Of a stretch of 64,000 nucleotides of DNA, positions 1 to 64,000 are shown piece by piece (positions within the stretch are counted from its first letter, which is position 1; each line of letters starts with the position of its first letter). Location of the stretch: NCBI GenBank assembly GCA_029882685.1, contig JAOUKH010000001.1, positions 3,159-67,158 on the forward strand. Reading direction: 5' to 3'. Source of the stretch: Cyclobacteriaceae bacterium. Its GTDB lineage: Bacteria; Bacteroidota; Bacteroidia; Cytophagales; Cyclobacteriaceae. Under the pieces are notes generated by a model. That model was not told the origin of the DNA, did not search any database, and saw only the letters and a program-made list of their open reading frames with translations. A program made the position numbers and the translations under genes.

Positions 1-289
1 AGGGGCCCTCCATGCTGTTATAACAAATAGCTACCATGTAGATATACTGGTCATCGTATGTCATTCGAACTTCTGTGCGGGTTATTGATAAACTAGTATC
101 CATAGGGGTTACCATGAAAAAGTCAGAAGTCGCATCTGCATTTTTCCATGCCTGCTCGTCTACAATACCATCAATAGTTACTGGAGATGTGGTTTTGCGA
201 ATATTAAGACGAAAAGATTCATTTTTTTTCTGGGCATTTCCTAATAAAGTGACGAATCCTATTAGTAGTGTTAAAAAATATTTATTCAT
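1..289 (-). CDS. Secreted protein, N-terminal part only (runs off the window start); CBM9-like/DUF5916-type N-terminus
   Basis: Absent from the ORF track because it is open at the window edge. My minus-strand translation from ATG 289-287 reads MNKYFLTLLIGFVTLLGNAQKKNESFRLNIRKTTSPVTIDGIVDEQAWKNADATSDFFMVTPMD...YDDQYIYMVAICYNSMEGP with no stop to position 1. N-terminus is signal-peptide-like. Family call is from memory of the IDG..DE.AW motif. Confidence 0.6.
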   Translation of the reverse strand, partial: MNKYFLTLLIGFVTLLGNAQKKNESFRLNIRKTTSPVTIDGIVDEQAWKNADATSDFFMVTPMDTSLSITRTEVRMTYDDQYIYMVAICYNSMEGP

Positions 290-608
290 TTTATAAATTG
301 GATATCAGATGATAGTATTACAGTGTAAATAAAGATTGCTTGATTTAGAATTGATTTATTTCTTAAACTATAATTAGAAATTGCAGTTTTTATTTTTGAG
401 GAAAAGGAAACGTACTCAAATAGAAAAAAATAAAATTGTAAATGTCACCTCTTAAGGGCGACAAAGATACACTATTTCTTGTCAGATGTGTAATAGAATT
501 AAAAATGCTTTGAAAAAACACCCGCTAATGTAAGATTAGAAGTGTAATTATTAATTACTGCCTTGTTTTCAATGTAAAAAATATAAGAAGAGTAATAGTT
601 GGTGAAAA

Positions 609-646
609 ATAATCGTGCAAACCAGTATATGGTTTGCACGATTATT
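609..646 (-). terminator. Rho-independent terminator downstream of clpX
   Basis: Perfect 16-bp inverted repeat aataatcgtgcaaacc / ggtttgcacgattatt (609-624 / 631-646) with a 6-nt loop. On the minus strand it is followed by a T-run. Confidence 0.8.
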
Positions 647-672
647 ACAAAAGTTAAATATGAATTTAGCTG

Positions 673-1905
673 TTACGCTACTTTAAGCTTACTGTATTTT
701 GAGTTACTAAATTTCTCTTCAGCATAAGCTCTATTGATAACTAGTACTTCTGTATTTTTTTCAGAAGGTAATTCAAACATGGCATCAGTGATTATTGCTT
801 CACAAATGGAACGAAGCCCCCTTGCTCCAAGTTTAAAATCTATAGCTTTTTCAACAATAAAGTCTAAAGCACCATCTTTAATGTCCAATTTAACATCTTC
901 CATTCCAAATAATTTCGAATACTGTTTGGTAAGCGCATTTTTTGGTTTGGTAAGGATGTCTTTAAGCGTTTTTTCATCTAGCGGATTTAAGTGCGTAAGT
1001 ACAGGAAGTCTACCAATAAGCTCAGGGATTAATCCATAACTCTTTAAATCTTGAGCAGTAATATATTGCAATAGATTATCTTTGTCTAACTCTTCCTTAT
1101 TACTAATATCATCTTTACTAGAAAAACCTAATGGTCGTGTATTTAAACGATTAGCTATATGTCTGGAAATACCATCAAAGGCACCACCACAAATAAATAG
1201 TATGTTTTCAGTATCCACAGAAATCATTTTTTGATCGGGATGCTTCCTTCCTCCTTGAGGTGGAACATTTACTGAAGTACCTTCTAAAAGCTTAAGCATT
1301 GCTTGTTGCACACCTTCACCACTTACATCTCGGGTAATAGAAGGGTTATCTGATTTACGTGCAATCTTATCAAGCTCATCAATATATACAATACCTCTTT
1401 GAGCAGCATTTACATCATAATTAGCAGATTGAAGCAATCTTGTTAAGATACTTTCTACATCTTCCCCCACATAACCTGCTTCGGTAAGTACTGTTGCATC
1501 GGCAATACAAAAAGGAACTTGTAATATTTTAGCTAAAGTTCGGGCTAAATATGTTTTTCCTGTACCTGTTTCTCCAACCATAATGATATTCGATTTTTCA
1601 ATTTGAATTTCATCATCATCATTTTTTTGCATCAGTCGTTTATAGTGATTATAAACAGCCACAGAAAGTACTTTTTTAGCTTCGTCTTGTCCAATTACAA
1701 ATTCGTCTAAGAACTTTTTCATATCCTTAGGCTTAATGAGGTTGAATTTAGGAGAAGCTCCATCTTCTTTGGATTTTTTTTCGTCTTCCAAGATTTGATT
1801 GGCTTGTGCTATACATTTGTCGCAAATATGCGCATGTATTCCTGAGATCATTAAATCAACATCTTTTTTATTTCTTCCACAAAACGAGCATGTTACTTCA
1901 GCCAT
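673..1905 (-). CDS. clpX: ATP-dependent Clp protease ATP-binding subunit ClpX
   Basis: N-terminal zinc finger CSFCGR...CDKC, Walker A GETGTGKT, Walker [10 protein letters not shown]. Sits directly downstream of clpP. Confidence 0.97.
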
Positions 1906-1949
1906 AATTCTTCCTTTTTGTTAAATAAAGGTACACAATTTACCTTATA

Positions 1950-2627
1950 TTATTTTTTTCGTTCTAAAACTTCATCAATAAGACCATATTTTTTAGCCTC
2001 TGCAGCCTTCATCCAGTAATCTCTATCTGAATCTTTTTCTATTTGTTTATACGATTTTCCAGAATGTGATGCTAATATTTCGTACAAATCTTTTCTAAGC
2101 TCTTGCATTTGCTTTAGTGTGATTTCCATATCCCTAGACTGACCTTGCATACCTCCACTAGGTTGATGGATCATAATTCTTGAGTGGGGGAGTGCAGACC
2201 TCTTTTTATCAGCTCCTCCAGCTAGTAATACAGCACCCATTGATGCAGCCATGCCAGTACAAATAGTTGCAACATCTGGATTTACATACTGCATAGTGTC
2301 ATAAATTCCTAGCCCAGCATAAACAGATCCTCCTGGACTATTGATGTAAAGCAATATATCTTTCTTTGGATCTACTGATTCTAAAAACAAAAGCTGTGCA
2401 GTAATAATATTAGAAATATTATCGTCAACCTGCATTCCGAGGAAAATAATTCTATCCATGATCAAACGTGAAAAAACGTCAATCTCACGAAAATTAGTTG
2501 GTCTTTCCTCAATAACTGAGCGAGTCATATTGTCAATGTAATGAGAATAATCGTCAAAAGTGGATCCATTAATTCCTTGACCCTTAACAGCAAACTTTCT
2601 AAACTCATCTTTATTAATCATTGTCAT
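1950..2627 (-). CDS. clpP: ATP-dependent Clp protease proteolytic subunit ClpP
   Basis: ClpP motifs GMAASMGA (Ser) and IMIHQP (His). The ORF track extends to 2687, but ATG at 2627 (MTMINKDEF...) gives a normal ClpP length. Confidence 0.93.
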   Translation of the reverse strand: MTMINKDEFRKFAVKGQGINGSTFDDYSHYIDNMTRSVIEERPTNFREIDVFSRLIMDRIIFLGMQVDDNISNIITAQLLFLESVDPKKDILLYINSPGGSVYAGLGIYDTMQYVNPDVATICTGMAASMGAVLLAGGADKKRSALPHSRIMIHQPSGGMQGQSRDMEITLKQMQELRKDLYEILASHSGKSYKQIEKDSDRDYWMKAAEAKKYGLIDEVLERKK

Positions 2628-2691
2628 AATTTTATATCTAAATGTTAGCTTATCAATATTAAAAAGAAAAGGCGAATTTGTAAACAAATGT

Positions 2692-2722
2692 CATAAAAAA
2701 GCCCTGACAAATGGTCAAGGCT
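2692..2722 (-). terminator. Terminator between tig and clpP
   Basis: On the minus strand, agccttgac-cattt-gtcagggct (9-bp stem, one mismatch) is followed by tttttt. Confidence 0.65.
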
Positions 2723-2747
2723 AATTTTAAACCATATTAATTTCAAA

Positions 2748-4082
2748 TTAGTTCAAAACAATTTTTTGAAATTCATCAACGCTTACTTTTTTGTCGTTTA
2801 ACGTGATGTTTTCTTTTATATAATTGGTAATTTTTTCGGAGTGAACTTGTTGAAAAACTTGCATGTAGTTATCACCGTTATTCCCTTTTAAATAATTATC
2901 AGCAAATTCGTCCATTTTGTCTGCCATTTGTTCAGCCATAGCTGCACCACCAAACTGCTCCATAATCATCGACTTTGCTTTATCCACCACTTCCTGATTA
3001 TCAACTTTTAGCTCATTATCTTCAGCTATCTTGTTCTTTATTAAGTCCCATTTAAGGCTTTTAACAGTAGCATCAAACTCTTTGTCAACATCTTCGGCTG
3101 TTAATTTTCCTTCATTGGTTACTAATAGCCATTTTTTAAGGAAAGCACTAGGCACTTCTATTTTTGTTTTATCAACAAAATGATCCTTAATTGAGTTTTC
3201 CAGATAAAAATCAGTTTCTCGAGAGTAATTTCCACTAACTGTGTCCTTTATTTTTTCAATAAATTCATCTTCAGACTTAACAGCGTCTTTTCCAAACACT
3301 TTATCGAATAGTTCCTGATTTATTTCAGATGGTTCAACTCTATTAATATTCTTAACTGTAAAGGTGAATTTACCCTTTAATGATTTAGCTTCTTCTTCTG
3401 AGATATTTAAAAGTGAAACAATGATAGAGGCATCTTTAAATATTTTATTAATCTCGAATTCTATGACGTCATCCTTTTTTACACCAATGAAATTTTTCTG
3501 TGCCTTCTTTTCTACAGTACTAATTTCTACAAGTGTATCGTTAGATATTTCGCCTTCTAATTGAGTAAAAGTTCCAAAAAGAGAATCTTCATCTTCACTA
3601 ACTTCGGGGTTAATGGACTTACCAAATTGTTTTTTGAGGTTAGTTACAGTTTCTTCAACTGTTTTTTTATCCACCTCAATAGTATATTTTTTTACTTTTT
3701 GTTTTTTTGATAAGTCGTACTTGAATTCATCAATTAACCCTATTTCAAAATCGAACTCAAACTCAGTTTGTGTATCCCAATCAATTTTTTCTGCATTTTC
3801 ATGATTCGGTAAAGGCTGCCCAATGATGTTAAGGTTATTTTCTTTTACATAATCATTCACAGAGTGTGAAAGAATATGATTAACCTCTTCAACCAATATA
3901 GATGAGCCATACATTTTCTTAATCAATCCAATTGGCACTTTACCAGGTCTAAAACCTTTTATATTTGCCTTTTTTGCATAATCCTTAACTTTTTCTTCAA
4001 CTTTATGTTGATAATCTTTCTGGATTAATTTAATTTTAATAGAGGCTTCAGTAGCGTTTTTTTTCTCTAATTTGATGTCCAA
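2748..4082 (-). CDS. tig: Trigger factor
   Basis: N-terminal ribosome-binding motif GFRPGKVP, length 444 aa, classical tig-clpP-clpX order. The start codon at 4082 is TTG; an in-frame stop lies just upstream and there is no nearby ATG. Confidence 0.93.
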   Translation of the reverse strand: MDIKLEKKNATEASIKIKLIQKDYQHKVEEKVKDYAKKANIKGFRPGKVPIGLIKKMYGSSILVEEVNHILSHSVNDYVKENNLNIIGQPLPNHENAEKIDWDTQTEFEFDFEIGLIDEFKYDLSKKQKVKKYTIEVDKKTVEETVTNLKKQFGKSINPEVSEDEDSLFGTFTQLEGEISNDTLVEISTVEKKAQKNFIGVKKDDVIEFEINKIFKDASIIVSLLNISEEEAKSLKGKFTFTVKNINRVEPSEINQELFDKVFGKDAVKSEDEFIEKIKDTVSGNYSRETDFYLENSIKDHFVDKTKIEVPSAFLKKWLLVTNEGKLTAEDVDKEFDATVKSLKWDLIKNKIAEDNELKVDNQEVVDKAKSMIMEQFGGAAMAEQMADKMDEFADNYLKGNNGDNYMQVFQQVHSEKITNYIKENITLNDKKVSVDEFQKIVLN

Positions 4083-4116
4083 AGCAGTAAAGTTTAATTA
4101 TAATGAAAATTAAAAA

Positions 4117-4153
4117 ACCCCCAAATGCAGTTAAAAAAAATGCAATCGGGGGT
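4117..4153 (-). terminator. Terminator downstream of tRNA-Leu
   Basis: On the minus strand, acccccgattgca...tgcatttgggggt hairpin (outer stem accccc/gggggt) is followed by tttttaatttt. Confidence 0.6.
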
Positions 4154-4165
4154 ATTTATTTTGTG

Positions 4166-4247
4166 TGCGGATGGAGGGACTCGAACCCCCATGCCGTGAG
4201 GCGCTAGATCCTAAGTCTAGTGCGTCTACCAATTTCGCCACATCCGC
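4166..4247 (-). tRNA. tRNA-Leu (anticodon TAG)
   Basis: Reverse complement reads GCGGATGTGGCGAAATTGGTAGACGCACTAGACTTAGGATCTAGCGCCTCACGGCATGGGGGTTCGAGTCCCTCCATCCGCA. Acceptor stem is GCGGATG/CATCCGC. Anticodon stem CTAGA/TCTAG carries loop CTTAGGA. There is a long variable arm and a TTCGAGT T-loop. CCA is not encoded. Confidence 0.93.
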
Positions 4248-4346
4248 ATTTCTTAATTTCGGAGTGCAAATATAGTAAATGAAAAATTATTCTTCAATAC
4301 TAAATGATAAAAATTATTTTTACCAGTTGAAACATTAAACACACAC

Positions 4347-6557
4347 ATGATAGCAATCGATTTAGAAGAAGAAAGGAAAGAAATTGTCAGAAGATATAGA
4401 AGGTTATTGCGTAAGTCGAAGCCATTTTTAAAGTCAGGAGATGCAAAAATCATCAAAAAAGCATTTCACCTCGCTGCTGATGCACATAAAGATGTTCGTA
4501 GAAAATCTGGTGAGCCATATATTTACCACCCATTAGAAGTAGCGCAAATATGTGTAGAAGAAATTGGCCTAGGAACAACGTCAATTGTATCGGCTCTTTT
4601 GCATGATGTAGTGGAAGATACTGAGTGTACTATTGAAGAAATTGAGCAGGAGTTCGGTCATAAAGTAGCCACTATTATTGATGGGCTTACTAAAATAGCA
4701 GGAACATTCGAGTATGGGTCGTCTCAACAAGCGGAAAACTTCCGCAAAATGTTGCTAACTATTTCTCAAGATTTAAGAGTAATTCTGATCAAGCTGGCCG
4801 ATCGACTGCACAATATGCGGACACTTGATAGTATGCCACGCAACAAACAACTTAAAATAGCTTCTGAAACCATTTATATATATGCACCCCTGGCACACCG
4901 CCTTGGACTATATACGATAAAAAGCGAACTGGAAGATTTATATTTAAGATATTCTGAACGAGATGCTTTTAAGGAAATATCTAATAAAATTAGCGAGACA
5001 AGTGCTAGTCGTACAAAGTTCATTAACAAGTTCATAAAACCTATTAAAGATGAACTAACAAAACAGGGTTTTAAATTCTCTATAAAAGGAAGACCCAAGT
5101 CTATTCATTCAATTTGGAATAAAATGCGTGCGCAGGATGTTCCATTTGAAGAAGTATATGATTTATTTGCTATAAGAATCATATTAGAAACTACTACAGA
5201 GAGGGAAAAATCAGATTGTTGGCAGATATATTCTATTGTTACTGATTTTTATCAACCTAATCCTGATAGGTTGAGAGATTGGATAAGTACCTCTAAATCT
5301 AATGGATATGAATCATTGCATACTACCGTGATGAGTAGGTCTGGTCAATGGGTAGAAGTGCAAATTAGATCTAAAAGAATGGATGACATTGCTGAAAAAG
5401 GTTATGCTGCACATTGGAAGTACAAGGAAAGTGGAAAATCAGAAGAATCCGCATTAGAGCAATGGATAGGTAAAGTAAGAGATATGTTGGGGCAAATTGA
5501 TTGTACTGCACTAGAATTTGTGGACGAATTCCGTTCTAACTTATTCCATACAGAAGTTTTCGTATTTACACCAAAAGGAGACTTGAGAATACTTCCCCAT
5601 GATGCTTCGGCACTTGATTTTGCATTTGATATTCATTCTGAAATAGGTGTGAAATGTATTGGAGCGAAAGTGAATCAGAAAATTGTTCCTATTAATTATA
5701 AATTGAATAATGGGGATCAGGTAGAGATTCTTACTTCAAATAAACAGAAAGCAAATGAAGATTGGCTGCGTTTTGTTGTGACTTCTAAGGCTAAGTCGAG
5801 AATAAAGGACGAACTAAAATCCGATAAAAAACATATTGCAGAAGAAGGGAAAGAAACTCTTTTGAGAAAGATGAAGAATCTCAAAATTGAATCTAACAAT
5901 GAAACATATGAAAGAATGAGAAGATTCTTACGTGTTGATACACAGTTTGATCTTTATTATAAAATAGGCATACAAGGTATCACCAATCAAATTCTTCGTG
6001 ATTTTAAAGAAGAAAAAAGTACTCGTCTAAGCAAGAGGGGTAAAATGTTAGGTGCATTAGATGCTAAAACTTTTGAGAAAAAATTAAAAAAAGCGAAAGG
6101 TGATGGTAATGATATGTTGCTAATAGGAGAAGATATGGATATAGTGGATTATGCCTTGTCTGTTTGTTGTAATCCTATACCTGGTGATGATGTTTTTGGT
6201 TTTGTGACAGTTAGCGAAGGAATAAAAGTGCATAGAACATCATGTCCTAATGCTACTGAACTAATGTCAAATCATGGACATAGAATGATAAAAGCGAAGT
6301 GGACCTCTCAACAAGAGCTTTCATTTGCAACAGGTTTGAAAATTACAGGTACTGACAGGGTGGGTTTAATTAACGATGTTACAGGTATAATTTCTCGTGA
6401 ACTAAAAGTAAATATGAGATCATTAGCTATTGATACCGATCATGGGATTTTTGAAGGTACAATAAAACTGTATGTAAACGACACAAGGCATTTAGACAAG
6501 CTCATTACAAAACTTGAAGGGGTTGATGGGGTTGAAAAAGTAAATCGTTTCGATTAA
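4347..6557 (+). CDS. relA: Bifunctional (p)ppGpp synthetase/hydrolase, RelA/SpoT (Rsh) family
   Basis: HD hydrolase motif HDVVEDT, a synthetase region ([19 protein letters not shown]), and TGS and C-terminal ACT-like regions. 736 aa. Confidence 0.95.
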
Positions 6558-6593
6558 AATTAAATAATCACGTTAGTATATTTTATATAGTTC

Positions 6594-6601
6594 TATATTT
6601 G
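6594..6601 (+). promoter_or_regulatory. Bacteroidota -7 promoter box (TAnnTTTG) for fur
   Basis: tatatttg at 6594-6601 matches TAnnTTTG, 25 nt upstream of ATG 6626. It lies inside the TTG-extended ORF of the track, which argues for the ATG start. Confidence 0.45.
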
Positions 6602-6625
6602 CAAAAGAATAAATTAGGTTTATTT

Positions 6626-7081
6626 ATGGTGCTTAATGAGCAGGTTTTTGGGGAAGTAAAAGAAATATTTACATCGTATCTCGAAAATAAAAATCTTAGA
6701 AAAACTCCAGAACGATATGCTATCCTTGAAGAAATATATTCAAGAACTGGACATTTTGATGTAGAGTCGCTCTATATTTCCATGAAAAACAAGAACTATA
6801 TGGTAAGCCGAGCTACCGTATATAACACACTTGATCTACTAGTAGAGTGTGATCTTGTTTGTAAGCATCAGTTTGGAAAAAACTTAGCACAGTATGAGAA
6901 ATCATATGGTTATAAGCAGCATGATCATATACTAATGACTGATAATGGGAAAGTGATAGAGTTTTGTGATCCTAGGATTCAAAATATAAAAAACACATTG
7001 GAAGAAATGTTTGGTATAGATATCATGCATCATACCTTGTACTTTTTTGCTAAAGAAAAAGGAAAAAAACAAAAAGACTGA
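6626..7081 (+). CDS. fur: Fur family transcriptional regulator
   Basis: Winged-helix region [23 protein letters not shown]...[12 protein letters not shown] is typical of Fur/Zur/PerR. The track start at 6599 is TTG; ATG at 6626 is preferred. Confidence 0.85.
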
Positions 7082-7085
7082 CCTC

Positions 7086-7433
7086 ATGACTTATACAAGT
7101 GAAATTAAGGAAGGAATTTTAGTCGTGAATCTCACTGGGGATTTAATAGGTGAAGATAACGGGTTTACATTGTTAGAATTAGTTAATGATACAATTTCGA
7201 ACAAAATAATTAAATGTGTAATTAACATTTCTGACCTGAGATATATAAATAGTAGTGGAATAGGTGTATTGATCACAGTGCTAACTAAGTTTCGAAATAA
7301 AGGGGGAGAAGTTTATCTGGTAAAACCCTCGGAGAGTGTTAAGAAGCTTCTAATTATCACGAAACTAAATGCTATTTTTAATGTGTCTGAAAAGATAGAA
7401 GAAGCAATTTTAAAATTAAAAGAAGTAAGTTAA
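7086..7433 (+). CDS. STAS-domain protein (anti-sigma-factor antagonist family)
   Basis: SpoIIAA-like pattern: LTGDL...LRYINSSGIGVLI...GGEVYLV...KLLIITKL. ATG at 7086 is preferred over the track start at 7047. The stop overlaps the purA ATG by 1 nt (TAATG). Confidence 0.75.
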   Translation: MTYTSEIKEGILVVNLTGDLIGEDNGFTLLELVNDTISNKIIKCVINISDLRYINSSGIGVLITVLTKFRNKGGEVYLVKPSESVKKLLIITKLNAIFNVSEKIEEAILKLKEVS

Positions 7434-8713
7434 TGAAGGTAGATGTTTTATTGGGTCTTCAATGGGGAGATGAAGGAAAAGGGAAAGTAGTAGATTTTTT
7501 AGCTCCTAAGTATAATGTAGTAGCTCGTTTTCAAGGAGGTCCAAATGCTGGACATACCTTGGAGTTTGATGGGATAAAACATGTGCTTCATCAAATACCT
7601 TCAGGAATATTTAGACCAGATATTAAGAATGTGATTGGGAATGGTGTGGTACTTGATCCAGTAATTTTCAAAAAAGAAATTGATGCATTAGATCAGTATA
7701 ACACTAGTGTAGAAGCAAACCTGTACATATCTAAAAAAACTCAATTAATATTACCTTCACATCGATTGCTAGATGGGGCATATGAAAAAGCAAAAGGAGA
7801 TAAAAAAATTGGATCTACATTAAAAGGAATAGGCCCTACATATCAGGATAAAATAGCACGAGTAGGTTTGAGAGTAGGTGATATTTTGAGTGATAATTTC
7901 CAAGAGAAGTATGATAAGTTAAAATCGAAACATATAGAAATTTTAAGTTACTACGATTTTGAATATGATATTACGGAATATGAATCTCAATTTTTTGAAG
8001 CTATTGAGTTCCTAAAAAAGTTTAACCTAGTAGATAGTGAATACCTTATTAATAATGAATTAAAATCAAATGCATCAATACTTGCTGAAGGAGCTCAAGG
8101 ATCATTACTAGATATAGATTTCGGTAGTTATCCTTTTGTAACAAGCTCTAATACCATGTCGGCAGGAGCCTGTACTGGTTTAGGAATTGCTCCAAATAAT
8201 ATTGGAGAGGTTTTTGGAATTTTCAAAGCGTATTGTACACGGGTTGGGAGCGGTCCTTTTCCTACTGAATTATTTGATGAAGTAGGGGAGAGAATTCAAA
8301 AAGAAGGCCATGAATTTGGAGCTACTACAGGGCGACCAAGGAGATGTGGTTGGGTAGACCTTCCTGCACTGAAGTATGCAATTATGCTTAATGGAGTTAC
8401 TCAGTTATTTATGATGAAGGCTGATGTTCTAAATGCATTTGAAGAGATTAAAGTTTGCACTCATTATAAATTAAGTGATGGTACGATTACTAATGAGCTT
8501 CCATATAATTTAGTTGATGAAAAAGTAGAACCTGTTTATAAACCTTTTAAAGGTTGGAATCAGTCGTTAGAACATGTTAGTGAGTACGATCAATTTCCAA
8601 AAGAACTTGATGAGTATGTTAAGTTTCTGGAAACTGAATTACAAACACCAATTAGCATTATATCTATTGGTCCTGATCGTACTGAAACAATTATTCGAGA
8701 TATGAGTTCTTAA
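7433..8713 (+). CDS. purA: Adenylosuccinate synthase
   Basis: P-loop QWGDEGKGK, GIGPTY, TTGRPRRCGW motifs. 426 aa. Confidence 0.97.
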   Translation: MKVDVLLGLQWGDEGKGKVVDFLAPKYNVVARFQGGPNAGHTLEFDGIKHVLHQIPSGIFRPDIKNVIGNGVVLDPVIFKKEIDALDQYNTSVEANLYISKKTQLILPSHRLLDGAYEKAKGDKKIGSTLKGIGPTYQDKIARVGLRVGDILSDNFQEKYDKLKSKHIEILSYYDFEYDITEYESQFFEAIEFLKKFNLVDSEYLINNELKSNASILAEGAQGSLLDIDFGSYPFVTSSNTMSAGACTGLGIAPNNIGEVFGIFKAYCTRVGSGPFPTELFDEVGERIQKEGHEFGATTGRPRRCGWVDLPALKYAIMLNGVTQLFMMKADVLNAFEEIKVCTHYKLSDGTITNELPYNLVDEKVEPVYKPFKGWNQSLEHVSEYDQFPKELDEYVKFLETELQTPISIISIGPDRTETIIRDMSS

Positions 8714-8721
8714 AAAATTAG

Positions 8722-8760
8722 TAATAAGCTTTAAGTTACAGAGTGACTTAAAGCTTATTA
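8722..8760. terminator. Bidirectional terminator hairpin between purA and the DUF423 gene
   Basis: Perfect 15-bp inverted repeat taataagctttaagt / acttaaagcttatta between convergent genes. Confidence 0.7.
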
Positions 8761-8770
8761 AGGGGAAAAG

Positions 8771-9151
8771 TTAATTTTGCGTTTTCAAAACTCCCATCAA
8801 TAAAAACAGCCATCCTAAAATAAAAAATATCCCCCCGATTGGGGTGATAGCTCCTAGCCATCTTACGCCTGACAAACATAATGCATATAGTGAACCTGAG
8901 AAAAACAGAATTCCAGCGATCATCATGTAAGAAGAGTAGTTAAGCCAGCTACTTTGTGTTTTATAGAGTAATAAACCAATAGCCAAAAGCGCAAAAGTAT
9001 GATAAAAGTGATATTGTACGGCAGTTTGGTAGGTGCTTAAACGCTCTGTAGCTTCTAGTTTAGCTTTTAGTGCATGTGCCCCAAAAGCACCTAGTCCTAC
9101 AGCAAGTGCTCCAGATATTGCAGCAATGGATAATATGAGTTTTTGTGTCAT
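8771..9151 (-). CDS. DUF423 (YgdD/TMEM256-like) membrane protein
   Basis: Four predicted TM helices and the GAFGAH motif typical of DUF423. 126 aa. Confidence 0.8.
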   Translation of the reverse strand: MTQKLILSIAAISGALAVGLGAFGAHALKAKLEATERLSTYQTAVQYHFYHTFALLAIGLLLYKTQSSWLNYSSYMMIAGILFFSGSLYALCLSGVRWLGAITPIGGIFFILGWLFLLMGVLKTQN

Positions 9152-9153
9152 TT

Positions 9154-10329
9154 TTATATTTGTTCAATAATTTCAGATACTTTGTCCATTTCTTCTTTGG
9201 TATTAAAATAATGAGGAGATAAACGCACTACCCAATCTATTCCTTTTTTGTTAAAATCTATTAAGCCCCATTCAGTTTGACTTATACTAAAGTAAACATT
9301 ATTTTCCTCTAGATTTTTTGTAATTTTCTCTAATGATTTCCCTTCTTTTCTAAAAGTTAATATGCTACCTGTTGTTGATCCTTTGTCATATAAATTCACA
9401 CCAGAAATTTCAGATAGGTTTTTTCGTAGATGCATCATCAACTTTTTATTGTAGTCTTGAATGTGTTCTAGCCCAACAAGGTTGGCGTAATTTATTGCTT
9501 CTTTCAACCCCATAACCAAAGCGAAAGGTGTTTCCCAAGTTTCGAATCGTTTCGCTGTTTTTAACATTTCGAAATGATCTACTCCTTTCCATACCGCCCC
9601 ACCCCCATCTATCATTAAAGGAGAAAAATCTTCTTCAAGTAGTCTGTCCGATACAAACAAAAACCCCGTCCCTCTTGGTCCGCGCAAGAATTTTCTTCCG
9701 GTTGTTGTTAGAAAATCGCATTTGATTTTATTTATGTTGATGTTTAATTGCCCCACGGACTGACAAGCATCTAATAGGAATATTATTTGCTTCTGATGAC
9801 AAATTTCTCCTATTGCTTCTATATTTTGAATCAAGCCAGAGTTTGTAGGAATGTGGGTAACAGCAACTAGTTTAGGAGTATGCTTCTCCACTAACTTTTG
9901 AAAATCCTCAATATCAAGATCACCATTTTCCAGATTCTTAATTCTGATAATTTTGATGTCAAATCGTTTTCGTAAGGATATAAATTGAATATGGTTAGAC
10001 GAATAATCATCATCAGTAGTTATGATGACATCATTTTTCTTAAAGTGGATAGAGGACAGTGCTTTTATATAAGCATCGGTAGCACTATTAGTAAAGGCAA
10101 TATTACGAGGAGAGCAGTTTATTAGTTTAGCCGCTTGTTTATAAAAATCATCCAATTCATTTGCATTTACATCAGCGACCTTATAACCGCCAAATTTTTC
10201 TTCCTCGTGCAAATAATAATTGATTTTTTGGACTACTGACGATGGCATCATAGAAGACCCCGCACTATTTAAAAACACCTTGTTGCCATAGTGTGGAATG
10301 TCTTTTCTAATTTGTGTAATATCTACCAT
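9154..10329 (-). CDS. Aminotransferase class V-fold PLP-dependent enzyme (cysteine desulfurase-like)
   Basis: DACQSVG and TGRKFLRGPRGTGFL resemble the SGHK..GP.G.G PLP-lysine region of class V enzymes. Confidence 0.75.
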   Translation of the reverse strand: MVDITQIRKDIPHYGNKVFLNSAGSSMMPSSVVQKINYYLHEEEKFGGYKVADVNANELDDFYKQAAKLINCSPRNIAFTNSATDAYIKALSSIHFKKNDVIITTDDDYSSNHIQFISLRKRFDIKIIRIKNLENGDLDIEDFQKLVEKHTPKLVAVTHIPTNSGLIQNIEAIGEICHQKQIIFLLDACQSVGQLNININKIKCDFLTTTGRKFLRGPRGTGFLFVSDRLLEEDFSPLMIDGGGAVWKGVDHFEMLKTAKRFETWETPFALVMGLKEAINYANLVGLEHIQDYNKKLMMHLRKNLSEISGVNLYDKGSTTGSILTFRKEGKSLEKITKNLEENNVYFSISQTEWGLIDFNKKGIDWVVRLSPHYFNTKEEMDKVSEIIEQI

Positions 10330-11031
10330 TTAAGTAGTATAATTTCTTTCACCAAAAATGGCACTACCTACACGAATTAAAGTACTCCCTTCTTCTATAG
10401 CAATTTGGTAATCACCACTCATGCCCATGGATAATTCTTGCATTATTACATTAGTTGGTAAATCAGATGCAGCTAATTTATCGAATAACTGTTTTAAACT
10501 TCTGAATTCTAATCGTATTTTGTCCAAATTAGAGGTGTTGGTAGCCATTCCCATTAAGCCAACTATTTTTATGTTTTCAAGTATTTTTAATTCCTCACTT
10601 TGTATCAATGGTTGTAATTCCTCTGGACTTAGTCCGAATTTTGTTTCCTCATCAGCAATATAAATTTGCAATAAGCAATTGATGGTTCTGCTTTGTTTTA
10701 AAGCTTGTTTATTTATCTCTTTCAATAATTTTAAACTGTCAACTGCATGAATGAGCGATACAAAAGGTGCAATATATTTTACTTTATTGCTTTGTAAATG
10801 ACCAATCATATGCCACTCAATGTCCTTTGGTAAATTCTCGTGTTTCCGAGCTAGTTCCTGAGCTTTGTTTTCACCAAATACACGTACACCCAAGTCATAA
10901 GCCTCCTGAATCAATGCTTCGGGCTTAGTTTTGCTTACTGCTACTAACTTTGCGTTGGTTTCAGAGACGATTTCGTTGAAATTATTGATGTTATTTTCGA
11001 GTGACATTGTGACGTTATTATTTAAACTCAA
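10330..11031 (-). CDS. yggS: YggS family pyridoxal phosphate homeostasis protein
   Basis: KLVAVSKTKP (PLP Lys), FGENKAQE, HMIGHLQSNKVK, LSMGMSGDY...IRVGSAIFG. Confidence 0.9.
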   Translation of the reverse strand: MSLNNNVTMSLENNINNFNEIVSETNAKLVAVSKTKPEALIQEAYDLGVRVFGENKAQELARKHENLPKDIEWHMIGHLQSNKVKYIAPFVSLIHAVDSLKLLKEINKQALKQSRTINCLLQIYIADEETKFGLSPEELQPLIQSEELKILENIKIVGLMGMATNTSNLDKIRLEFRSLKQLFDKLAASDLPTNVIMQELSMGMSGDYQIAIEEGSTLIRVGSAIFGERNYTT

Positions 11032-11139
11032 AAGTACATGCTTTCACTACAATAAAAAGAACATTTGTAGAGAGATTTTACTTAGCTTTCAAAAAAAATA
11101 AATACCTTTTCGCTACAATCAATAGGGATAAAAAAATAG

Positions 11140-12192
11140 TTAATCCTGGAGTACATTACTCAAGAAAGTCGATTTTAAAAATAGCCATAAGAGTAACAAT
11201 ACAATTCCCCAAGTGAGGTATATTTGATAAAAGTCAGAGGTGTCTTTGTATCTCGATTCTTTAATTTCAGCTTTTTCATATTTATCGATAAGAGCAAATA
11301 CATTCTGCAAAGCTTTATTGTCTGATACACGATAAAATTCTCCTTCCCCTATTTCTGCAATTTGGCGTAGTGTAGTTTCATCAAGAGAATTTTCCACCAT
11401 ATTAGGTCTGCCAAAAAAATCTTTCCCCATAGGCACTTTTCCTTCTTTACCAATAGCAATACTATATATTTTAATGTTATAAGCAGCAGCTAATTCAGCT
11501 GCGGTAATGGGATCTATATTACCAGCGGTATTATCTCCATCACTTAATAATATCATCACTTTCGATTTAGACTCAGAATCGCGCATGCGGTTAGTAGCAA
11601 CTGCCAATGCACTACCAATAGCTGTCCCTCTACTTTCAATCATATCGAAGTGAATTCCCTTGATATGTGCATTAAGTAGGTCATAATCTGTAGTTAATGG
11701 AGATAATGAATAGGCATCCCCTGAAAATATCACCATACCAATACGATCCTGAAACCGTCCTTCAATAAACTCAGTAGCTACACGTTTGGCAGCTTCTAGT
11801 CGGTTGGGTTTGAAATCTTCAATCTGCATTGAGTGAGAAATATCTACTACTAACATAATGTCAATTCCTTCAGTCCATTGGTCTATTTTTTCGTTCGTTT
11901 TTTGTGGTCGAGCTAGAGCTACAATAAGCAATGCCAAAATTAACATTAGTAGAATGTCAGGAATAAACCTTACAAGTGTAAAAGCAGATTTTTGAATGTC
12001 TTTTTTAGGAAGTGCTACTGGTAGTTTTTGATTCAGTTTTCCTTTTATTAACCATCTAACAATAAAAATTAGAGGGATAATAATTAACCCATAAAGCCAT
12101 AAAGAATTTCCCCAAGAGTAATTGTTAAAAATGCCAACTTGAAACCAATCTAGAGAGTACCATGGCATATCACTGTTGAATTGTTCATCCAT
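11140..12192 (-). CDS. vWA-domain membrane protein (BatA-like)
   Basis: Two N-terminal TM segments, MIDAS motif VVDISHSM, vWA core LLSDGDNTAG, and a C-terminal TM. Confidence 0.85.
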   Translation of the reverse strand: MDEQFNSDMPWYSLDWFQVGIFNNYSWGNSLWLYGLIIIPLIFIVRWLIKGKLNQKLPVALPKKDIQKSAFTLVRFIPDILLMLILALLIVALARPQKTNEKIDQWTEGIDIMLVVDISHSMQIEDFKPNRLEAAKRVATEFIEGRFQDRIGMVIFSGDAYSLSPLTTDYDLLNAHIKGIHFDMIESRGTAIGSALAVATNRMRDSESKSKVMILLSDGDNTAGNIDPITAAELAAAYNIKIYSIAIGKEGKVPMGKDFFGRPNMVENSLDETTLRQIAEIGEGEFYRVSDNKALQNVFALIDKYEKAEIKESRYKDTSDFYQIYLTWGIVLLLLWLFLKSTFLSNVLQD

Positions 12193-13129
12193 TTTTCACC
12201 TCCTCTTTCTTCAGTTCATTACGTTGTTGAGCAAATTCCTTTAATATATGGAAATGAATATTTTCTGTTTTCATAGCTCCATAAATCCATTTATCAATAT
12301 CCATTAGTATTTGAAGTACTTCGTTTTTCTCAAGGTTGTATAATTTGTTTACCTCTTTGGTAGTCATTTTAGTATATGGACGCTTCTCTAATTTCTCTAA
12401 ATATTTTTTCCAAAGGTATACTACGTTTTCAATTCCTTCTACTAACGATTCAGAATGAACAGCATTTACAGCAACGTCAAATTGTATTACAAATTTTTTA
12501 AATTTTCTATTCAGTTTACGTATTTTCCATGCTTTTTGAATCTTTTTCCCAAAAATCAGAATTAAGGCAATTATAATAATAGTTAGAATACCCAAACCTA
12601 TAAGAAGGTATGGGTAATTAAATTCTGTAGAAACATGTAAATAAGAAGTATTTTCTTTTAGCTGAATAGAATCAGGTATTTGATGGATAAGTTCTATAAG
12701 AAATACTGAATCTCGTTGTGCAAAATACCGTAATGTGTCCTTGCCATTTATTTGAAAAATGGGCAAGCTTAAATACTGGATGCTATCAACTTCGAATGTT
12801 GATAAATAATAAACTACACTATCCAAACTTTCCAGGCTATCCGATTTTGTAGTGTAATACTCTTTTTTTTCAAATTCAAAAGGGCTAAAATTATATAGAG
12901 AGTCAGGAAAAATGACACTAATATCTTTGCTGTATTTAGCAGAGAGTGTATAAGGGATGGAAATTCCAATTTTCACACTATCTTCTTGAAATGCTCCTTT
13001 GGGTAGTATGTCTTGCCCCATTGCACTAATGGTGAGGAGTAAAAAAGTAATGATACTGCTTATTGCTTTTTTATACACTTTTAAATGATTGGTTTCTGAT
13101 TTTGAACATTCGGATAAGTTGTGGCACAT
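12185..13129 (-). CDS. Hypothetical membrane protein of the DUF58/vWA cluster
   Basis: ORF with a signal-like segment AISSIITFLLLTISAMGQ and a central TM (YLLIGLGILTIIIIALILIF). A GTG at 13078 would give an 8-nt overlap with the DUF58 stop and may be the real start. Confidence 0.6.
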   Translation of the reverse strand: MCHNLSECSKSETNHLKVYKKAISSIITFLLLTISAMGQDILPKGAFQEDSVKIGISIPYTLSAKYSKDISVIFPDSLYNFSPFEFEKKEYYTTKSDSLESLDSVVYYLSTFEVDSIQYLSLPIFQINGKDTLRYFAQRDSVFLIELIHQIPDSIQLKENTSYLHVSTEFNYPYLLIGLGILTIIIIALILIFGKKIQKAWKIRKLNRKFKKFVIQFDVAVNAVHSESLVEGIENVVYLWKKYLEKLEKRPYTKMTTKEVNKLYNLEKNEVLQILMDIDKWIYGAMKTENIHFHILKEFAQQRNELKKEEVKNG

Positions 13130-13949
13130 AATTTTCGTTTGTATCCACGGAGAGAAAATTTATTTGGTGTTTTTTGCAGAAGATTTGCAATTCACTATTC
13201 TTGGTTATATAGGTGTCGATAAGTTTTGAACGGAAAAAGGATGACGAAGTATTTACCCATACAGTTTTGTTATTCTCTTTATCTAGAATTGGGATCATCC
13301 CAAGTTTAGGCAATAGTGTTTCTCGTTTATCTGTTATTTGTAATACGATTAAATCATGCCTTTTTGCCATGGCTTTAAGGTTATGATGATAATCTTCATC
13401 AATAAAATCTGAAATGATAACAATAACTGCTCGCCTTTTCAACGTTTTCATAGCAAATGTTAAAGCTTCATTAATATTGGTCTTTCTTGACTTAGGTTTT
13501 AGATCATAGAGCCTATTGATGATTTCATAGGCTTTCTTTTCTCCTTTTGTAGGTTTAACATAAAGTTCACGAGTATCGGAAAAACACATTACGCCAGTTT
13601 GACTTGACTCCTTTGAAGCAGCCAAAGCCAGAACGCCACATATTTCTTTGCCGATGTCTAATTTTTGCATTCCAGGAGTCCCTATTTCTTCAGAGGCACT
13701 AACATCCAACATAAAAAAGACCACTTGCTCTTTATCTTCTTTGAAAGTTTTTACAAAAGTACCATGCCCTTTTGCAGACACATTCCAGTCAATAGACCTC
13801 ACATCATCTCCATACTGATAGGCACGCACATCTTCATACTCAAGCCCTGACCCTTTGAAGACAGACCGAAAGTCACCTTGCATCTGTGTATTCAATGCTT
13901 TTCTAATCTGAATTTCGTATTTTCTTAATTTCTTTATAATCTCCCTCAT
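13071..13949 (-). CDS. DUF58 domain protein (MoxR-associated vWA-like)
   Basis: DUF58 signature YQYGDDVRSIDWN. 292 aa. Confidence 0.85.
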   Translation of the reverse strand: MREIIKKLRKYEIQIRKALNTQMQGDFRSVFKGSGLEYEDVRAYQYGDDVRSIDWNVSAKGHGTFVKTFKEDKEQVVFFMLDVSASEEIGTPGMQKLDIGKEICGVLALAASKESSQTGVMCFSDTRELYVKPTKGEKKAYEIINRLYDLKPKSRKTNINEALTFAMKTLKRRAVIVIISDFIDEDYHHNLKAMAKRHDLIVLQITDKRETLLPKLGMIPILDKENNKTVWVNTSSSFFRSKLIDTYITKNSELQIFCKKHQINFLSVDTNENYVPQLIRMFKIRNQSFKSV

Positions 13950-14203
13950 TGGAATGATTTTTGGACTTTAAAATTAGAACAAATTATGGTAATTTTCGAC
14001 CGTAATAATTTGAATTATTTTTGAGGCATTTATTCAGTTTAAAAGGTAAGTACTTTCTTTTATAGTGTTCAAAGAAAAGGGTCAAATATTACAAAATGAA
14101 ATATTTTAGAAAAAATTGATTGTGGACAAAAATATATTTTAAACTTTTGAAGTGTTTTCTTTGAGAAACAATTATTCTACACCTACTATAAAATAATAAA
14201 TTA

Positions 14204-14599
14204 ATGAGAACGAAATTTTTGTTGTTGAGTTGTGTTTTACTTTGGTCTTGTGCAGAAAAGAATGAAATCCCTAATAACATTTTTAATCAGGAAGAAATGG
14301 TGGATATTTTATTAGAAGTATATGTCGCACAAGCGAAAGTATCCGTAGAGCGTGGTTTGAAAAGAGATTCTTCTGAGATACTTTACGAGTATTATCAGAA
14401 TTACATATTTCAAAAAAGAGAAATAGATTCAACAGATTTTTACAATAGTCTGACATATTACTTTGAACATCCCGTTGAATTTGAAAAAATAAATGAAATA
14501 GTGCTTGACTCACTGAATTTACGACTGGAGAAAATGGAAGCACAAGAAGAAAAAGATAATAAAGGAAAGAAGGAATTATCAAATAGCATTCCTAAATAA
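14204..14599 (+). CDS. DUF4296-like lipoprotein
   Basis: Lipobox LLWSC, then IFNQEEMVDILLEVYVAQAKV and YY...P pattern recalled from DUF4296. The stop abuts the mutS2 ATG. Confidence 0.55.
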   Translation: MRTKFLLLSCVLLWSCAEKNEIPNNIFNQEEMVDILLEVYVAQAKVSVERGLKRDSSEILYEYYQNYIFQKREIDSTDFYNSLTYYFEHPVEFEKINEIVLDSLNLRLEKMEAQEEKDNKGKKELSNSIPK

Positions 14600-16987
14600 A
14601 TGTTATACCCCAACGATATAGAAAAAAAACTCGATGTTGATAAAATAAGAGTTTTGTTATCTTCTTATTGTCAATCTACTTTAGGAGAAGGATATGTGGA
14701 TCGATTACAATTTTCATCTGATATAGGCCAAGTTTCGAAATGGCTTACTCAAACTGATGAATTTAAATCCATATTGCAATCGGGTGAAAGCTTCCCTCAT
14801 AATCACTATTACAATGTTTCTGATTCACTAAGTAAGGCAAAAGTTGACGGAGTTTTTTTATTGGAGGATGAATTTTTGAAAATAAAAAACTCATTAGAGA
14901 CTATATTAGAGTGTATCATCTTTTTAAAGGATGTTGAAAAATACCCACAACTATCACAATTGGTCTATTTGGTGAGTATTGATAAAACACTTATCTATTC
15001 CATAGACAAAGTAATTGACGAAAAAGGAGTAGTTCGTGACGGGGCAAGTTCAGCGTTAAAAGTTATCCGATCAGAAATTAAGAAAAGCCAACAGCAATTG
15101 CGCAAAACCCTCGATAGTATTTTTCGAACATCGAAGGAAAAGGGTTATGTGCCTGAAGGAAGTTCACTTACAGTTCGTGATGGTAGGATGGTAATCCCCC
15201 TACAAGCAGAACATAAACGTAAGTTAAAGGGTTTTATTCATGGTGAATCCACCACTGGGCAAACCATTTTTATGGAACCTGCAGAAGTGTTGGAAGCCAA
15301 TAATCAATTGCGAGAATTAGAGTATGCAGAACGTAGAGAAATAATAAAATTACTTACAACACTAACTGACCAAGTTCGTAATCAAATAGAGCCACTTAAA
15401 AACGCATATCGTTTTTTGGGAATAATAGATTTTATAAGAGCAAAAGCAAAATTAGCTATGCTTTTAGAGGCAGAACTACCCGAAATTATTGATACTCCCT
15501 CAATGAATTGGGAAAATGCCAGACATCCATTACTTTTTCTTTCCCATAAGGAACAAAGTAAAAGTGTTGTCCCACTAAATATTACCCTTGATAGTAATAA
15601 TCACCTATTATTAATTTCAGGACCTAATGCTGGAGGTAAATCAGTATGTTTAAAAACAGTAGGGTTGTTACAATATATGGCACAATGTGGTTTACTGGTA
15701 TCGGTTCAGGAAAACTCTACTTTGGGTTTGTTCGAAAGCATATTTATTGACATAGGTGATGAGCAATCTATAGAAAATGATTTAAGTACATATAGTTCTC
15801 ACCTTACTAATATGAAGCATACACTAAAAAATGCTTCGGATCGTAGTCTAGTGTTAATTGATGAGTTTGGTACTGGAACCGAACCCAATTTTGGAGGAGC
15901 CATTTCTGAGGCTATACTTGCAAAAATGACACAAAAAAAGGTATGCGGTGTAATAACTACACACTATTCTAATTTAAAAGAATTTGCTGATAAAACTGCA
16001 GGAGTGCAAAATGGAGCAATGCGTTTTGATATTCAAAAACTAGAGCCGCAATATATTCTTGAGATAGGAAAACCAGGAAGTAGTTTTGCGCTAGAAATTG
16101 CCCGAAAAATAGGGTTGTCGCATGAGGTAATTAATAAAGCGAAAGAGTTGGTTGGTCAAGAGCATACCGATATGGATAAACTACTTCGTGATTTGGAGCG
16201 TGATAAAACACGAATTTTAAAACGTGAGAAATCCTTGAAAGAAAACGAGCGAAAACTAAAGCAACAATTAAGTAAATATGAGCAACTTAACGAAGAAATA
16301 GGAGGAAGGAAAAAGGAAATAATTAACAAAGCAAAAGTGGAAGCGGAGCGATTGTTGTCCGATACTAATCGGCAGATTGAAAAAACTATACGCCACATTA
16401 AAGAGAATAAAGCAGAAAAGAAAGAGACCAAACGAGTAAGAAAAGACCTTAATCAATTGAAGGATAAGGTTAAACCAGAACAAAAAAAACAAAAAGGCTT
16501 AGCCATTGAAGTAATAAAAGGAGAAATTGAAATAGGAGATTTTGTAAGATTAGTAGAGCAGGATGTGATAGGTGAGGTAACCGCTAGAAAAGGTAAAGAT
16601 GTGGAAGTATTAATTGGTCAATTAAAATCGAATATGAAAGTCAATCGTTTAGAGCGAATTTCAAAAAAAGAGGCTAAAACCACCCTTCGAAAACCTAAAC
16701 GTGAAAACTTAAAGAGTATTGATCTTAATCAAAAATTATCGAAGTTTAGTTCTACCTTGGATGTAAGAGGTAAACGTGCAGAAGAAGTTTTACCAATGTT
16801 GCAGAATTTTATTGATGAGGCAGCTATGTTTAACCAAAACGAAGTAAAAGTTTTGCATGGAAAAGGACATGGCATTTTACGTGATCTAGTTCGTGACCGA
16901 TTGAAAGGAGAACCAAACGTTGCTTCTTTTGCGGATGAACATGTTGAGCGTGGTGGAGCTGGAATTACTGTTGTAGTGTTGAAGTAA
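14600..16987 (+). CDS. mutS2: Endonuclease MutS2 (MutS domain V plus C-terminal Smr)
   Basis: Walker A GPNAGGKS, Walker B LVLIDEFGTGTEP, a long K/E coiled-coil linker, and C-terminal Smr (LDVRGKRAEE...VLHGKGHGILR). Confidence 0.93.
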   Translation: MLYPNDIEKKLDVDKIRVLLSSYCQSTLGEGYVDRLQFSSDIGQVSKWLTQTDEFKSILQSGESFPHNHYYNVSDSLSKAKVDGVFLLEDEFLKIKNSLETILECIIFLKDVEKYPQLSQLVYLVSIDKTLIYSIDKVIDEKGVVRDGASSALKVIRSEIKKSQQQLRKTLDSIFRTSKEKGYVPEGSSLTVRDGRMVIPLQAEHKRKLKGFIHGESTTGQTIFMEPAEVLEANNQLRELEYAERREIIKLLTTLTDQVRNQIEPLKNAYRFLGIIDFIRAKAKLAMLLEAELPEIIDTPSMNWENARHPLLFLSHKEQSKSVVPLNITLDSNNHLLLISGPNAGGKSVCLKTVGLLQYMAQCGLLVSVQENSTLGLFESIFIDIGDEQSIENDLSTYSSHLTNMKHTLKNASDRSLVLIDEFGTGTEPNFGGAISEAILAKMTQKKVCGVITTHYSNLKEFADKTAGVQNGAMRFDIQKLEPQYILEIGKPGSSFALEIARKIGLSHEVINKAKELVGQEHTDMDKLLRDLERDKTRILKREKSLKENERKLKQQLSKYEQLNEEIGGRKKEIINKAKVEAERLLSDTNRQIEKTIRHIKENKAEKKETKRVRKDLNQLKDKVKPEQKKQKGLAIEVIKGEIEIGDFVRLVEQDVIGEVTARKGKDVEVLIGQLKSNMKVNRLERISKKEAKTTLRKPKRENLKSIDLNQKLSKFSSTLDVRGKRAEEVLPMLQNFIDEAAMFNQNEVKVLHGKGHGILRDLVRDRLKGEPNVASFADEHVERGGAGITVVVLK

Positions 16988-17129
16988 TTTGTCGAATAGA
17001 ATTAAATGAGCTAATTGAAAAGAATGTTTAACATCCGTTTAAGGTTTATTTTAACCTATTATAAATCAATAGAAAACCCTTTCATCAAAATGACGTTGTT
17101 TTGCATGAACAAGATATTAAACTAAAACT

Positions 17130-18920
17130 ATGAAAAAAGGACTATTTACAACTGTGATGGTAATGGTTTTAGCAGCAAATACCTTTGCGCAAACTGCTAA
17201 TTTACGTTACAACATTGATCTTAATGACAGAGAGGACGATACCTTTAAGGTTACACTAGAAGTGGATAAATTAAATGAGGAAAACAATGTCTATCAATTT
17301 GCTTCTACAGCTCCAGGAACTTATCAAACTATGAACCTCGGAAGATTTGTTTCTGATTTTAAAGTTTTTGATAAAAAAGGAAACGAAATTGAAACGAAAA
17401 ATATTTCTATAAATCAATGGGAGATATCAGCTCCTAAAAAAGTAAAAAAAATAACTTACGAGATTGCAGAAACTTGGGATACACCTGTAGAAGAATACCC
17501 AATTTACAAAATGTGTGGTACTTCAATGGAAGACGATCACGTACTTATGAATGCACATTGTATTTTTGGATTTCCAAGCGGATTACAAGATGCACCATTA
17601 AGCATAAATTTGACTTATCCTGAAAACTGGGAGGTAGGTACAGCATTGAATAAAAATGAATCGGGTGCTTTTTATGCCAATTCTTACGATCATGCTGTGG
17701 ACTCACCAATATTATTAGGTCGTTTAACAAAGGCCACTACCGACTTAAACGGAAGTAGTATAGAGATTTATACTTACTCAAAAACTGATCTTGTGTCTTC
17801 CGAACAATTATTAAGTTCAATGTCGAACATGCTAACAGCAGCAAGTGAATTCATGATTGATTTTCCCGTAGATAGATATGCTTTTCTTTATCATTTTGAA
17901 GATGAAAGTTGGGGAGCTTGGGAGCATTCATACAGTTCAGAATATGTAATGAAAGAACAAGAGTATACAGGAGAATTTAAACAGGGAGTTATTGATATGG
18001 CGGCACATGAATTTTTTCATGTGGTTACACCATTAAACATCCATAGTGAATTAATTGAGCAATTTAATTTTGTTACACCAACGCCTTCTGAACATTTGTG
18101 GCTGTACGAAGGAACAACAGAATGGGCAGCTCATATGATGCAACTTCGAAATGGACTAATAAGCTTAGACCAGTATTTTGCTATGTTGCAGAAAAAATTG
18201 ATAACCGATTCCTATTTTGATCCTGAATATAGTCTTTCAAAACTAGCACTCACTTCTTTTTCAAAAGAAGGGCAACAACAATATGGTAATATTTATATGA
18301 GAGGTGCTATAGTAGCAGGATTGTTGGATATACGATTACTAGAACTGTCAGAAGGAAAGAGAGGGTATAGAGAGGTTATATATGAGTTATCTAAAAAATA
18401 TGGGCCTAACAAAGCTTTCTCTGAAAAAGATTTCTTTGCTGAATTTGTGGAGTTTACCTACCCTGAGATTGGTGAGTTTTTTGATATGTATGTGAAAAAT
18501 GCTAACCCATTACCCATAGCTGAATATTATACGAAATTGGGAATTATATATACACCAGAAGTGAAAAAAGGTCAATTAGTGGTTGATTTAGGTGGGCATT
18601 TAGCTGTACCTGATGGTAAAATAAGATATGTGAAAATTAGACCTGAATTAGAAAAAATGGGTCTAAAAGTAAATGATGAACTAATTGGAATTAATGGAGA
18701 AGAGTTAAGTTTGTCAAATGCTAATCAACTTATTGGAGGGTTAATGCAGAAAGAAATTGATTATGAGTATGAAGTAAATGTTAGAAGAGGAGAAGAAGAA
18801 TTGACCATTCCATTGAAGCTGCTTTCAAAAGAAAAGGTCTCCAAATTTTTATTTGAAATAGATAAAAATGCTTCTGATAAACAGAAGGCACTTAGAGAAA
18901 TTTGGATGAAAAACATGTAG
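17130..18920 (+). CDS. Secreted gluzincin metallopeptidase (M61-like) with C-terminal PDZ domain
   Basis: Signal peptide, HEFFHV (HExxH) with a downstream YEGTTEW glutamate, and a PDZ-like GLKVNDELIGINGEEL. Confidence 0.7.
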   Translation: MKKGLFTTVMVMVLAANTFAQTANLRYNIDLNDREDDTFKVTLEVDKLNEENNVYQFASTAPGTYQTMNLGRFVSDFKVFDKKGNEIETKNISINQWEISAPKKVKKITYEIAETWDTPVEEYPIYKMCGTSMEDDHVLMNAHCIFGFPSGLQDAPLSINLTYPENWEVGTALNKNESGAFYANSYDHAVDSPILLGRLTKATTDLNGSSIEIYTYSKTDLVSSEQLLSSMSNMLTAASEFMIDFPVDRYAFLYHFEDESWGAWEHSYSSEYVMKEQEYTGEFKQGVIDMAAHEFFHVVTPLNIHSELIEQFNFVTPTPSEHLWLYEGTTEWAAHMMQLRNGLISLDQYFAMLQKKLITDSYFDPEYSLSKLALTSFSKEGQQQYGNIYMRGAIVAGLLDIRLLELSEGKRGYREVIYELSKKYGPNKAFSEKDFFAEFVEFTYPEIGEFFDMYVKNANPLPIAEYYTKLGIIYTPEVKKGQLVVDLGGHLAVPDGKIRYVKIRPELEKMGLKVNDELIGINGEELSLSNANQLIGGLMQKEIDYEYEVNVRRGEEELTIPLKLLSKEKVSKFLFEIDKNASDKQKALREIWMKNM

Positions 18921-19084
18921 AAAATTTACTGTCGGATGTTATTCAAACCTATAAAATATATGCTTTACTTGTCGAAGGTGTAATAATATTGGATAATTTC
19001 CTCATCTGAAATAAAAAGGCTAATTCGTTTTAGAATAAGTCTTTTTTTGTTCTTAAGAATTCTTTCCATATATTTTTGAATACG

Positions 19085-19945
19085 ATGAAAGGTAAATTCA
19101 AAAAAATACTACTGTTCACTTTTCTAATAATTGCTAGTTTTTTAATAACTACAAGTAGTAGTATGACTTTTCGTCAATCCGATAAAAAGACGATAGCTTA
19201 TTTTGAAAAAAAGAATCAAAAAGCAAATATCAAAAGGTTGAATTATGAAGGTAAAGAAGTGAGGTATGTAGAAGTAGGGACAGAGAAGAATAAAAAAGCT
19301 TTAGTAATTTTTGTACATGGGGCACCTGGATCTTCAAGGGATTTATTATTCTACCTTTCTGATAGTATATTGTTAGAAAAAGCAAGGATGATTTCTTTTG
19401 ATCGACTAGGATACGGATATTCCGATTACGGGAATGCTGAAATATCAATTGAAGAACAAGCCAAATTGGTTAATGCATTTGTAAAAGAAGCTAAAGAGTC
19501 TACTATTATTTTAGTTGGACATTCATTTGGAGGACCTATAATTGCCAAAGCTGCAATTATGAATACTAAAATAAGTGGAATATTGATGTTAGCTCCTGTT
19601 AATGATCCCTATAATGAAAAAATATTGTGGGTATCCAATTTTGGTAAATGGAAGTTAACTCGTTGGATGATGTCAAAGGCATGGAAAGTAGCTACTGATG
19701 AAAAGTTCACCCATGAGCAGGAGTTACTGAGGATGAAAGATGGGTGGCAGAAACTTCGAGTGCCAGTTGTACATATACATGGTGGAAAAGATTGGATAGC
19801 ACCTATTAGTAATGTGGCATGGAGTGAAGACAATATTCCTAAAAAACATCTTAAAATAATAAATCAAGAAGAACTAGATCATTTTATTCCTTTTAAAAAT
19901 CATGATTTGGTGGTTGAACAGATTTTGGTTCTTCTAGAAAAATAA
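19085..19945 (+). CDS. Alpha/beta hydrolase
   Basis: HG oxyanion motif FVHGAPGS and nucleophile elbow GHSFGG. ATG at 19085 is preferred over TTG at 19076. Confidence 0.8.
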   Translation: MKGKFKKILLFTFLIIASFLITTSSSMTFRQSDKKTIAYFEKKNQKANIKRLNYEGKEVRYVEVGTEKNKKALVIFVHGAPGSSRDLLFYLSDSILLEKARMISFDRLGYGYSDYGNAEISIEEQAKLVNAFVKEAKESTIILVGHSFGGPIIAKAAIMNTKISGILMLAPVNDPYNEKILWVSNFGKWKLTRWMMSKAWKVATDEKFTHEQELLRMKDGWQKLRVPVVHIHGGKDWIAPISNVAWSEDNIPKKHLKIINQEELDHFIPFKNHDLVVEQILVLLEK

Positions 19946-19990
19946 ATTTTACCATTAATATTAATGATAATGTATAGTAAATTAAGAATG

Positions 19991-20791
19991 TTATTTATTA
20001 CTGTCTGAATTTAGAGAGTCATAGTGTTTGTAAATAGTTATTAAGTTTTCTTTGTCCTTTATTTTTAAATGATTCTGTTTTATAAATGTACTCATTTCTG
20101 ATAGCTCACTTTTAGAGATATTTTTTGAAAACATTTTTTTCTTACTATTTATCCTAAGAGCGTAATCTATAGTTTTGTCTAAAAAATAAAATTCGGTTAT
20201 GTCTTCTATTTTGGCTGGCCAAGAGGTTGATAATGAGGTTTTGGCTTTTTGTTCTTCTTTAAATTGTTTGACTTTTCTTATTAATAGTGTGAAGTTATTT
20301 CCTTGATAAAGAACTGTTAAATATCCTAACATAGTAGTACCATTTTCATTAGTTTTATATGGTTGAAACATATATTTTTCTTCACCAATCGTACAACTAA
20401 TGTCTGGATGTCTAACTAAGTATTCAATTTCATCTTTAACTTGTATTTCAATTTCATCCCTAAAAGCATTGTACCTAAGTAAATAGTTGCGTTTTGTTTC
20501 TTTATTATTATCCAATAATTTACCTAATACAAAAGCTTTATTATAATAAGAGTTACCCAAAATTTGTTCTTCTTCAAAAGGAGTAAATACTCTATTTGCT
20601 TTGTATCTTAAATCTGTGAGTGCATCTCGTAGTCTGTAATCCCATTCAGAAGCATTTGAAAACCCATCATATATGGAAGAACGATTGTCAATAGAATTTT
20701 GAGAATTAGCTACAAAAGGAATAACAATAATTAAAAATAATAGATATATAATTTTTATGGTTTTGTTATTTAAATGAAAAGTAACTCTCAT
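19991..20791 (-). CDS. Hypothetical secreted protein
   Basis: Long ORF. ATG at 20791 gives MRVTFHLNNKTIKIIYLLFLIIVIPFVANSQ, which looks like a signal peptide. No recognisable motif. Confidence 0.6.
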   Translation of the reverse strand: MRVTFHLNNKTIKIIYLLFLIIVIPFVANSQNSIDNRSSIYDGFSNASEWDYRLRDALTDLRYKANRVFTPFEEEQILGNSYYNKAFVLGKLLDNNKETKRNYLLRYNAFRDEIEIQVKDEIEYLVRHPDISCTIGEEKYMFQPYKTNENGTTMLGYLTVLYQGNNFTLLIRKVKQFKEEQKAKTSLSTSWPAKIEDITEFYFLDKTIDYALRINSKKKMFSKNISKSELSEMSTFIKQNHLKIKDKENLITIYKHYDSLNSDSNK

Positions 20792-21288
20792 GATAATACG
20801 TATATTACAATAAATGTATAAAAAACAATACAAAATAACCATATGTATATATTAAAAGAGGACAAATTTAAAATAGTATCCTAAATAAATTAATTATACA
20901 GGATAATAACACTTAAAACTATTATTATATAAATGATAATTTATAGGTGCTCTTTGAGCAGAACTCCTTGAAATTGTGGTTTGTCCCTTGTTTTTATTCT
21001 TCCAAAAGGCTTGCCAATCTAAGCTATGTTGATCAAAATAAAATTGACATTCCGACACTAGCAAAAAATGTTACACCAACAACCACTACAATTGGAATAA
21101 GCTATAATGTCAAGAATGTCAATCATGTTTTTTTCTTTTTAGTTCATCAACTAAAAAGAAGTAATTAATTTTGGTGCAACTCCCCCAGTAGGAACATTTT
21201 TAAACAACCACTAAATACTCTCACTACGCACAAGGCGAGGAAAAAATGAGAGATCCTACTTGGAAAAATTAGAGGAGCTGCACCTCCA

Positions 21289-22842
21289 TTAATCTACATT
21301 ATCATGAAGGAATTTATTATTCCCTAAAATTTGATTGTCATCATTCAAGTTATACCGAGACACATGAGGCTCGGATGAATGTGGCACGTTATGCAAACGC
21401 ACATCTTTACGCAAATATGCTGGCACATCTAATTTTTGTTTAAAATCATCAGACTCTATTACAGGTTTATTAAGACCTTTTAACTTTCTGACCCTTTCTT
21501 TAGCCTGTTCCTCAAGCCTTGACTTAGTGTTGATCACTTTCATCATCCCTTCTTCGTCAATACCTTGATCTGTGTTAGATTCTTCAATCTCAAAATCGTT
21601 TTCTAAACTGTTAAATAATACATCATCGTTTTCTTCAGGAAATTCTTTTGGAGTTTCTTCAGGATCTAATTTGTTCGAAAATGAATATGGTCGCTCAGGA
21701 ACTTCTTCAGTTAGATCAGGATCAATAGTCTTTAATGTTATTTCATCTGATGTATTTCTTTCAGGTTCTGCATTAAATAAATCGAATTGATTATCTTTTT
21801 CCAGATTGAACACTTTAGGTTGTTCATTATCAACTGATTTTTTTTCAATTGGTATTAATCGTTCAGACTTATCTTCAAAACCAGTAGCTATAACTGTTAC
21901 TCTTATGCTTTCTTCTAACTCAGGATCCACACCATGTCCAAAAATTACTTCAGCTTCATCTCCTGCCATTTCTTGAATATATTCAGTTATTTCTGTAAGC
22001 TCATCCATTTGTAATTCAGCTTGGTTTCCTGAAATAATAGACAATAGTATTTTCTTAGCTCCTTGGATATCTTTATTGTCCAATAGGGGAGATGCCAGAG
22101 CTTCTTCAGCTGCTTTTCTAGCTCTATTCTCACCTTTGGTTTCAGAGGATCCCATTACAGCAGCCCCAGCGTTATGAATTACAGTACGAACATCTTGAAA
22201 ATCTACATTTACAATACCAGCTACAGTAATTATTTCAGCAATACCTTTAGCACCTGTTGTCAATACATTGTCGGCCTGACTAAATGCGTTACCGATGGTA
22301 AGATTACCATATATTTGTCTCAGCTTATCATTTGAAATAACTAGTACAGTATCACAATTGGCTCTTAATTCATCAATACCATCTTGTGCTTGTTGCATTT
22401 TCTTTTTTCCTTCGAAGGAGAATGGTGCAGTAACAATTCCTACCGTAAGTACATCCAGTTCTTTAGCTACTTGGGCAATTACTGGGGCAGCTCCAGTTCC
22501 AGTTCCTCCACCCATACCAGCGGTTATAAATACCATTTTGGTATCAATTCCTAAAAACTCTCGAATATCTTCTTTGCTTTCTAGAGCAGCATTTTTTCCC
22601 ACTTCGGGATTTGCTCCTGCTCCTAAACCTTCGGTAAGATTAACCCCTATCTGAAGGCGGTTAGGTACTGGACTACTTTTTAAAGCTTGCAAATCTGTAT
22701 TGCAAATAACGAATTCTACATCTTTAATACCTTGATTATACATATGGTTTACGGCATTACTTCCTCCACCTCCAACACCGATTACTTTAATAATCGACTT
22801 GTGGTGCTTTGGGATATCAAACTTGTAAGTTGAATCTGACAT
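21289..22842 (-). CDS. ftsZ: Cell division protein FtsZ
   Basis: Tubulin signature GGGTGTGAAPV, N-terminal VIGVGGGGSNAV, and a long acidic C-terminal linker. Confidence 0.97.
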   Translation of the reverse strand: MSDSTYKFDIPKHHKSIIKVIGVGGGGSNAVNHMYNQGIKDVEFVICNTDLQALKSSPVPNRLQIGVNLTEGLGAGANPEVGKNAALESKEDIREFLGIDTKMVFITAGMGGGTGTGAAPVIAQVAKELDVLTVGIVTAPFSFEGKKKMQQAQDGIDELRANCDTVLVISNDKLRQIYGNLTIGNAFSQADNVLTTGAKGIAEIITVAGIVNVDFQDVRTVIHNAGAAVMGSSETKGENRARKAAEEALASPLLDNKDIQGAKKILLSIISGNQAELQMDELTEITEYIQEMAGDEAEVIFGHGVDPELEESIRVTVIATGFEDKSERLIPIEKKSVDNEQPKVFNLEKDNQFDLFNAEPERNTSDEITLKTIDPDLTEEVPERPYSFSNKLDPEETPKEFPEENDDVLFNSLENDFEIEESNTDQGIDEEGMMKVINTKSRLEEQAKERVRKLKGLNKPVIESDDFKQKLDVPAYLRKDVRLHNVPHSSEPHVSRYNLNDDNQILGNNKFLHDNVD

Positions 22843-22891
22843 TATTTTGTTAGTTAGTGGTAGTTTCTTTTTTTAATTAATTATTTAATAA

Positions 22892-24208
22892 CTAATAATT
22901 GTTTTCTAACTGATCATCAATTAGTAAACCTTTGGTCTTGTTTAGAATTTTCTTGAAAAAGTCTTCGCTCTTCAACTCCTTTTTTACTGAAGCAGCATTC
23001 ATATTGTTGTCAACTTTCACATCATTGTATCTGTTTTCGCGTTCATCTAATGCTCTAAATCCAGAAAGAACTAGCCCAACTGAAGTGGCATACATTGGAC
23101 TTTTCACACTATCCATTTTACTTTTACCCAAATGCTCATTAGGATAACCTACACGTGCATCCATGCCAGTCATATACTCTACTAATTGCTTTAAGCAATT
23201 GAGTTGAGATCCACCACCAGTGATAATTATACCACCTGCTAATTTTCCATCAAATCCTGAAGTAATAATTTCAGCATGAGCTAGCTCAATTATTTCTATC
23301 ATCCTAGCTTCTACAATGTGCGCTAGATTTTTTATAGATATCTCTTTTGGCTGCCTATTTCGTAAGCCAGGTATAGATACTATTTCATTCGGACTAGCTT
23401 CTTCGGCAATTGCTTTTCCAAACTTAGTTTTTAACAATTCAGCTTGGTGTTGCATAACCATACAGCCTTGTTTGATGTCAGAGGTGATAATATTACCCCC
23501 AAAAGGGATTACAGCAGTATGTCGTATAATATTATCATGAAAAACAGCAACATCTGTTGTGCCGCCTCCAATATCAATTAAGCAAACACCAGCTTCTTTT
23601 TCCTCCTCACTTAGCACAGCCAAGCTTGAGGCCAGAGGTTCTAGGATTAAGTTTTCTATTTCTAACCCAGCACGTTTCACACATTTATTAATATTGTTAA
23701 TGGCATTTGTTTGTGCTGTGATTACATGAAAATCAGCTTCTAACTTTACCCCCGACATTCCTACTGGATCCATAATTCCTTCTTCGTAATCTACTATATA
23801 ATCCTGAGGCATTACGTGTATAATTTCGCTCCCTGGCGGAATCACTATTCTGTACATGTCATTGGTAAGTCGGTTAACATCTTCGATAGTGATTTCGTCA
23901 TCTGAAGAATTCCGAGTGATACTTCCATGATGAATAGAGCTCTTAATATGTTGTCCTGCAATACCAACATTTACTACTCTAATATCAATGCCCGATGTAT
24001 TTTCAGCTTCTCTTACTGCTTTTTGAATTGCGGTCACGGTTTTGTCAATGTTTGTTACTATGCCTCGGATAACACCATCTGACTCGGCTTTACCCATGCC
24101 CAAAACCTCGAGTTTCCCAAACTCGTTTTTTCGACCTACAATCGCACATATTTTTGTTGTGCCTATGTCTAGGCCAACTACGATTTTGTCATTTTCCATA
24201 TTATTCAT
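22892..24208 (-). CDS. ftsA: Cell division protein FtsA
   Basis: Actin-fold phosphate motifs GLDIGTTKICAIVG and IDIGGGTTDVAVF. Sits between ftsQ and ftsZ. Confidence 0.95.
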   Translation of the reverse strand: MNNMENDKIVVGLDIGTTKICAIVGRKNEFGKLEVLGMGKAESDGVIRGIVTNIDKTVTAIQKAVREAENTSGIDIRVVNVGIAGQHIKSSIHHGSITRNSSDDEITIEDVNRLTNDMYRIVIPPGSEIIHVMPQDYIVDYEEGIMDPVGMSGVKLEADFHVITAQTNAINNINKCVKRAGLEIENLILEPLASSLAVLSEEEKEAGVCLIDIGGGTTDVAVFHDNIIRHTAVIPFGGNIITSDIKQGCMVMQHQAELLKTKFGKAIAEEASPNEIVSIPGLRNRQPKEISIKNLAHIVEARMIEIIELAHAEIITSGFDGKLAGGIIITGGGSQLNCLKQLVEYMTGMDARVGYPNEHLGKSKMDSVKSPMYATSVGLVLSGFRALDERENRYNDVKVDNNMNAASVKKELKSEDFFKKILNKTKGLLIDDQLENNY

Positions 24209-24270
24209 TTTAGTGGTTGTTTATTGTTTAAGCCAGTCTTCCATTCTGACTTTGGTTTTCATTGTTTCAT

Positions 24271-25035
24271 TTAATCTGCAATAATTTGCCCCTCATATTT
24301 GAGGTTTACTTTTTCGTAATAGTTCCAGCCTTTTAATGGCAATATTCGTTTGTAAAATATTTTTAACTTTTTAAACTTCTCTTCTATATCTTCTATCTGA
24401 CCGAATTCCACATACTGCTTCGTGATTTGTGGATATATAATAACTTCTCTGTTTTCAGATATTTCTATTTGAGCAATCTGAGCTTTCCAAAAATTATCTT
24501 TATTAATAAATTTGATCATTTTGAATAAAGCTGGATTTGTTTGAAGTAGTGACGTTTCTGCTTTTATCACTTCTTCTCCACCCTTTCCGCTTATTAGTAC
24601 AACTCGAGAGTTAAATTTGTTAGTTACAGGTAGTATTTCACCCTCTTCGGAGATGTATGCATCTTTTTTTTCACTTCGTATAATCCTTGCAATTGGTCTT
24701 CTGAGATTAGCTTTAACGATCAGATTTCCTTTTAAATCCTTAAATACTTCTGTTTCTTTTACATAAGGAGAGGTTAATATTCTATTTTCAATTTCTTTCA
24801 GATTTATATCATAGAATGGTTTTCCTATTATCACGTCATCTCCTCCATGATTTAATAAGTTTATTACATCTTGTTTGTCGATGTAATAGTTTTCATGTTG
24901 ATTTTCTATAGTAACGAAAATGTTGTTGCAAGTCTCTGTTCCATACTCTCTATTAGCAAATGCTATTAGAAAGAATAATATCATTACGCTTAATAATACC
25001 TTTACTGATTTCGCTATTTTAAATCGTTTAAACAC
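24271..25035 (-). CDS. ftsQ: Cell division protein FtsQ (POTRA)
   Basis: Single N-terminal TM, size and position between murC and ftsA. Confidence 0.8.
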   Translation of the reverse strand: MFKRFKIAKSVKVLLSVMILFFLIAFANREYGTETCNNIFVTIENQHENYYIDKQDVINLLNHGGDDVIIGKPFYDINLKEIENRILTSPYVKETEVFKDLKGNLIVKANLRRPIARIIRSEKKDAYISEEGEILPVTNKFNSRVVLISGKGGEEVIKAETSLLQTNPALFKMIKFINKDNFWKAQIAQIEISENREVIIYPQITKQYVEFGQIEDIEEKFKKLKIFYKRILPLKGWNYYEKVNLKYEGQIIAD

Positions 25036-26422
25036 TATAATTTTTAGTTAGGCTATTTTTAATTTTATTTACAAACTGATCGATATCTCCTGCTCCAATA
25101 GTAACTACTACTTCTAATTCTTTTTTTTCAACCTCCTTCATTAAGTCCTCTTTAGTAGTAATAATTTTTTCTACTTCAATATTTTTATATATAATTTCGG
25201 AGGTTACCCCATCAATGGGTAGTTCTCTTGCAGGATAAATATCCATTAGTATCACTTCATCAGAGTAGTTGAGACTTTTAGCAAAATCTTCTGCAAAATC
25301 TTGCGTGCGAGAGAATAGGTGTGGTTGGAAAATGGTAGTAAGCTTTTTATTAGGGTAAATAGCTTTTACCGATTTCAAAAAAGCTTCAATTTCAGTAGGG
25401 TGATGAGCATAATCATCGATGTAAACTACTTTATCGGAACGAACAATATATTCGAACCTTCTTTTTACTCCAGAATAAGAAGATACAGCTTTTCTTATTT
25501 CAGATTCTTTTACTCCCACTTGTAAAGCAACAGCTATTGCTGCTACCATATTTTCAACATTATAAAAACCAGGGACGCTCGAACTTAACCTATTAATTTT
25601 ATGACCTCCACCACAGAAGTCAAACTCAAAAAATCCGTTTGTTATATTTAGGTTATCGGCAAAAAATAGCCCCTGATTAATGCCATATGTATTAATCTCT
25701 ACATCGAAATTATGTGGGTTGATTTCATTTGTTAATTTTTCATTGATATATAATTGACCATTGCTTTTCATCTGACTAATAAATTCTTTGAATGAATTTT
25801 TTAGTTCGTTTTTATTTCCATAAATATCTAAATGATCGGCATCCATAGAAGTGATAATAGCCATGTTTGAATGAAGGGTCAAAAATGACCTATCAAATTC
25901 ATCAGCTTCTACAACTGCAATGGTGTCTTCTTTTAACTCTTCGTTTATTATTAAATTAGAATTATAGTTGGTAGATATACCACCCATAAATGCAGTGATA
26001 TCTTTTCCAGATGATTTTAAAATATGTGCCACCATAGATGAGGTGGTAGTTTTACCATGAGTACCCGCAACTGCAATGGTGTAAATATCTTTTGTAATTA
26101 GCCCTAGTACCTCAGAGCGTTTCATAATTTCTAACCCTTGTTGTTTCAGGTATGTAAGTTCTTTATGCTGACTTGGAACAGCAGGGGTGTAAACTACTAA
26201 TGATTTTGATTTATCAACGAGTAGACCTGAAGGAATATGATCAATACTATCTTCATAATGCACGGTTATACCTTCACTCTCTAAGCTTTGTGTGAGGGGT
26301 GTATTGGTTCTGTCATACCCATACACTTCTATACCATTTTGGTTAAACCAACGAGCAATAGCACTCATTCCTATACCACCAATCCCTATAAAATAGACAA
26401 TATGTAAATCTTCTATTTTCAT
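25028..26422 (-). CDS. murC: UDP-N-acetylmuramate--L-alanine ligase
   Basis: GIGGIGMSAIA Rossmann motif and Mur ligase P-loop GTHGKTTT. Confidence 0.95.
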   Translation of the reverse strand: MKIEDLHIVYFIGIGGIGMSAIARWFNQNGIEVYGYDRTNTPLTQSLESEGITVHYEDSIDHIPSGLLVDKSKSLVVYTPAVPSQHKELTYLKQQGLEIMKRSEVLGLITKDIYTIAVAGTHGKTTTSSMVAHILKSSGKDITAFMGGISTNYNSNLIINEELKEDTIAVVEADEFDRSFLTLHSNMAIITSMDADHLDIYGNKNELKNSFKEFISQMKSNGQLYINEKLTNEINPHNFDVEINTYGINQGLFFADNLNITNGFFEFDFCGGGHKINRLSSSVPGFYNVENMVAAIAVALQVGVKESEIRKAVSSYSGVKRRFEYIVRSDKVVYIDDYAHHPTEIEAFLKSVKAIYPNKKLTTIFQPHLFSRTQDFAEDFAKSLNYSDEVILMDIYPARELPIDGVTSEIIYKNIEVEKIITTKEDLMKEVEKKELEVVVTIGAGDIDQFVNKIKNSLTKNYSV

Positions 26423-27528
26423 GTTATTTGTTGTATTGCTACTTTCATTATATTATTTGCTGCATTCGGCATTCCCATTTTTGAAATATTGTATGCCATC
26501 AATTGACACATCTTTTCGTTGTAAACTAACCCAATGACTTCATCTACCAATTGACCGACTGCATTTTTATCTTTGATTAGCTTAGCAGCCTCATTTTTCA
26601 TCAATGCCATTGCATTTTTGGTTTGGTGGTCTTCAGTCACATTAGGTGATGGAATCAGAATAACTGGTTTTTTTGCCAAACATAATTCTGAGATGGACAA
26701 TGCTCCAGCTCTAGATACAACTACATCAGCAGCAGAATAAGCCAAATCCATTTCTTTAATAAAGGCACTCATTCTCACATTAGTTGTATTATGGCCAATG
26801 AGTTTATTCTTCATTTCATCATAATAGAACCTTCCTGTTTGCCAAATTAGTTGTACATCTGTGTCAATTATTTTATCAATATCTTTAATAATGGCATTGT
26901 TAATAGTGCGAGCACCAAGACTCCCCCCAAGTACTAGTATTGTTTTTTTATTTTCATCAAACCCAAAATGTTTTATAGCCTCATCTCTTTTTCTTTCAAC
27001 ATTTATAATATCCTTTCTTACAGGATTCCCTGTCAATACTACCTTTGTTGAGTCAAAATACTTATCCATTCCTTCGTATGCTACGCATACTTTTTTCGCT
27101 TTTTTTGACATTCGTTTGTTGGCAAGCCCTGCATATGAGTTTTGTTCTTGAATAATGGAAGGAACGTTCATACTATTGGCAGCCATCATTATAGGTCCTG
27201 ATGCATATCCACCAAAACCTATGACTACGTCAGGTTTAAAATCTTTTATTATTTTTCTAGCTTTTAAATAACTAACTATAACCTTTAAAGGAAAAAATAT
27301 GTTTTCAAGAGTTATTCTTCTCTGAATTCCACTTATCCAAAGTCCAACTATGTTATAGCCTGCCTCAGGTACTTTTTGCATTTCCATCTTTCCATTTGCC
27401 CCAACAAACAAAATTTTTGTTTCAGGGTGCTTATCTCGTATGGTATTAGCCACAGCAATAGCAGGATAGATATGTCCGCCAGTTCCTCCTCCAGTTATAA
27501 TAAATCGATATGGTCGTTGTTTATCCAA
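26419..27528 (-). CDS. murG: UDP-GlcNAc:lipid I GlcNAc transferase MurG
   Basis: N-terminal GGTGGHIYPA motif. 4-nt overlap with murC. Confidence 0.95.
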   Translation of the reverse strand: MDKQRPYRFIITGGGTGGHIYPAIAVANTIRDKHPETKILFVGANGKMEMQKVPEAGYNIVGLWISGIQRRITLENIFFPLKVIVSYLKARKIIKDFKPDVVIGFGGYASGPIMMAANSMNVPSIIQEQNSYAGLANKRMSKKAKKVCVAYEGMDKYFDSTKVVLTGNPVRKDIINVERKRDEAIKHFGFDENKKTILVLGGSLGARTINNAIIKDIDKIIDTDVQLIWQTGRFYYDEMKNKLIGHNTTNVRMSAFIKEMDLAYSAADVVVSRAGALSISELCLAKKPVILIPSPNVTEDHQTKNAMALMKNEAAKLIKDKNAVGQLVDEVIGLVYNEKMCQLMAYNISKMGMPNAANNIMKVAIQQIT

Positions 27529-27575
27529 AAGTTGAATTGTCTACAGTTGTTTGTGTTTTATGTGATTGTTTTTAA

Positions 27576-28742
27576 TCATAATTCTGCTTTAGGTACATTT
27601 CTAATTTCTTGAACTACAGTTTTCCATTCGTTATCAGTGTGACCACGACTTACACTTAATATTATTCCTAATGAAAACCCTGTAAACAATAATGAGGTAC
27701 CCCCCATACTAATTAATGGTAGTGGCAGACCAGTTACAGGACCTAACCCAACAACTACACCCATATTTACCATTGCTTGTAATACGATGGCAAAACTGAG
27801 TCCTGCTGCCAACAGCCCTCCATAAGCTTGTTCACTTTTTGACACACCTTTCATTCCTCGATACAGTAAAATCAAGTATAGTAGTAATACAGTAATACCT
27901 CCTGTCATTCCATATTCTTCAATAATAATTGCATATACAAAATCAGAATATGGTGCAGGCAAAATATTGCGTTGTGTACTTTTACCAGGCCCTTTACCTA
28001 CTATCCCACCAGATGCTACAGCTATAAACCCATGTTTTGCATGAAAACTCACTTCATCTTCATTAAAAAAACTTTCTATTCTACTTTTTGCAGTTGCTCC
28101 CCGTACCCCAAATTCTAGAGCTAACACACCTGCAAGACTTCCTACAAAAATTAACATTGCTAAATATTTTACTGGAACTCTTCCAATAAACATCAATAAC
28201 ATACATGTTGCGAAAAGAAGAATAGCTGAAGAAAGATTTGTTAAAGCAATTAATCCGCAGATCACACCACACCATATTAATATTGAGATAAATGATTCTT
28301 TAAAAGAATCAATATTTTGTTGACGTTTTGCCAACATACTAGCCAAACTTGTAATAAGAGCTAAACTGGCTAAATCAGAAGGCTGGAATGTTTTATTAAT
28401 AATTGGGATTACAATCCAACGAGAAGCATCATTGATGGTTGTTCCGTTTGTAAAAGTAAATATCAAGAGAGGCACACTTACCCATAGTGCAAAGCGGGAT
28501 AGTTTTGAATAGTATCGATAATCTATTTTATGTGCAGCCCACATTGCACCTAAACCTAAAAACAATAGAATAGAATGATTAATCAAATAACTTTCAGGGT
28601 TGGTCATATTTTTGAAAGCTAGTGTACCTGTAGCACTATATACCACCATAATGCTGAATATGGATAAAGCAAACACAACTATCCATATCACAGGATCACC
28701 CTGTAAATGTTTATCTGTCCATTGTTTTACTTTTTCCATCAT
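27576..28742 (-). CDS. ftsW: SEDS-family peptidoglycan glycosyltransferase FtsW
   Basis: Polytopic membrane protein with an FtsW/RodA C-terminal region (PLPLISMGGTSL), in the dcw position. Confidence 0.92.
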   Translation of the reverse strand: MMEKVKQWTDKHLQGDPVIWIVVFALSIFSIMVVYSATGTLAFKNMTNPESYLINHSILLFLGLGAMWAAHKIDYRYYSKLSRFALWVSVPLLIFTFTNGTTINDASRWIVIPIINKTFQPSDLASLALITSLASMLAKRQQNIDSFKESFISILIWCGVICGLIALTNLSSAILLFATCMLLMFIGRVPVKYLAMLIFVGSLAGVLALEFGVRGATAKSRIESFFNEDEVSFHAKHGFIAVASGGIVGKGPGKSTQRNILPAPYSDFVYAIIIEEYGMTGGITVLLLYLILLYRGMKGVSKSEQAYGGLLAAGLSFAIVLQAMVNMGVVVGLGPVTGLPLPLISMGGTSLLFTGFSLGIILSVSRGHTDNEWKTVVQEIRNVPKAEL

Positions 28743-28743
28743 A

Positions 28744-30099
28744 CTAGTTGCTATAAGTGTTTTTTAAGTTCAATACTGCTTCTTTGAATTGATTACCTCG
28801 ATCTTCATAATTGTTAAATAAGTCGAAACTTGCACATGCTGGAGAAAGTAGCACTACATCATTTGCTTTAGCAGAATTCATTGCAGAGTCTATTGCCTGC
28901 TTCATATTATCTGTTTCAAGCATATTTACTATTTGATCATGAAAAGCATTTCTCAATTTTTTATTATCTTTTCCTAAACACACTAATGTTTTTACTTTAT
29001 TGTTTACCAGCTTCATTATTTGTTGGTAATCATTTCCTTTGTCTATTCCTCCAGCTATCCAAACTAAACTATCATTAAAACTCTCTAAAGCATACTTGGT
29101 AGCTTCAACATTAGTGGCCTTTGAATCATTGTAAAAATCTACATCTTTAATAGTGGCAACATATTCCAATCGATGAGGTGCATTTTTAAATGTTTTTAGT
29201 CCACTTCTAATATCTTTTTCTGATACACCAACTTTGAATGCTGCTAATACAGCAGCCATAGTGTTGATGAGGTTGTGTCGACCTTTTAATGTTGTTTCTC
29301 TTTGTTTGATTTGTATAACTTGCTGATTAATGTTAAAAAGCATTTCATCACCAATAACCCTTGCTGACTGAGTTGTATCTTCTGATAAAGTAATTGGATG
29401 TTTTACACCTTTATAGGTTTCGGATTCTATCTTATATTTAATATTCTCATCGTCATTAAAATAGATAAATGAGGAGTTTGATTTTAGATTTTCTATTAAT
29501 CTAAATTTAGAATTAATGTATTTTTTAAAGTCATTGTCATACCTATTAAGGTGGTCAGGAGTGATATTGAGCAAGACTGCTACTTCAGGAGAAAAAGTAT
29601 CAATTCCATCAATTTGGAAACTACTGATCTCTATTACAAAGTAGTCTTTGTCATCTTTAATCATTTGTTTTGCTAAACTTTCACCAACATTTCCAGCAAG
29701 TCCAACATTAAACCCTGCTTGTTTTAATAAATGATAGATGAGTAGTGTAGTAGTAGTTTTTCCATTTGTGCCCGTTATGGCAATAATTCTCGCATTAGTA
29801 TATCTACTGGCAAATTCGATTTCGTCAATAACACTGATGCCTCTTCTGATAGCTCCTTGTAATATTTTTGCCGACTCTGGTATTCCAGGGCTTTTAATAA
29901 TTGTACTCGTTTCGTAAATCTTTTTTTCAGTATGCTGTCCTTGCTCATAATCAATTCCTAAATCTTTTAGTTGCTGAATATATTTTGGCTGTATTGTACC
30001 TATGTCTGAAACGAATACATCATACCCTTTCGCTTTTGCTAATAAGGCTGCTCCTGTGCCACTTTCACCTGCTCCTAATATGACTATTCGTTTATTCAT
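28744..30099 (-). CDS. murD: UDP-N-acetylmuramoylalanine--D-glutamate ligase
   Basis: GAGESGTGAA dinucleotide-type fold and P-loop GTNGKTTT. Confidence 0.95.
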   Translation of the reverse strand: MNKRIVILGAGESGTGAALLAKAKGYDVFVSDIGTIQPKYIQQLKDLGIDYEQGQHTEKKIYETSTIIKSPGIPESAKILQGAIRRGISVIDEIEFASRYTNARIIAITGTNGKTTTTLLIYHLLKQAGFNVGLAGNVGESLAKQMIKDDKDYFVIEISSFQIDGIDTFSPEVAVLLNITPDHLNRYDNDFKKYINSKFRLIENLKSNSSFIYFNDDENIKYKIESETYKGVKHPITLSEDTTQSARVIGDEMLFNINQQVIQIKQRETTLKGRHNLINTMAAVLAAFKVGVSEKDIRSGLKTFKNAPHRLEYVATIKDVDFYNDSKATNVEATKYALESFNDSLVWIAGGIDKGNDYQQIMKLVNNKVKTLVCLGKDNKKLRNAFHDQIVNMLETDNMKQAIDSAMNSAKANDVVLLSPACASFDLFNNYEDRGNQFKEAVLNLKNTYSN

Positions 30100-31277
30100 T
30101 ATCTAAGTTTCAAAGTAGCTAATGTTAGTACTGCTAGTAGTATTCCAATAATCCAGAATCGAATTACAATCTTTGATTCTGGCATATCTGATTTTTGATA
30201 ATGATGATGTAATGGTGCCATTTTCAACACGCGTCTACCTTCACCATATTTTCTTTTTGTGTATTTGAAATAACCTACCTGAACAATTACTGATAAACTT
30301 TCTATTAAAAACACACCGCATAGAATAGGGATAAGTAATTCCTTACGAATCACTAATGCAGAAACTGCAATTATACCTCCAATCGAAAGGCTTCCAGTGT
30401 CTCCCATAAATACTTGAGCTGGATACGAATTATACCATAAGAATCCTAAGCAAGCTCCTACAAAAGCAGTTGAAAAGACTACTACTTCTCCTAAATTAGG
30501 GATATACATTATGTTCAGATATTCTGTAAAATCAGTTCTTCCTGATATGTAAGCCAAAATAGCTATAGTAATTCCTACAACTGCTGAAGTGCCTGCAGCA
30601 AGTCCATCTAGTCCATCAGTAATATTTACTCCATTAGAAACCGCTGTGATTATAAAAATGACTATTAACACATAAATAACCCACGTGTAATCAGTGCCTA
30701 TAAATGGGATGAGATTATCGTAATTCAGCAAATTATCTTTGAAAAAAGGAACAGATGTTATATTCGATTTTACCACATTAAACCCCTCTCCAACATATTC
30801 ACCGATCATAACATCGGGATGAAAAAATAGTGTTAGTCCAACAATAACCCCAATACACACTTGCCCTAGAATTTTAAATTTACCAGCTAATCCTTCCTTA
30901 TTTTTTTTAAAAACTTTTATGTAATCATCAAGGAAACCAATAGCTCCTAACCAAATAGTAGTGATTAAAAGTAGGATAACATAAATATTATCAAGCTTTG
31001 CAAAAAGTAGTGTAGGAATTACAATAGCACTTATTATGATAATTCCTCCCATGGTAGGAGTACCTTTCTTCTCCATCTGACCTTGTAGACCTAAATCTCT
31101 AACCGTCTCCCCAATTTGCTTTTTTTGAAGTATTTGGATTAATTTCTTTCCAAAAATGATGGTTATAAGAAGTGACAATATCACAGCTGCACCAGCTCTA
31201 AAGGAAATATATTGAAATACTCCTGCACCGATTAGGTTAAATTGCTGATCTAGATATTCAAATAAATAATATAACAT
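30099..31277 (-). CDS. mraY: Phospho-N-acetylmuramoyl-pentapeptide transferase
   Basis: MraY motifs [29 protein letters not shown]. Confidence 0.96.
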
Positions 31278-31286
31278 GCTTTATTT

Positions 31287-32747
31287 CTAACTTATTAAGT
31301 TCAACATTCTTCCAAGTACTTCTCGGTCATCAAAATGATGTTTTACTCCTTTGATTTCCTGATAAGTTTCGTGTCCTTTTCCTGCCACTAGTATTATATC
31401 ATTTTTTTGTGCTAAAAGGCAGGCTGTTTTTATTGCTTCTTCTCTATCAGAAAGCACAACTGTTTTTTTATAATCGGAAGGACTAACGCCCTTTTTCATA
31501 TCATTTATAATATCACCAGGTTCTTCATCTCTTGGATTGTCCGAAGTAAGTATCACTTTATTGCTCAGTACAGTAGCTATTGATGCCATTAATGGTCTTT
31601 TTTCTTTATCACGGTTTCCTCCGCAACCTACTACTGTAATTAATTGTTCATTGCCCGTGCGGAAATCATTAATGGTTTTAAGAACATTTTTTAATGCATC
31701 AGGCGTATGTGCATAATCTACAATAGCAGTTATTTTTGCCTTATTTTTTACTTGTTCAAATCTTCCAGGAGCAGCATTGAGTAAAGTAAGTTGTGCTAAT
31801 ACTTCTTCTGATTCCTCACCTAGTAATACGCCTGTAGCATATGCTGCTAGTAAATTATATCCATTAAAATCTCCAATAAGCCTAAACCAAGCTTCCTTGT
31901 TGTCTACTTGCATTTCAAGCCCTTCTAACGAATTGGAAATAATTTTTCCTTTGAAATCAGCAATACTCTTAAAAGCATAACTATGCTTATTTGCCTTAGT
32001 ATTTTGAAGCATAATAGTACTTCTTTTATCGTCTTTATTTATCAAAGCAAAAGCATCATCACTCAAACCATCAAATAATTTCTTTTTAGCAGCTATGTAA
32101 GCATCAAAAGTTTTGTGATAATCAAGATGATCGTGGGTTAGATTGGTAAAAATAGCTCCTGAAAACTCTAAACCAACCACTCTTCCCTGATCAATAGCAT
32201 GAGAACTTACCTCCATAAAACAATGCGTGCAACCATTTTTCACCATTTCAGCAAGTAGCTGATTCAATTGAACAGGATCTGGGGTAGTATGTGTAGCGAG
32301 TATTTCTTTATCTATAATTTTATTAGTTACAGTAGAAAGAAGACCAGTTTTATAGCCTAAATTCATAAAAAGGTTATAGAGCAAAGAAACGGTTGTTGTT
32401 TTTCCATTGGTACCAGTTATTCCTATCAGATACATTTTTCTAGAAGGATTACCATAAAAATTAGAGGATACTACCCCCAAAGTTTCAGCACTATTTTTTA
32501 CGGTTAAATAAGTGATTCCTTTTTTTAATCTTTCTGGTAATTGTTCAGCAACAATTGCTATTGCTCCATCCTTTATAGCTTTATTGATATAGTCATGCCC
32601 ATCAGCTTGTGTGCCTTTTACCGCTACAAATAGTGTCCCTTTCTTCACTTTGCGAGAATCAAAACAAATGTCATTCACTTCTACTTTCATATTTCCAGAA
32701 GAAGTAGTTAACGAAACATTTTTTAGTATGTCCTTTAATAATGCCAT
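31287..32747 (-). CDS. murE: UDP-MurNAc-L-Ala-D-Glu--2,6-diaminopimelate ligase
   Basis: P-loop GTNGKTTT and the DNPR motif (TSDNPRDE) typical of meso-DAP-adding MurE. Confidence 0.93.
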   Translation of the reverse strand: MALLKDILKNVSLTTSSGNMKVEVNDICFDSRKVKKGTLFVAVKGTQADGHDYINKAIKDGAIAIVAEQLPERLKKGITYLTVKNSAETLGVVSSNFYGNPSRKMYLIGITGTNGKTTTVSLLYNLFMNLGYKTGLLSTVTNKIIDKEILATHTTPDPVQLNQLLAEMVKNGCTHCFMEVSSHAIDQGRVVGLEFSGAIFTNLTHDHLDYHKTFDAYIAAKKKLFDGLSDDAFALINKDDKRSTIMLQNTKANKHSYAFKSIADFKGKIISNSLEGLEMQVDNKEAWFRLIGDFNGYNLLAAYATGVLLGEESEEVLAQLTLLNAAPGRFEQVKNKAKITAIVDYAHTPDALKNVLKTINDFRTGNEQLITVVGCGGNRDKEKRPLMASIATVLSNKVILTSDNPRDEEPGDIINDMKKGVSPSDYKKTVVLSDREEAIKTACLLAQKNDIILVAGKGHETYQEIKGVKHHFDDREVLGRMLNLIS

Positions 32748-34846
32748 TAGCTCAATTCAATTAATATTCTATCTCCCTTATTAATTTTTTTTCCAATAGT
32801 TAATGACTGATTTTTTACTCTACCAAAACCTTTATAATTTACAATTAGGCCTCTTTTTTCAAGTAAATAAATAGCATCTCGCAGAGTCATTCCCATCACA
32901 TTGGGTACAAAATTCTCTTTATGATATGTTGTTTTCCATTGCAATGAATTGGACTTAATACTAGCTCTTACCCAATTATCATCAATATCAGAGTGATTAG
33001 AAATTCCCAATTCATTGCATAGCAAGGTTAAATCATTACGATAGCCAGCTTGTACAACAGGGAAGAACCCATATTGTGGTTCAACGTTCTTAGATAGAGC
33101 TTCGTGCATTTGTATATCTCGGGCATAAATGTTATCAGCTACTTCTTTGAAGACAGGAGCTGCCACATTACTACCATACTGCTTCGACCCTTTAGGATTT
33201 TTGATAAGCACAATAGCACTATATTTAGGGTTGTCAGCAGGAAAATAGCCTGCAAATGAAGTAATATATTTCCGTGTATACAGACCATTTTCAAGTATTT
33301 GAGAAGTTCCTGTTTTTCCTGCAATACTGTAATGATCATTTTTAATATTGTTTGCAGTGCCGCGTTCTACAACTCCTTCGAGCATCAATTGAATTTTACT
33401 AAGTGTTTCATCAGAACAAATTTTTTCATTAAGCACAACTGTTTCGTATACTTCTTTTACCTGATCAGCTTTTTTAGCAGACTTAACTATAATTGGACGA
33501 ATCATTTTTCCATTATTGCCAACTGCATTATAAAGTGCAAGCATTTGAAGAGGTGTAAGTTCAAGACCATATCCATAAGCCATCCATGGTAGTGTGATTC
33601 CACTCCACTCTTTATCTTCCGGATGTATAATTTTGGGTTTTCCTTCTCCATATAATTGGAAACCCAATGGTTGAGATAACTTTAAATCATCCACATACTC
33701 TAGAAATTTTTCTGGCTTTAACCCAAAGTGTTTATCCACTAATTTTGCCATTGCAATATTTGAGGATTTCTCAAAGGCTTCTTTAATAGTTATAATTCCA
33801 TATCCTCCTTCATGGTGATCACGAACAGTATTGTTATAAAATTTATATTCACCGTTTCCAGTGTCGATATTATCATTTAAACTGATATTGGTCTCTTCTA
33901 AAAGAGCAATCATAGTAGCTAATTTAAATGTTGAGCCAGGTTCTGTAAGCCCCTGTCGACCTACAGCATAATTATATCGTTCGAAATAATTACCTTTCTT
34001 GTTTCTACTTAAACTAGACATGGCTTTTATTTCTCCAGTAGCTACTTCCATCACAACGGCAGTCCCATAGTCGGCTTGATGATCTTCTAAACTTCTTAGC
34101 AATGCTGATTCGGTTACATCTTGTAAATTGACATCCAATGTAGTTTGAATGTCCCATCCATCTTCAGTTTTTACCTCAGTTCCATCGTATATTGGTTTCC
34201 AATTTCTTCCCACCATTTTTTGGTACATTGCTTCCCCATCCTTACCTGAGAGCTGTTTATTGAAACTATATTCAAGCCCAACTATTCCTCTTTCTTCCTC
34301 ATTTATATAACCAATTGTCCTGTAACTTAAATTCTTGAATGGTCGAAAACGCTTATCTACTTTTTCAAAAATAATACCTCCTTTAAGACGACCTTCTCTA
34401 AAAATAGGCCATTCGCTCATTTCCTTTTTTTCTTGATAATTTATCTGCTTACGATTGAGAATTAAGTATCGCTTGTTGGCTAACCTAGCATCATTAATTT
34501 TTTGTTTATACCAATTTTTGTTATGGTCTTTATAAAATTTTGACAATAATAATGATAGAGAATCAAGTCCATTATTGTAAAGTTCTTTGCTAGGAATTTC
34601 TGGGTCAAATGCAACTTTGTAAAAAGGTAAAGATGTAGCTAATAGGCTTCCGTTATCTGAATAAATATTCCCTCTCGTTGCGTTTACTTTACGCACTTTG
34701 TAAGTGATTTGATCTGCCAATGCAGTCCATTTTTCACCTTCCACTTGTTGAACTACAACAATGCGGTAAATAATACCAATGGTAAAAACCAGCATAAATA
34801 AAAATGCTAGTCTTACTCGTAGTAATATGGAGTTTTTAATATTCAC
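32747..34846 (-). CDS. ftsI: Penicillin-binding protein (class B transpeptidase, FtsI-type) with C-terminal PASTA-like extension
   Basis: SxxK GSTFKLAT, SxN KSSNIA, KTG GKTGTSQ, and an N-terminal TM anchor. Confidence 0.93.
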   Translation of the reverse strand: MNIKNSILLRVRLAFLFMLVFTIGIIYRIVVVQQVEGEKWTALADQITYKVRKVNATRGNIYSDNGSLLATSLPFYKVAFDPEIPSKELYNNGLDSLSLLLSKFYKDHNKNWYKQKINDARLANKRYLILNRKQINYQEKKEMSEWPIFREGRLKGGIIFEKVDKRFRPFKNLSYRTIGYINEEERGIVGLEYSFNKQLSGKDGEAMYQKMVGRNWKPIYDGTEVKTEDGWDIQTTLDVNLQDVTESALLRSLEDHQADYGTAVVMEVATGEIKAMSSLSRNKKGNYFERYNYAVGRQGLTEPGSTFKLATMIALLEETNISLNDNIDTGNGEYKFYNNTVRDHHEGGYGIITIKEAFEKSSNIAMAKLVDKHFGLKPEKFLEYVDDLKLSQPLGFQLYGEGKPKIIHPEDKEWSGITLPWMAYGYGLELTPLQMLALYNAVGNNGKMIRPIIVKSAKKADQVKEVYETVVLNEKICSDETLSKIQLMLEGVVERGTANNIKNDHYSIAGKTGTSQILENGLYTRKYITSFAGYFPADNPKYSAIVLIKNPKGSKQYGSNVAAPVFKEVADNIYARDIQMHEALSKNVEPQYGFFPVVQAGYRNDLTLLCNELGISNHSDIDDNWVRASIKSNSLQWKTTYHKENFVPNVMGMTLRDAIYLLEKRGLIVNYKGFGRVKNQSLTIGKKINKGDRILIELS

Positions 34847-35216
34847 CTTTTATAATTTCTATTTTACTAGGTGGTTGCATGCTTTCATAAATACCCTGTT
34901 CCTTAACCCGGTTTGCCACTTCAGATTGTTTACTTGCAAGCATATAGTCCGCTTTTAGTGTGGTGTAGTCAGCACGTAAGTCACTTACTTCTTTTTTTGT
35001 TTTATCTATTCTTCGAATGGTCTTTTCAGCATAGTGGCTATTACCTATATAAAATATGCATAAGCCTATACTAAAAAGTAGCTGAGGCAGATATTTTAGA
35101 GGAAAACCATTCTCAAAAATTATGTCCGTTTTTATTGCGTTTTCTAACCTAGAAAAGATGCTACTTCCTTCACTTTGTTGTTCATCAACTTTAAAAGTGT
35201 TTTTTGTTGTTTTCAT
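34836..35216 (-). CDS. FtsL-like cell division protein (Bacteroidota type)
   Basis: 126 aa, one TM (LPQLLFSIGLCIFYIG) followed by a coiled-coil-like segment. Position between rsmH and ftsI. Confidence 0.75.
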   Translation of the reverse strand: MKTTKNTFKVDEQQSEGSSIFSRLENAIKTDIIFENGFPLKYLPQLLFSIGLCIFYIGNSHYAEKTIRRIDKTKKEVSDLRADYTTLKADYMLASKQSEVANRVKEQGIYESMQPPSKIEIIKGEY

Positions 35217-36124
35217 TTTTTTTCAGCTATCCTTAGTTTTGCACTTCTTGACCTATTGTTTTGTTTCACCTCTTTCTCACTTGCTTCAATTGGTTTTTTA
35301 TTAATAGCTACCAAAGGTTTTATTACATTACCGTAAAAATCTTTTTCTTCTTTTCCTCTAAAATCTCCTTTGTTAATAAAGTTTTTTACTAGTCTGTCCT
35401 CCAACGAGTGGTACGACATTACCACCAATCTTCCTCCTGGTTTTAATATATCAGCACTTTGTTCCAGCATTTCTTCCAAGGCTTTCAATTCTTCGTTCAC
35501 CTCTATTCTTATTGCTTGAAAAACCTGAGCGAAATACCTAAACTCTTTTCCTCGTTTCGCAAATCGTTCCAAAATAGCTTTCAAATCGTTTACTGTATTT
35601 ATTGGGTTGTTAGTTCTAGCAGCAACAATAGCAGCTGCTAATGTTTTGGCATTTCTAACTTCGCCATACATACCTAATAAACGATGTAGGTCTGATTCGC
35701 TGTATTGGTTTATTACATTTTTAGCAGTTAACTTAGATGATTGATCCATTCTCATATCTAATTCTGCATCGAAACGAGTGGAGAATCCACGTTGAGGGTC
35801 ATCTATCTGATGTGAAGAAACCCCTAAATCAGCAAGTATTCCGTCCACTTCTGTAACTTGATACATTTTTAAGTACCTTTTTAAATACCTAAAATTGGAA
35901 GCAATTAATGTGAAAGAACTTTTATTAATTATTTCAGCATTTGATTGTGCATCAATATCCTGATCAAAACCAAATAGCTTTCCTCTTTCTAATTTCTCTA
36001 AAATAACTTTTGAATGCCCTCCACCACCAAACGTTACATCGACATATACTCCCCCTGATTTTATATTTAACCCTTCCAAGCACTCATCCAGCATAACTGG
36101 CATGTGGTAGTTTTCATTACTCAT
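35213..36124 (-). CDS. rsmH: 16S rRNA (cytosine1402-N4)-methyltransferase RsmH
   Basis: HMPVMLDE and SAM motif TFGGGGHS. ATG at 36124 gives an 8-nt overlap with the mraZ stop; the track start is 36145. Confidence 0.95.
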   Translation of the reverse strand: MSNENYHMPVMLDECLEGLNIKSGGVYVDVTFGGGGHSKVILEKLERGKLFGFDQDIDAQSNAEIINKSSFTLIASNFRYLKRYLKMYQVTEVDGILADLGVSSHQIDDPQRGFSTRFDAELDMRMDQSSKLTAKNVINQYSESDLHRLLGMYGEVRNAKTLAAAIVAARTNNPINTVNDLKAILERFAKRGKEFRYFAQVFQAIRIEVNEELKALEEMLEQSADILKPGGRLVVMSYHSLEDRLVKNFINKGDFRGKEEKDFYGNVIKPLVAINKKPIEASEKEVKQNNRSRSAKLRIAEKK

Positions 36125-36563
36125 TTGTAAGCTTTTTCTGAACAAGTTGTGAGAATTCTTCAGAATCCTCCGTTACATATTCCTTATAAAGCTCTGGACT
36201 CCATACTTCTACTTTTTTTCCAATGCCAATTAGAATGGTTTCTTTTTCTAGTTTGGCATAAGCCAATGCTTTTTTAGGAATTAAAAATCTTCCAGAATTA
36301 TCAAGTTCCACTTCAGTATGACTGTTGAAAAACGCTCTTTGTAACCTTCTGTTTTCGGGGTCAAATTCACTTAACCCTGATATACGAGCTTCAATTTTTT
36401 TAAACTCAACCATAGGGAAGAGCACTAGACACGGGTCAAATCCATGACCAACTACTAGCTGATTACCAGATGATTCTGGTAATGCAGACTTGAACCTTGC
36501 TGGTAATACCAACCGACCTTTTGCATCAAGCTTGCATGTATATTCGCTAGTAAAAAAAGACAT
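36117..36563 (-). CDS. mraZ: Transcriptional regulator MraZ
   Basis: Two SpoVT/AbrB-like halves with DAKGRLVLP and DNSGRFLIP. First gene of the dcw cluster. Confidence 0.95.
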   Translation of the reverse strand: MSFFTSEYTCKLDAKGRLVLPARFKSALPESSGNQLVVGHGFDPCLVLFPMVEFKKIEARISGLSEFDPENRRLQRAFFNSHTEVELDNSGRFLIPKKALAYAKLEKETILIGIGKKVEVWSPELYKEYVTEDSEEFSQLVQKKLTNE

Positions 36564-36593
36564 AGCTCTAAAAAAGTTATTCTACTACTAGAA

Positions 36594-36601
36594 CAAACAT
36601 A
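36594..36601 (-). promoter_or_regulatory. -7 promoter box (TAnnTTTG) of the mraZ/dcw operon
   Basis: The minus strand reads tatgtttg, 30 nt upstream of the mraZ ATG. Confidence 0.5.
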
Positions 36602-36623
36602 AAAAATAATATGATATTTTCCT

Positions 36624-36653
36624 CCACTTTTTACCACTTTTTACCACTTTTTA
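36624..36653 (-). promoter_or_regulatory. MraZ operator: three tandem 10-bp repeats
   Basis: The plus strand is ccacttttta x3 (36624-33, 36634-43, 36644-53). The minus strand is TAAAAAGTGG x3, i.e. AAAGTGG boxes with 3-nt spacers. A fourth solitary AGTGG lies about 45 nt further upstream. Confidence 0.8.
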
Positions 36654-36938
36654 ACATTTTTGATATAAAAACGGGTGTTAATAGGTTGATTTTTCCACTA
36701 ATATTTTTCGTGTTATATTTTTTGACACTCTTATTTTTAGTACATGTTAAGGGTTTATTAATTATTAAATTTTATATAAAATATAAATAATTATATTTAT
36801 ATAGGATTGTATAAGAAATAGTAGATAGTCGAATAGCTGTTTTGGTTGCTTTGATTGATCTAATATTGGTTAGAACTAGACTTATCTAGATTTAAACTAC
36901 TGTAGTATAGGAGAGGGGGACATTATTAATTTTAATGG

Positions 36939-38528
36939 TTAACTAAAATAGAACCAAATAGAGATAACTATCAGTACTAATATGACTGATAAGATTATAT
37001 CCTGCCTATTATCAATTAGTTTAGTTTTGTTGTAGGTTATCTCTTTATATTTATTGTAATCAGGTTCTTTGGTGAGTAGACTTACAAGAATTAAAATAGC
37101 TACACATAATACAAATAGAAGAATGGCGAAATGAAGAAAGTTTACATCAGATAAATAGAATAATGGACCTGATAGTGATTCTTTGTTTATTTCACCAAAT
37201 AATCTGGCAGTTCCTAATACGAAGCCTGTAAATAAAGCTGCCATTGCACCTTGTGCATTTAGACGTTTAAAAAATAACCCTAAAAGGAAAACTGCTGCAA
37301 TTGGTGGAGAAATATATGCTTGTACGCTTTGAAGATAAGTAAATAACTGGTCTGATACCCTATCAATGAACTGAATCCAAAATATCCCTAGTATAACTAA
37401 AACCAAAGTGGCGATTTGTCCTACTACAACTAATTTCTTTTCAGAAGATTGGGGTTTAAATTTTTTATAAATGTCTAGTGTGAAGAGCGTAGAACAAGAG
37501 TTGAAAACGGTTGAAAGTGAACTCATTAGTGCAGCAAACAATCCTGCAACAACTAAGCCTCTAACTCCAGGTGGTAATAATACCTTGATAAGTGATGGAA
37601 AAGCCTGATCTGCGCTATCAAAGGAAAGCATTCCTTTTTGACTTAATGCATAGGCTATTATACCAGGAACTACAAAAATGAAAAGTGGTAGAATTTTAAG
37701 GTATCCACCAAATATTGTTCCTCTTCGTGCATTTTTTATGTCTTTAGCAGCTAAAACTCTTTGAACTATAAATTGATCAGTACACCAATACCATACTCCT
37801 AGAATTGGAGCTCCAAAAACAATTCCAGTCCATGGGAATTCAGAATGATTTAGAGGCTTCCATAAGTTGAAAAATTCTGGTTCGGCAGTAGACTTGAGTT
37901 CTGCCCAACCACCAAGATGACTTAAACCTATCCAGGTTATTAATATAGAACTACCAATTAAAATAAACATTTGTATCATATCAGTATATAACACTGCTTT
38001 TAGTCCACCTAGTATAGTATATAGACCAGTAGCTATTATTACTGCCACAGCTCCAGTCCAAAAATTAAGACCAATTGCTTCGAATATTATTCCACTTGCA
38101 GCAATAGTAACAGATATTTTGGTAAGTATATAAGCAATAATGGAGATGATTGAAAGGTAAGTTCGAGCTCCTTTAGAGTATCTAAGTTCTAGAAATTCAG
38201 GCATTGTATATACACCACTTTTAAGGTAGAAGGGTACAAAAACCCATCCTAATAGTAAAAGAATAATTCCTGACAGTAATTCGAATTGTGCTACAGCCAC
38301 ACCACCACTTGCTCCCGAACCTGCTAAGCCAATTATATGTTCTGACCCAATATTGGATGCGAATAAGGATGCACCAATTACAAACCAACCCATATTTCTT
38401 CCACCTAGGAAGTAAGAAGAAGTATCACGATTTATTTTTTCTTTATAGGTTACATATATAGCTACTCCGTATATTAAAATGAAGTATAGTACTATTAAGA
38501 TAACATCAATGTAGTTTAGATTGAGCAT
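36939..38528 (-). CDS. Sodium:solute symporter (SSF/SGLT family)
   Basis: Polytopic membrane protein with GGRNMGWFVIGASLFASNIGSEHIIGLAGSGA, typical of SGLT-like transporters. Confidence 0.88.
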   Translation of the reverse strand: MLNLNYIDVILIVLYFILIYGVAIYVTYKEKINRDTSSYFLGGRNMGWFVIGASLFASNIGSEHIIGLAGSGASGGVAVAQFELLSGIILLLLGWVFVPFYLKSGVYTMPEFLELRYSKGARTYLSIISIIAYILTKISVTIAASGIIFEAIGLNFWTGAVAVIIATGLYTILGGLKAVLYTDMIQMFILIGSSILITWIGLSHLGGWAELKSTAEPEFFNLWKPLNHSEFPWTGIVFGAPILGVWYWCTDQFIVQRVLAAKDIKNARRGTIFGGYLKILPLFIFVVPGIIAYALSQKGMLSFDSADQAFPSLIKVLLPPGVRGLVVAGLFAALMSSLSTVFNSCSTLFTLDIYKKFKPQSSEKKLVVVGQIATLVLVILGIFWIQFIDRVSDQLFTYLQSVQAYISPPIAAVFLLGLFFKRLNAQGAMAALFTGFVLGTARLFGEINKESLSGPLFYLSDVNFLHFAILLFVLCVAILILVSLLTKEPDYNKYKEITYNKTKLIDNRQDIILSVILVLIVISIWFYFS

Positions 38529-39063
38529 AAAATACGTGTTTCTAATAAGAAGATTCTATCATCAATTGTTATCATAGATAATGTTATTAAAACCAATGTG
38601 GCAATACTATTTGTGCCAATGAATATTTAATATAAATGCGTGTTTGATATTCATGTTAATTGAAATAGCATTTTATGTATTATAACAAATCTCAATAATT
38701 TTATATATATGTCACTTAGGTGATTTGCACAAAGGAGGAGGGTAATTATTTCAGTAGAGCAACAAAAAAATACATAGGTTTATAGGACTTATTTTAAATA
38801 AGACCTACTTGTCTAGTATTACTTTATTAATTTTGTTATTTAATAATTAATGCAATAAGAAAGCTTCATTTACATTAATGATTTAGTCTAGACATATTTG
38901 AATGGTTTTTAATTTTTGAGATTGTGTTTAAATTATTGGTTAGAGAAAGTAGCCCCTATGAGTAAAGAATATAGAACACATACATTTAAACTGTATGATT
39001 GATCCATGTATTAGGTTATGTCGAAATACAGTAAAAAAATTCGAATTGAATGAAAATAATACG

Positions 39064-42000
39064 ATGAAATATTTTGCTATCATCATTAGTGTAATAACCT
39101 GTTTTAGTACAATTGCACAGGATCAGAAAGAAATACAGTTTATCCCTATTCAAGAAAAATTATCGCAAAATACTGTAACCACTGTTTTACAGGATAAAAA
39201 AGGTTTTTTATGGATTGGTACTAGAAATGGACTGAATAAGTACGATGGAATAAATGTGCAAAATTATAGCTTTGAAAACCGAAGTAAAGGACTTTCAAAT
39301 GCTTATATTAATGATATATTCCAAGATAATGAAGGGGCTTTATGGATAGCTACTTATGGAGAAGGGTTATTTAAATATGATGAATATTCTGATGAATTCA
39401 TTCAGTTTAAAAATGTCGTTGAAGATTATAAATCATTAAGTGACAACTTTATAAATGCTATTTACCAAGATCAAGATGGCACTATATGGATTGGTACAGA
39501 AAATGGAGGCTTGAATCGTTATGACCCCTCTACAAATCATTTTTCACGTTATAAACATAATGATAATGACCCTTTTAGTATTTCGAGTAATCAAATTACC
39601 GATATTCTAGAGGATCAAGATAGAAACCTATGGATTTCTACATGGGGAGGGGGGCTGAACTTATTTGATAAAAAATCATTAAGATTTATCCACTATTCTT
39701 ATGAAGAAGGAAATAGTAAATCATTGAGTTCAAATGATATAAATAAGCTTATTTTAGGTGTAGATAACGTGATATGGATTGCGACCCAAAATGGATTAAA
39801 TCGTTTAAAACACAGTAATGATGGTCTTTTTGAAATAGAGGTTATCTCTATAGAAACTGATAACACTGACAATTCATATAATGTTGTACTCTCAGTACTT
39901 GAAGATGATAGAGGATTATGGGTAGGTACTGAGAATGGAGGAATTAAAATAATTAATCTAGAAGATGGTTCTATTGAATCGTATGTGTATGATTCACACT
40001 ATGAAAACTCTATCCAAAGTAATTCAATATGGACTTTATATAAGGATGATATGGGGATTATTTGGGTAGGTACCTTTAATAAAGGTCTATTTAAAGTTGA
40101 TCAAAATCACACAAAATTTGATCATGTAAAACATAATCCACTTGTAGATAATTCTATAACCAATAATTCTATAAGTGCATTTGCTGAGGATAAAGAAGGG
40201 AATATTTGGATAGGAACTGATGGAGGTGGGCTTAATTATTGGGATGTAGCTAATGGTAAATTTACTCGTTTTAGAAGTGATAGAAACAAAAAAGGAACTT
40301 TGTCAAGTGATGCAGTTCTTTCGTTGCTTATTGATAAAAATGAAAATTTATGGATAGGAACTTGGCAGGGTGGCGTAAATATACTTAAAAAGGATAGAAG
40401 CGATTTTGAAAATTTTGACCTGGATTTAAGTAATAGTTCTGATACTTATAATGGAAATATATTTTCTTTATTAGAGGATTCAAAAGGTAGAATATGGATT
40501 GCAGTTTATCGAAATGGAGTGTATATATATGATCCCGAAACAGAGATTACGAAAGAGTTAATACATGAAGAAGCTAATTATAGATCGCTAAGTAATAATT
40601 TGGTAAGAAATATTGTTGAAGATGAAAGAGGAACGATATGGATAGGAACAGAAGGGGGAGGTTTGAACAAATGTATTGAAACTAATGGTGAATTTTATTT
40701 TGAACACTTCAAACATGATGATGAAAATGATAAAAGTATCAGTAATAATATTGTATATAGTTTATTGGTAGATTCAGCAGATAATTTATGGGTGGGAACT
40801 TCCGATGGATTAAATTTATTTGATAAAGATAAATATGAATTTTCAAAAATTGGTAAGGAAGCTGGTTTGCCCAATGAAGTGATTTTGGGAATTATTGAGG
40901 GTGATTCCAGCCAATTATGGATAAGTACAAATAATGGACTTTCTAGGTATGGGGTTAATGATCAATCTATCCGAAATTATGATGAATCTGATGGGTTACA
41001 ATCATTAGAATTTTCTAAAAATTCATTTTTAAAATTGAAAAACGGAGAGGTGTTGTTTGGGGGAATTAATGGTTTTAATAAATTTTTACCTGCTAATATC
41101 AAAGATAGTGAAAGTACACCGCCAGTCTATATTACTGATTTTTCGATTAACAACAAATCAGTAAAACCAGGAATAAATTCGCCATTAAAACGTAGTATTA
41201 TTAATACTAAAAGAATAGATCTTAATAGTGAACAAAACGACATGAGTTTTGGATTTGCGATCTTAAGCTTTTCTCAGTCAGGTAAAAGTACCTATGCATA
41301 TCAATTAGAAAATTACGATGATAATTGGCAAAATGTTGGTACAAGAAGAAATGCTTATTATACCAATGTTCCACCAGGTTATTATGTATTTAAAGTTAAG
41401 GCAACCAATAGTGATGGAAAATGGAGCGATAAAATAGCTTCTGTAGAAATTGTAATTTCACCGCCTTGGTATAATACCTATTGGGCATATTCATTATTCA
41501 TAATTATTATTACTGGAATTTTGGTACTAGGAATTCAAATGATTGTAAATAGAGAACGACTTCAAAATCAAATCAATATCGATCATTCAAAAATCATGAG
41601 TATGCAAGAAGTACACCAGATGAAAACTAGGTTTTTTGCTAATATCTCCCATGAATTTCGATCTCCACTTACTTTGATTTTAGGCCCTTTAAAATCGTTA
41701 GCTGAAAACCCAGATTTTTCAAGTAGTAAAAAACAAATTGATATGATGATCAGGAATGCACAACGCTTATTAAACCTCATCAATCAGTTATTGGAGTTGT
41801 CCAAAATTGAATCGGGAAACATGAAGCTTGAGACTAGTGAAAACGATATAGTAAAATTTTTAAAACCAATTGTACATTCTTTCAACTCACTATCTAATAA
41901 AAAATTCATAAGTTATAATTTTGATTTCCCCAAAGAGAAATTAATGGTGTATTTTGATAGAGAAAAATTAGAAAAAATTATTGCCAATTTATTATCAAAT

Positions 42001-43185
42001 GCCATAAAGTACACTCCCGATTTTGGGAAAATTAATGTAAGAGTTCATTCTAAAAATGATAAGGTGATAATTGAAGTTGAAGATAATGGTATAGGAATAC
42101 CTGAGGATGAGATGGAGTTTGTTTTTAATAGATATTATAGAGTAAACAGTAAGGAAAGTAAAAAAAATAAGGGGACAGGTATTGGGTTATCCTTAACTAA
42201 AGAACTAGTAACCTTACATAAAGGAGAAATAGAATTAGAAAGTAAGGTTGGAAAAGGTGCAGTATTTAAAATACACCTTCCTTTAGGTAAAGAACATCTT
42301 GATGAAAGTGAGATAATAGAATCAGGATTGGATTTTATGTATAATAATGAAAAGTCTAATAAAGAGATAGAAAAATCTAATGATTCTAATCAGGAAATGG
42401 AAGTGGATGGTTTTCCAATTGTCTTAATCATTGAAGATAATGATGATATTAGAATGTATGTTGCAGATATATTAAAAGAAAATTATAGGGTTCTTCAAGC
42501 TGATAATGGGAGTGATGGATTGAAGTTGGCATTAGATAATATACCTGACCTTATCATTTCTGATATTATGATGCCAGGCTTAGATGGTTATGAATTGTGT
42601 AGAAAAGTAAAAACAGATGTAAAAACAAGTCATATACCAGTAGTATTACTTACAGCAAAGGCCTCTAACGATAGTGCATTAACAGGTTTTGAAATGGGAG
42701 CCGATTACTTTATTATTAAACCATTTAATCCTAAAATATTATTACTTAGGATTAGAAATATGTTAAAATCTCGTGATGTAATAAAAGAAAATATTCTAAA
42801 AAAAGAAACACTTAACATAAATCCAAAAAATGTTCAGATAACAACTAAAGATGAAGACTTTATTAAAAAAGCAGTACAAATCGTAGAAGAAAATATGACC
42901 AATTCTAATTTTTATGTTGAGGACTTAGGAAAAGAACTAGGTTTAAGTAGGATGCAATTATATCGAAAGTTAAAGGGCTTAATAGGTCAATCAGCTAACG
43001 AGTTTACTCGTTCAATTCGTTTGAAAAGAGCGGCTCAATTAATTGAACAAGACACATTAACAATTTCTGAAGTAACATACGAAGTGGGTTTCACAGATTT
43101 ACAATATTTTAGAGACTGTTTTAAAAAACAGTTTGGGGTAAATCCAACTGAATACTTGAAAAACCTTCAAAAAAATGAGTCATAA
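39064..43185 (+). CDS. Hybrid two-component system sensor/regulator (beta-propeller/Y_Y_Y sensor, HisKA, HATPase, REC, AraC HTH)
   Basis: Signal/TM, many WIGT.NGL..YD propeller repeats, TM YWAYSLFIIIITGILVLG, H-box FFANISHEFRSPLT, DNGIGIP...GTGIGLS, REC (IIEDNDD...ISDIMMPGLDG...LLTAK), C-terminal AraC-type HTH. ATG at 39064 is preferred over the track start. Confidence 0.93.
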   Translation: MKYFAIIISVITCFSTIAQDQKEIQFIPIQEKLSQNTVTTVLQDKKGFLWIGTRNGLNKYDGINVQNYSFENRSKGLSNAYINDIFQDNEGALWIATYGEGLFKYDEYSDEFIQFKNVVEDYKSLSDNFINAIYQDQDGTIWIGTENGGLNRYDPSTNHFSRYKHNDNDPFSISSNQITDILEDQDRNLWISTWGGGLNLFDKKSLRFIHYSYEEGNSKSLSSNDINKLILGVDNVIWIATQNGLNRLKHSNDGLFEIEVISIETDNTDNSYNVVLSVLEDDRGLWVGTENGGIKIINLEDGSIESYVYDSHYENSIQSNSIWTLYKDDMGIIWVGTFNKGLFKVDQNHTKFDHVKHNPLVDNSITNNSISAFAEDKEGNIWIGTDGGGLNYWDVANGKFTRFRSDRNKKGTLSSDAVLSLLIDKNENLWIGTWQGGVNILKKDRSDFENFDLDLSNSSDTYNGNIFSLLEDSKGRIWIAVYRNGVYIYDPETEITKELIHEEANYRSLSNNLVRNIVEDERGTIWIGTEGGGLNKCIETNGEFYFEHFKHDDENDKSISNNIVYSLLVDSADNLWVGTSDGLNLFDKDKYEFSKIGKEAGLPNEVILGIIEGDSSQLWISTNNGLSRYGVNDQSIRNYDESDGLQSLEFSKNSFLKLKNGEVLFGGINGFNKFLPANIKDSESTPPVYITDFSINNKSVKPGINSPLKRSIINTKRIDLNSEQNDMSFGFAILSFSQSGKSTYAYQLENYDDNWQNVGTRRNAYYTNVPPGYYVFKVKATNSDGKWSDKIASVEIVISPPWYNTYWAYSLFIIIITGILVLGIQMIVNRERLQNQINIDHSKIMSMQEVHQMKTRFFANISHEFRSPLTLILGPLKSLAENPDFSSSKKQIDMMIRNAQRLLNLINQLLELSKIESGNMKLETSENDIVKFLKPIVHSFNSLSNKKFISYNFDFPKEKLMVYFDREKLEKIIANLLSNAIKYTPDFGKINVRVHSKNDKVIIEVEDNGIGIPEDEMEFVFNRYYRVNSKESKKNKGTGIGLSLTKELVTLHKGEIELESKVGKGAVFKIHLPLGKEHLDESEIIESGLDFMYNNEKSNKEIEKSNDSNQEMEVDGFPIVLIIEDNDDIRMYVADILKENYRVLQADNGSDGLKLALDNIPDLIISDIMMPGLDGYELCRKVKTDVKTSHIPVVLLTAKASNDSALTGFEMGADYFIIKPFNPKILLLRIRNMLKSRDVIKENILKKETLNINPKNVQITTKDEDFIKKAVQIVEENMTNSNFYVEDLGKELGLSRMQLYRKLKGLIGQSANEFTRSIRLKRAAQLIEQDTLTISEVTYEVGFTDLQYFRDCFKKQFGVNPTEYLKNLQKNES

Positions 43186-43252
43186 TATTAAAGTTAGAAT
43201 TTTGGGCAAGAAGATATTCTGAAAAATACTATTTATGATAAGTATAATAAGT

Positions 43253-44314
43253 TTAAAACTTCACTCTATTAAATGACATCGCTTTCATTAACCAATTTGG
43301 AAGAGGCTTGTGTGGGTCTCTATCTTTAAGATTAATACTCCATCCAATTTTTTTAATAAGAGGTACTTTGTGTGTTTCAACAAACTCTATTAAAGTACCA
43401 TCGGCATCCTCTAAATAGCCCCAATGCCCGTTTGCATCTCCCATATCAAAATCAGGATTGCTCAATACTTTAAAAGGAAGACCAGCTTCTTCACATTCCT
43501 TTACTAAAGCATCCATATTTCTAATGTCAAAACACAGATGGATATACCCTAACTCTCCCCAGTATCGATCTGCAAAAATTTTATTTGGTGTTCTGTCTAA
43601 ACTTTGAATTAGTTCAATTTCACTTTTACCAAACAATTTGGCAAATCCGCCAGTTCGGTTGTCATCATGAGTCAGTAAAATTCTTCTAAATTTACCACCT
43701 CCGTTGGCTAAATTTTGCAAGTCATGAAAAGTACCTGTTTCATCATATACTACTTTATGATAACCAAGAATATCAGCATATAATTTCAATGACTTATCAA
43801 TATCGGAAACTCCCAAGAATGCACCATACTGCCCTCCAATATTAACATTTTTGTAGTTAAACCAGCTATCAAATTCTCTGATTTGGATTTGGTTACCATA
43901 GGGATCTTCGATATAAAAGCAGGCTGTTTCACTAGGATCTTTAACGATTTTAGAAATTATATTAACCCCCTTATTTTTTAGAAATTCATAGCTTTTATTA
44001 ATGTCCTTAGACTTTACTTTAGCCATAGTAATTCCTAAATCACCAAGTTGAACAGCATTTACTGGAGGTCTTGAAACATGTTCGGTATGTTGCCATATTT
44101 CGTAACCACTACCTCCACTCATGTTAAGTCCCATAATAGCACGTTTTTTTCTTGGCTTACCACCCATATAGGGAGCCATATGAGTTGCCTCATTGTTGTC
44201 GTCAAATACTTGAACATCTGCTCCTAACACAGTAGCATACCATTTGAATGCCTCTTCTGCATCAGCAACGCCAACTCCTATCTGCTGAATTCCATTGATG
44301 AGTTTACCTTCCAT
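43253..44314 (-). CDS. VOC (glyoxalase/bleomycin-resistance/dioxygenase) family protein, multi-domain
   Basis: Repeated VOC modules (IQQIGVGVADAEEAFKWY, GAFLGVSDIDKSLKLY, HLCFDIRNMD). Confidence 0.75.
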   Translation of the reverse strand: MEGKLINGIQQIGVGVADAEEAFKWYATVLGADVQVFDDNNEATHMAPYMGGKPRKKRAIMGLNMSGGSGYEIWQHTEHVSRPPVNAVQLGDLGITMAKVKSKDINKSYEFLKNKGVNIISKIVKDPSETACFYIEDPYGNQIQIREFDSWFNYKNVNIGGQYGAFLGVSDIDKSLKLYADILGYHKVVYDETGTFHDLQNLANGGGKFRRILLTHDDNRTGGFAKLFGKSEIELIQSLDRTPNKIFADRYWGELGYIHLCFDIRNMDALVKECEEAGLPFKVLSNPDFDMGDANGHWGYLEDADGTLIEFVETHKVPLIKKIGWSINLKDRDPHKPLPNWLMKAMSFNRVKF

Positions 44315-44352
44315 TAATTATGATTATTTTGTGCAGTGATTCTATTAAATCG

Positions 44353-44386
44353 AAAATAGGTGAAAAATATATTTTTCACCTATTTT
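44353..44386. terminator. Perfect 34-bp palindrome (probable terminator of the NIPSNAP gene, or an operator)
   Basis: aaaataggtgaaaaatat overlaps its exact reverse complement atatttttcacctatttt, centred at 44369/44370. As a hairpin this is a 15-bp stem with a 4-nt loop. It lies between two minus-strand genes. Confidence 0.4.
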
Positions 44387-44412
44387 TTACTTTAAAAATT
44401 GGCAATGATTTA

Positions 44413-45183
44413 TTAATAATCTGAATAATCCGTTGGGTATAATAAAAATTTATCAAGCTTATTCATATTGTTTTGATAGATTGGTTTCACTTTCATTTCT
44501 CCCCACTCAGGAGACTCTCCAAATGTCTTCCAATGGGAATCTCTACTAGCCATGTCAGAAAAACTAGTCATATATATTAGGTTTGGCATGTTAGCTCCTG
44601 AGATTACCTCAGAATAGAATACAGCGTTAAAACCTAACTTATCAAATAGATCAATTTCGCCTCCAATATTAAACATGTGTACCTTATTATGAAAAAGTTT
44701 TTCAGTACCAGATTCATAGCTTCTTAATTCATAAACACGATCTTTTTTAGCACTTTCAAAAGTTGGAACCTGATGCTTTAGCATACCTTCAAAAGCTTTC
44801 ATCAGTGTAGATTTGATTCGTAAATAGGGTAAGTTATCATGTGTCGCATTTATGTAATCGCTACCAGCTTTTTGGTATTTTTTGTCATTGTCCAGTTTAG
44901 CTTCTAAACCAACAAATTGGTCTAAAGAAGAATATGGAATTAATACATAGATGCTTTTTAGAGTATCTGATTCGTTTTTAATAGGTTTGAAAACTCCTAT
45001 ATCATTAATGCCAGCTTTATGAAGGGCAGGTAAATAAGCTTTTTCAAGATATTCATCAACAACTTTTTCCTGTTGCTCTGTTTTGAGTATATAATGTTTT
45101 AGTTGATAATATTCTCTTTGTCCCTGCCCAAATGATGCTGAAATGATGAATAATAAAGCGAATAAGTTAAATAGCGTTTTCAT
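44413..45183 (-). CDS. NIPSNAP family protein with signal peptide
   Basis: Signal peptide MKTLFNLFALLFIISASFGQ. Two dimeric-alpha-beta-barrel-like halves with YELRSYE, as I recall for NIPSNAP. Confidence 0.6.
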   Translation of the reverse strand: MKTLFNLFALLFIISASFGQGQREYYQLKHYILKTEQQEKVVDEYLEKAYLPALHKAGINDIGVFKPIKNESDTLKSIYVLIPYSSLDQFVGLEAKLDNDKKYQKAGSDYINATHDNLPYLRIKSTLMKAFEGMLKHQVPTFESAKKDRVYELRSYESGTEKLFHNKVHMFNIGGEIDLFDKLGFNAVFYSEVISGANMPNLIYMTSFSDMASRDSHWKTFGESPEWGEMKVKPIYQNNMNKLDKFLLYPTDYSDY

Positions 45184-45280
45184 GTATGTTATTATTTAAT
45201 GGTTATAATTATAATCAGGGTATAGTTTATACTATGATTTTTTGTTAAATATTGTATTTAAAATGATTAATTTACTTTAT

Positions 45281-46264
45281 CTATTTTCGGGTTAAATAAC
45301 CGACTAAACCACTGCCGAGGAATATAAAAATTATCCCCACAAGGCTACCTACACCTAAAAAAGGAGAAAATGTTAAGCCATGTCCTACAGTACAACCAGC
45401 AGCAAAACTTCCAGATATACCTAATCCTAACCCACCTAAAAGACGTTTACCTATTATACTTGTTTTTGGCATGGTAAATCGTTTTTCATTATTGTTGCGA
45501 GTACTCCAAAAGGCTCCTAATGGAATACCGATTACAAAGAGTAAACCCCAAGAATATTTTAAATCGACTATATCGATAACTCCAGGTATAATAGCCATAC
45601 CAAAAGGAGTATTAGAAAAAATGGCAGAAATCCAACCTGCTATGCCTAATATACCTATATAGATTCCTGTTTTCTTCCAACCCCATATAGCACCACTAGG
45701 TTTTTCATCACTATTTTTATTAAGTAGGTATAAAGCTATTCCTGATGCCAATGCAATGATAGTAGCAATAATTATTGGAGAAGTTCCTTTCCAAATAGGT
45801 TGCTGATTAAACAAAACAATACTTTGACTTGCTTCTCTTACTCCCTGTAGCACTCCCTTTTCAGTAAGGTAAACTCCAGTAATAAAACCTATTGCAGCCA
45901 AAATTGCACCTGAATTTTTTTCACCAATTTTAAAGAAAATTCCTGCTCCGCAACCAGCAGTGTAATACATGAAAACTCCAAATAAAAAACCTCCTATAGC
46001 AGTACCTATCAAAAATAAAGGAGGTAAACCAATATTACTTACTAGGTAACTGGTTGAATCAGAAAAATAAAAAGCAGTAAAAACTAAAGGCAACACTAGC
46101 AATTGGATAAGAATTGCGACCACAAAACTTTTTAGTTTAGTAGTATCTTTTTGACGAATCACATTAGAGAAACCAGAGTTCATACAGAACTGTCCTTTAA
46201 CAGAAACAGACCCATAAAAAAATCCTATTATTAATGCAGTAAAGGTTATGATAAAACTGTACAT
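45281..46264 (-). CDS. YeeE/YedE family membrane protein (sulfur-compound transport)
   Basis: Polytopic, with conserved Cys motifs GQFCMNSGF, TAGCGAG and AAGCTVGHG in a pseudo-repeat arrangement. Confidence 0.75.
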   Translation of the reverse strand: MYSFIITFTALIIGFFYGSVSVKGQFCMNSGFSNVIRQKDTTKLKSFVVAILIQLLVLPLVFTAFYFSDSTSYLVSNIGLPPLFLIGTAIGGFLFGVFMYYTAGCGAGIFFKIGEKNSGAILAAIGFITGVYLTEKGVLQGVREASQSIVLFNQQPIWKGTSPIIIATIIALASGIALYLLNKNSDEKPSGAIWGWKKTGIYIGILGIAGWISAIFSNTPFGMAIIPGVIDIVDLKYSWGLLFVIGIPLGAFWSTRNNNEKRFTMPKTSIIGKRLLGGLGLGISGSFAAGCTVGHGLTFSPFLGVGSLVGIIFIFLGSGLVGYLTRK

Positions 46265-46383
46265 TTTTTGTTTATACTTGTTGCCATATGAAAATTCAAA
46301 AGTAAATACTTGATGGCGAACTAGCTATATAACTGTCATTTTTTCTTTTTGAACTTTTTAAGCAATAATGCCATATCATAAGG

Positions 46384-47577
46384 CTACTTCACTTCTATAG
46401 CATACTCTTCATCAAAAACAGTAATAAAGAGGGGGTAGTTGTCTTTTAGATTATTATAATCTGCAGATTCTTTATTTAACCTATGTTTTGTTATTTTCAC
46501 CAATAACGTTAGCGACCCCTTTTTTATAGCTTGATAAGAAAAAGTAAATAATCTTTCTTCATTAGGGGTAAGGTTATTGTCTGCTAATTTTTTTGCTTCA
46601 GGATACCATTCCCAATGTTCTCCAATTCTACTTGTCTTTGTAGATAGTATTGTCCCATTATTATTTTTAAGCTGAAACGAAATGTTGAAAAATCTTTCAG
46701 GATCTCCAGTGGGGACATTATGTCCTGCAAATTCATTTTTAATCTTGACGGTAAAAATAATGCTATCCATTTTGGAATAGATGCTTTTTAGTGCGGATGG
46801 ATAAATCCCTAACCCATTCATAATTTTGGTTTCTACAGTATCAAATTTGGGGATCCCTGAACCTGCAAAATAATGGAGACGACTTGACCTTTCTCCATAA
46901 CCAGATACAATTTCACGGTTTATTGATTCCATATGACAGCTGATACAATTCTTTTTTTCAAAATATGGTCCTGATTTCCATTCATCTCCAGTTTCAAAAG
47001 AACAAGCTAGGGTAGGAGTAATAACTGCCACAGCATTATGGCAGGAGATACATAATTGTTCTGAAAGGAATGCTGAATTTTTTATTGTAGCATGAGGTGC
47101 TTTTTTAGTCCCTGTTGGCCCTATAATTGTATTGTTCCTCACATGGCAACTAGCACAGTTAATTCCTTCTTGCTGAAGTTCTTTATCAAAATTAGGATTT
47201 ATCTTTTTAACTGGCTTGTAAATATCTCCATCAATTAGTCCTTCAATTATATGTTCTTGTTGGTTTTGTAAGGGGATATGGCAATTTATGCACATAAAAG
47301 GACTTGACTCTTTTTTTAATTCTGCTTGAAATTGTAAATCTGTCCAAGCATGCGCATGTGTTGATAATTTCCATTCATTGTAATGCTGTTGGTGGCATAC
47401 GCCACATTGCTTGGCACTTAATGAAGACAAACCCTGGGGTATTTCTTGATTGGGTATTGCTTTTTCCCAACTATTGGTTAATGGAAGTATGTTTTCTTCT
47501 GAAATATTATTATAAATGACGTATAGTAATGCTAATACAAAAATGATAATCGATAATATTAAAAACTTATTTCTCAT
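46384..47577 (-). CDS. Multihaem (5 x CxxCH) c-type cytochrome, membrane-anchored
   Basis: N-terminal TM, then CGVCH, CINCH, CASCH, CISCH, CISCH. Confidence 0.85.
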   Translation of the reverse strand: MRNKFLILSIIIFVLALLYVIYNNISEENILPLTNSWEKAIPNQEIPQGLSSLSAKQCGVCHQQHYNEWKLSTHAHAWTDLQFQAELKKESSPFMCINCHIPLQNQQEHIIEGLIDGDIYKPVKKINPNFDKELQQEGINCASCHVRNNTIIGPTGTKKAPHATIKNSAFLSEQLCISCHNAVAVITPTLACSFETGDEWKSGPYFEKKNCISCHMESINREIVSGYGERSSRLHYFAGSGIPKFDTVETKIMNGLGIYPSALKSIYSKMDSIIFTVKIKNEFAGHNVPTGDPERFFNISFQLKNNNGTILSTKTSRIGEHWEWYPEAKKLADNNLTPNEERLFTFSYQAIKKGSLTLLVKITKHRLNKESADYNNLKDNYPLFITVFDEEYAIEVK

Positions 47578-47670
47578 ATTTTTTCACATGAGGTTTAATC
47601 ATTAGAACATGTGTTTCTAGTGTGCCTTAAGATGCATTAGTAACAGTAATATGATGTGTTATTTCTGATG

Positions 47671-49275
47671 TCACTTAGATTCACTTGGTTGATATGACAC
47701 ATTTAATCGCTGTATTTTTGGGTTTTTCTCTGGAGTTAGTGTGAAAAAGATATTGATAACTCCATTCTGGGTTAATAATTTAAAACTTCCTCGCAGTTGA
47801 TTAAGTGGTTTTATCTGTTCCATACTTTGAATTTCACCAGCTTGATTTAATACTTCCTGTATTTCCTCCATTCTATGTTTCTTAGACTTGTCTAAGTAGA
47901 AGTTTTCAGCCAATATTTTAGACTCCAATTCTGTGTCCCAATGCTGAATCAATTGAGTTACCTGCTCTTGTCGTTCAACTAAAATATCTGAAGCTGGAAG
48001 TTGGCGTGGTTGTAGTTCTGCGGTTTCGAAAAGTAATTGTTTAATTTCCTTTAGAGGCCATGGGCTAGTGTATGTTAAGTTACCAAAAGCCATAAGACCA
48101 ACTCCGTATTCAGGAAAAAAGACATAATTGCTACCAAATCCTGGTAGTGCTCCACCATGTGCAACTTCTGTATATCCTTCGCAATATCGTGTGATGCGCA
48201 AACCATATCCATATCCTAACATACTGGGGCATGGTTCACCAATTAGATTTGTACTGTTAGTGTACAATCTTGGAAATTGGGGAGTATGCATTTCCCGAAG
48301 AGTACTTCGTTTAACAGGTCCATTATCTTCATCACTTCTGGGAGGCCATGCTGATAGGTGTAAGCTTACATAAGTACTAAAATCTTCGATAGTAGTGATC
48401 AACCCTCCCATAGCTCCAAAAGCACCATCGTGGAGCATGGGTTCTTTCTTCCATTGTTCATCTTCCCAACGATAACCCAGAGCTAATTGATCTTTGGCAA
48501 TATTGTCAAATTCCCAGTATGTATGTTCCATGCCTAAAGGATGAAGGATATTCTTCTTAATATATTCCTGATATGGTATGCCAGAAATACGAGAAATAAT
48601 ATTGCCTAGTAGGGCATAGCCAGTATTACTGTATTCATATTTATAAGAGGGAACATTGGAAAAAGATACATCTTGTGCCATTAAGTCTAAAAGCATTTCA
48701 TCTGTTTCATCTAGCTGGCGATCTCCCCATGGATTATCTTCAGGAAACCCTGCTGTCATGGTGAGGAGACATTCTATGTCAATGATGGGAGCATCGCTAG
48801 TGAGGTATGTTAGACTGTCCATTTCAGGGATGTATTTAGAAACAGCATCTTGAAGAGAAAGTTTTCCCTCATCGCGTAATTTCATAATGGCCATAGCAGT
48901 AAAACTCTTGGACATAGAAGCAATACGAAAAGCAGATGATGTAGTGGCTGGAAGCTCGCTGTCGAGGTTTATCACTCCTGTGGAGGAAGCTACAACCAAG
49001 TTGTCATCAACAACTACACCATAGGCAATACCAGGTATATTTTTATCCTTGGCATGTTTTTCAATCAATTCCTGTATTGTAGGTGCTATTTCTTTGATTT
49101 TTTCTATTCGATTGTCATTCGTAAAAACTGGTGGTTTGTAGGAATTTGAAATCAAATGAGAGGTGGAAGTACTTTCTTCTTTTTGTTCCGCAGGTTGTTG
49201 CGAATCACAAGAGATTAAGATCGTAACAATGCTGAAATAAATGAGGCGACTGTTTATGATTTTCATTGCTTGCAA
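47671..49275 (-). CDS. Serine hydrolase (beta-lactamase/class C fold) lipoprotein
   Basis: Lipobox ILISC, SxxK ASMSKSF, YxN YSNTGY, and a C-terminal extension. Confidence 0.85.
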   Translation of the reverse strand: MQAMKIINSRLIYFSIVTILISCDSQQPAEQKEESTSTSHLISNSYKPPVFTNDNRIEKIKEIAPTIQELIEKHAKDKNIPGIAYGVVVDDNLVVASSTGVINLDSELPATTSSAFRIASMSKSFTAMAIMKLRDEGKLSLQDAVSKYIPEMDSLTYLTSDAPIIDIECLLTMTAGFPEDNPWGDRQLDETDEMLLDLMAQDVSFSNVPSYKYEYSNTGYALLGNIISRISGIPYQEYIKKNILHPLGMEHTYWEFDNIAKDQLALGYRWEDEQWKKEPMLHDGAFGAMGGLITTIEDFSTYVSLHLSAWPPRSDEDNGPVKRSTLREMHTPQFPRLYTNSTNLIGEPCPSMLGYGYGLRITRYCEGYTEVAHGGALPGFGSNYVFFPEYGVGLMAFGNLTYTSPWPLKEIKQLLFETAELQPRQLPASDILVERQEQVTQLIQHWDTELESKILAENFYLDKSKKHRMEEIQEVLNQAGEIQSMEQIKPLNQLRGSFKLLTQNGVINIFFTLTPEKNPKIQRLNVSYQPSESK

Positions 49276-49418
49276 TTTTTATTTTAGTATAACGTTTTTT
49301 ATATGGTGAGATTTATTATTTACCATGGATGAAAGTAATCCTTTTAAAATTTCTAGCCAAACTCTGCCAAAAGAAGATGTTGTAATAACAACTCAATAAG
49401 TTTTATTGTAAATAACTT

Positions 49419-50558
49419 CTATTTGAATTGATTTAACTTGAAAACCCTCATAACATTCCCCACACACTGCTTTATTAGATTATCAGCCCCTGAAATCGAG
49501 TCTTCTAAATTCATTGGTTGATTTGTAACTGAAAAAACAGCGGTAATTCCTTTTTTATAAATTTCATCGATGTCATCATCAATTTTACCTGCAATAGCCA
49601 CAACAGGAACATTATGCTTACTGGCTATTTTAGCTACTCCCATTATTGTTTTTCCATAAAGTGTTTGACTATCTATTTTTCCTTCACCTGTAATAACCAA
49701 ATCCGAATTTTGTATTTGTTTTTCTAAATGTAGATAATCGATAATAAGGTCAATCCCACTCCTCATTTTTGCTCCTAAAATGGAAAACAAAGCTGCTCCC
49801 AATCCTCCTGCTGCCCCAGCCCCTTTAATCGAATTTACATCAATCCCCAGATGAGAATTTAGGATGGTAGCATAATGCAATAAATTACTGTCAAGTCGCT
49901 TCAAATCCTCTGTAGCTCCTCCTTTCTGAGTGCCAAAAACTAATGAAGCACCATTTTCACCAGTTAGTGGATTAGAAACATCACATGCTGCTATAAACTT
50001 ACATTCACCTATTTTGGGGTTTAAGTCTGAAAGATCAATACGATGTAACTCACTAATAGCACCTCCTCCTTCACCGATTTCTTCATTATTAACATCAAGA
50101 AAATTGCCTCCAAGTGCCTTAATCATGCCAACACCTCCATCGTTTGTAGCACTTCCACCTAATCCGATAATTATTTTGGAACAACCACGATTTAGAGCAT
50201 CAAGAATTAATTGGCCAACACCAAACGATGAAGTAACAAGGGGATTTTTTTCTTCTTCTGAAAGTAACTCTAAGCCCGATGCAGTAGCCATTTCTACGAT
50301 TGCGGTAGTACCATCATCCGAAATGCCGTACTCGGCTTTTATTGTGCGAAGTAATGGATCTTTAACATCTAAAGAAATTAATTTTCCCTGCATTGGTTGT
50401 ACCAACGCATCTAACAACCCTTCTCCTCCGTCTGACAGAGGGATTTGAACAATGTCAGCATTAGGTAAAGCTATTTTAACCCCTTTTGCAATAGATTTCG
50501 CTACTTCTTTGGCAGTTAAACATTCTTTAAACGAGTCTGGTGCAATTAAAATATTCAT
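49419..50558 (-). CDS. glxK: Glycerate kinase
   Basis: N-terminal ILIAPDSFKECLTA. Glycine-rich motifs GLGGSATNDGGVGM and GAGAAGG. Confidence 0.9.
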   Translation of the reverse strand: MNILIAPDSFKECLTAKEVAKSIAKGVKIALPNADIVQIPLSDGGEGLLDALVQPMQGKLISLDVKDPLLRTIKAEYGISDDGTTAIVEMATASGLELLSEEEKNPLVTSSFGVGQLILDALNRGCSKIIIGLGGSATNDGGVGMIKALGGNFLDVNNEEIGEGGGAISELHRIDLSDLNPKIGECKFIAACDVSNPLTGENGASLVFGTQKGGATEDLKRLDSNLLHYATILNSHLGIDVNSIKGAGAAGGLGAALFSILGAKMRSGIDLIIDYLHLEKQIQNSDLVITGEGKIDSQTLYGKTIMGVAKIASKHNVPVVAIAGKIDDDIDEIYKKGITAVFSVTNQPMNLEDSISGADNLIKQCVGNVMRVFKLNQFK

Positions 50559-50582
50559 AGACTGAGTTATTTCACGATAAAA

Positions 50583-51923
50583 CTAGTTGATCAATAATTG
50601 TATTATCGATAGCATAGAAATTGCTGAGACACCTTGTAATAATGTTGCCATGGTATGGCTTTTTAAGGTTGTTTTAGTGTCCAATCCCGAAAACTGAGAC
50701 ACTACCCAAAAATAACTATCATTAATATGAGAAACAGTCATAGCACCCGCACCAATGGCAAGCACTGTTAAAGCACGAGAAAATTCACCATGTAAACCCA
50801 AAGAACTCATAAGTGGAGCAATAATAGTAGCGGATGTAATAATGGCTACAGTAGATGATCCCTGAGCAGTTTTCAATATGGCAGCTAATAGAAAAGGTAA
50901 TAATATTCCTATTTGTAAACCTGATAAATCTGATTCTAAAATTTGACCAATATCACCTGCTTTCAATACATTTCCAAAAGCCCCTCCTGCACCTGTAATT
51001 AGAATAATAACCCCAGCTTCTTTCAATGCATTGGATACCCATCCTAAACGAGTGTCCATATTGATTTTTTTTTCAATCAATTTAGAAGAAAACAAAACGC
51101 CAATAAAGAGAGCGACTAGTGGGTTTCCTATAAAATGGAGAATGTTGTATAACATGCCTTCCCCAAATATATGAGAGGGGTAGTTTGCTAAAGATCGAAG
51201 TGCAATAAGTATAATCGGAACTATAATAGGTGAAAAAACAAGTAGAATGTTTTTTTTGCTTTCATCAGGCAACTTGTCAATATGAGTATTGTCTTCTGTA
51301 CTTTTAACCCCTTCCATTTTCAAATTAGCACCTGATTTTTTTGCCCATAAATAACCAACAAAGGCTACTGGAATTGACAAGGCAATTCCAAAAAGTATTA
51401 CTAATCCTAAATCTGCTTTTAATATTGATGCTGCCGCCAATGGCCCTGGGGTTGGAGGAATAAAAACATGTGCAACATATAAACCAGTAGAAAGTGCTAC
51501 AGCATATACCACTAGTGGAATTCCAGTTTTTTTACTCAGTGCTTTATTCAAAGAAGAAAGAATTACAAAACCAGAATCGCAGTATACTGGGATAGAAACT
51601 AACACTCCAGTTAGGTTTATGGCCCATGGTGAACGTTTCTCTCCTATTAGCTTTAAAATAGACTTTGCCATGGCACTAGTTCCACCAGATTTTTCTAAAA
51701 AAGCTCCTACTATAGATCCAAAGCCAATTATTATTCCAATGCTAGAAAGTGTATTTCCAAAACCCTCATTTATTTTATTGATCATTTCATTACCATCGAG
51801 ACCAATAAAAAAACCTATTAGTACTGAAGAAAGAAGCAATGCGATAAATGGATGTACTTTAAATTTTGAAATCGCTATTACTATGAAAACGACAACTAAT
51901 AATAGTATGATTAGGATGTTCAT
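50583..51923 (-). CDS. GntP family permease
   Basis: 446-aa polytopic protein with GntP-like organisation, immediately upstream of glycerate kinase. Confidence 0.85.
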   Translation of the reverse strand: MNILIILLLVVVFIVIAISKFKVHPFIALLLSSVLIGFFIGLDGNEMINKINEGFGNTLSSIGIIIGFGSIVGAFLEKSGGTSAMAKSILKLIGEKRSPWAINLTGVLVSIPVYCDSGFVILSSLNKALSKKTGIPLVVYAVALSTGLYVAHVFIPPTPGPLAAASILKADLGLVILFGIALSIPVAFVGYLWAKKSGANLKMEGVKSTEDNTHIDKLPDESKKNILLVFSPIIVPIILIALRSLANYPSHIFGEGMLYNILHFIGNPLVALFIGVLFSSKLIEKKINMDTRLGWVSNALKEAGVIILITGAGGAFGNVLKAGDIGQILESDLSGLQIGILLPFLLAAILKTAQGSSTVAIITSATIIAPLMSSLGLHGEFSRALTVLAIGAGAMTVSHINDSYFWVVSQFSGLDTKTTLKSHTMATLLQGVSAISMLSIIQLLIN

Positions 51924-52132
51924 GAATGAAGAGTTTGGCTCTAAGTATACAAATTTTTGTCGATCTGTAGAAATCGCTTAACCAATATTTCTGGTAGAAT
52001 ATAAATCACTTTTTGTTACTTCTGTGTAGAGTCTTTTCAGGGGATGAAAAGTAATAGAAAACTTTGAGGTGAGTGTTACTGCAACAAATAGCACATCTTA
52101 TAGAAGTGAAGTATATTGAAATATATAGAAAA

Positions 52133-52169
52133 TTTAAGTGAGTATCCTATCTCAGGATACTCACTTAAA
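52133..52169 (-). terminator. Rho-independent terminator of the cyclophilin gene
   Basis: Perfect 16-bp stem tttaagtgagtatcct / aggatactcacttaaa with a 5-nt loop. It is followed on the minus strand by ttttctatatattt. Confidence 0.85.
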
Positions 52170-52191
52170 TCATATTTAGAAGCTTTGTGAA

Positions 52192-52638
52192 TTAAGATTC
52201 TTCAGTAATTTTTATGCTGTTTATTTTGTCTCCTTGTCGGATTTCATCAATAACATCAACTCCTTCAACTACTTTACCGAAACAGGTATGATTTCTATCC
52301 AAATGCTGGGTGTTTTCACGACCATGGCAAATGAAAAATTGACTTCCACCAGTATTTCTACCTGCATGAGCCATTGAAAGCACACCTTTATCATGATATT
52401 GGTTCTCACCATCTAGTTCACAGTCTATAGAGTATCCAGGACCACCTGCTCCTGTTCCTTCTGGGCATCCACCTTGAATCACAAAGTTTGGAATTACACG
52501 ATGAAAATTTAAACCGTCATAGTATCCTTCTTTAGAAAGTTTCACAAAATTGTCAACGGTGTTTGGAGCATCCTTTTCATAAAATTCAACTACCATAGTT
52601 CCTTTGTCAGTATTAATTGCTGCTTTTTTCATTCTCAA
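52192..52638 (-). CDS. Peptidyl-prolyl cis-trans isomerase (cyclophilin type)
   Basis: FHRVIPNFVIQGG and GGSQFFI motifs. Confidence 0.95.
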   Translation of the reverse strand: MRMKKAAINTDKGTMVVEFYEKDAPNTVDNFVKLSKEGYYDGLNFHRVIPNFVIQGGCPEGTGAGGPGYSIDCELDGENQYHDKGVLSMAHAGRNTGGSQFFICHGRENTQHLDRNHTCFGKVVEGVDVIDEIRQGDKINSIKITEES

Positions 52639-52679
52639 GTTTTTTAATTTTTATTAATACAAAAATATTAATTTCTTAG

Positions 52680-53759
52680 TTAGAAATCTAGAGTTAGCTG
52701 CATATCGTTTTTACTGCTTTTCTGTTTGTGATTGAGATTGGAGATCGAAATACCCAGTAGCCTAATTTTTACGGAATCAAAATTTATCTCATTTATTATC
52801 TCATCTTTAATAGAAATAATGTCGGTTAAGTATTTGATGTCATAGTTAACCGTTTTACTTCTTGTTACTTGTTGAAAGTCAGCATATTTTATTTTTATAG
52901 TGAGCGTCCTCCCTGAAGAATCACTTTTCTCCATTCTCTTGTGCAATACTTCAGCAATTCTCATCAATTGTCCATCGATTTCTATTATGTCGGTTAAGTC
53001 ATTATTAAATGTATTCTCTGCTCCTATAGATTTTCTAATTCGATCGGGATTAACTGGTCGGTTATCATCACCTCTAACAATATGGTAGTAGTGTCTTCCC
53101 GATTTTCCAAAATGTCTAACTAAATCTTTTTCACTCCATTGTTTTAAATCATAACCATTTGTTATTCCCATCGAAAACATTTTGGTAGCAGTTACTTTTC
53201 CAACACCAAAAAACTTTTCGATGGGTAGTTCCTCTAAAAATTGAATTACATTTTCAGGGGGAATGAGTGTAATACCATCAGGTTTATGAATATCAGAAGC
53301 AGATTTGGCAAGGAATTTATTAATTGAAATGCCTGCGGATGCAGTAAGATGAGTAGTTTTAAGTATTCGTTTTTTTATTTCTTTAGCAATGAGTGTGGCT
53401 GAGGGAATTCCTTTTTTATTGGTAGTAACATCTAAGAAGGCTTCATCTAGTGATAAAGGCTCTACTAAATCGGTGTAATCAAGAAAAATAGATCTTATCT
53501 GTTCTGATACTTGTTTGTAAGCTTCAAATCTAGGACGGACAAAAACAAGGTTAGGACATTTTCTGGAAGCAGTAATAGATGGCATAGCAGAGTAAACGCC
53601 ATATTTACGAGCCTCATAACTAGCAGCAGCTACTACGCCTCTTTCCCTGCTTCCTCCAACAGCTACAGGCTTTCCTTTTAACTCAGGATTATCACGCTGC
53701 TCAACTGATGCGAAGAAAGCATCCATGTCTATATGCAGAATTTTGCGATTGCTATCCAC
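52680..53759 (-). CDS. dinB: DNA polymerase IV
   Basis: ILHIDMDAFFASVEQRDNP and SLDEAFLDVT Y-family motifs. Confidence 0.95.
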   Translation of the reverse strand: MDSNRKILHIDMDAFFASVEQRDNPELKGKPVAVGGSRERGVVAAASYEARKYGVYSAMPSITASRKCPNLVFVRPRFEAYKQVSEQIRSIFLDYTDLVEPLSLDEAFLDVTTNKKGIPSATLIAKEIKKRILKTTHLTASAGISINKFLAKSASDIHKPDGITLIPPENVIQFLEELPIEKFFGVGKVTATKMFSMGITNGYDLKQWSEKDLVRHFGKSGRHYYHIVRGDDNRPVNPDRIRKSIGAENTFNNDLTDIIEIDGQLMRIAEVLHKRMEKSDSSGRTLTIKIKYADFQQVTRSKTVNYDIKYLTDIISIKDEIINEINFDSVKIRLLGISISNLNHKQKSSKNDMQLTLDF

Positions 53760-53809
53760 TTGTTTTTAAATTTCTTGTTGTAAATGGAATTTATACAATA
53801 CTTTGCATT

Positions 53810-53998
53810 ATGAAAAAGTCGAAGATAATATTTTTGATAGCAGCAGGGGTATTTTTATCTGTAATGTTTTTTTTGGGATATGATATTTCTTCTCGTACTA
53901 CTTGGCCTTGGTTAAAACCACGATCAAATGAACATGATGTAACTAGAGAAGTTAATACAGATACAGTAATGGTTGATTCTATAATTATTGCAAAATAA
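53810..53998 (+). CDS. Possible small membrane protein (62 aa)
   Basis: ATG at 53810 gives MKKSKIIFLIAAGVFLSVMFFLGYD... with one TM. The longer track ORF would overlap the dinB start. No homology recognised. Confidence 0.3.
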   Translation: MKKSKIIFLIAAGVFLSVMFFLGYDISSRTTWPWLKPRSNEHDVTREVNTDTVMVDSIIIAK

Positions 53999-54290
53999 TT
54001 ATTCATCAATAATAATTCTGTTTACATTAATTTTTTGTAGTGATTCCTATTATCAGTTTACTTATGTAGTAATGAAGATGTTACAATTATAGATAATGTT
54101 TTTCTTCTGGAGTAAACGTTGTACTTTCTGAATATACGTAAATTAAATTAGAAATTTTTCACATATAGTGAAGTTACTTTTAGGCATTTCTAACTATTTA
54201 TATGTGTTTGTTCACTTTACTTTTTATCAATTTAATAGTAGTTGTGGACACATGTATTTGAACAAGTAACATATAGTATAATTAAATATT

Positions 54291-54830
54291 ATGAAGAAGT
54301 TATTAATATATTCCATTGCATTATTTTTTATAAACAGCGTTTATGCTCAAAAATATAAAAGTGATAAAAGTGCTGTAACTTTTTATTCGGTGGCTCCAAT
54401 AGAAAATATTGAATCTACCAATATCAAGTCGCAAAGTATGCTAGATATTTCAAACCAAAACATTGTTTTTTCTATTCCGATAGATGGTTTTGAATTGGAA
54501 AAAGCATTAATGCAAGAGCACTTTAATGAAAAATATATGGAAACTGAAAAATTTCCAAAATCTACGTTTTCAGGAAAATTTGATGGTTTTGATATAAACA
54601 AAGAAGGGAATCAGGAAGTAAAAGCCAAAGGTAAACTTACCATCCATGGGGTTACTAAAACAATTAAAGTTTCTGGAAATATGAAATTTGAAGAAAATAG
54701 AATTGTATTGACTTGTACTTTTAAAGTGAAGCTGGATGATTACGAAATTGCAAGACCCCAAGTATTATGGCAGAATATTGCAGAAGTAGTAGATGTGAAA
54801 TTGTTATTCGAATATGCCAAAACCGATTAA
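54291..54830 (+). CDS. YceI family (polyisoprenoid-binding lipocalin-like) protein, copy 1
   Basis: Signal peptide, then the YceI-like pattern KSAVTFYS...FPKSTFSGKF...GKLTIHGVTK. 179 aa. Confidence 0.8.
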   Translation: MKKLLIYSIALFFINSVYAQKYKSDKSAVTFYSVAPIENIESTNIKSQSMLDISNQNIVFSIPIDGFELEKALMQEHFNEKYMETEKFPKSTFSGKFDGFDINKEGNQEVKAKGKLTIHGVTKTIKVSGNMKFEENRIVLTCTFKVKLDDYEIARPQVLWQNIAEVVDVKLLFEYAKTD

Positions 54831-54891
54831 CCTATGTTTAAACATGTTTAAAAAAAACACTAATTTTGAAATTCTAAAATCAATAATATAT

Positions 54892-55902
54892 ATGCGCATT
54901 TTTTATTTAATTGTTTTTGTATTCCTTTTGGCTAGTTGTGGACATAACGAGGAACTAACTCTTGATTGTAGTTTAGCACCTATAGATTTGAAAGTTGGTA
55001 AAGTTGTGGCGACAGATTGTGGAGTAAATATAGGTGAAATACATGTGGAGGCTTTAGGAGGAAATGGAGGCTATATGTATAGCTTAGATGGAACTAATTT
55101 TCAGGCAGAAGCTATATTTACCAGTTTATCAGCAGGTCAATATACTGTTTATGTTACAGATAAAGGAGATTGTGCTGCTCAGGTGAACGCAACTGTTCTT
55201 GATAATGGCAATGTTTCTATATCAACACCTGTATCTACCCAAAATGCAGATTGTGGTGTTTCAAACGGTTCACTTACTGTAGCTGCTACGGGAGGGGATG
55301 GTGTTTATTTGTATAGTTTAGACGGAGGTATACCACAAGCCGAACCATTATTTTCTCAATTAAATGCTGGAACATATACCGTTACAGTTGAGGATGGTAG
55401 TGGATGTGTGGCAATATCTACAGCTGTTATTGCAAATAACAATGGCATAATAGTTGATAATGTTGATAAAACTGATGCAGGTTGTGGAACTACACTAGGG
55501 GGTATAACTATTAACGTTTCTGGAGGAGACGGAACATATAGCTATAGTATTGATGGGACTACCTTTCAAGCGTCTAATAGTTTTACTGGTCTATCTAACT
55601 CTATTTATATGGTATCTATTAAAGATAATTCGGGATGTACAACATCTGTAGATGTCTCAGTATTGTCTGGTGTTAGTTTTCAGCAACAAGTAAAGGCGAT
55701 AATTGATGGTAATTGTGCAACTGCTAACTGTCATGTAGGAAGGGGAAGAACAGATCTTACACAATGGAGTGTAATACAAGCAAATTCAGAAGATATAAAG
55801 TCTAGAGTATTATCTGGTAACATGCCTAAAACAGGGACTTTAACTCAAAATGAAATTGACTTGATAGTTTGTTGGATAGATGATGGAGCTATAGATAATT
55901 AA
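54892..55902 (+). CDS. Lipoprotein with three SprB-type repeats and a C-terminal PSCyt1-like (cytochrome-like) domain
   Basis: Lipobox FLLASC. Three units of about 75 aa of the form DCG...G.I.V...GG.G.Y.YS.DG..FQ....F..L..G.Y.V.V.D..GC. The C-terminus has CATANCH...MP...LTQNEIDLIVCWIDDGA. ATG at 54892 is preferred. Confidence 0.7.
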   Translation: MRIFYLIVFVFLLASCGHNEELTLDCSLAPIDLKVGKVVATDCGVNIGEIHVEALGGNGGYMYSLDGTNFQAEAIFTSLSAGQYTVYVTDKGDCAAQVNATVLDNGNVSISTPVSTQNADCGVSNGSLTVAATGGDGVYLYSLDGGIPQAEPLFSQLNAGTYTVTVEDGSGCVAISTAVIANNNGIIVDNVDKTDAGCGTTLGGITINVSGGDGTYSYSIDGTTFQASNSFTGLSNSIYMVSIKDNSGCTTSVDVSVLSGVSFQQQVKAIIDGNCATANCHVGRGRTDLTQWSVIQANSEDIKSRVLSGNMPKTGTLTQNEIDLIVCWIDDGAIDN

Positions 55903-55906
55903 AATC

Positions 55907-56446
55907 ATGAAGAAGATATTTTTAATATTAATTGTTCTATTTAGTTTTAGTAGCATACATGCCCAAAAGTATAAGAGTGATAAAAGCACAGTAACTTTTT
56001 ATTCAGAGGCAGTAATAGAAAACATTGAGGCTACTAATAATAAAGCGCAAAGTGTATTAGATGTTACCAACCAAAATATAGTTTTTTCTATTCCTATTGA
56101 TGGGTTTGATTTTGAGAAAGATCTGATGCAGGAACATTTTAACGAGAAATATATGGAAACTGAAAAATTTCCAAAATCTATATTTTCGGGAAAATTCTCA
56201 GGATTTGACATCAATAAAACAGGCAAACAAAAAGTTGCAGCAAGTGGGAAGTTAACCATTCATGGTGTTGAAAGAAAAATAAGTGCTGAAGGGATAATGA
56301 TTGTGGAAGGAAATAAAATTAAATTGAGTAGTAGTTTTAAAGTAAAACTGAAGGATTATAAAATTGCTATACCACAACTGCTTTGGCAAAACATAGCAGA
56401 GGAGGTTGAAGTTGAATTATTATTTGAATACGCCAAAATCAATTAA
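55907..56446 (+). CDS. YceI family protein, copy 2
   Basis: 179 aa. Aligns without gaps to copy 1 at about 70% identity (125/179 by hand count). Confidence 0.8.
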   Translation: MKKIFLILIVLFSFSSIHAQKYKSDKSTVTFYSEAVIENIEATNNKAQSVLDVTNQNIVFSIPIDGFDFEKDLMQEHFNEKYMETEKFPKSIFSGKFSGFDINKTGKQKVAASGKLTIHGVERKISAEGIMIVEGNKIKLSSSFKVKLKDYKIAIPQLLWQNIAEEVEVELLFEYAKIN

Positions 56447-56449
56447 CTC

Positions 56450-57361
56450 ATGTTAAATAAAATTACATTACTACTTGTGTTACTTTTTATCTGTTCATTT
56501 GGTCATGCTCAAGATGACTTGATGAGCCTATTGGATAACGATTCTAATGAAAAAAAAGAGGTAACATCAGTTTTTAAGGGTACTCGGGTATTGTTAGGAC
56601 ACAGTACTAAGATGAGAAAGAAAAAGGAATTAGAACTTCTTATCTCTCACAGGTTTGGAGCACTAAATTCAGGGGCTTATGAGTACTTTGGTCTTGATGT
56701 ATCATCAATTAGGATTGGGTTTGAATATGGTGTAACCGATAATATAAACTTAGGGTGGGGAAGAAGTTCAAGAGATAAAACCTATGATGGATTTTTTAAA
56801 TATAAAGTTCTATCTCAGAGTAGTGGTCAAGGAGGCATGCCAGTTTCTGTAGCTTGGTTTTCAAATATTGCAGTTAAAACTTCTCCACAAACTAAAGTAG
56901 ACTCTACTTATGAGTTTAAAGAACGACTTTCATATACGCATCAGCTATTGATTTCACGTAAATTTTCTTCAGGTACTTCAATTCAGTTGATGCCTACTTT
57001 TGTGTACAGAAACAGACCAGATGATTTAACCGATCAGGATAAGATGTTTATTATTGGAATAGGAGGAAGACAAAAATTAACAAAAAGTGTAACGTTAAAT
57101 TTTGAATATTTTTACCGCATAAACCCAGTTGAAGAGGGTACTGAATGGTATATGGCAGTTAATCCTGAAGGTCAAAATGGAATTGAAAATGATTGTTTTG
57201 CTATAGGATTTGATATTGAGACTGGAGGGCATGTTTTTCAGATACAGTTCACAAATTCTATACTAACCAACGAACGCGGATTTCTTACAGGAACATTCGA
57301 TAATTTTTGGGCTGGAGATATTCACTTAGGGTTTAACATATCAAGAACTTTTCAGTTGTAA
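56450..57361 (+). CDS. Putative outer-membrane beta-barrel protein (DUF5777-like)
   Basis: Signal peptide LLFICSFGHAQ, alternating amphipathic beta-strand pattern, and a C-terminal aromatic (ISRTFQL). Family name is from memory and tentative. Confidence 0.55.
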   Translation: MLNKITLLLVLLFICSFGHAQDDLMSLLDNDSNEKKEVTSVFKGTRVLLGHSTKMRKKKELELLISHRFGALNSGAYEYFGLDVSSIRIGFEYGVTDNINLGWGRSSRDKTYDGFFKYKVLSQSSGQGGMPVSVAWFSNIAVKTSPQTKVDSTYEFKERLSYTHQLLISRKFSSGTSIQLMPTFVYRNRPDDLTDQDKMFIIGIGGRQKLTKSVTLNFEYFYRINPVEEGTEWYMAVNPEGQNGIENDCFAIGFDIETGGHVFQIQFTNSILTNERGFLTGTFDNFWAGDIHLGFNISRTFQL

Positions 57362-57423
57362 TAATTTTCCAGTTTTAATAACTGAAGTTAATAAAATTAC
57401 AGTATGCCATCAGGTGAGTTGAC

Positions 57424-57554
57424 TGTCAGGTTCAGGTCAGAGTTATAAATTATCTAGCGTAGGGAATTGACATCCCTAGTAACGGGGTGACTTACTTTCA
57501 TGCAGCATAAAGTCACCCGTAACTTTTGTACGTCAATGGTATCGAAACCTGACA
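57424..57554. other. Unassigned structured intergenic element (about 131 nt)
   Basis: A 9-bp closing stem tgtcaggtt (57424-32) / aacctgaca (57546-54) encloses hairpin taggga-N7-tcccta (57460-78) and hairpin gggtgactt-N16-aagtcaccc (57485-57518). About 42% G+C by hand count over 57411-57530. It lies between convergent genes. Confidence 0.3.
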
Positions 57555-57605
57555 ATATAATCTTATCACAATTGTGTTTATTAACATTTATTACTGAAAA
57601 AATAT

Positions 57606-58070
57606 CTACATTCTAGCTACCCCGCAAGGGTTACAGGTTTTGTGAACATGAATAGTAATATTTTCACTATTATCTTCAATGTCAAAAGTGGCATTGGGTT
57701 TGTTTTTCCATTTTTTGCATGTCACTTCATTTTCTTTAGCTGTGAGCTGAGAATTTACTTTGTTAGGTAGAAAAACATAGTAAGTTCCAAGACTTAATGA
57801 GGTAGAAGCTTTTCCATTTTCATCTACTGAAAGTTGAGTCATAGAGTCGTTTAAAATACTTTCTTTAGATATATATATGTCTTTATTAATGTAGAGAGTA
57901 GGAGTTTTTAAATCTTTTAATATTCTATCATTAGGTGGTACACCACCACAATAATCTGAGGTAGTAGTGACTTTAAATTTAACTTCTACATTTTTCTCAA
58001 TTTTATTTTTTGATGAACCACATGAAGTAGCTATTAAGACCAATGCAATTAAAATAGTGAAATTTTTCAT
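57606..58070 (-). CDS. Small lipoprotein of unknown function
   Basis: ATG at 58070 gives MKNFTILIALVLIATSCGSS (lipobox). 154 aa. The C-terminus has CNPCG. Confidence 0.6.
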   Translation of the reverse strand: MKNFTILIALVLIATSCGSSKNKIEKNVEVKFKVTTTSDYCGGVPPNDRILKDLKTPTLYINKDIYISKESILNDSMTQLSVDENGKASTSLSLGTYYVFLPNKVNSQLTAKENEVTCKKWKNKPNATFDIEDNSENITIHVHKTCNPCGVARM

Positions 58071-58271
58071 AGAATTTGTTTTTTCAATGATAGTGATAAT
58101 CAATTGATGTACAAAATTATAAACCATCATAAAAACCATTGAGGATTAATAATAAAGGATGTCTAATGACAAATAGTACATTTGCAAATGTTATTTACTA
58201 CTACGTCCAATGAAGACATTAAAAAATTATGTAAATAAGATTACTATGTTAGGTTTCATGTCGTAACGCAG

Positions 58272-58350
58272 AAAAAACCAACATATTTAAGCATATTTGG
58301 TTTTTTGCCATCACACTAAGCCGACTCTAAAAAACCAAATGTGCTTAAAT
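58272..58350. promoter_or_regulatory. Alternative-hairpin / inverted-repeat element upstream of the methyltransferase operon
   Basis: aaaaaaccaa (58272-81), ttggtttttt (58297-306) and aaaaaaccaa (58329-38). A 22-bp stem (58285-306 / 58329-50, one T-G pair) competes with a 10-bp stem (58272-81 / 58297-306). Confidence 0.3.
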
Positions 58351-58451
58351 CTCCCCACCCATCATGAAGCATGACTGAATTAGCAAAGAATCAAGCTATG
58401 ACTTGAAAAGGCCTTAATAATTCTCTATTTTTAGGGGTTTTTATCTAAGCA

Positions 58452-59510
58452 ATGACAAAGAAGAAAAAATATCTAGCAGTTGACGTTTTCTCAGGAGCTG
58501 GAGGGCTAAGTCTTGGGGCAATTAACTCAGGAATTGAAGTGATTCTAGCAGTTGAGAGAGATAAATATTCAGCCGAAACATTTAAGAGTAACCACCCTGA
58601 AACTAAAGTATTAAATGAAGACATCAATGATATTGATTTATCTAACATTAATATCGAGTCTCCCTTTATTTTATTTGGAGGGCCTCCTTGCCAAGGATTT
58701 TCATTGTCTAATACCAAAACAAGGAATAATGACAACCAGAATAACCACTTATTTAACAAATATTTCAAATGGGTTGAGACACTTCAACCAACTTGGTTCC
58801 TATTTGAAAATGTAGAAGGAATAGTTAGCTATAATGAGGGCAAAACAGTAGAACACATTCAATCACTTTTTGAATCAGTTGGGTACACTGTCAAAAAAGG
58901 TGTTCTTACTGCATCGGATTATGGAGTTCCTCAAGACCGAAACAGGTTTTTTATGATTGGGAACAACCAAGGCATTGACTTCACCTTTCCTGAAAAATTA
59001 GACCTTAAAGTATCCGTTAGTGAAGCATTGGGTGATTTGCCCAACTTAAATAATGGAGATTGTTATGACGAACAACCATATCAAATCAATAACGTGTCTA
59101 ATTATTCAAAATTGATGAGGGGTACTTCTAATTTGGCAACTCAAAACTACGTATCCAGAAATCAAGACTATGTAGTTGAGAGATATAGACATATCAAACC
59201 AGGTCAAAATTGGAAGGCCATCCCAGATCATTTAATGACTAACTACTCCAATAAAAACAATTGTCATAGTGGGATTTACAAACGATTAGACCCTACCAAA
59301 CCCTCAGTTGTGATATCAAACTATCGCAAGAATATGTTAATCCACCCTTTTGAAGATCGAGGACTATCCGTCAGAGAAGCTGCACGTCTTCAAAGTTTTC
59401 CTGACAATTTTAAATTTTCGGGGACACTTATGTATATTCAGCAACAAATAGGTAATGCCGTTCCTCCTTTAATGGCAGAAGCCATTTTCAGAAAAATACT
59501 TTCATATTAG
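58452..59510 (+). CDS. dcm: DNA (cytosine-5)-methyltransferase
   Basis: All canonical m5C motifs: I DVFSGAGGLSLG, IV GGPPCQGFS, VI FLFENVEG, VIII QDRNRFF, IX REAARLQSFPD, X GNAVPP. Confidence 0.95.
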   Translation: MTKKKKYLAVDVFSGAGGLSLGAINSGIEVILAVERDKYSAETFKSNHPETKVLNEDINDIDLSNINIESPFILFGGPPCQGFSLSNTKTRNNDNQNNHLFNKYFKWVETLQPTWFLFENVEGIVSYNEGKTVEHIQSLFESVGYTVKKGVLTASDYGVPQDRNRFFMIGNNQGIDFTFPEKLDLKVSVSEALGDLPNLNNGDCYDEQPYQINNVSNYSKLMRGTSNLATQNYVSRNQDYVVERYRHIKPGQNWKAIPDHLMTNYSNKNNCHSGIYKRLDPTKPSVVISNYRKNMLIHPFEDRGLSVREAARLQSFPDNFKFSGTLMYIQQQIGNAVPPLMAEAIFRKILSY

Positions 59511-59514
59511 CCTT

Positions 59515-61647
59515 ATGTCAAACGAAAAGAATAACCTGAAATTCCGCTTTGATGTAAGTGCTTATCGTCTATTGGGAAGAGAGCTAATCACAGATCGAAT
59601 TACAGCTCTTTTCGAATTGGTTAAGAATTCCTATGATGCAAACACAGATAAAGTCCATGTTTATTTTGATTCTGTAAATCCTAAGACCGAGGAAAGTAAA
59701 ATAGTTATCCAAGATGATGGTCTTGGAATGACACTAACCGACCTTAAAGACAAATGGATGGTTATTGGAACCAGTAGCAAAAGGAGGAATAGGGAATCTC
59801 CAGCTCCCTACAAAAGAAAGGTCGTAGGAAAAAAAGGGGTTGGAAGGTTTGCTGTTGATAAACTTGGTGCAAAGCTTTTACTTAGAACAACAAAAAAAGG
59901 TAGTGATAAGCTTATATGCTTGGAGACTGATTGGTCTCAATATGCTGATTTGGAACTAGAGCAACTCAAAATTGACTTTGAAAAGACCAAGGAAAAACAA
60001 CAGTTCTTTACTGATATTGAAAATAAGTACTGGTTTGAAGATGCTGATATTGACATACAGGGAACAACGCTTGAAATTTCCAAAATCAGTGAAACTTGGA
60101 CAGAAAGTGATTTAAAGAGAGCAAATACTGAGTTATCAAAACTCATCTCTCCTAACCATCAAACCAAGTATCCATTTGAAATAACTATTCACTCAACGGA
60201 TTATTCTGAATTTAAGAAAAAAGTTGTTGAGAGTATTGCCATACAGTACGCCACCGTAGAGGCTTCTTTGTCATTCGACTTTGAAACTGGGAAGCAACAA
60301 ATTCTCAAAGCAGAAAATGGGGAACTTAGGACTATTGAAGTCGAGAAGAGGTCATGCGGATTTCTTAAAATGAATATCTATTATTTCGATCAACCTGCTA
60401 AGAATAAATTCAAAAAAGTATTTTCTGATGAACTTATTGACGGTATTAAGGTCTATAGGGATGGTTTAATAGCTACTCCTTTTGCTGAGTACTCAGGTAC
60501 TCAAAACGAGCAAAAAGACCTTCTAGGAATTGACAAACGTAGATACTCATATTTTTTCGACAGGTTGGGGACTCGGGATTTATTGGGAAGCATTGAAATC
60601 ACAGATGTCCTTAATCCAGGAATTATAGATGCTACAAATCGACAAGACTTTGTTGATAATAAAGAATGGCACGAGCTTCGAAAGTATGTTATCGAGCAGA
60701 TATCTCAAATTGAAGCATATCTAAAACAAACCAGAGAGACTAAAAAAGCGAAAGTTGATTCCGAGCTAAAGGGGGCTGGTGATGATCTGAGTCAGATAAG
60801 AAAAGAGCTCAATAAGATCAGTAAATCTGCTCCTGTTGAGATGAAAGAAACCATTGATGCAATTGAAAAACAAGTGGCAAAAACTCAGGTTTCTGTAAAT
60901 AAAGGACTTAAAACCAAAATCACCCTAGAAGAAGAAAAAAAGCAACAAGAAAGTCTGTTATTCAGTTTAATTTCTCTGCAGACTTTTTCTTCAACACTTG
61001 CCCATATAACCAGAACCATAATTGGACGGATAAAAAGAACTTCCGAGTTCTTCAAAGAGAGATTTCCAGACCCTAAATTCGAAGAGGTTTTCAAGAAAGG
61101 TGCTGAGAAGATATTCAACGAAATGGAAAAACTCAGTGGAGCAATTGATTTTATGCTGAAATACGCTAAATCAGATTCAAAAATTGAAGAAGTAGATGTA
61201 AAAACTACCTTGGAGAATCTATTTGGAAATATCCACGATTACACATTCCAACAAGAGGATATAAAATATGAATTAGTAGTCAAAAAAGATTTGATTTTGA
61301 ACTACAATCAAACGGCATTTGAAGACATAATAGAAAATCTAATATCTAACTCCACAAAAGCCCTTATGGACGTTTCAGAAAAGAGACTGATTAAATGTGA
61401 ATGTCTGATCGAGAATGATAAATTAGTAATTTTATTTTCAGATAATGGGTCAGGTATAAAAGAAGAAGATCAGTTCCGAATATTTGATGTGTTTTATACT
61501 ACAACAGCCGAACAAGGTGGAGCTGGAATGGGCCTTTTCATTATTAAAACTAGATTAGAAGCAATCCAAGGGTCAATTGAATTGGTTGAAAGTCAATTCA
61601 AACCAACAGGAGCAACATTTAAAATCACCTTTCCATTCAAAAGATGA
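59515..61647 (+). CDS. Cytoplasmic dual-GHKL protein: N-terminal MORC/Hsp90-like ATPase fused to a C-terminal histidine-kinase core (DHp + CA)
   Basis: N-terminal Bergerat motifs ELVKNSYDA (N38), DDGLG (67-71), GKKGVG (105-110). K/E-rich coiled region about 400-480. H-box-like TLAHITRT (H497). C-terminal N-box ENLISNSTKAL, G1 DNGSGI, F IFDVFYTT, G2 GGAGMGL. No TM segment. Confidence 0.8.
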   Translation: MSNEKNNLKFRFDVSAYRLLGRELITDRITALFELVKNSYDANTDKVHVYFDSVNPKTEESKIVIQDDGLGMTLTDLKDKWMVIGTSSKRRNRESPAPYKRKVVGKKGVGRFAVDKLGAKLLLRTTKKGSDKLICLETDWSQYADLELEQLKIDFEKTKEKQQFFTDIENKYWFEDADIDIQGTTLEISKISETWTESDLKRANTELSKLISPNHQTKYPFEITIHSTDYSEFKKKVVESIAIQYATVEASLSFDFETGKQQILKAENGELRTIEVEKRSCGFLKMNIYYFDQPAKNKFKKVFSDELIDGIKVYRDGLIATPFAEYSGTQNEQKDLLGIDKRRYSYFFDRLGTRDLLGSIEITDVLNPGIIDATNRQDFVDNKEWHELRKYVIEQISQIEAYLKQTRETKKAKVDSELKGAGDDLSQIRKELNKISKSAPVEMKETIDAIEKQVAKTQVSVNKGLKTKITLEEEKKQQESLLFSLISLQTFSSTLAHITRTIIGRIKRTSEFFKERFPDPKFEEVFKKGAEKIFNEMEKLSGAIDFMLKYAKSDSKIEEVDVKTTLENLFGNIHDYTFQQEDIKYELVVKKDLILNYNQTAFEDIIENLISNSTKALMDVSEKRLIKCECLIENDKLVILFSDNGSGIKEEDQFRIFDVFYTTTAEQGGAGMGLFIIKTRLEAIQGSIELVESQFKPTGATFKITFPFKR

Positions 61648-64000: not shown

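Follow-up and report, generated by a model that had tools for sequence, protein, structure and literature searches.

Ambrosia (AbrR-AbrA-AbrB-AbrC-AbrD) of Pseudomonas aeruginosa is an experimentally validated anti-phage system in which the AbrB kinase, a 747 aa protein with a HATPase_c_3 and a HATPase_c domain, is required for phage defence (bioRxiv 10.1101/2025.09.30.679545). Defence is abolished by the N40A substitution in the N-terminal GHKL motif of AbrB and by the D60A substitution in AbrC, and phage grown on the Ambrosia methylase alone are still sensitive (bioRxiv 10.1101/2025.09.30.679545). Reporter fusions are induced upon infection, and the authors favour transcriptional control via the response regulator (bioRxiv 10.1101/2025.09.30.679545). 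[quoted passage not shown] HATPase_c_3, HEF_HK and HATPase_c occur together in 174 of the 222 sequences of that study, beside a response regulator-like gene and an upstream C5-methylase, and HATPase_c_3 was proposed there to act as the sensor in place of a classical sensor domain (PMC8011034). The occurrence of MORC/paraMORC GHKL ATPases in R-M systems had been reported by Iyer, Abhiman and Aravind (2008, PMC2292703).

The window analyzed here, a stretch of 64,000 nucleotides from a Cyclobacteriaceae bacterium (contig JAOUKH010000001.1), contains a tightly packed cassette of four forward-strand genes in the order Dcm–kinase–REC–P4, each overlapping or nearly abutting the next. The first gene (58452..59510) encodes a C5 cytosine DNA methyltransferase of the Dcm type (352 aa; PF00145, E 2.3e-70; TIGR00675, E 2.1e-63; PADLOC MTase_II, E 7e-118), whose catalytic Cys80 in GGPPCQGFS falls at the verified codon position 58689-58691. 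Four nucleotides separate its stop from the start of a 710 aa dual-GHKL sensor histidine kinase (59515..61647), and the kinase stop in turn overlaps (ATGA) the start of a 202 aa response regulator, the REC protein (61644..62252). P4, a 203 aa clan-CD-like protein that we propose as the effector, is encoded by the fourth gene (62245..62856), which shares 8 nt with the REC gene. A first-pass annotation made from the sequence had described a single ORF with two GHKL ATPase domains, and this arrangement is borne out. The window locus has ordinary flanking genes and no obvious defence island. No upstream controller HTH or XRE gene was identified among ORFs of at least 25 aa between 58140 and 58451, and a scan for promoters and terminators gave counts equal to the shuffle expectation.

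Both GHKL domains of the kinase exceed their Pfam gathering cut-offs: HATPase_c_3 (PF13589) scores 89.1 bits against a cut-off of 25 (aa 30-144; E 3.3e-25), and HATPase_c (PF02518) scores 79.1 bits against one of 26.4 (aa 599-709; E 4.1e-22). Every motif listed in the first-pass annotation was located at its assigned position, with ELVKNSYDA (34-42), DDGLG (67-71), GKKGVG (105-110) and GTTLEI (183-188) in the head, and TLAHITRT (494-501, including His497), the N box (608-613), G1 (643-647), F (657-662) and G2 (668-673) in the core. Across 45 homologs of 55-87% identity, E34, N38, D67, G69, G71, G105, G108 and G110 of the head and H497, N608, N612, G645, G669, G671 and G673 of the core are invariant.

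The head (aa 1-210; 59515..60144, + strand), which had been called MORC/Hsp90-like, is assigned to the MORC/paraMORC-type GHKL ATPases by its HATPase_c_3 match, by an AlphaFold2 (AF2) model of the kinase (pLDDT 75.8, with moderate values in region 320-380) and by Foldseek, which matched the N-terminal part to MORC2, MORC3, SMCHD1 and Hsp90. The alignments to MORC2 (9cdh, 9cdj), MORC3 (5ix2) and SMCHD1 (6mw7) span about 450-480 columns (E about 1e-12 to 1e-11, TM 0.38-0.47) and are matches of overall fold, an S5 fold with its ATP-contacting Lys being putative. The head also resembles the GHKL heads of restriction enzymes of the BbrUII/HgiDII type (PADLOC REase_II, E 1.7e-11; NF050001, E 6.9e-20, sub-threshold). 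It is followed by a beta-rich, transducer-like middle domain (aa 222-362; 60178..60600, + strand), delimited from AF2 secondary structure and covered by the long alignments to MORC2 and SMCHD1. The motifs YRDG..P(F/Y), DKRR and TNR(Q/E) of this domain recur in AbrB and in relatives that are only 25-30% identical. The coiled coil that the first-pass annotation had placed between the two ATPase domains is sustained only in part. A long K/E-rich linker (aa 383-484; 60661..60966, + strand; K+E = 31%) is predicted to be helical, with AF2 helices at 383-438 and 441-484, but the heptad periodicity of its hydrophobic residues does not stand out from that of shuffled sequences (the observed value was reached in 624/2000 and 367/2000 shuffles), which does not favour a coiled coil. 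No TM-like segment was detected in the kinase (maximum 19-residue hydropathy, 1.23), and the protein is predicted to be soluble.

The DHp-CA histidine-kinase core that had been recognized in the C-terminal part is confirmed by structure prediction. The DHp domain (aa 488-550; 60976..61164, + strand) forms a helical hairpin in the AF2 model (helices 488-516 and 520-550) that carries the predicted phospho-acceptor His497 (61003-61005), and the CA domain (aa 558-710, AF2 558-707; 61186..61644, + strand) holds the N, G1, F and G2 boxes. Foldseek matched this part to the DHp-CA cores of HK853, YycG and ZraS (E about 1e-13, TM 0.6-0.7), and PDB kinases also align by sequence to aa 490-709 (E 4.6e-11); HisKA (PF00512) scored below the Pfam gathering threshold (14.3 versus 26.9 bits). 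HisKA kinases usually have Glu or Asp immediately after the phospho-acceptor His. His497 is retained in 106 of 109 wider relatives, and in these 106 the next residue is Glu in 69 and Asp in 4, whereas the window kinase has Ile there and each of the 45 close relatives has Ile or Met. Because of this replacement, the chemistry of the kinase may be atypical.

In the defensive two-component system Detocs, protection against phage reportedly relies on a phosphorelay whose output is a REC-linked effector and not a transcription factor, and no methylase takes part. Its likeness to the window cassette is one of concept only, since sensor and effector differ, and none of the four proteins gave a PADLOC Detocs match. 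The resemblance to Ambrosia is more extensive. Both systems have the order methylase, dual-GHKL kinase, REC protein of about 200 aa and small fourth protein; N40 of AbrB corresponds to N38 of the window kinase; the REC protein has a phospho-acceptor Asp in AbrC and here (D58); and some cassettes related to that of the window also have an XRE/HTH gene upstream. Over aa 20-381, the window kinase is 28% identical to AbrB (E 6e-30) in a BLASTP comparison with the 399 AbrB residues printed in Table S1 of the Ambrosia report. The two systems also differ in several respects. [quoted passage not shown]

The cassette likewise shares with the HEF_HK elements the combination of HATPase_c_3, DHp and HATPase_c in a soluble kinase, an adjacent response regulator-like gene, an upstream C5-methylase and an occurrence that includes Bacteroidetes. 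It departs from them in a REC protein that passes the classical PF00072 threshold, in an H-box without the His-Glu/Asp pair stressed for HEF_HK and in its caspase-like partner, none such being characterized in PMC8011034. PF19191 (HEF_HK) did not match the window kinase even at E values up to 10, nor 65 diverse relatives, and PF19192 (Response_reg_2) did not match the REC protein of the window, AbrC or the REC protein of a Stenotrophomonas cassette, although the Pfam copy searched may lack these models. With the MORC/paraMORC proteins, the kinase shares an intact N-terminal GHKL domain followed by a transducer-like domain, the fold match to MORC2, MORC3 and SMCHD1, linkage to a methylase and the variability of the C-terminal output module. 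However, the outputs given in PMC2292703 are nucleases, TIR or unknown domains, and a histidine-kinase output is unmentioned there, the terms "receiver" and "two-component" being absent. The first-pass annotation had considered a second GHKL ATPase as the input domain of a sensor kinase to be undescribed; that view is superseded by PMC8011034 (2021) and by the Ambrosia report (bioRxiv 10.1101/2025.09.30.679545), and the dual-GHKL design itself is thus not new. What looks new here is a conserved cassette whose last gene encodes a small caspase-like protein in place of a nuclease, and a literature search for paraMORC proteins or histidine kinases linked to caspase or CHAT found nothing relevant.

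The REC protein matches PF00072 (E 4.3e-10; 40.2 bits, cut-off 30.2) and contains the key residues D11-D12, the putative phospho-acceptor D58 (61815-61817), S88 and K110, of which D12 and D58 are invariant across 26 REC sequences. Its conserved C-terminal domain of about 80 aa gave no significant match to a known domain or to a DNA-binding, HTH or winged-helix fold, either in Pfam searches of 16 members or in a PDB profile search. A weak match to EAD11 (E 0.008) was seen in one member. This domain co-occurs with P4, and in distant cassettes the two are replaced jointly.

P4 itself had no Pfam, PADLOC or NCBIfam match, including none to the Pfam families Peptidase_C14, CHAT, C13 and C25, and no sequence match in the PDB. 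Its AF2 model (pLDDT 96.4), on the other hand, has the predicted fold of clan CD (caspase, gingipain, separase, legumain). Gingipain R (1cvr) was the best Foldseek match (E 3.7e-4, TMq 0.57), and caspase-1, caspase-7, separase and legumain were also recovered (TMq 0.45-0.57, probability 0.96-1.0); the scores are modest and flavodoxin-like folds likewise appear in the list. H67, G68, C100 and D9 are invariant in 56 P4 homologs. His67-Gly68 (62443-62448) follows strand 60-65 and Ala99-Cys100 (62539-62544) places C100 after strand 93-98, giving a putative His-Gly ... (A/S)C dyad at the ends of consecutive strands in the AF2 model. P4 has in common with the clan CD cysteine peptidases the fold and the His-Gly ... 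Ala/Ser-Cys dyad, but it is only about 200 aa long, lacks a prodomain and belongs to no Pfam peptidase family. Asp9, which follows strand 1, would be compatible with a basic P1 preference like that of gingipains and metacaspases.

Examination of 83 related loci indicated that the cassette is widely conserved as a unit. Dcm–kinase–REC–P4 is complete in 81 of them; Dcm lies directly upstream of the kinase in 81/83 and P4 is present in 81/83. The cassette class was found in at least 224 species genomes, mainly of Bacteroidota, and also on a Stenotrophomonas plasmid, where kinase identity is only 31%, and on IMG/VR viral or prophage-like contigs. The flanks differ between genomes and are often of defence or R-M type (McrB-like AAA_5, Vsr, HNH_2, Schlafen/AlbA_2, AAA_15/21, RhuM), and the overall distribution is patchy and mobile. 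No nuclease is linked to every cassette: McrB-like, Vsr and HNH_2 genes are each restricted to a minority of the 83 loci, with McrB-like (15 loci) and HNH_2 (6 loci) genes following the cassette on the same strand, and the window and most loci have none. P4 is thereby left as the sole candidate for a conserved effector. A gene matching a Maribacter HTH protein is present upstream in 10 of the 83 loci, and clustering adds further small upstream HTH-like families.

The reading that we prefer, to which we give an even chance, is that the dual-GHKL protein acts as the sensor kinase in a conserved, mobile four-gene cassette, a sister variant of Ambrosia in which a REC-controlled caspase-like effector takes the place of the nuclease. 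More generally, the cassette would be a sister of the methylase-linked "paraMORC-HK" two-component systems of PMC8011034, among which Ambrosia is counted. The soluble kinase would dimerize via the DHp hairpin, as its fold suggests, and the N-terminal GHKL and transducer domains would bind and hydrolyze ATP in the manner of MORC, MutL or Hsp90, shifting conformation on an infection- or DNA-related cue; the ATP site has been shown to be essential only for the homolog AbrB, and the catalytic residues are conserved in the window kinase. This change could then pass along the helical linker to the DHp-CA core and lead to autophosphorylation of His497. Adjacency and conserved residues suggest that the REC protein, which is translationally coupled, would accept the phosphoryl group on Asp58. 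In the last and weakest step, the phosphorylated REC protein would activate P4 through its C-terminal domain, for example if phosphorylation-induced dimerization paired two P4 protomers, and P4 might then cleave a host or phage target and so stop the infection. Dcm would either mark self DNA or join the response. The coupling of an ATP-driven dimerization or DNA-clamping event to autophosphorylation, which the first-pass annotation had put forward, is plausible and remains putative, as does methylation sensing by the kinase; a simple form of methylation sensing is argued against by Ambrosia, since the cognate methylase did not protect the phage. More broadly, we suggest tentatively, as a possible but doubtful generalization, that these are widespread R-M-derived immune cassettes in which the nuclease output of a methylase-linked paraMORC ATPase has been replaced by a phosphorelay to a minimal caspase-like protease, such that His-Asp phosphotransfer would license proteolysis through dimerization of a REC adaptor and not through transcription. 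Several observations point away from the preferred reading, namely Ile or Met at the position after His497, the sub-threshold HisKA score, the failure of P4 to match any peptidase family by sequence, its modest Foldseek scores with flavodoxin-like folds in the list, the transcriptional view of the Ambrosia authors and the lack of an HTH gene or defence island in the window.

That transcriptional view supplies the model for a rather unlikely alternative, in which the kinase would sense infection and phosphorylate the REC protein, which would then induce the operon through a cryptic DNA-binding module in its C-terminal domain and toxicity would come from Dcm, P4 or both; in a variant, a type IV nuclease (McrBC or HNH) linked to the cassette in some genomes would attack newly methylated DNA. 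Such a switch was proposed for the homologous Ambrosia, with its infection-induced reporter fusions (bioRxiv 10.1101/2025.09.30.679545), and would accommodate both the upstream HTH genes of some loci and the McrB-like and HNH_2 genes downstream of others. The absence of an HTH or winged-helix signal in the REC C-terminal domain argues against it, as do the lack of resemblance to AbrC anywhere beyond the REC fold and the lack of a nuclease in most loci and of both a nuclease and a controller HTH in the window.

The R-M-like features of the cassette could instead be taken literally, as those of an R-M derivative that truly tells self from non-self, with the GHKL head and middle domain reading the unmethylated Dcm site as in BbrUII/HgiDII enzymes and signalling by phosphorelay instead of cutting. 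R-M enzyme heads are indeed the most similar to that of the kinase, the Dcm gene is linked upstream in nearly all loci and paraMORC ATPases have been placed in R-M systems (PMC2292703). Nevertheless, we consider this improbable: the similarity is limited to the GHKL head and includes no specificity domain, the middle domain is conserved even though the same kinase family also pairs with methylases of an unrelated type (Eco57I-like, N6-adenine), and methylation by the cognate enzyme left Ambrosia phage sensitive (bioRxiv 10.1101/2025.09.30.679545). A very unlikely reading is that the cassette is a non-defence housekeeping regulator of epigenetic state or stress responses, or that the kinase is degenerate and acts mainly as a scaffold or phosphatase. 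Although the clade-wide Ile or Met after the histidine, the ordinary genes around the window locus and the generic public annotation of the kinase, which is just "sensor histidine kinase" or "ATP-binding protein", could be explained in this way, the patchy, mobile distribution (plasmid, prophage-like contigs, genome-specific flanks), the invariance of His497 and all of the ATP-site residues and the demonstrated defence role of a homolog (bioRxiv 10.1101/2025.09.30.679545) argue against it.

With 574 clusters (50% identity) at E ≤ 1e-30, the kinase belongs to a very large family, yet only one member system has been tested experimentally. If P4 is a REC-controlled protease, the cassette would provide a post-translational two-component output in bacterial immunity, and it would also offer a small and tractable system for studying how MORC-type ATPases generate a signal in response to infection or to a nucleic-acid cue. 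Since the kinase head matches REase_II models, standard defence annotators are likely to take the kinase for a type II restriction enzyme, in which case such cassettes would be recorded as ordinary R-M systems. PADLOC returned no named system for the four proteins of the window; its only matches were to MTase_II, by the methylase, and to REase_II or MzaB-like heads, by the kinase. Finally, one P4 homolog carries the UniRef name "CHAT domain-containing protein".

The kinase ORF (59515..61647, +) runs uninterrupted through 710 codons, and its product carries two Pfam matches above the curated thresholds, HATPase_c_3 at residues 30-144 (E 3.3e-25) and HATPase_c at residues 599-709 (E 4.1e-22). 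Both GHKL domains that the first-pass annotation had read in this one polypeptide are therefore significant, and the motifs it quoted all lie where it had placed them. HisKA matched residues 488-555 weakly (E 0.044, below threshold). An AlphaFold2 model (mean pLDDT 75.8) contains a GHKL head (residues 1-210), a beta-rich middle domain (222-362), two long helices (383-438 and 441-484), a two-helix hairpin (488-516 and 520-550) that bears His497 on its first helix, and an alpha/beta CA domain (558-707). Foldseek matches in the PDB fell into two classes, the DHp-CA cores of HK853, YycG and ZraS (E ~1e-13, target TM 0.6-0.7) and the ATPase modules of MORC2, MORC3, SMCHD1 and Hsp90 (E 1e-12 to 1e-11, ~450-480 columns aligned). 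Across 45 aligned homologs (55-87% identity), the catalytic residues of the head's ATP site (E34, N38, DxGxG at 67-71 and GxxGxG at 105-110), those of the kinase domain's site (N608, N612 and boxes G1, F and G2) and His497 are all invariant. Given the two significant GHKL domains, the motifs in place, the DHp hairpin and the fold matches, we conclude that the feature is real and that its domain-level reading is correct; neither a single significant GHKL domain nor a missing DHp hairpin, the two outcomes named beforehand as refuting it on computational grounds, was seen. The suggestion that the linker is a K/E-rich coiled coil held only in part: residues 383-484 are helical and 31% K/E, but their hydrophobic heptad periodicity is no better than that of shuffled sequence.

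Although the first-pass annotation took the input design to be undescribed, this architecture is already in the literature, with one experimentally supported relative. Bellieny-Rabelo, Pretorius and Moleleki reported in 2021 soluble HEF_HK kinases, from several phyla with Bacteroidetes among them, that combine HATPase_c_3, a DHp-like HEF_HK region and HATPase_c in 174 of 222 sequences. Of 644 regions, 91.6% had an adjacent response regulator-like gene, and C5-methylases lay upstream; the authors proposed a paraMORC ATPase ancestry and suggested HATPase_c_3 as the sensor (PMC8011034). The paraMORCs had been defined by Iyer et al. (2008) with nuclease or TIR outputs and no mention of a kinase output (PMC2292703). 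Ambrosia of Pseudomonas aeruginosa, a system validated in a 2025 preprint, contains a homologous kinase, AbrB (747 aa, HATPase_c_3 plus HATPase_c), together with an XRE regulator, an N6 methylase, the REC protein AbrC and an HNH nuclease (AbrD). Phage defence needs every Ambrosia component; the point mutants tested included AbrC D60A and AbrB N40A, in the N-terminal ELVKNAYDAD motif, and the N-terminal ATP site of AbrB is required for defence (10.1101/2025.09.30.679545).

The window kinase belongs to this dual-GHKL, AbrB-like family, being 28% identical (E 6e-30) to the printed N-terminal 399 residues of AbrB across the head and middle domain. Its cassette falls outside Ambrosia sensu stricto: the methylase is of another class (C5-cytosine rather than N6), no HNH nuclease is present, the last product (P4) being clan-CD-like, and the window has no XRE gene. 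[quoted passage not shown] The HEF_HK (PF19191) and Response_reg_2 (PF19192) models matched none of the window proteins, 65 relatives, AbrC or plasmid homologs, although these models were perhaps missing from the Pfam copy used. Directly after the phospho-acceptor His, every one of the 45 close relatives has Ile or Met (Ile498 in the window kinase, 61006-61008), whereas Glu occupies this position in 69 of 106 wider relatives that keep the His. Judging from sequence, we treat the window clade as a divergent sister of the HEF_HK-type kinases. In HisKA kinases an acidic residue at this position helps catalysis, and since it is missing here, the clade may differ in chemistry or kinetics. Separately, window positions 59515-59890 (head residues 11-125) match PADLOC REase_II models (E 1.7e-11 and 3.1e-08) and, under the cut-off, the NCBIfam model for BbrUII/HgiDII restriction enzymes (E 6.9e-20). 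The preprint table also lists AbrB as RM_Type_II REase (10.1101/2025.09.30.679545). On these grounds, automated defence annotation would likely file the methylase and kinase as an ordinary type II R-M pair.

The kinase gene lies second in a compact run of four. It is preceded by a C5-cytosine methyltransferase (Dcm, 58452..59510; PF00145, E 2.3e-70) and followed by a 202-aa response regulator (REC, 61644..62252; PF00072, E 4.3e-10), whose start codon (ATG) overlaps the stop codon of the kinase, and by the 203-aa P4 (62245..62856), which lacks a family match and overlaps the REC gene by 8 nt. The REC protein retains the acidic pair D11-D12 and the phospho-acceptor D58 (invariant in 26 sequences), and its C-terminal ~80 aa are strongly conserved, with no match in Pfam or the PDB. 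The 312-bp spacer upstream of the methylase (58140-58451) holds no XRE/HTH controller gene and no ORF >25 aa; such a gene is found ahead of the methylase in Maribacter, Tenacibaculum and at least eight further related loci. P4 is fast-evolving, yet D9, H67-G68, Y96 and C100 are invariant across 56 homologs. Its very confident AlphaFold2 model (pLDDT 96.4, pTM 0.92) has as top structural matches the clan-CD cysteine peptidases gingipain R, caspase-1, caspase-7, separase and legumain (TMq 0.45-0.57, best E 3.7e-4), with lower-scoring flavodoxin-like folds interspersed. His67-Gly68 directly follows strand 60-65 and Ala99-Cys100 strand 93-98, the His-Gly ... Ala-Cys arrangement that is a hallmark of clan CD, and one homolog is named 'CHAT domain-containing protein' in UniRef. 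From the fold matches, dyad placement, invariant residues and CHAT-named homolog, we take P4 to be a minimal caspase-like protein, its predicted catalytic dyad probably intact. What is new relative to the literature is this variant, whose conserved last gene encodes the uncharacterised caspase-like protein.

The variant is widespread in Bacteroidota. The best 120 kinase homologs in a collection of 5.8 billion proteins share 54-100% identity with it; almost all span the full length (705-718 aa) and bear both Pfam domains. Their sources include Cyclobacteriaceae (with an identical protein), Tenacibaculum, Maribacter, Algibacter, Flavobacterium and Bacteroides. When one genome per species was scanned, 224 genomes had a close relative. 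The complete Dcm-kinase-REC-P4 order occurs in 81 of 83 fetched loci (one of the other two ends at a contig edge), typically with overlaps or gaps <=6 nt at the junctions. No other gene is universal in these 83 loci: an upstream HTH gene is found in 10 and a second methylase in a few, the cassette is followed by McrB-like AAA_5 (15), Vsr (11) or HNH_2 (6) genes, and Schlafen/AlbA_2, AAA_15/21 and RhuM genes flank some loci. Such flanks, variable by genome and often of defence or R-M type, suggest that the cassette is mobile. It is complete on three IMG/VR viral or prophage contigs, and a Stenotrophomonas rhizophila plasmid has the same gene order with a kinase only 31% identical and a last gene again encoding SHGS and ISCGT motifs. 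The gene for the McrB-like protein (~530 aa) comes immediately after P4 in the same direction (L044:5146-6738 and 14 more loci). As a putative methyl-dependent restriction component it is an odd neighbour for a Dcm cassette, and it recalls the pairing of a methylase with a type IV nuclease put forward for Ambrosia. Some close relatives (43-58% identity; L010, JAOZSQ010000102.1; L068, L053, L067, L082) are recorded in MAGs that carry the labels Thermoplasmatota archaeon, Rhizobium sp. and Treponema/Spirochaetes, through either horizontal transfer out of Bacteroidota or contamination during binning.

In this cassette both ATP sites of the kinase are intact, its invariant His lies on a DHp hairpin, the cognate REC protein keeps its acceptor Asp, the genes are tightly coupled as an operon, and the fourth protein is conserved and clan-CD-like. 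The kinase is homologous to AbrB, in which phage defence depends on the N-terminal ATP site. The MORC-like head would undergo an ATP-dependent conformational change upon an infection- or DNA-related cue, which the helical linker would relay to the DHp-CA core; the phosphoryl group would pass from His497 to Asp58 of REC, and REC~P would act on P4 through its private C-terminal domain. We favour post-translational licensing of P4 by REC~P, for example by phosphorylation-driven REC dimerisation that would pair two protease protomers, because the REC protein has no detectable DNA-binding domain, P4 is the only other universally conserved gene product, the REC and P4 genes overlap, and, across the superfamily, the REC tail and P4 are retained or exchanged as a pair. 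The same lack of a DNA-binding domain speaks against the main rival, the transcriptional induction by the response regulator proposed by the Ambrosia authors, although a REC tail whose fold matches nothing recognised leaves room for it. A strict methylation-sensing, R-M-like model is weakened, since different methylase classes pair with the same kinase family and the cognate Ambrosia methylase did not protect phage (10.1101/2025.09.30.679545).

When 1.84 billion cluster representatives were searched exhaustively with phmmer, 574 clusters were recovered at E ≤ 1e-30, many aligning end-to-end at 28-33% identity; HATPase_c is present in 65/65 and HATPase_c_3 in 61/65 scanned relatives. A parallel cassette on IMG/VR viral contigs (L096:4556-9997, L098:1242-7057, L093, L100, L101) encodes an Eco57I-like N6-adenine methylase, a kinase of 740-822 aa (23-38% identity to the window kinase), a ~365-aa response regulator-like protein and a ~250-aa protein, the last two mostly without a Pfam match, and on Campylobacter plasmids the kinase is followed by a 340-aa response regulator and a cytosine methylase. 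The constant theme is thus a methylase, a MORC-headed kinase and a REC protein, with an exchangeable output. Five proteins of 1140-1220 aa (P0167, P0185, P0212, P0221, P0225) have only the helical linker and DHp-CA core in common with the window kinase (residues ~370-710, 36-41% identity), and a Pfam scan that covered them found a Sacsin (SACS) domain on five members. As this domain is itself an Hsp90-like ATPase module, the same kinase core appears to be fused there to a different GHKL-type head. Elsewhere in the window, two clear paralogs of 179 aa (54291-54830 and 55907-56446), secreted-looking and both starting MKK, have long identical stretches in common (e.g., NQNIVFSIPIDGF and LMQEHFNEKYMETEKFPKS) and lie on either side of a 362-aa lipoprotein-like ORF with internal repeats (54814-55902).
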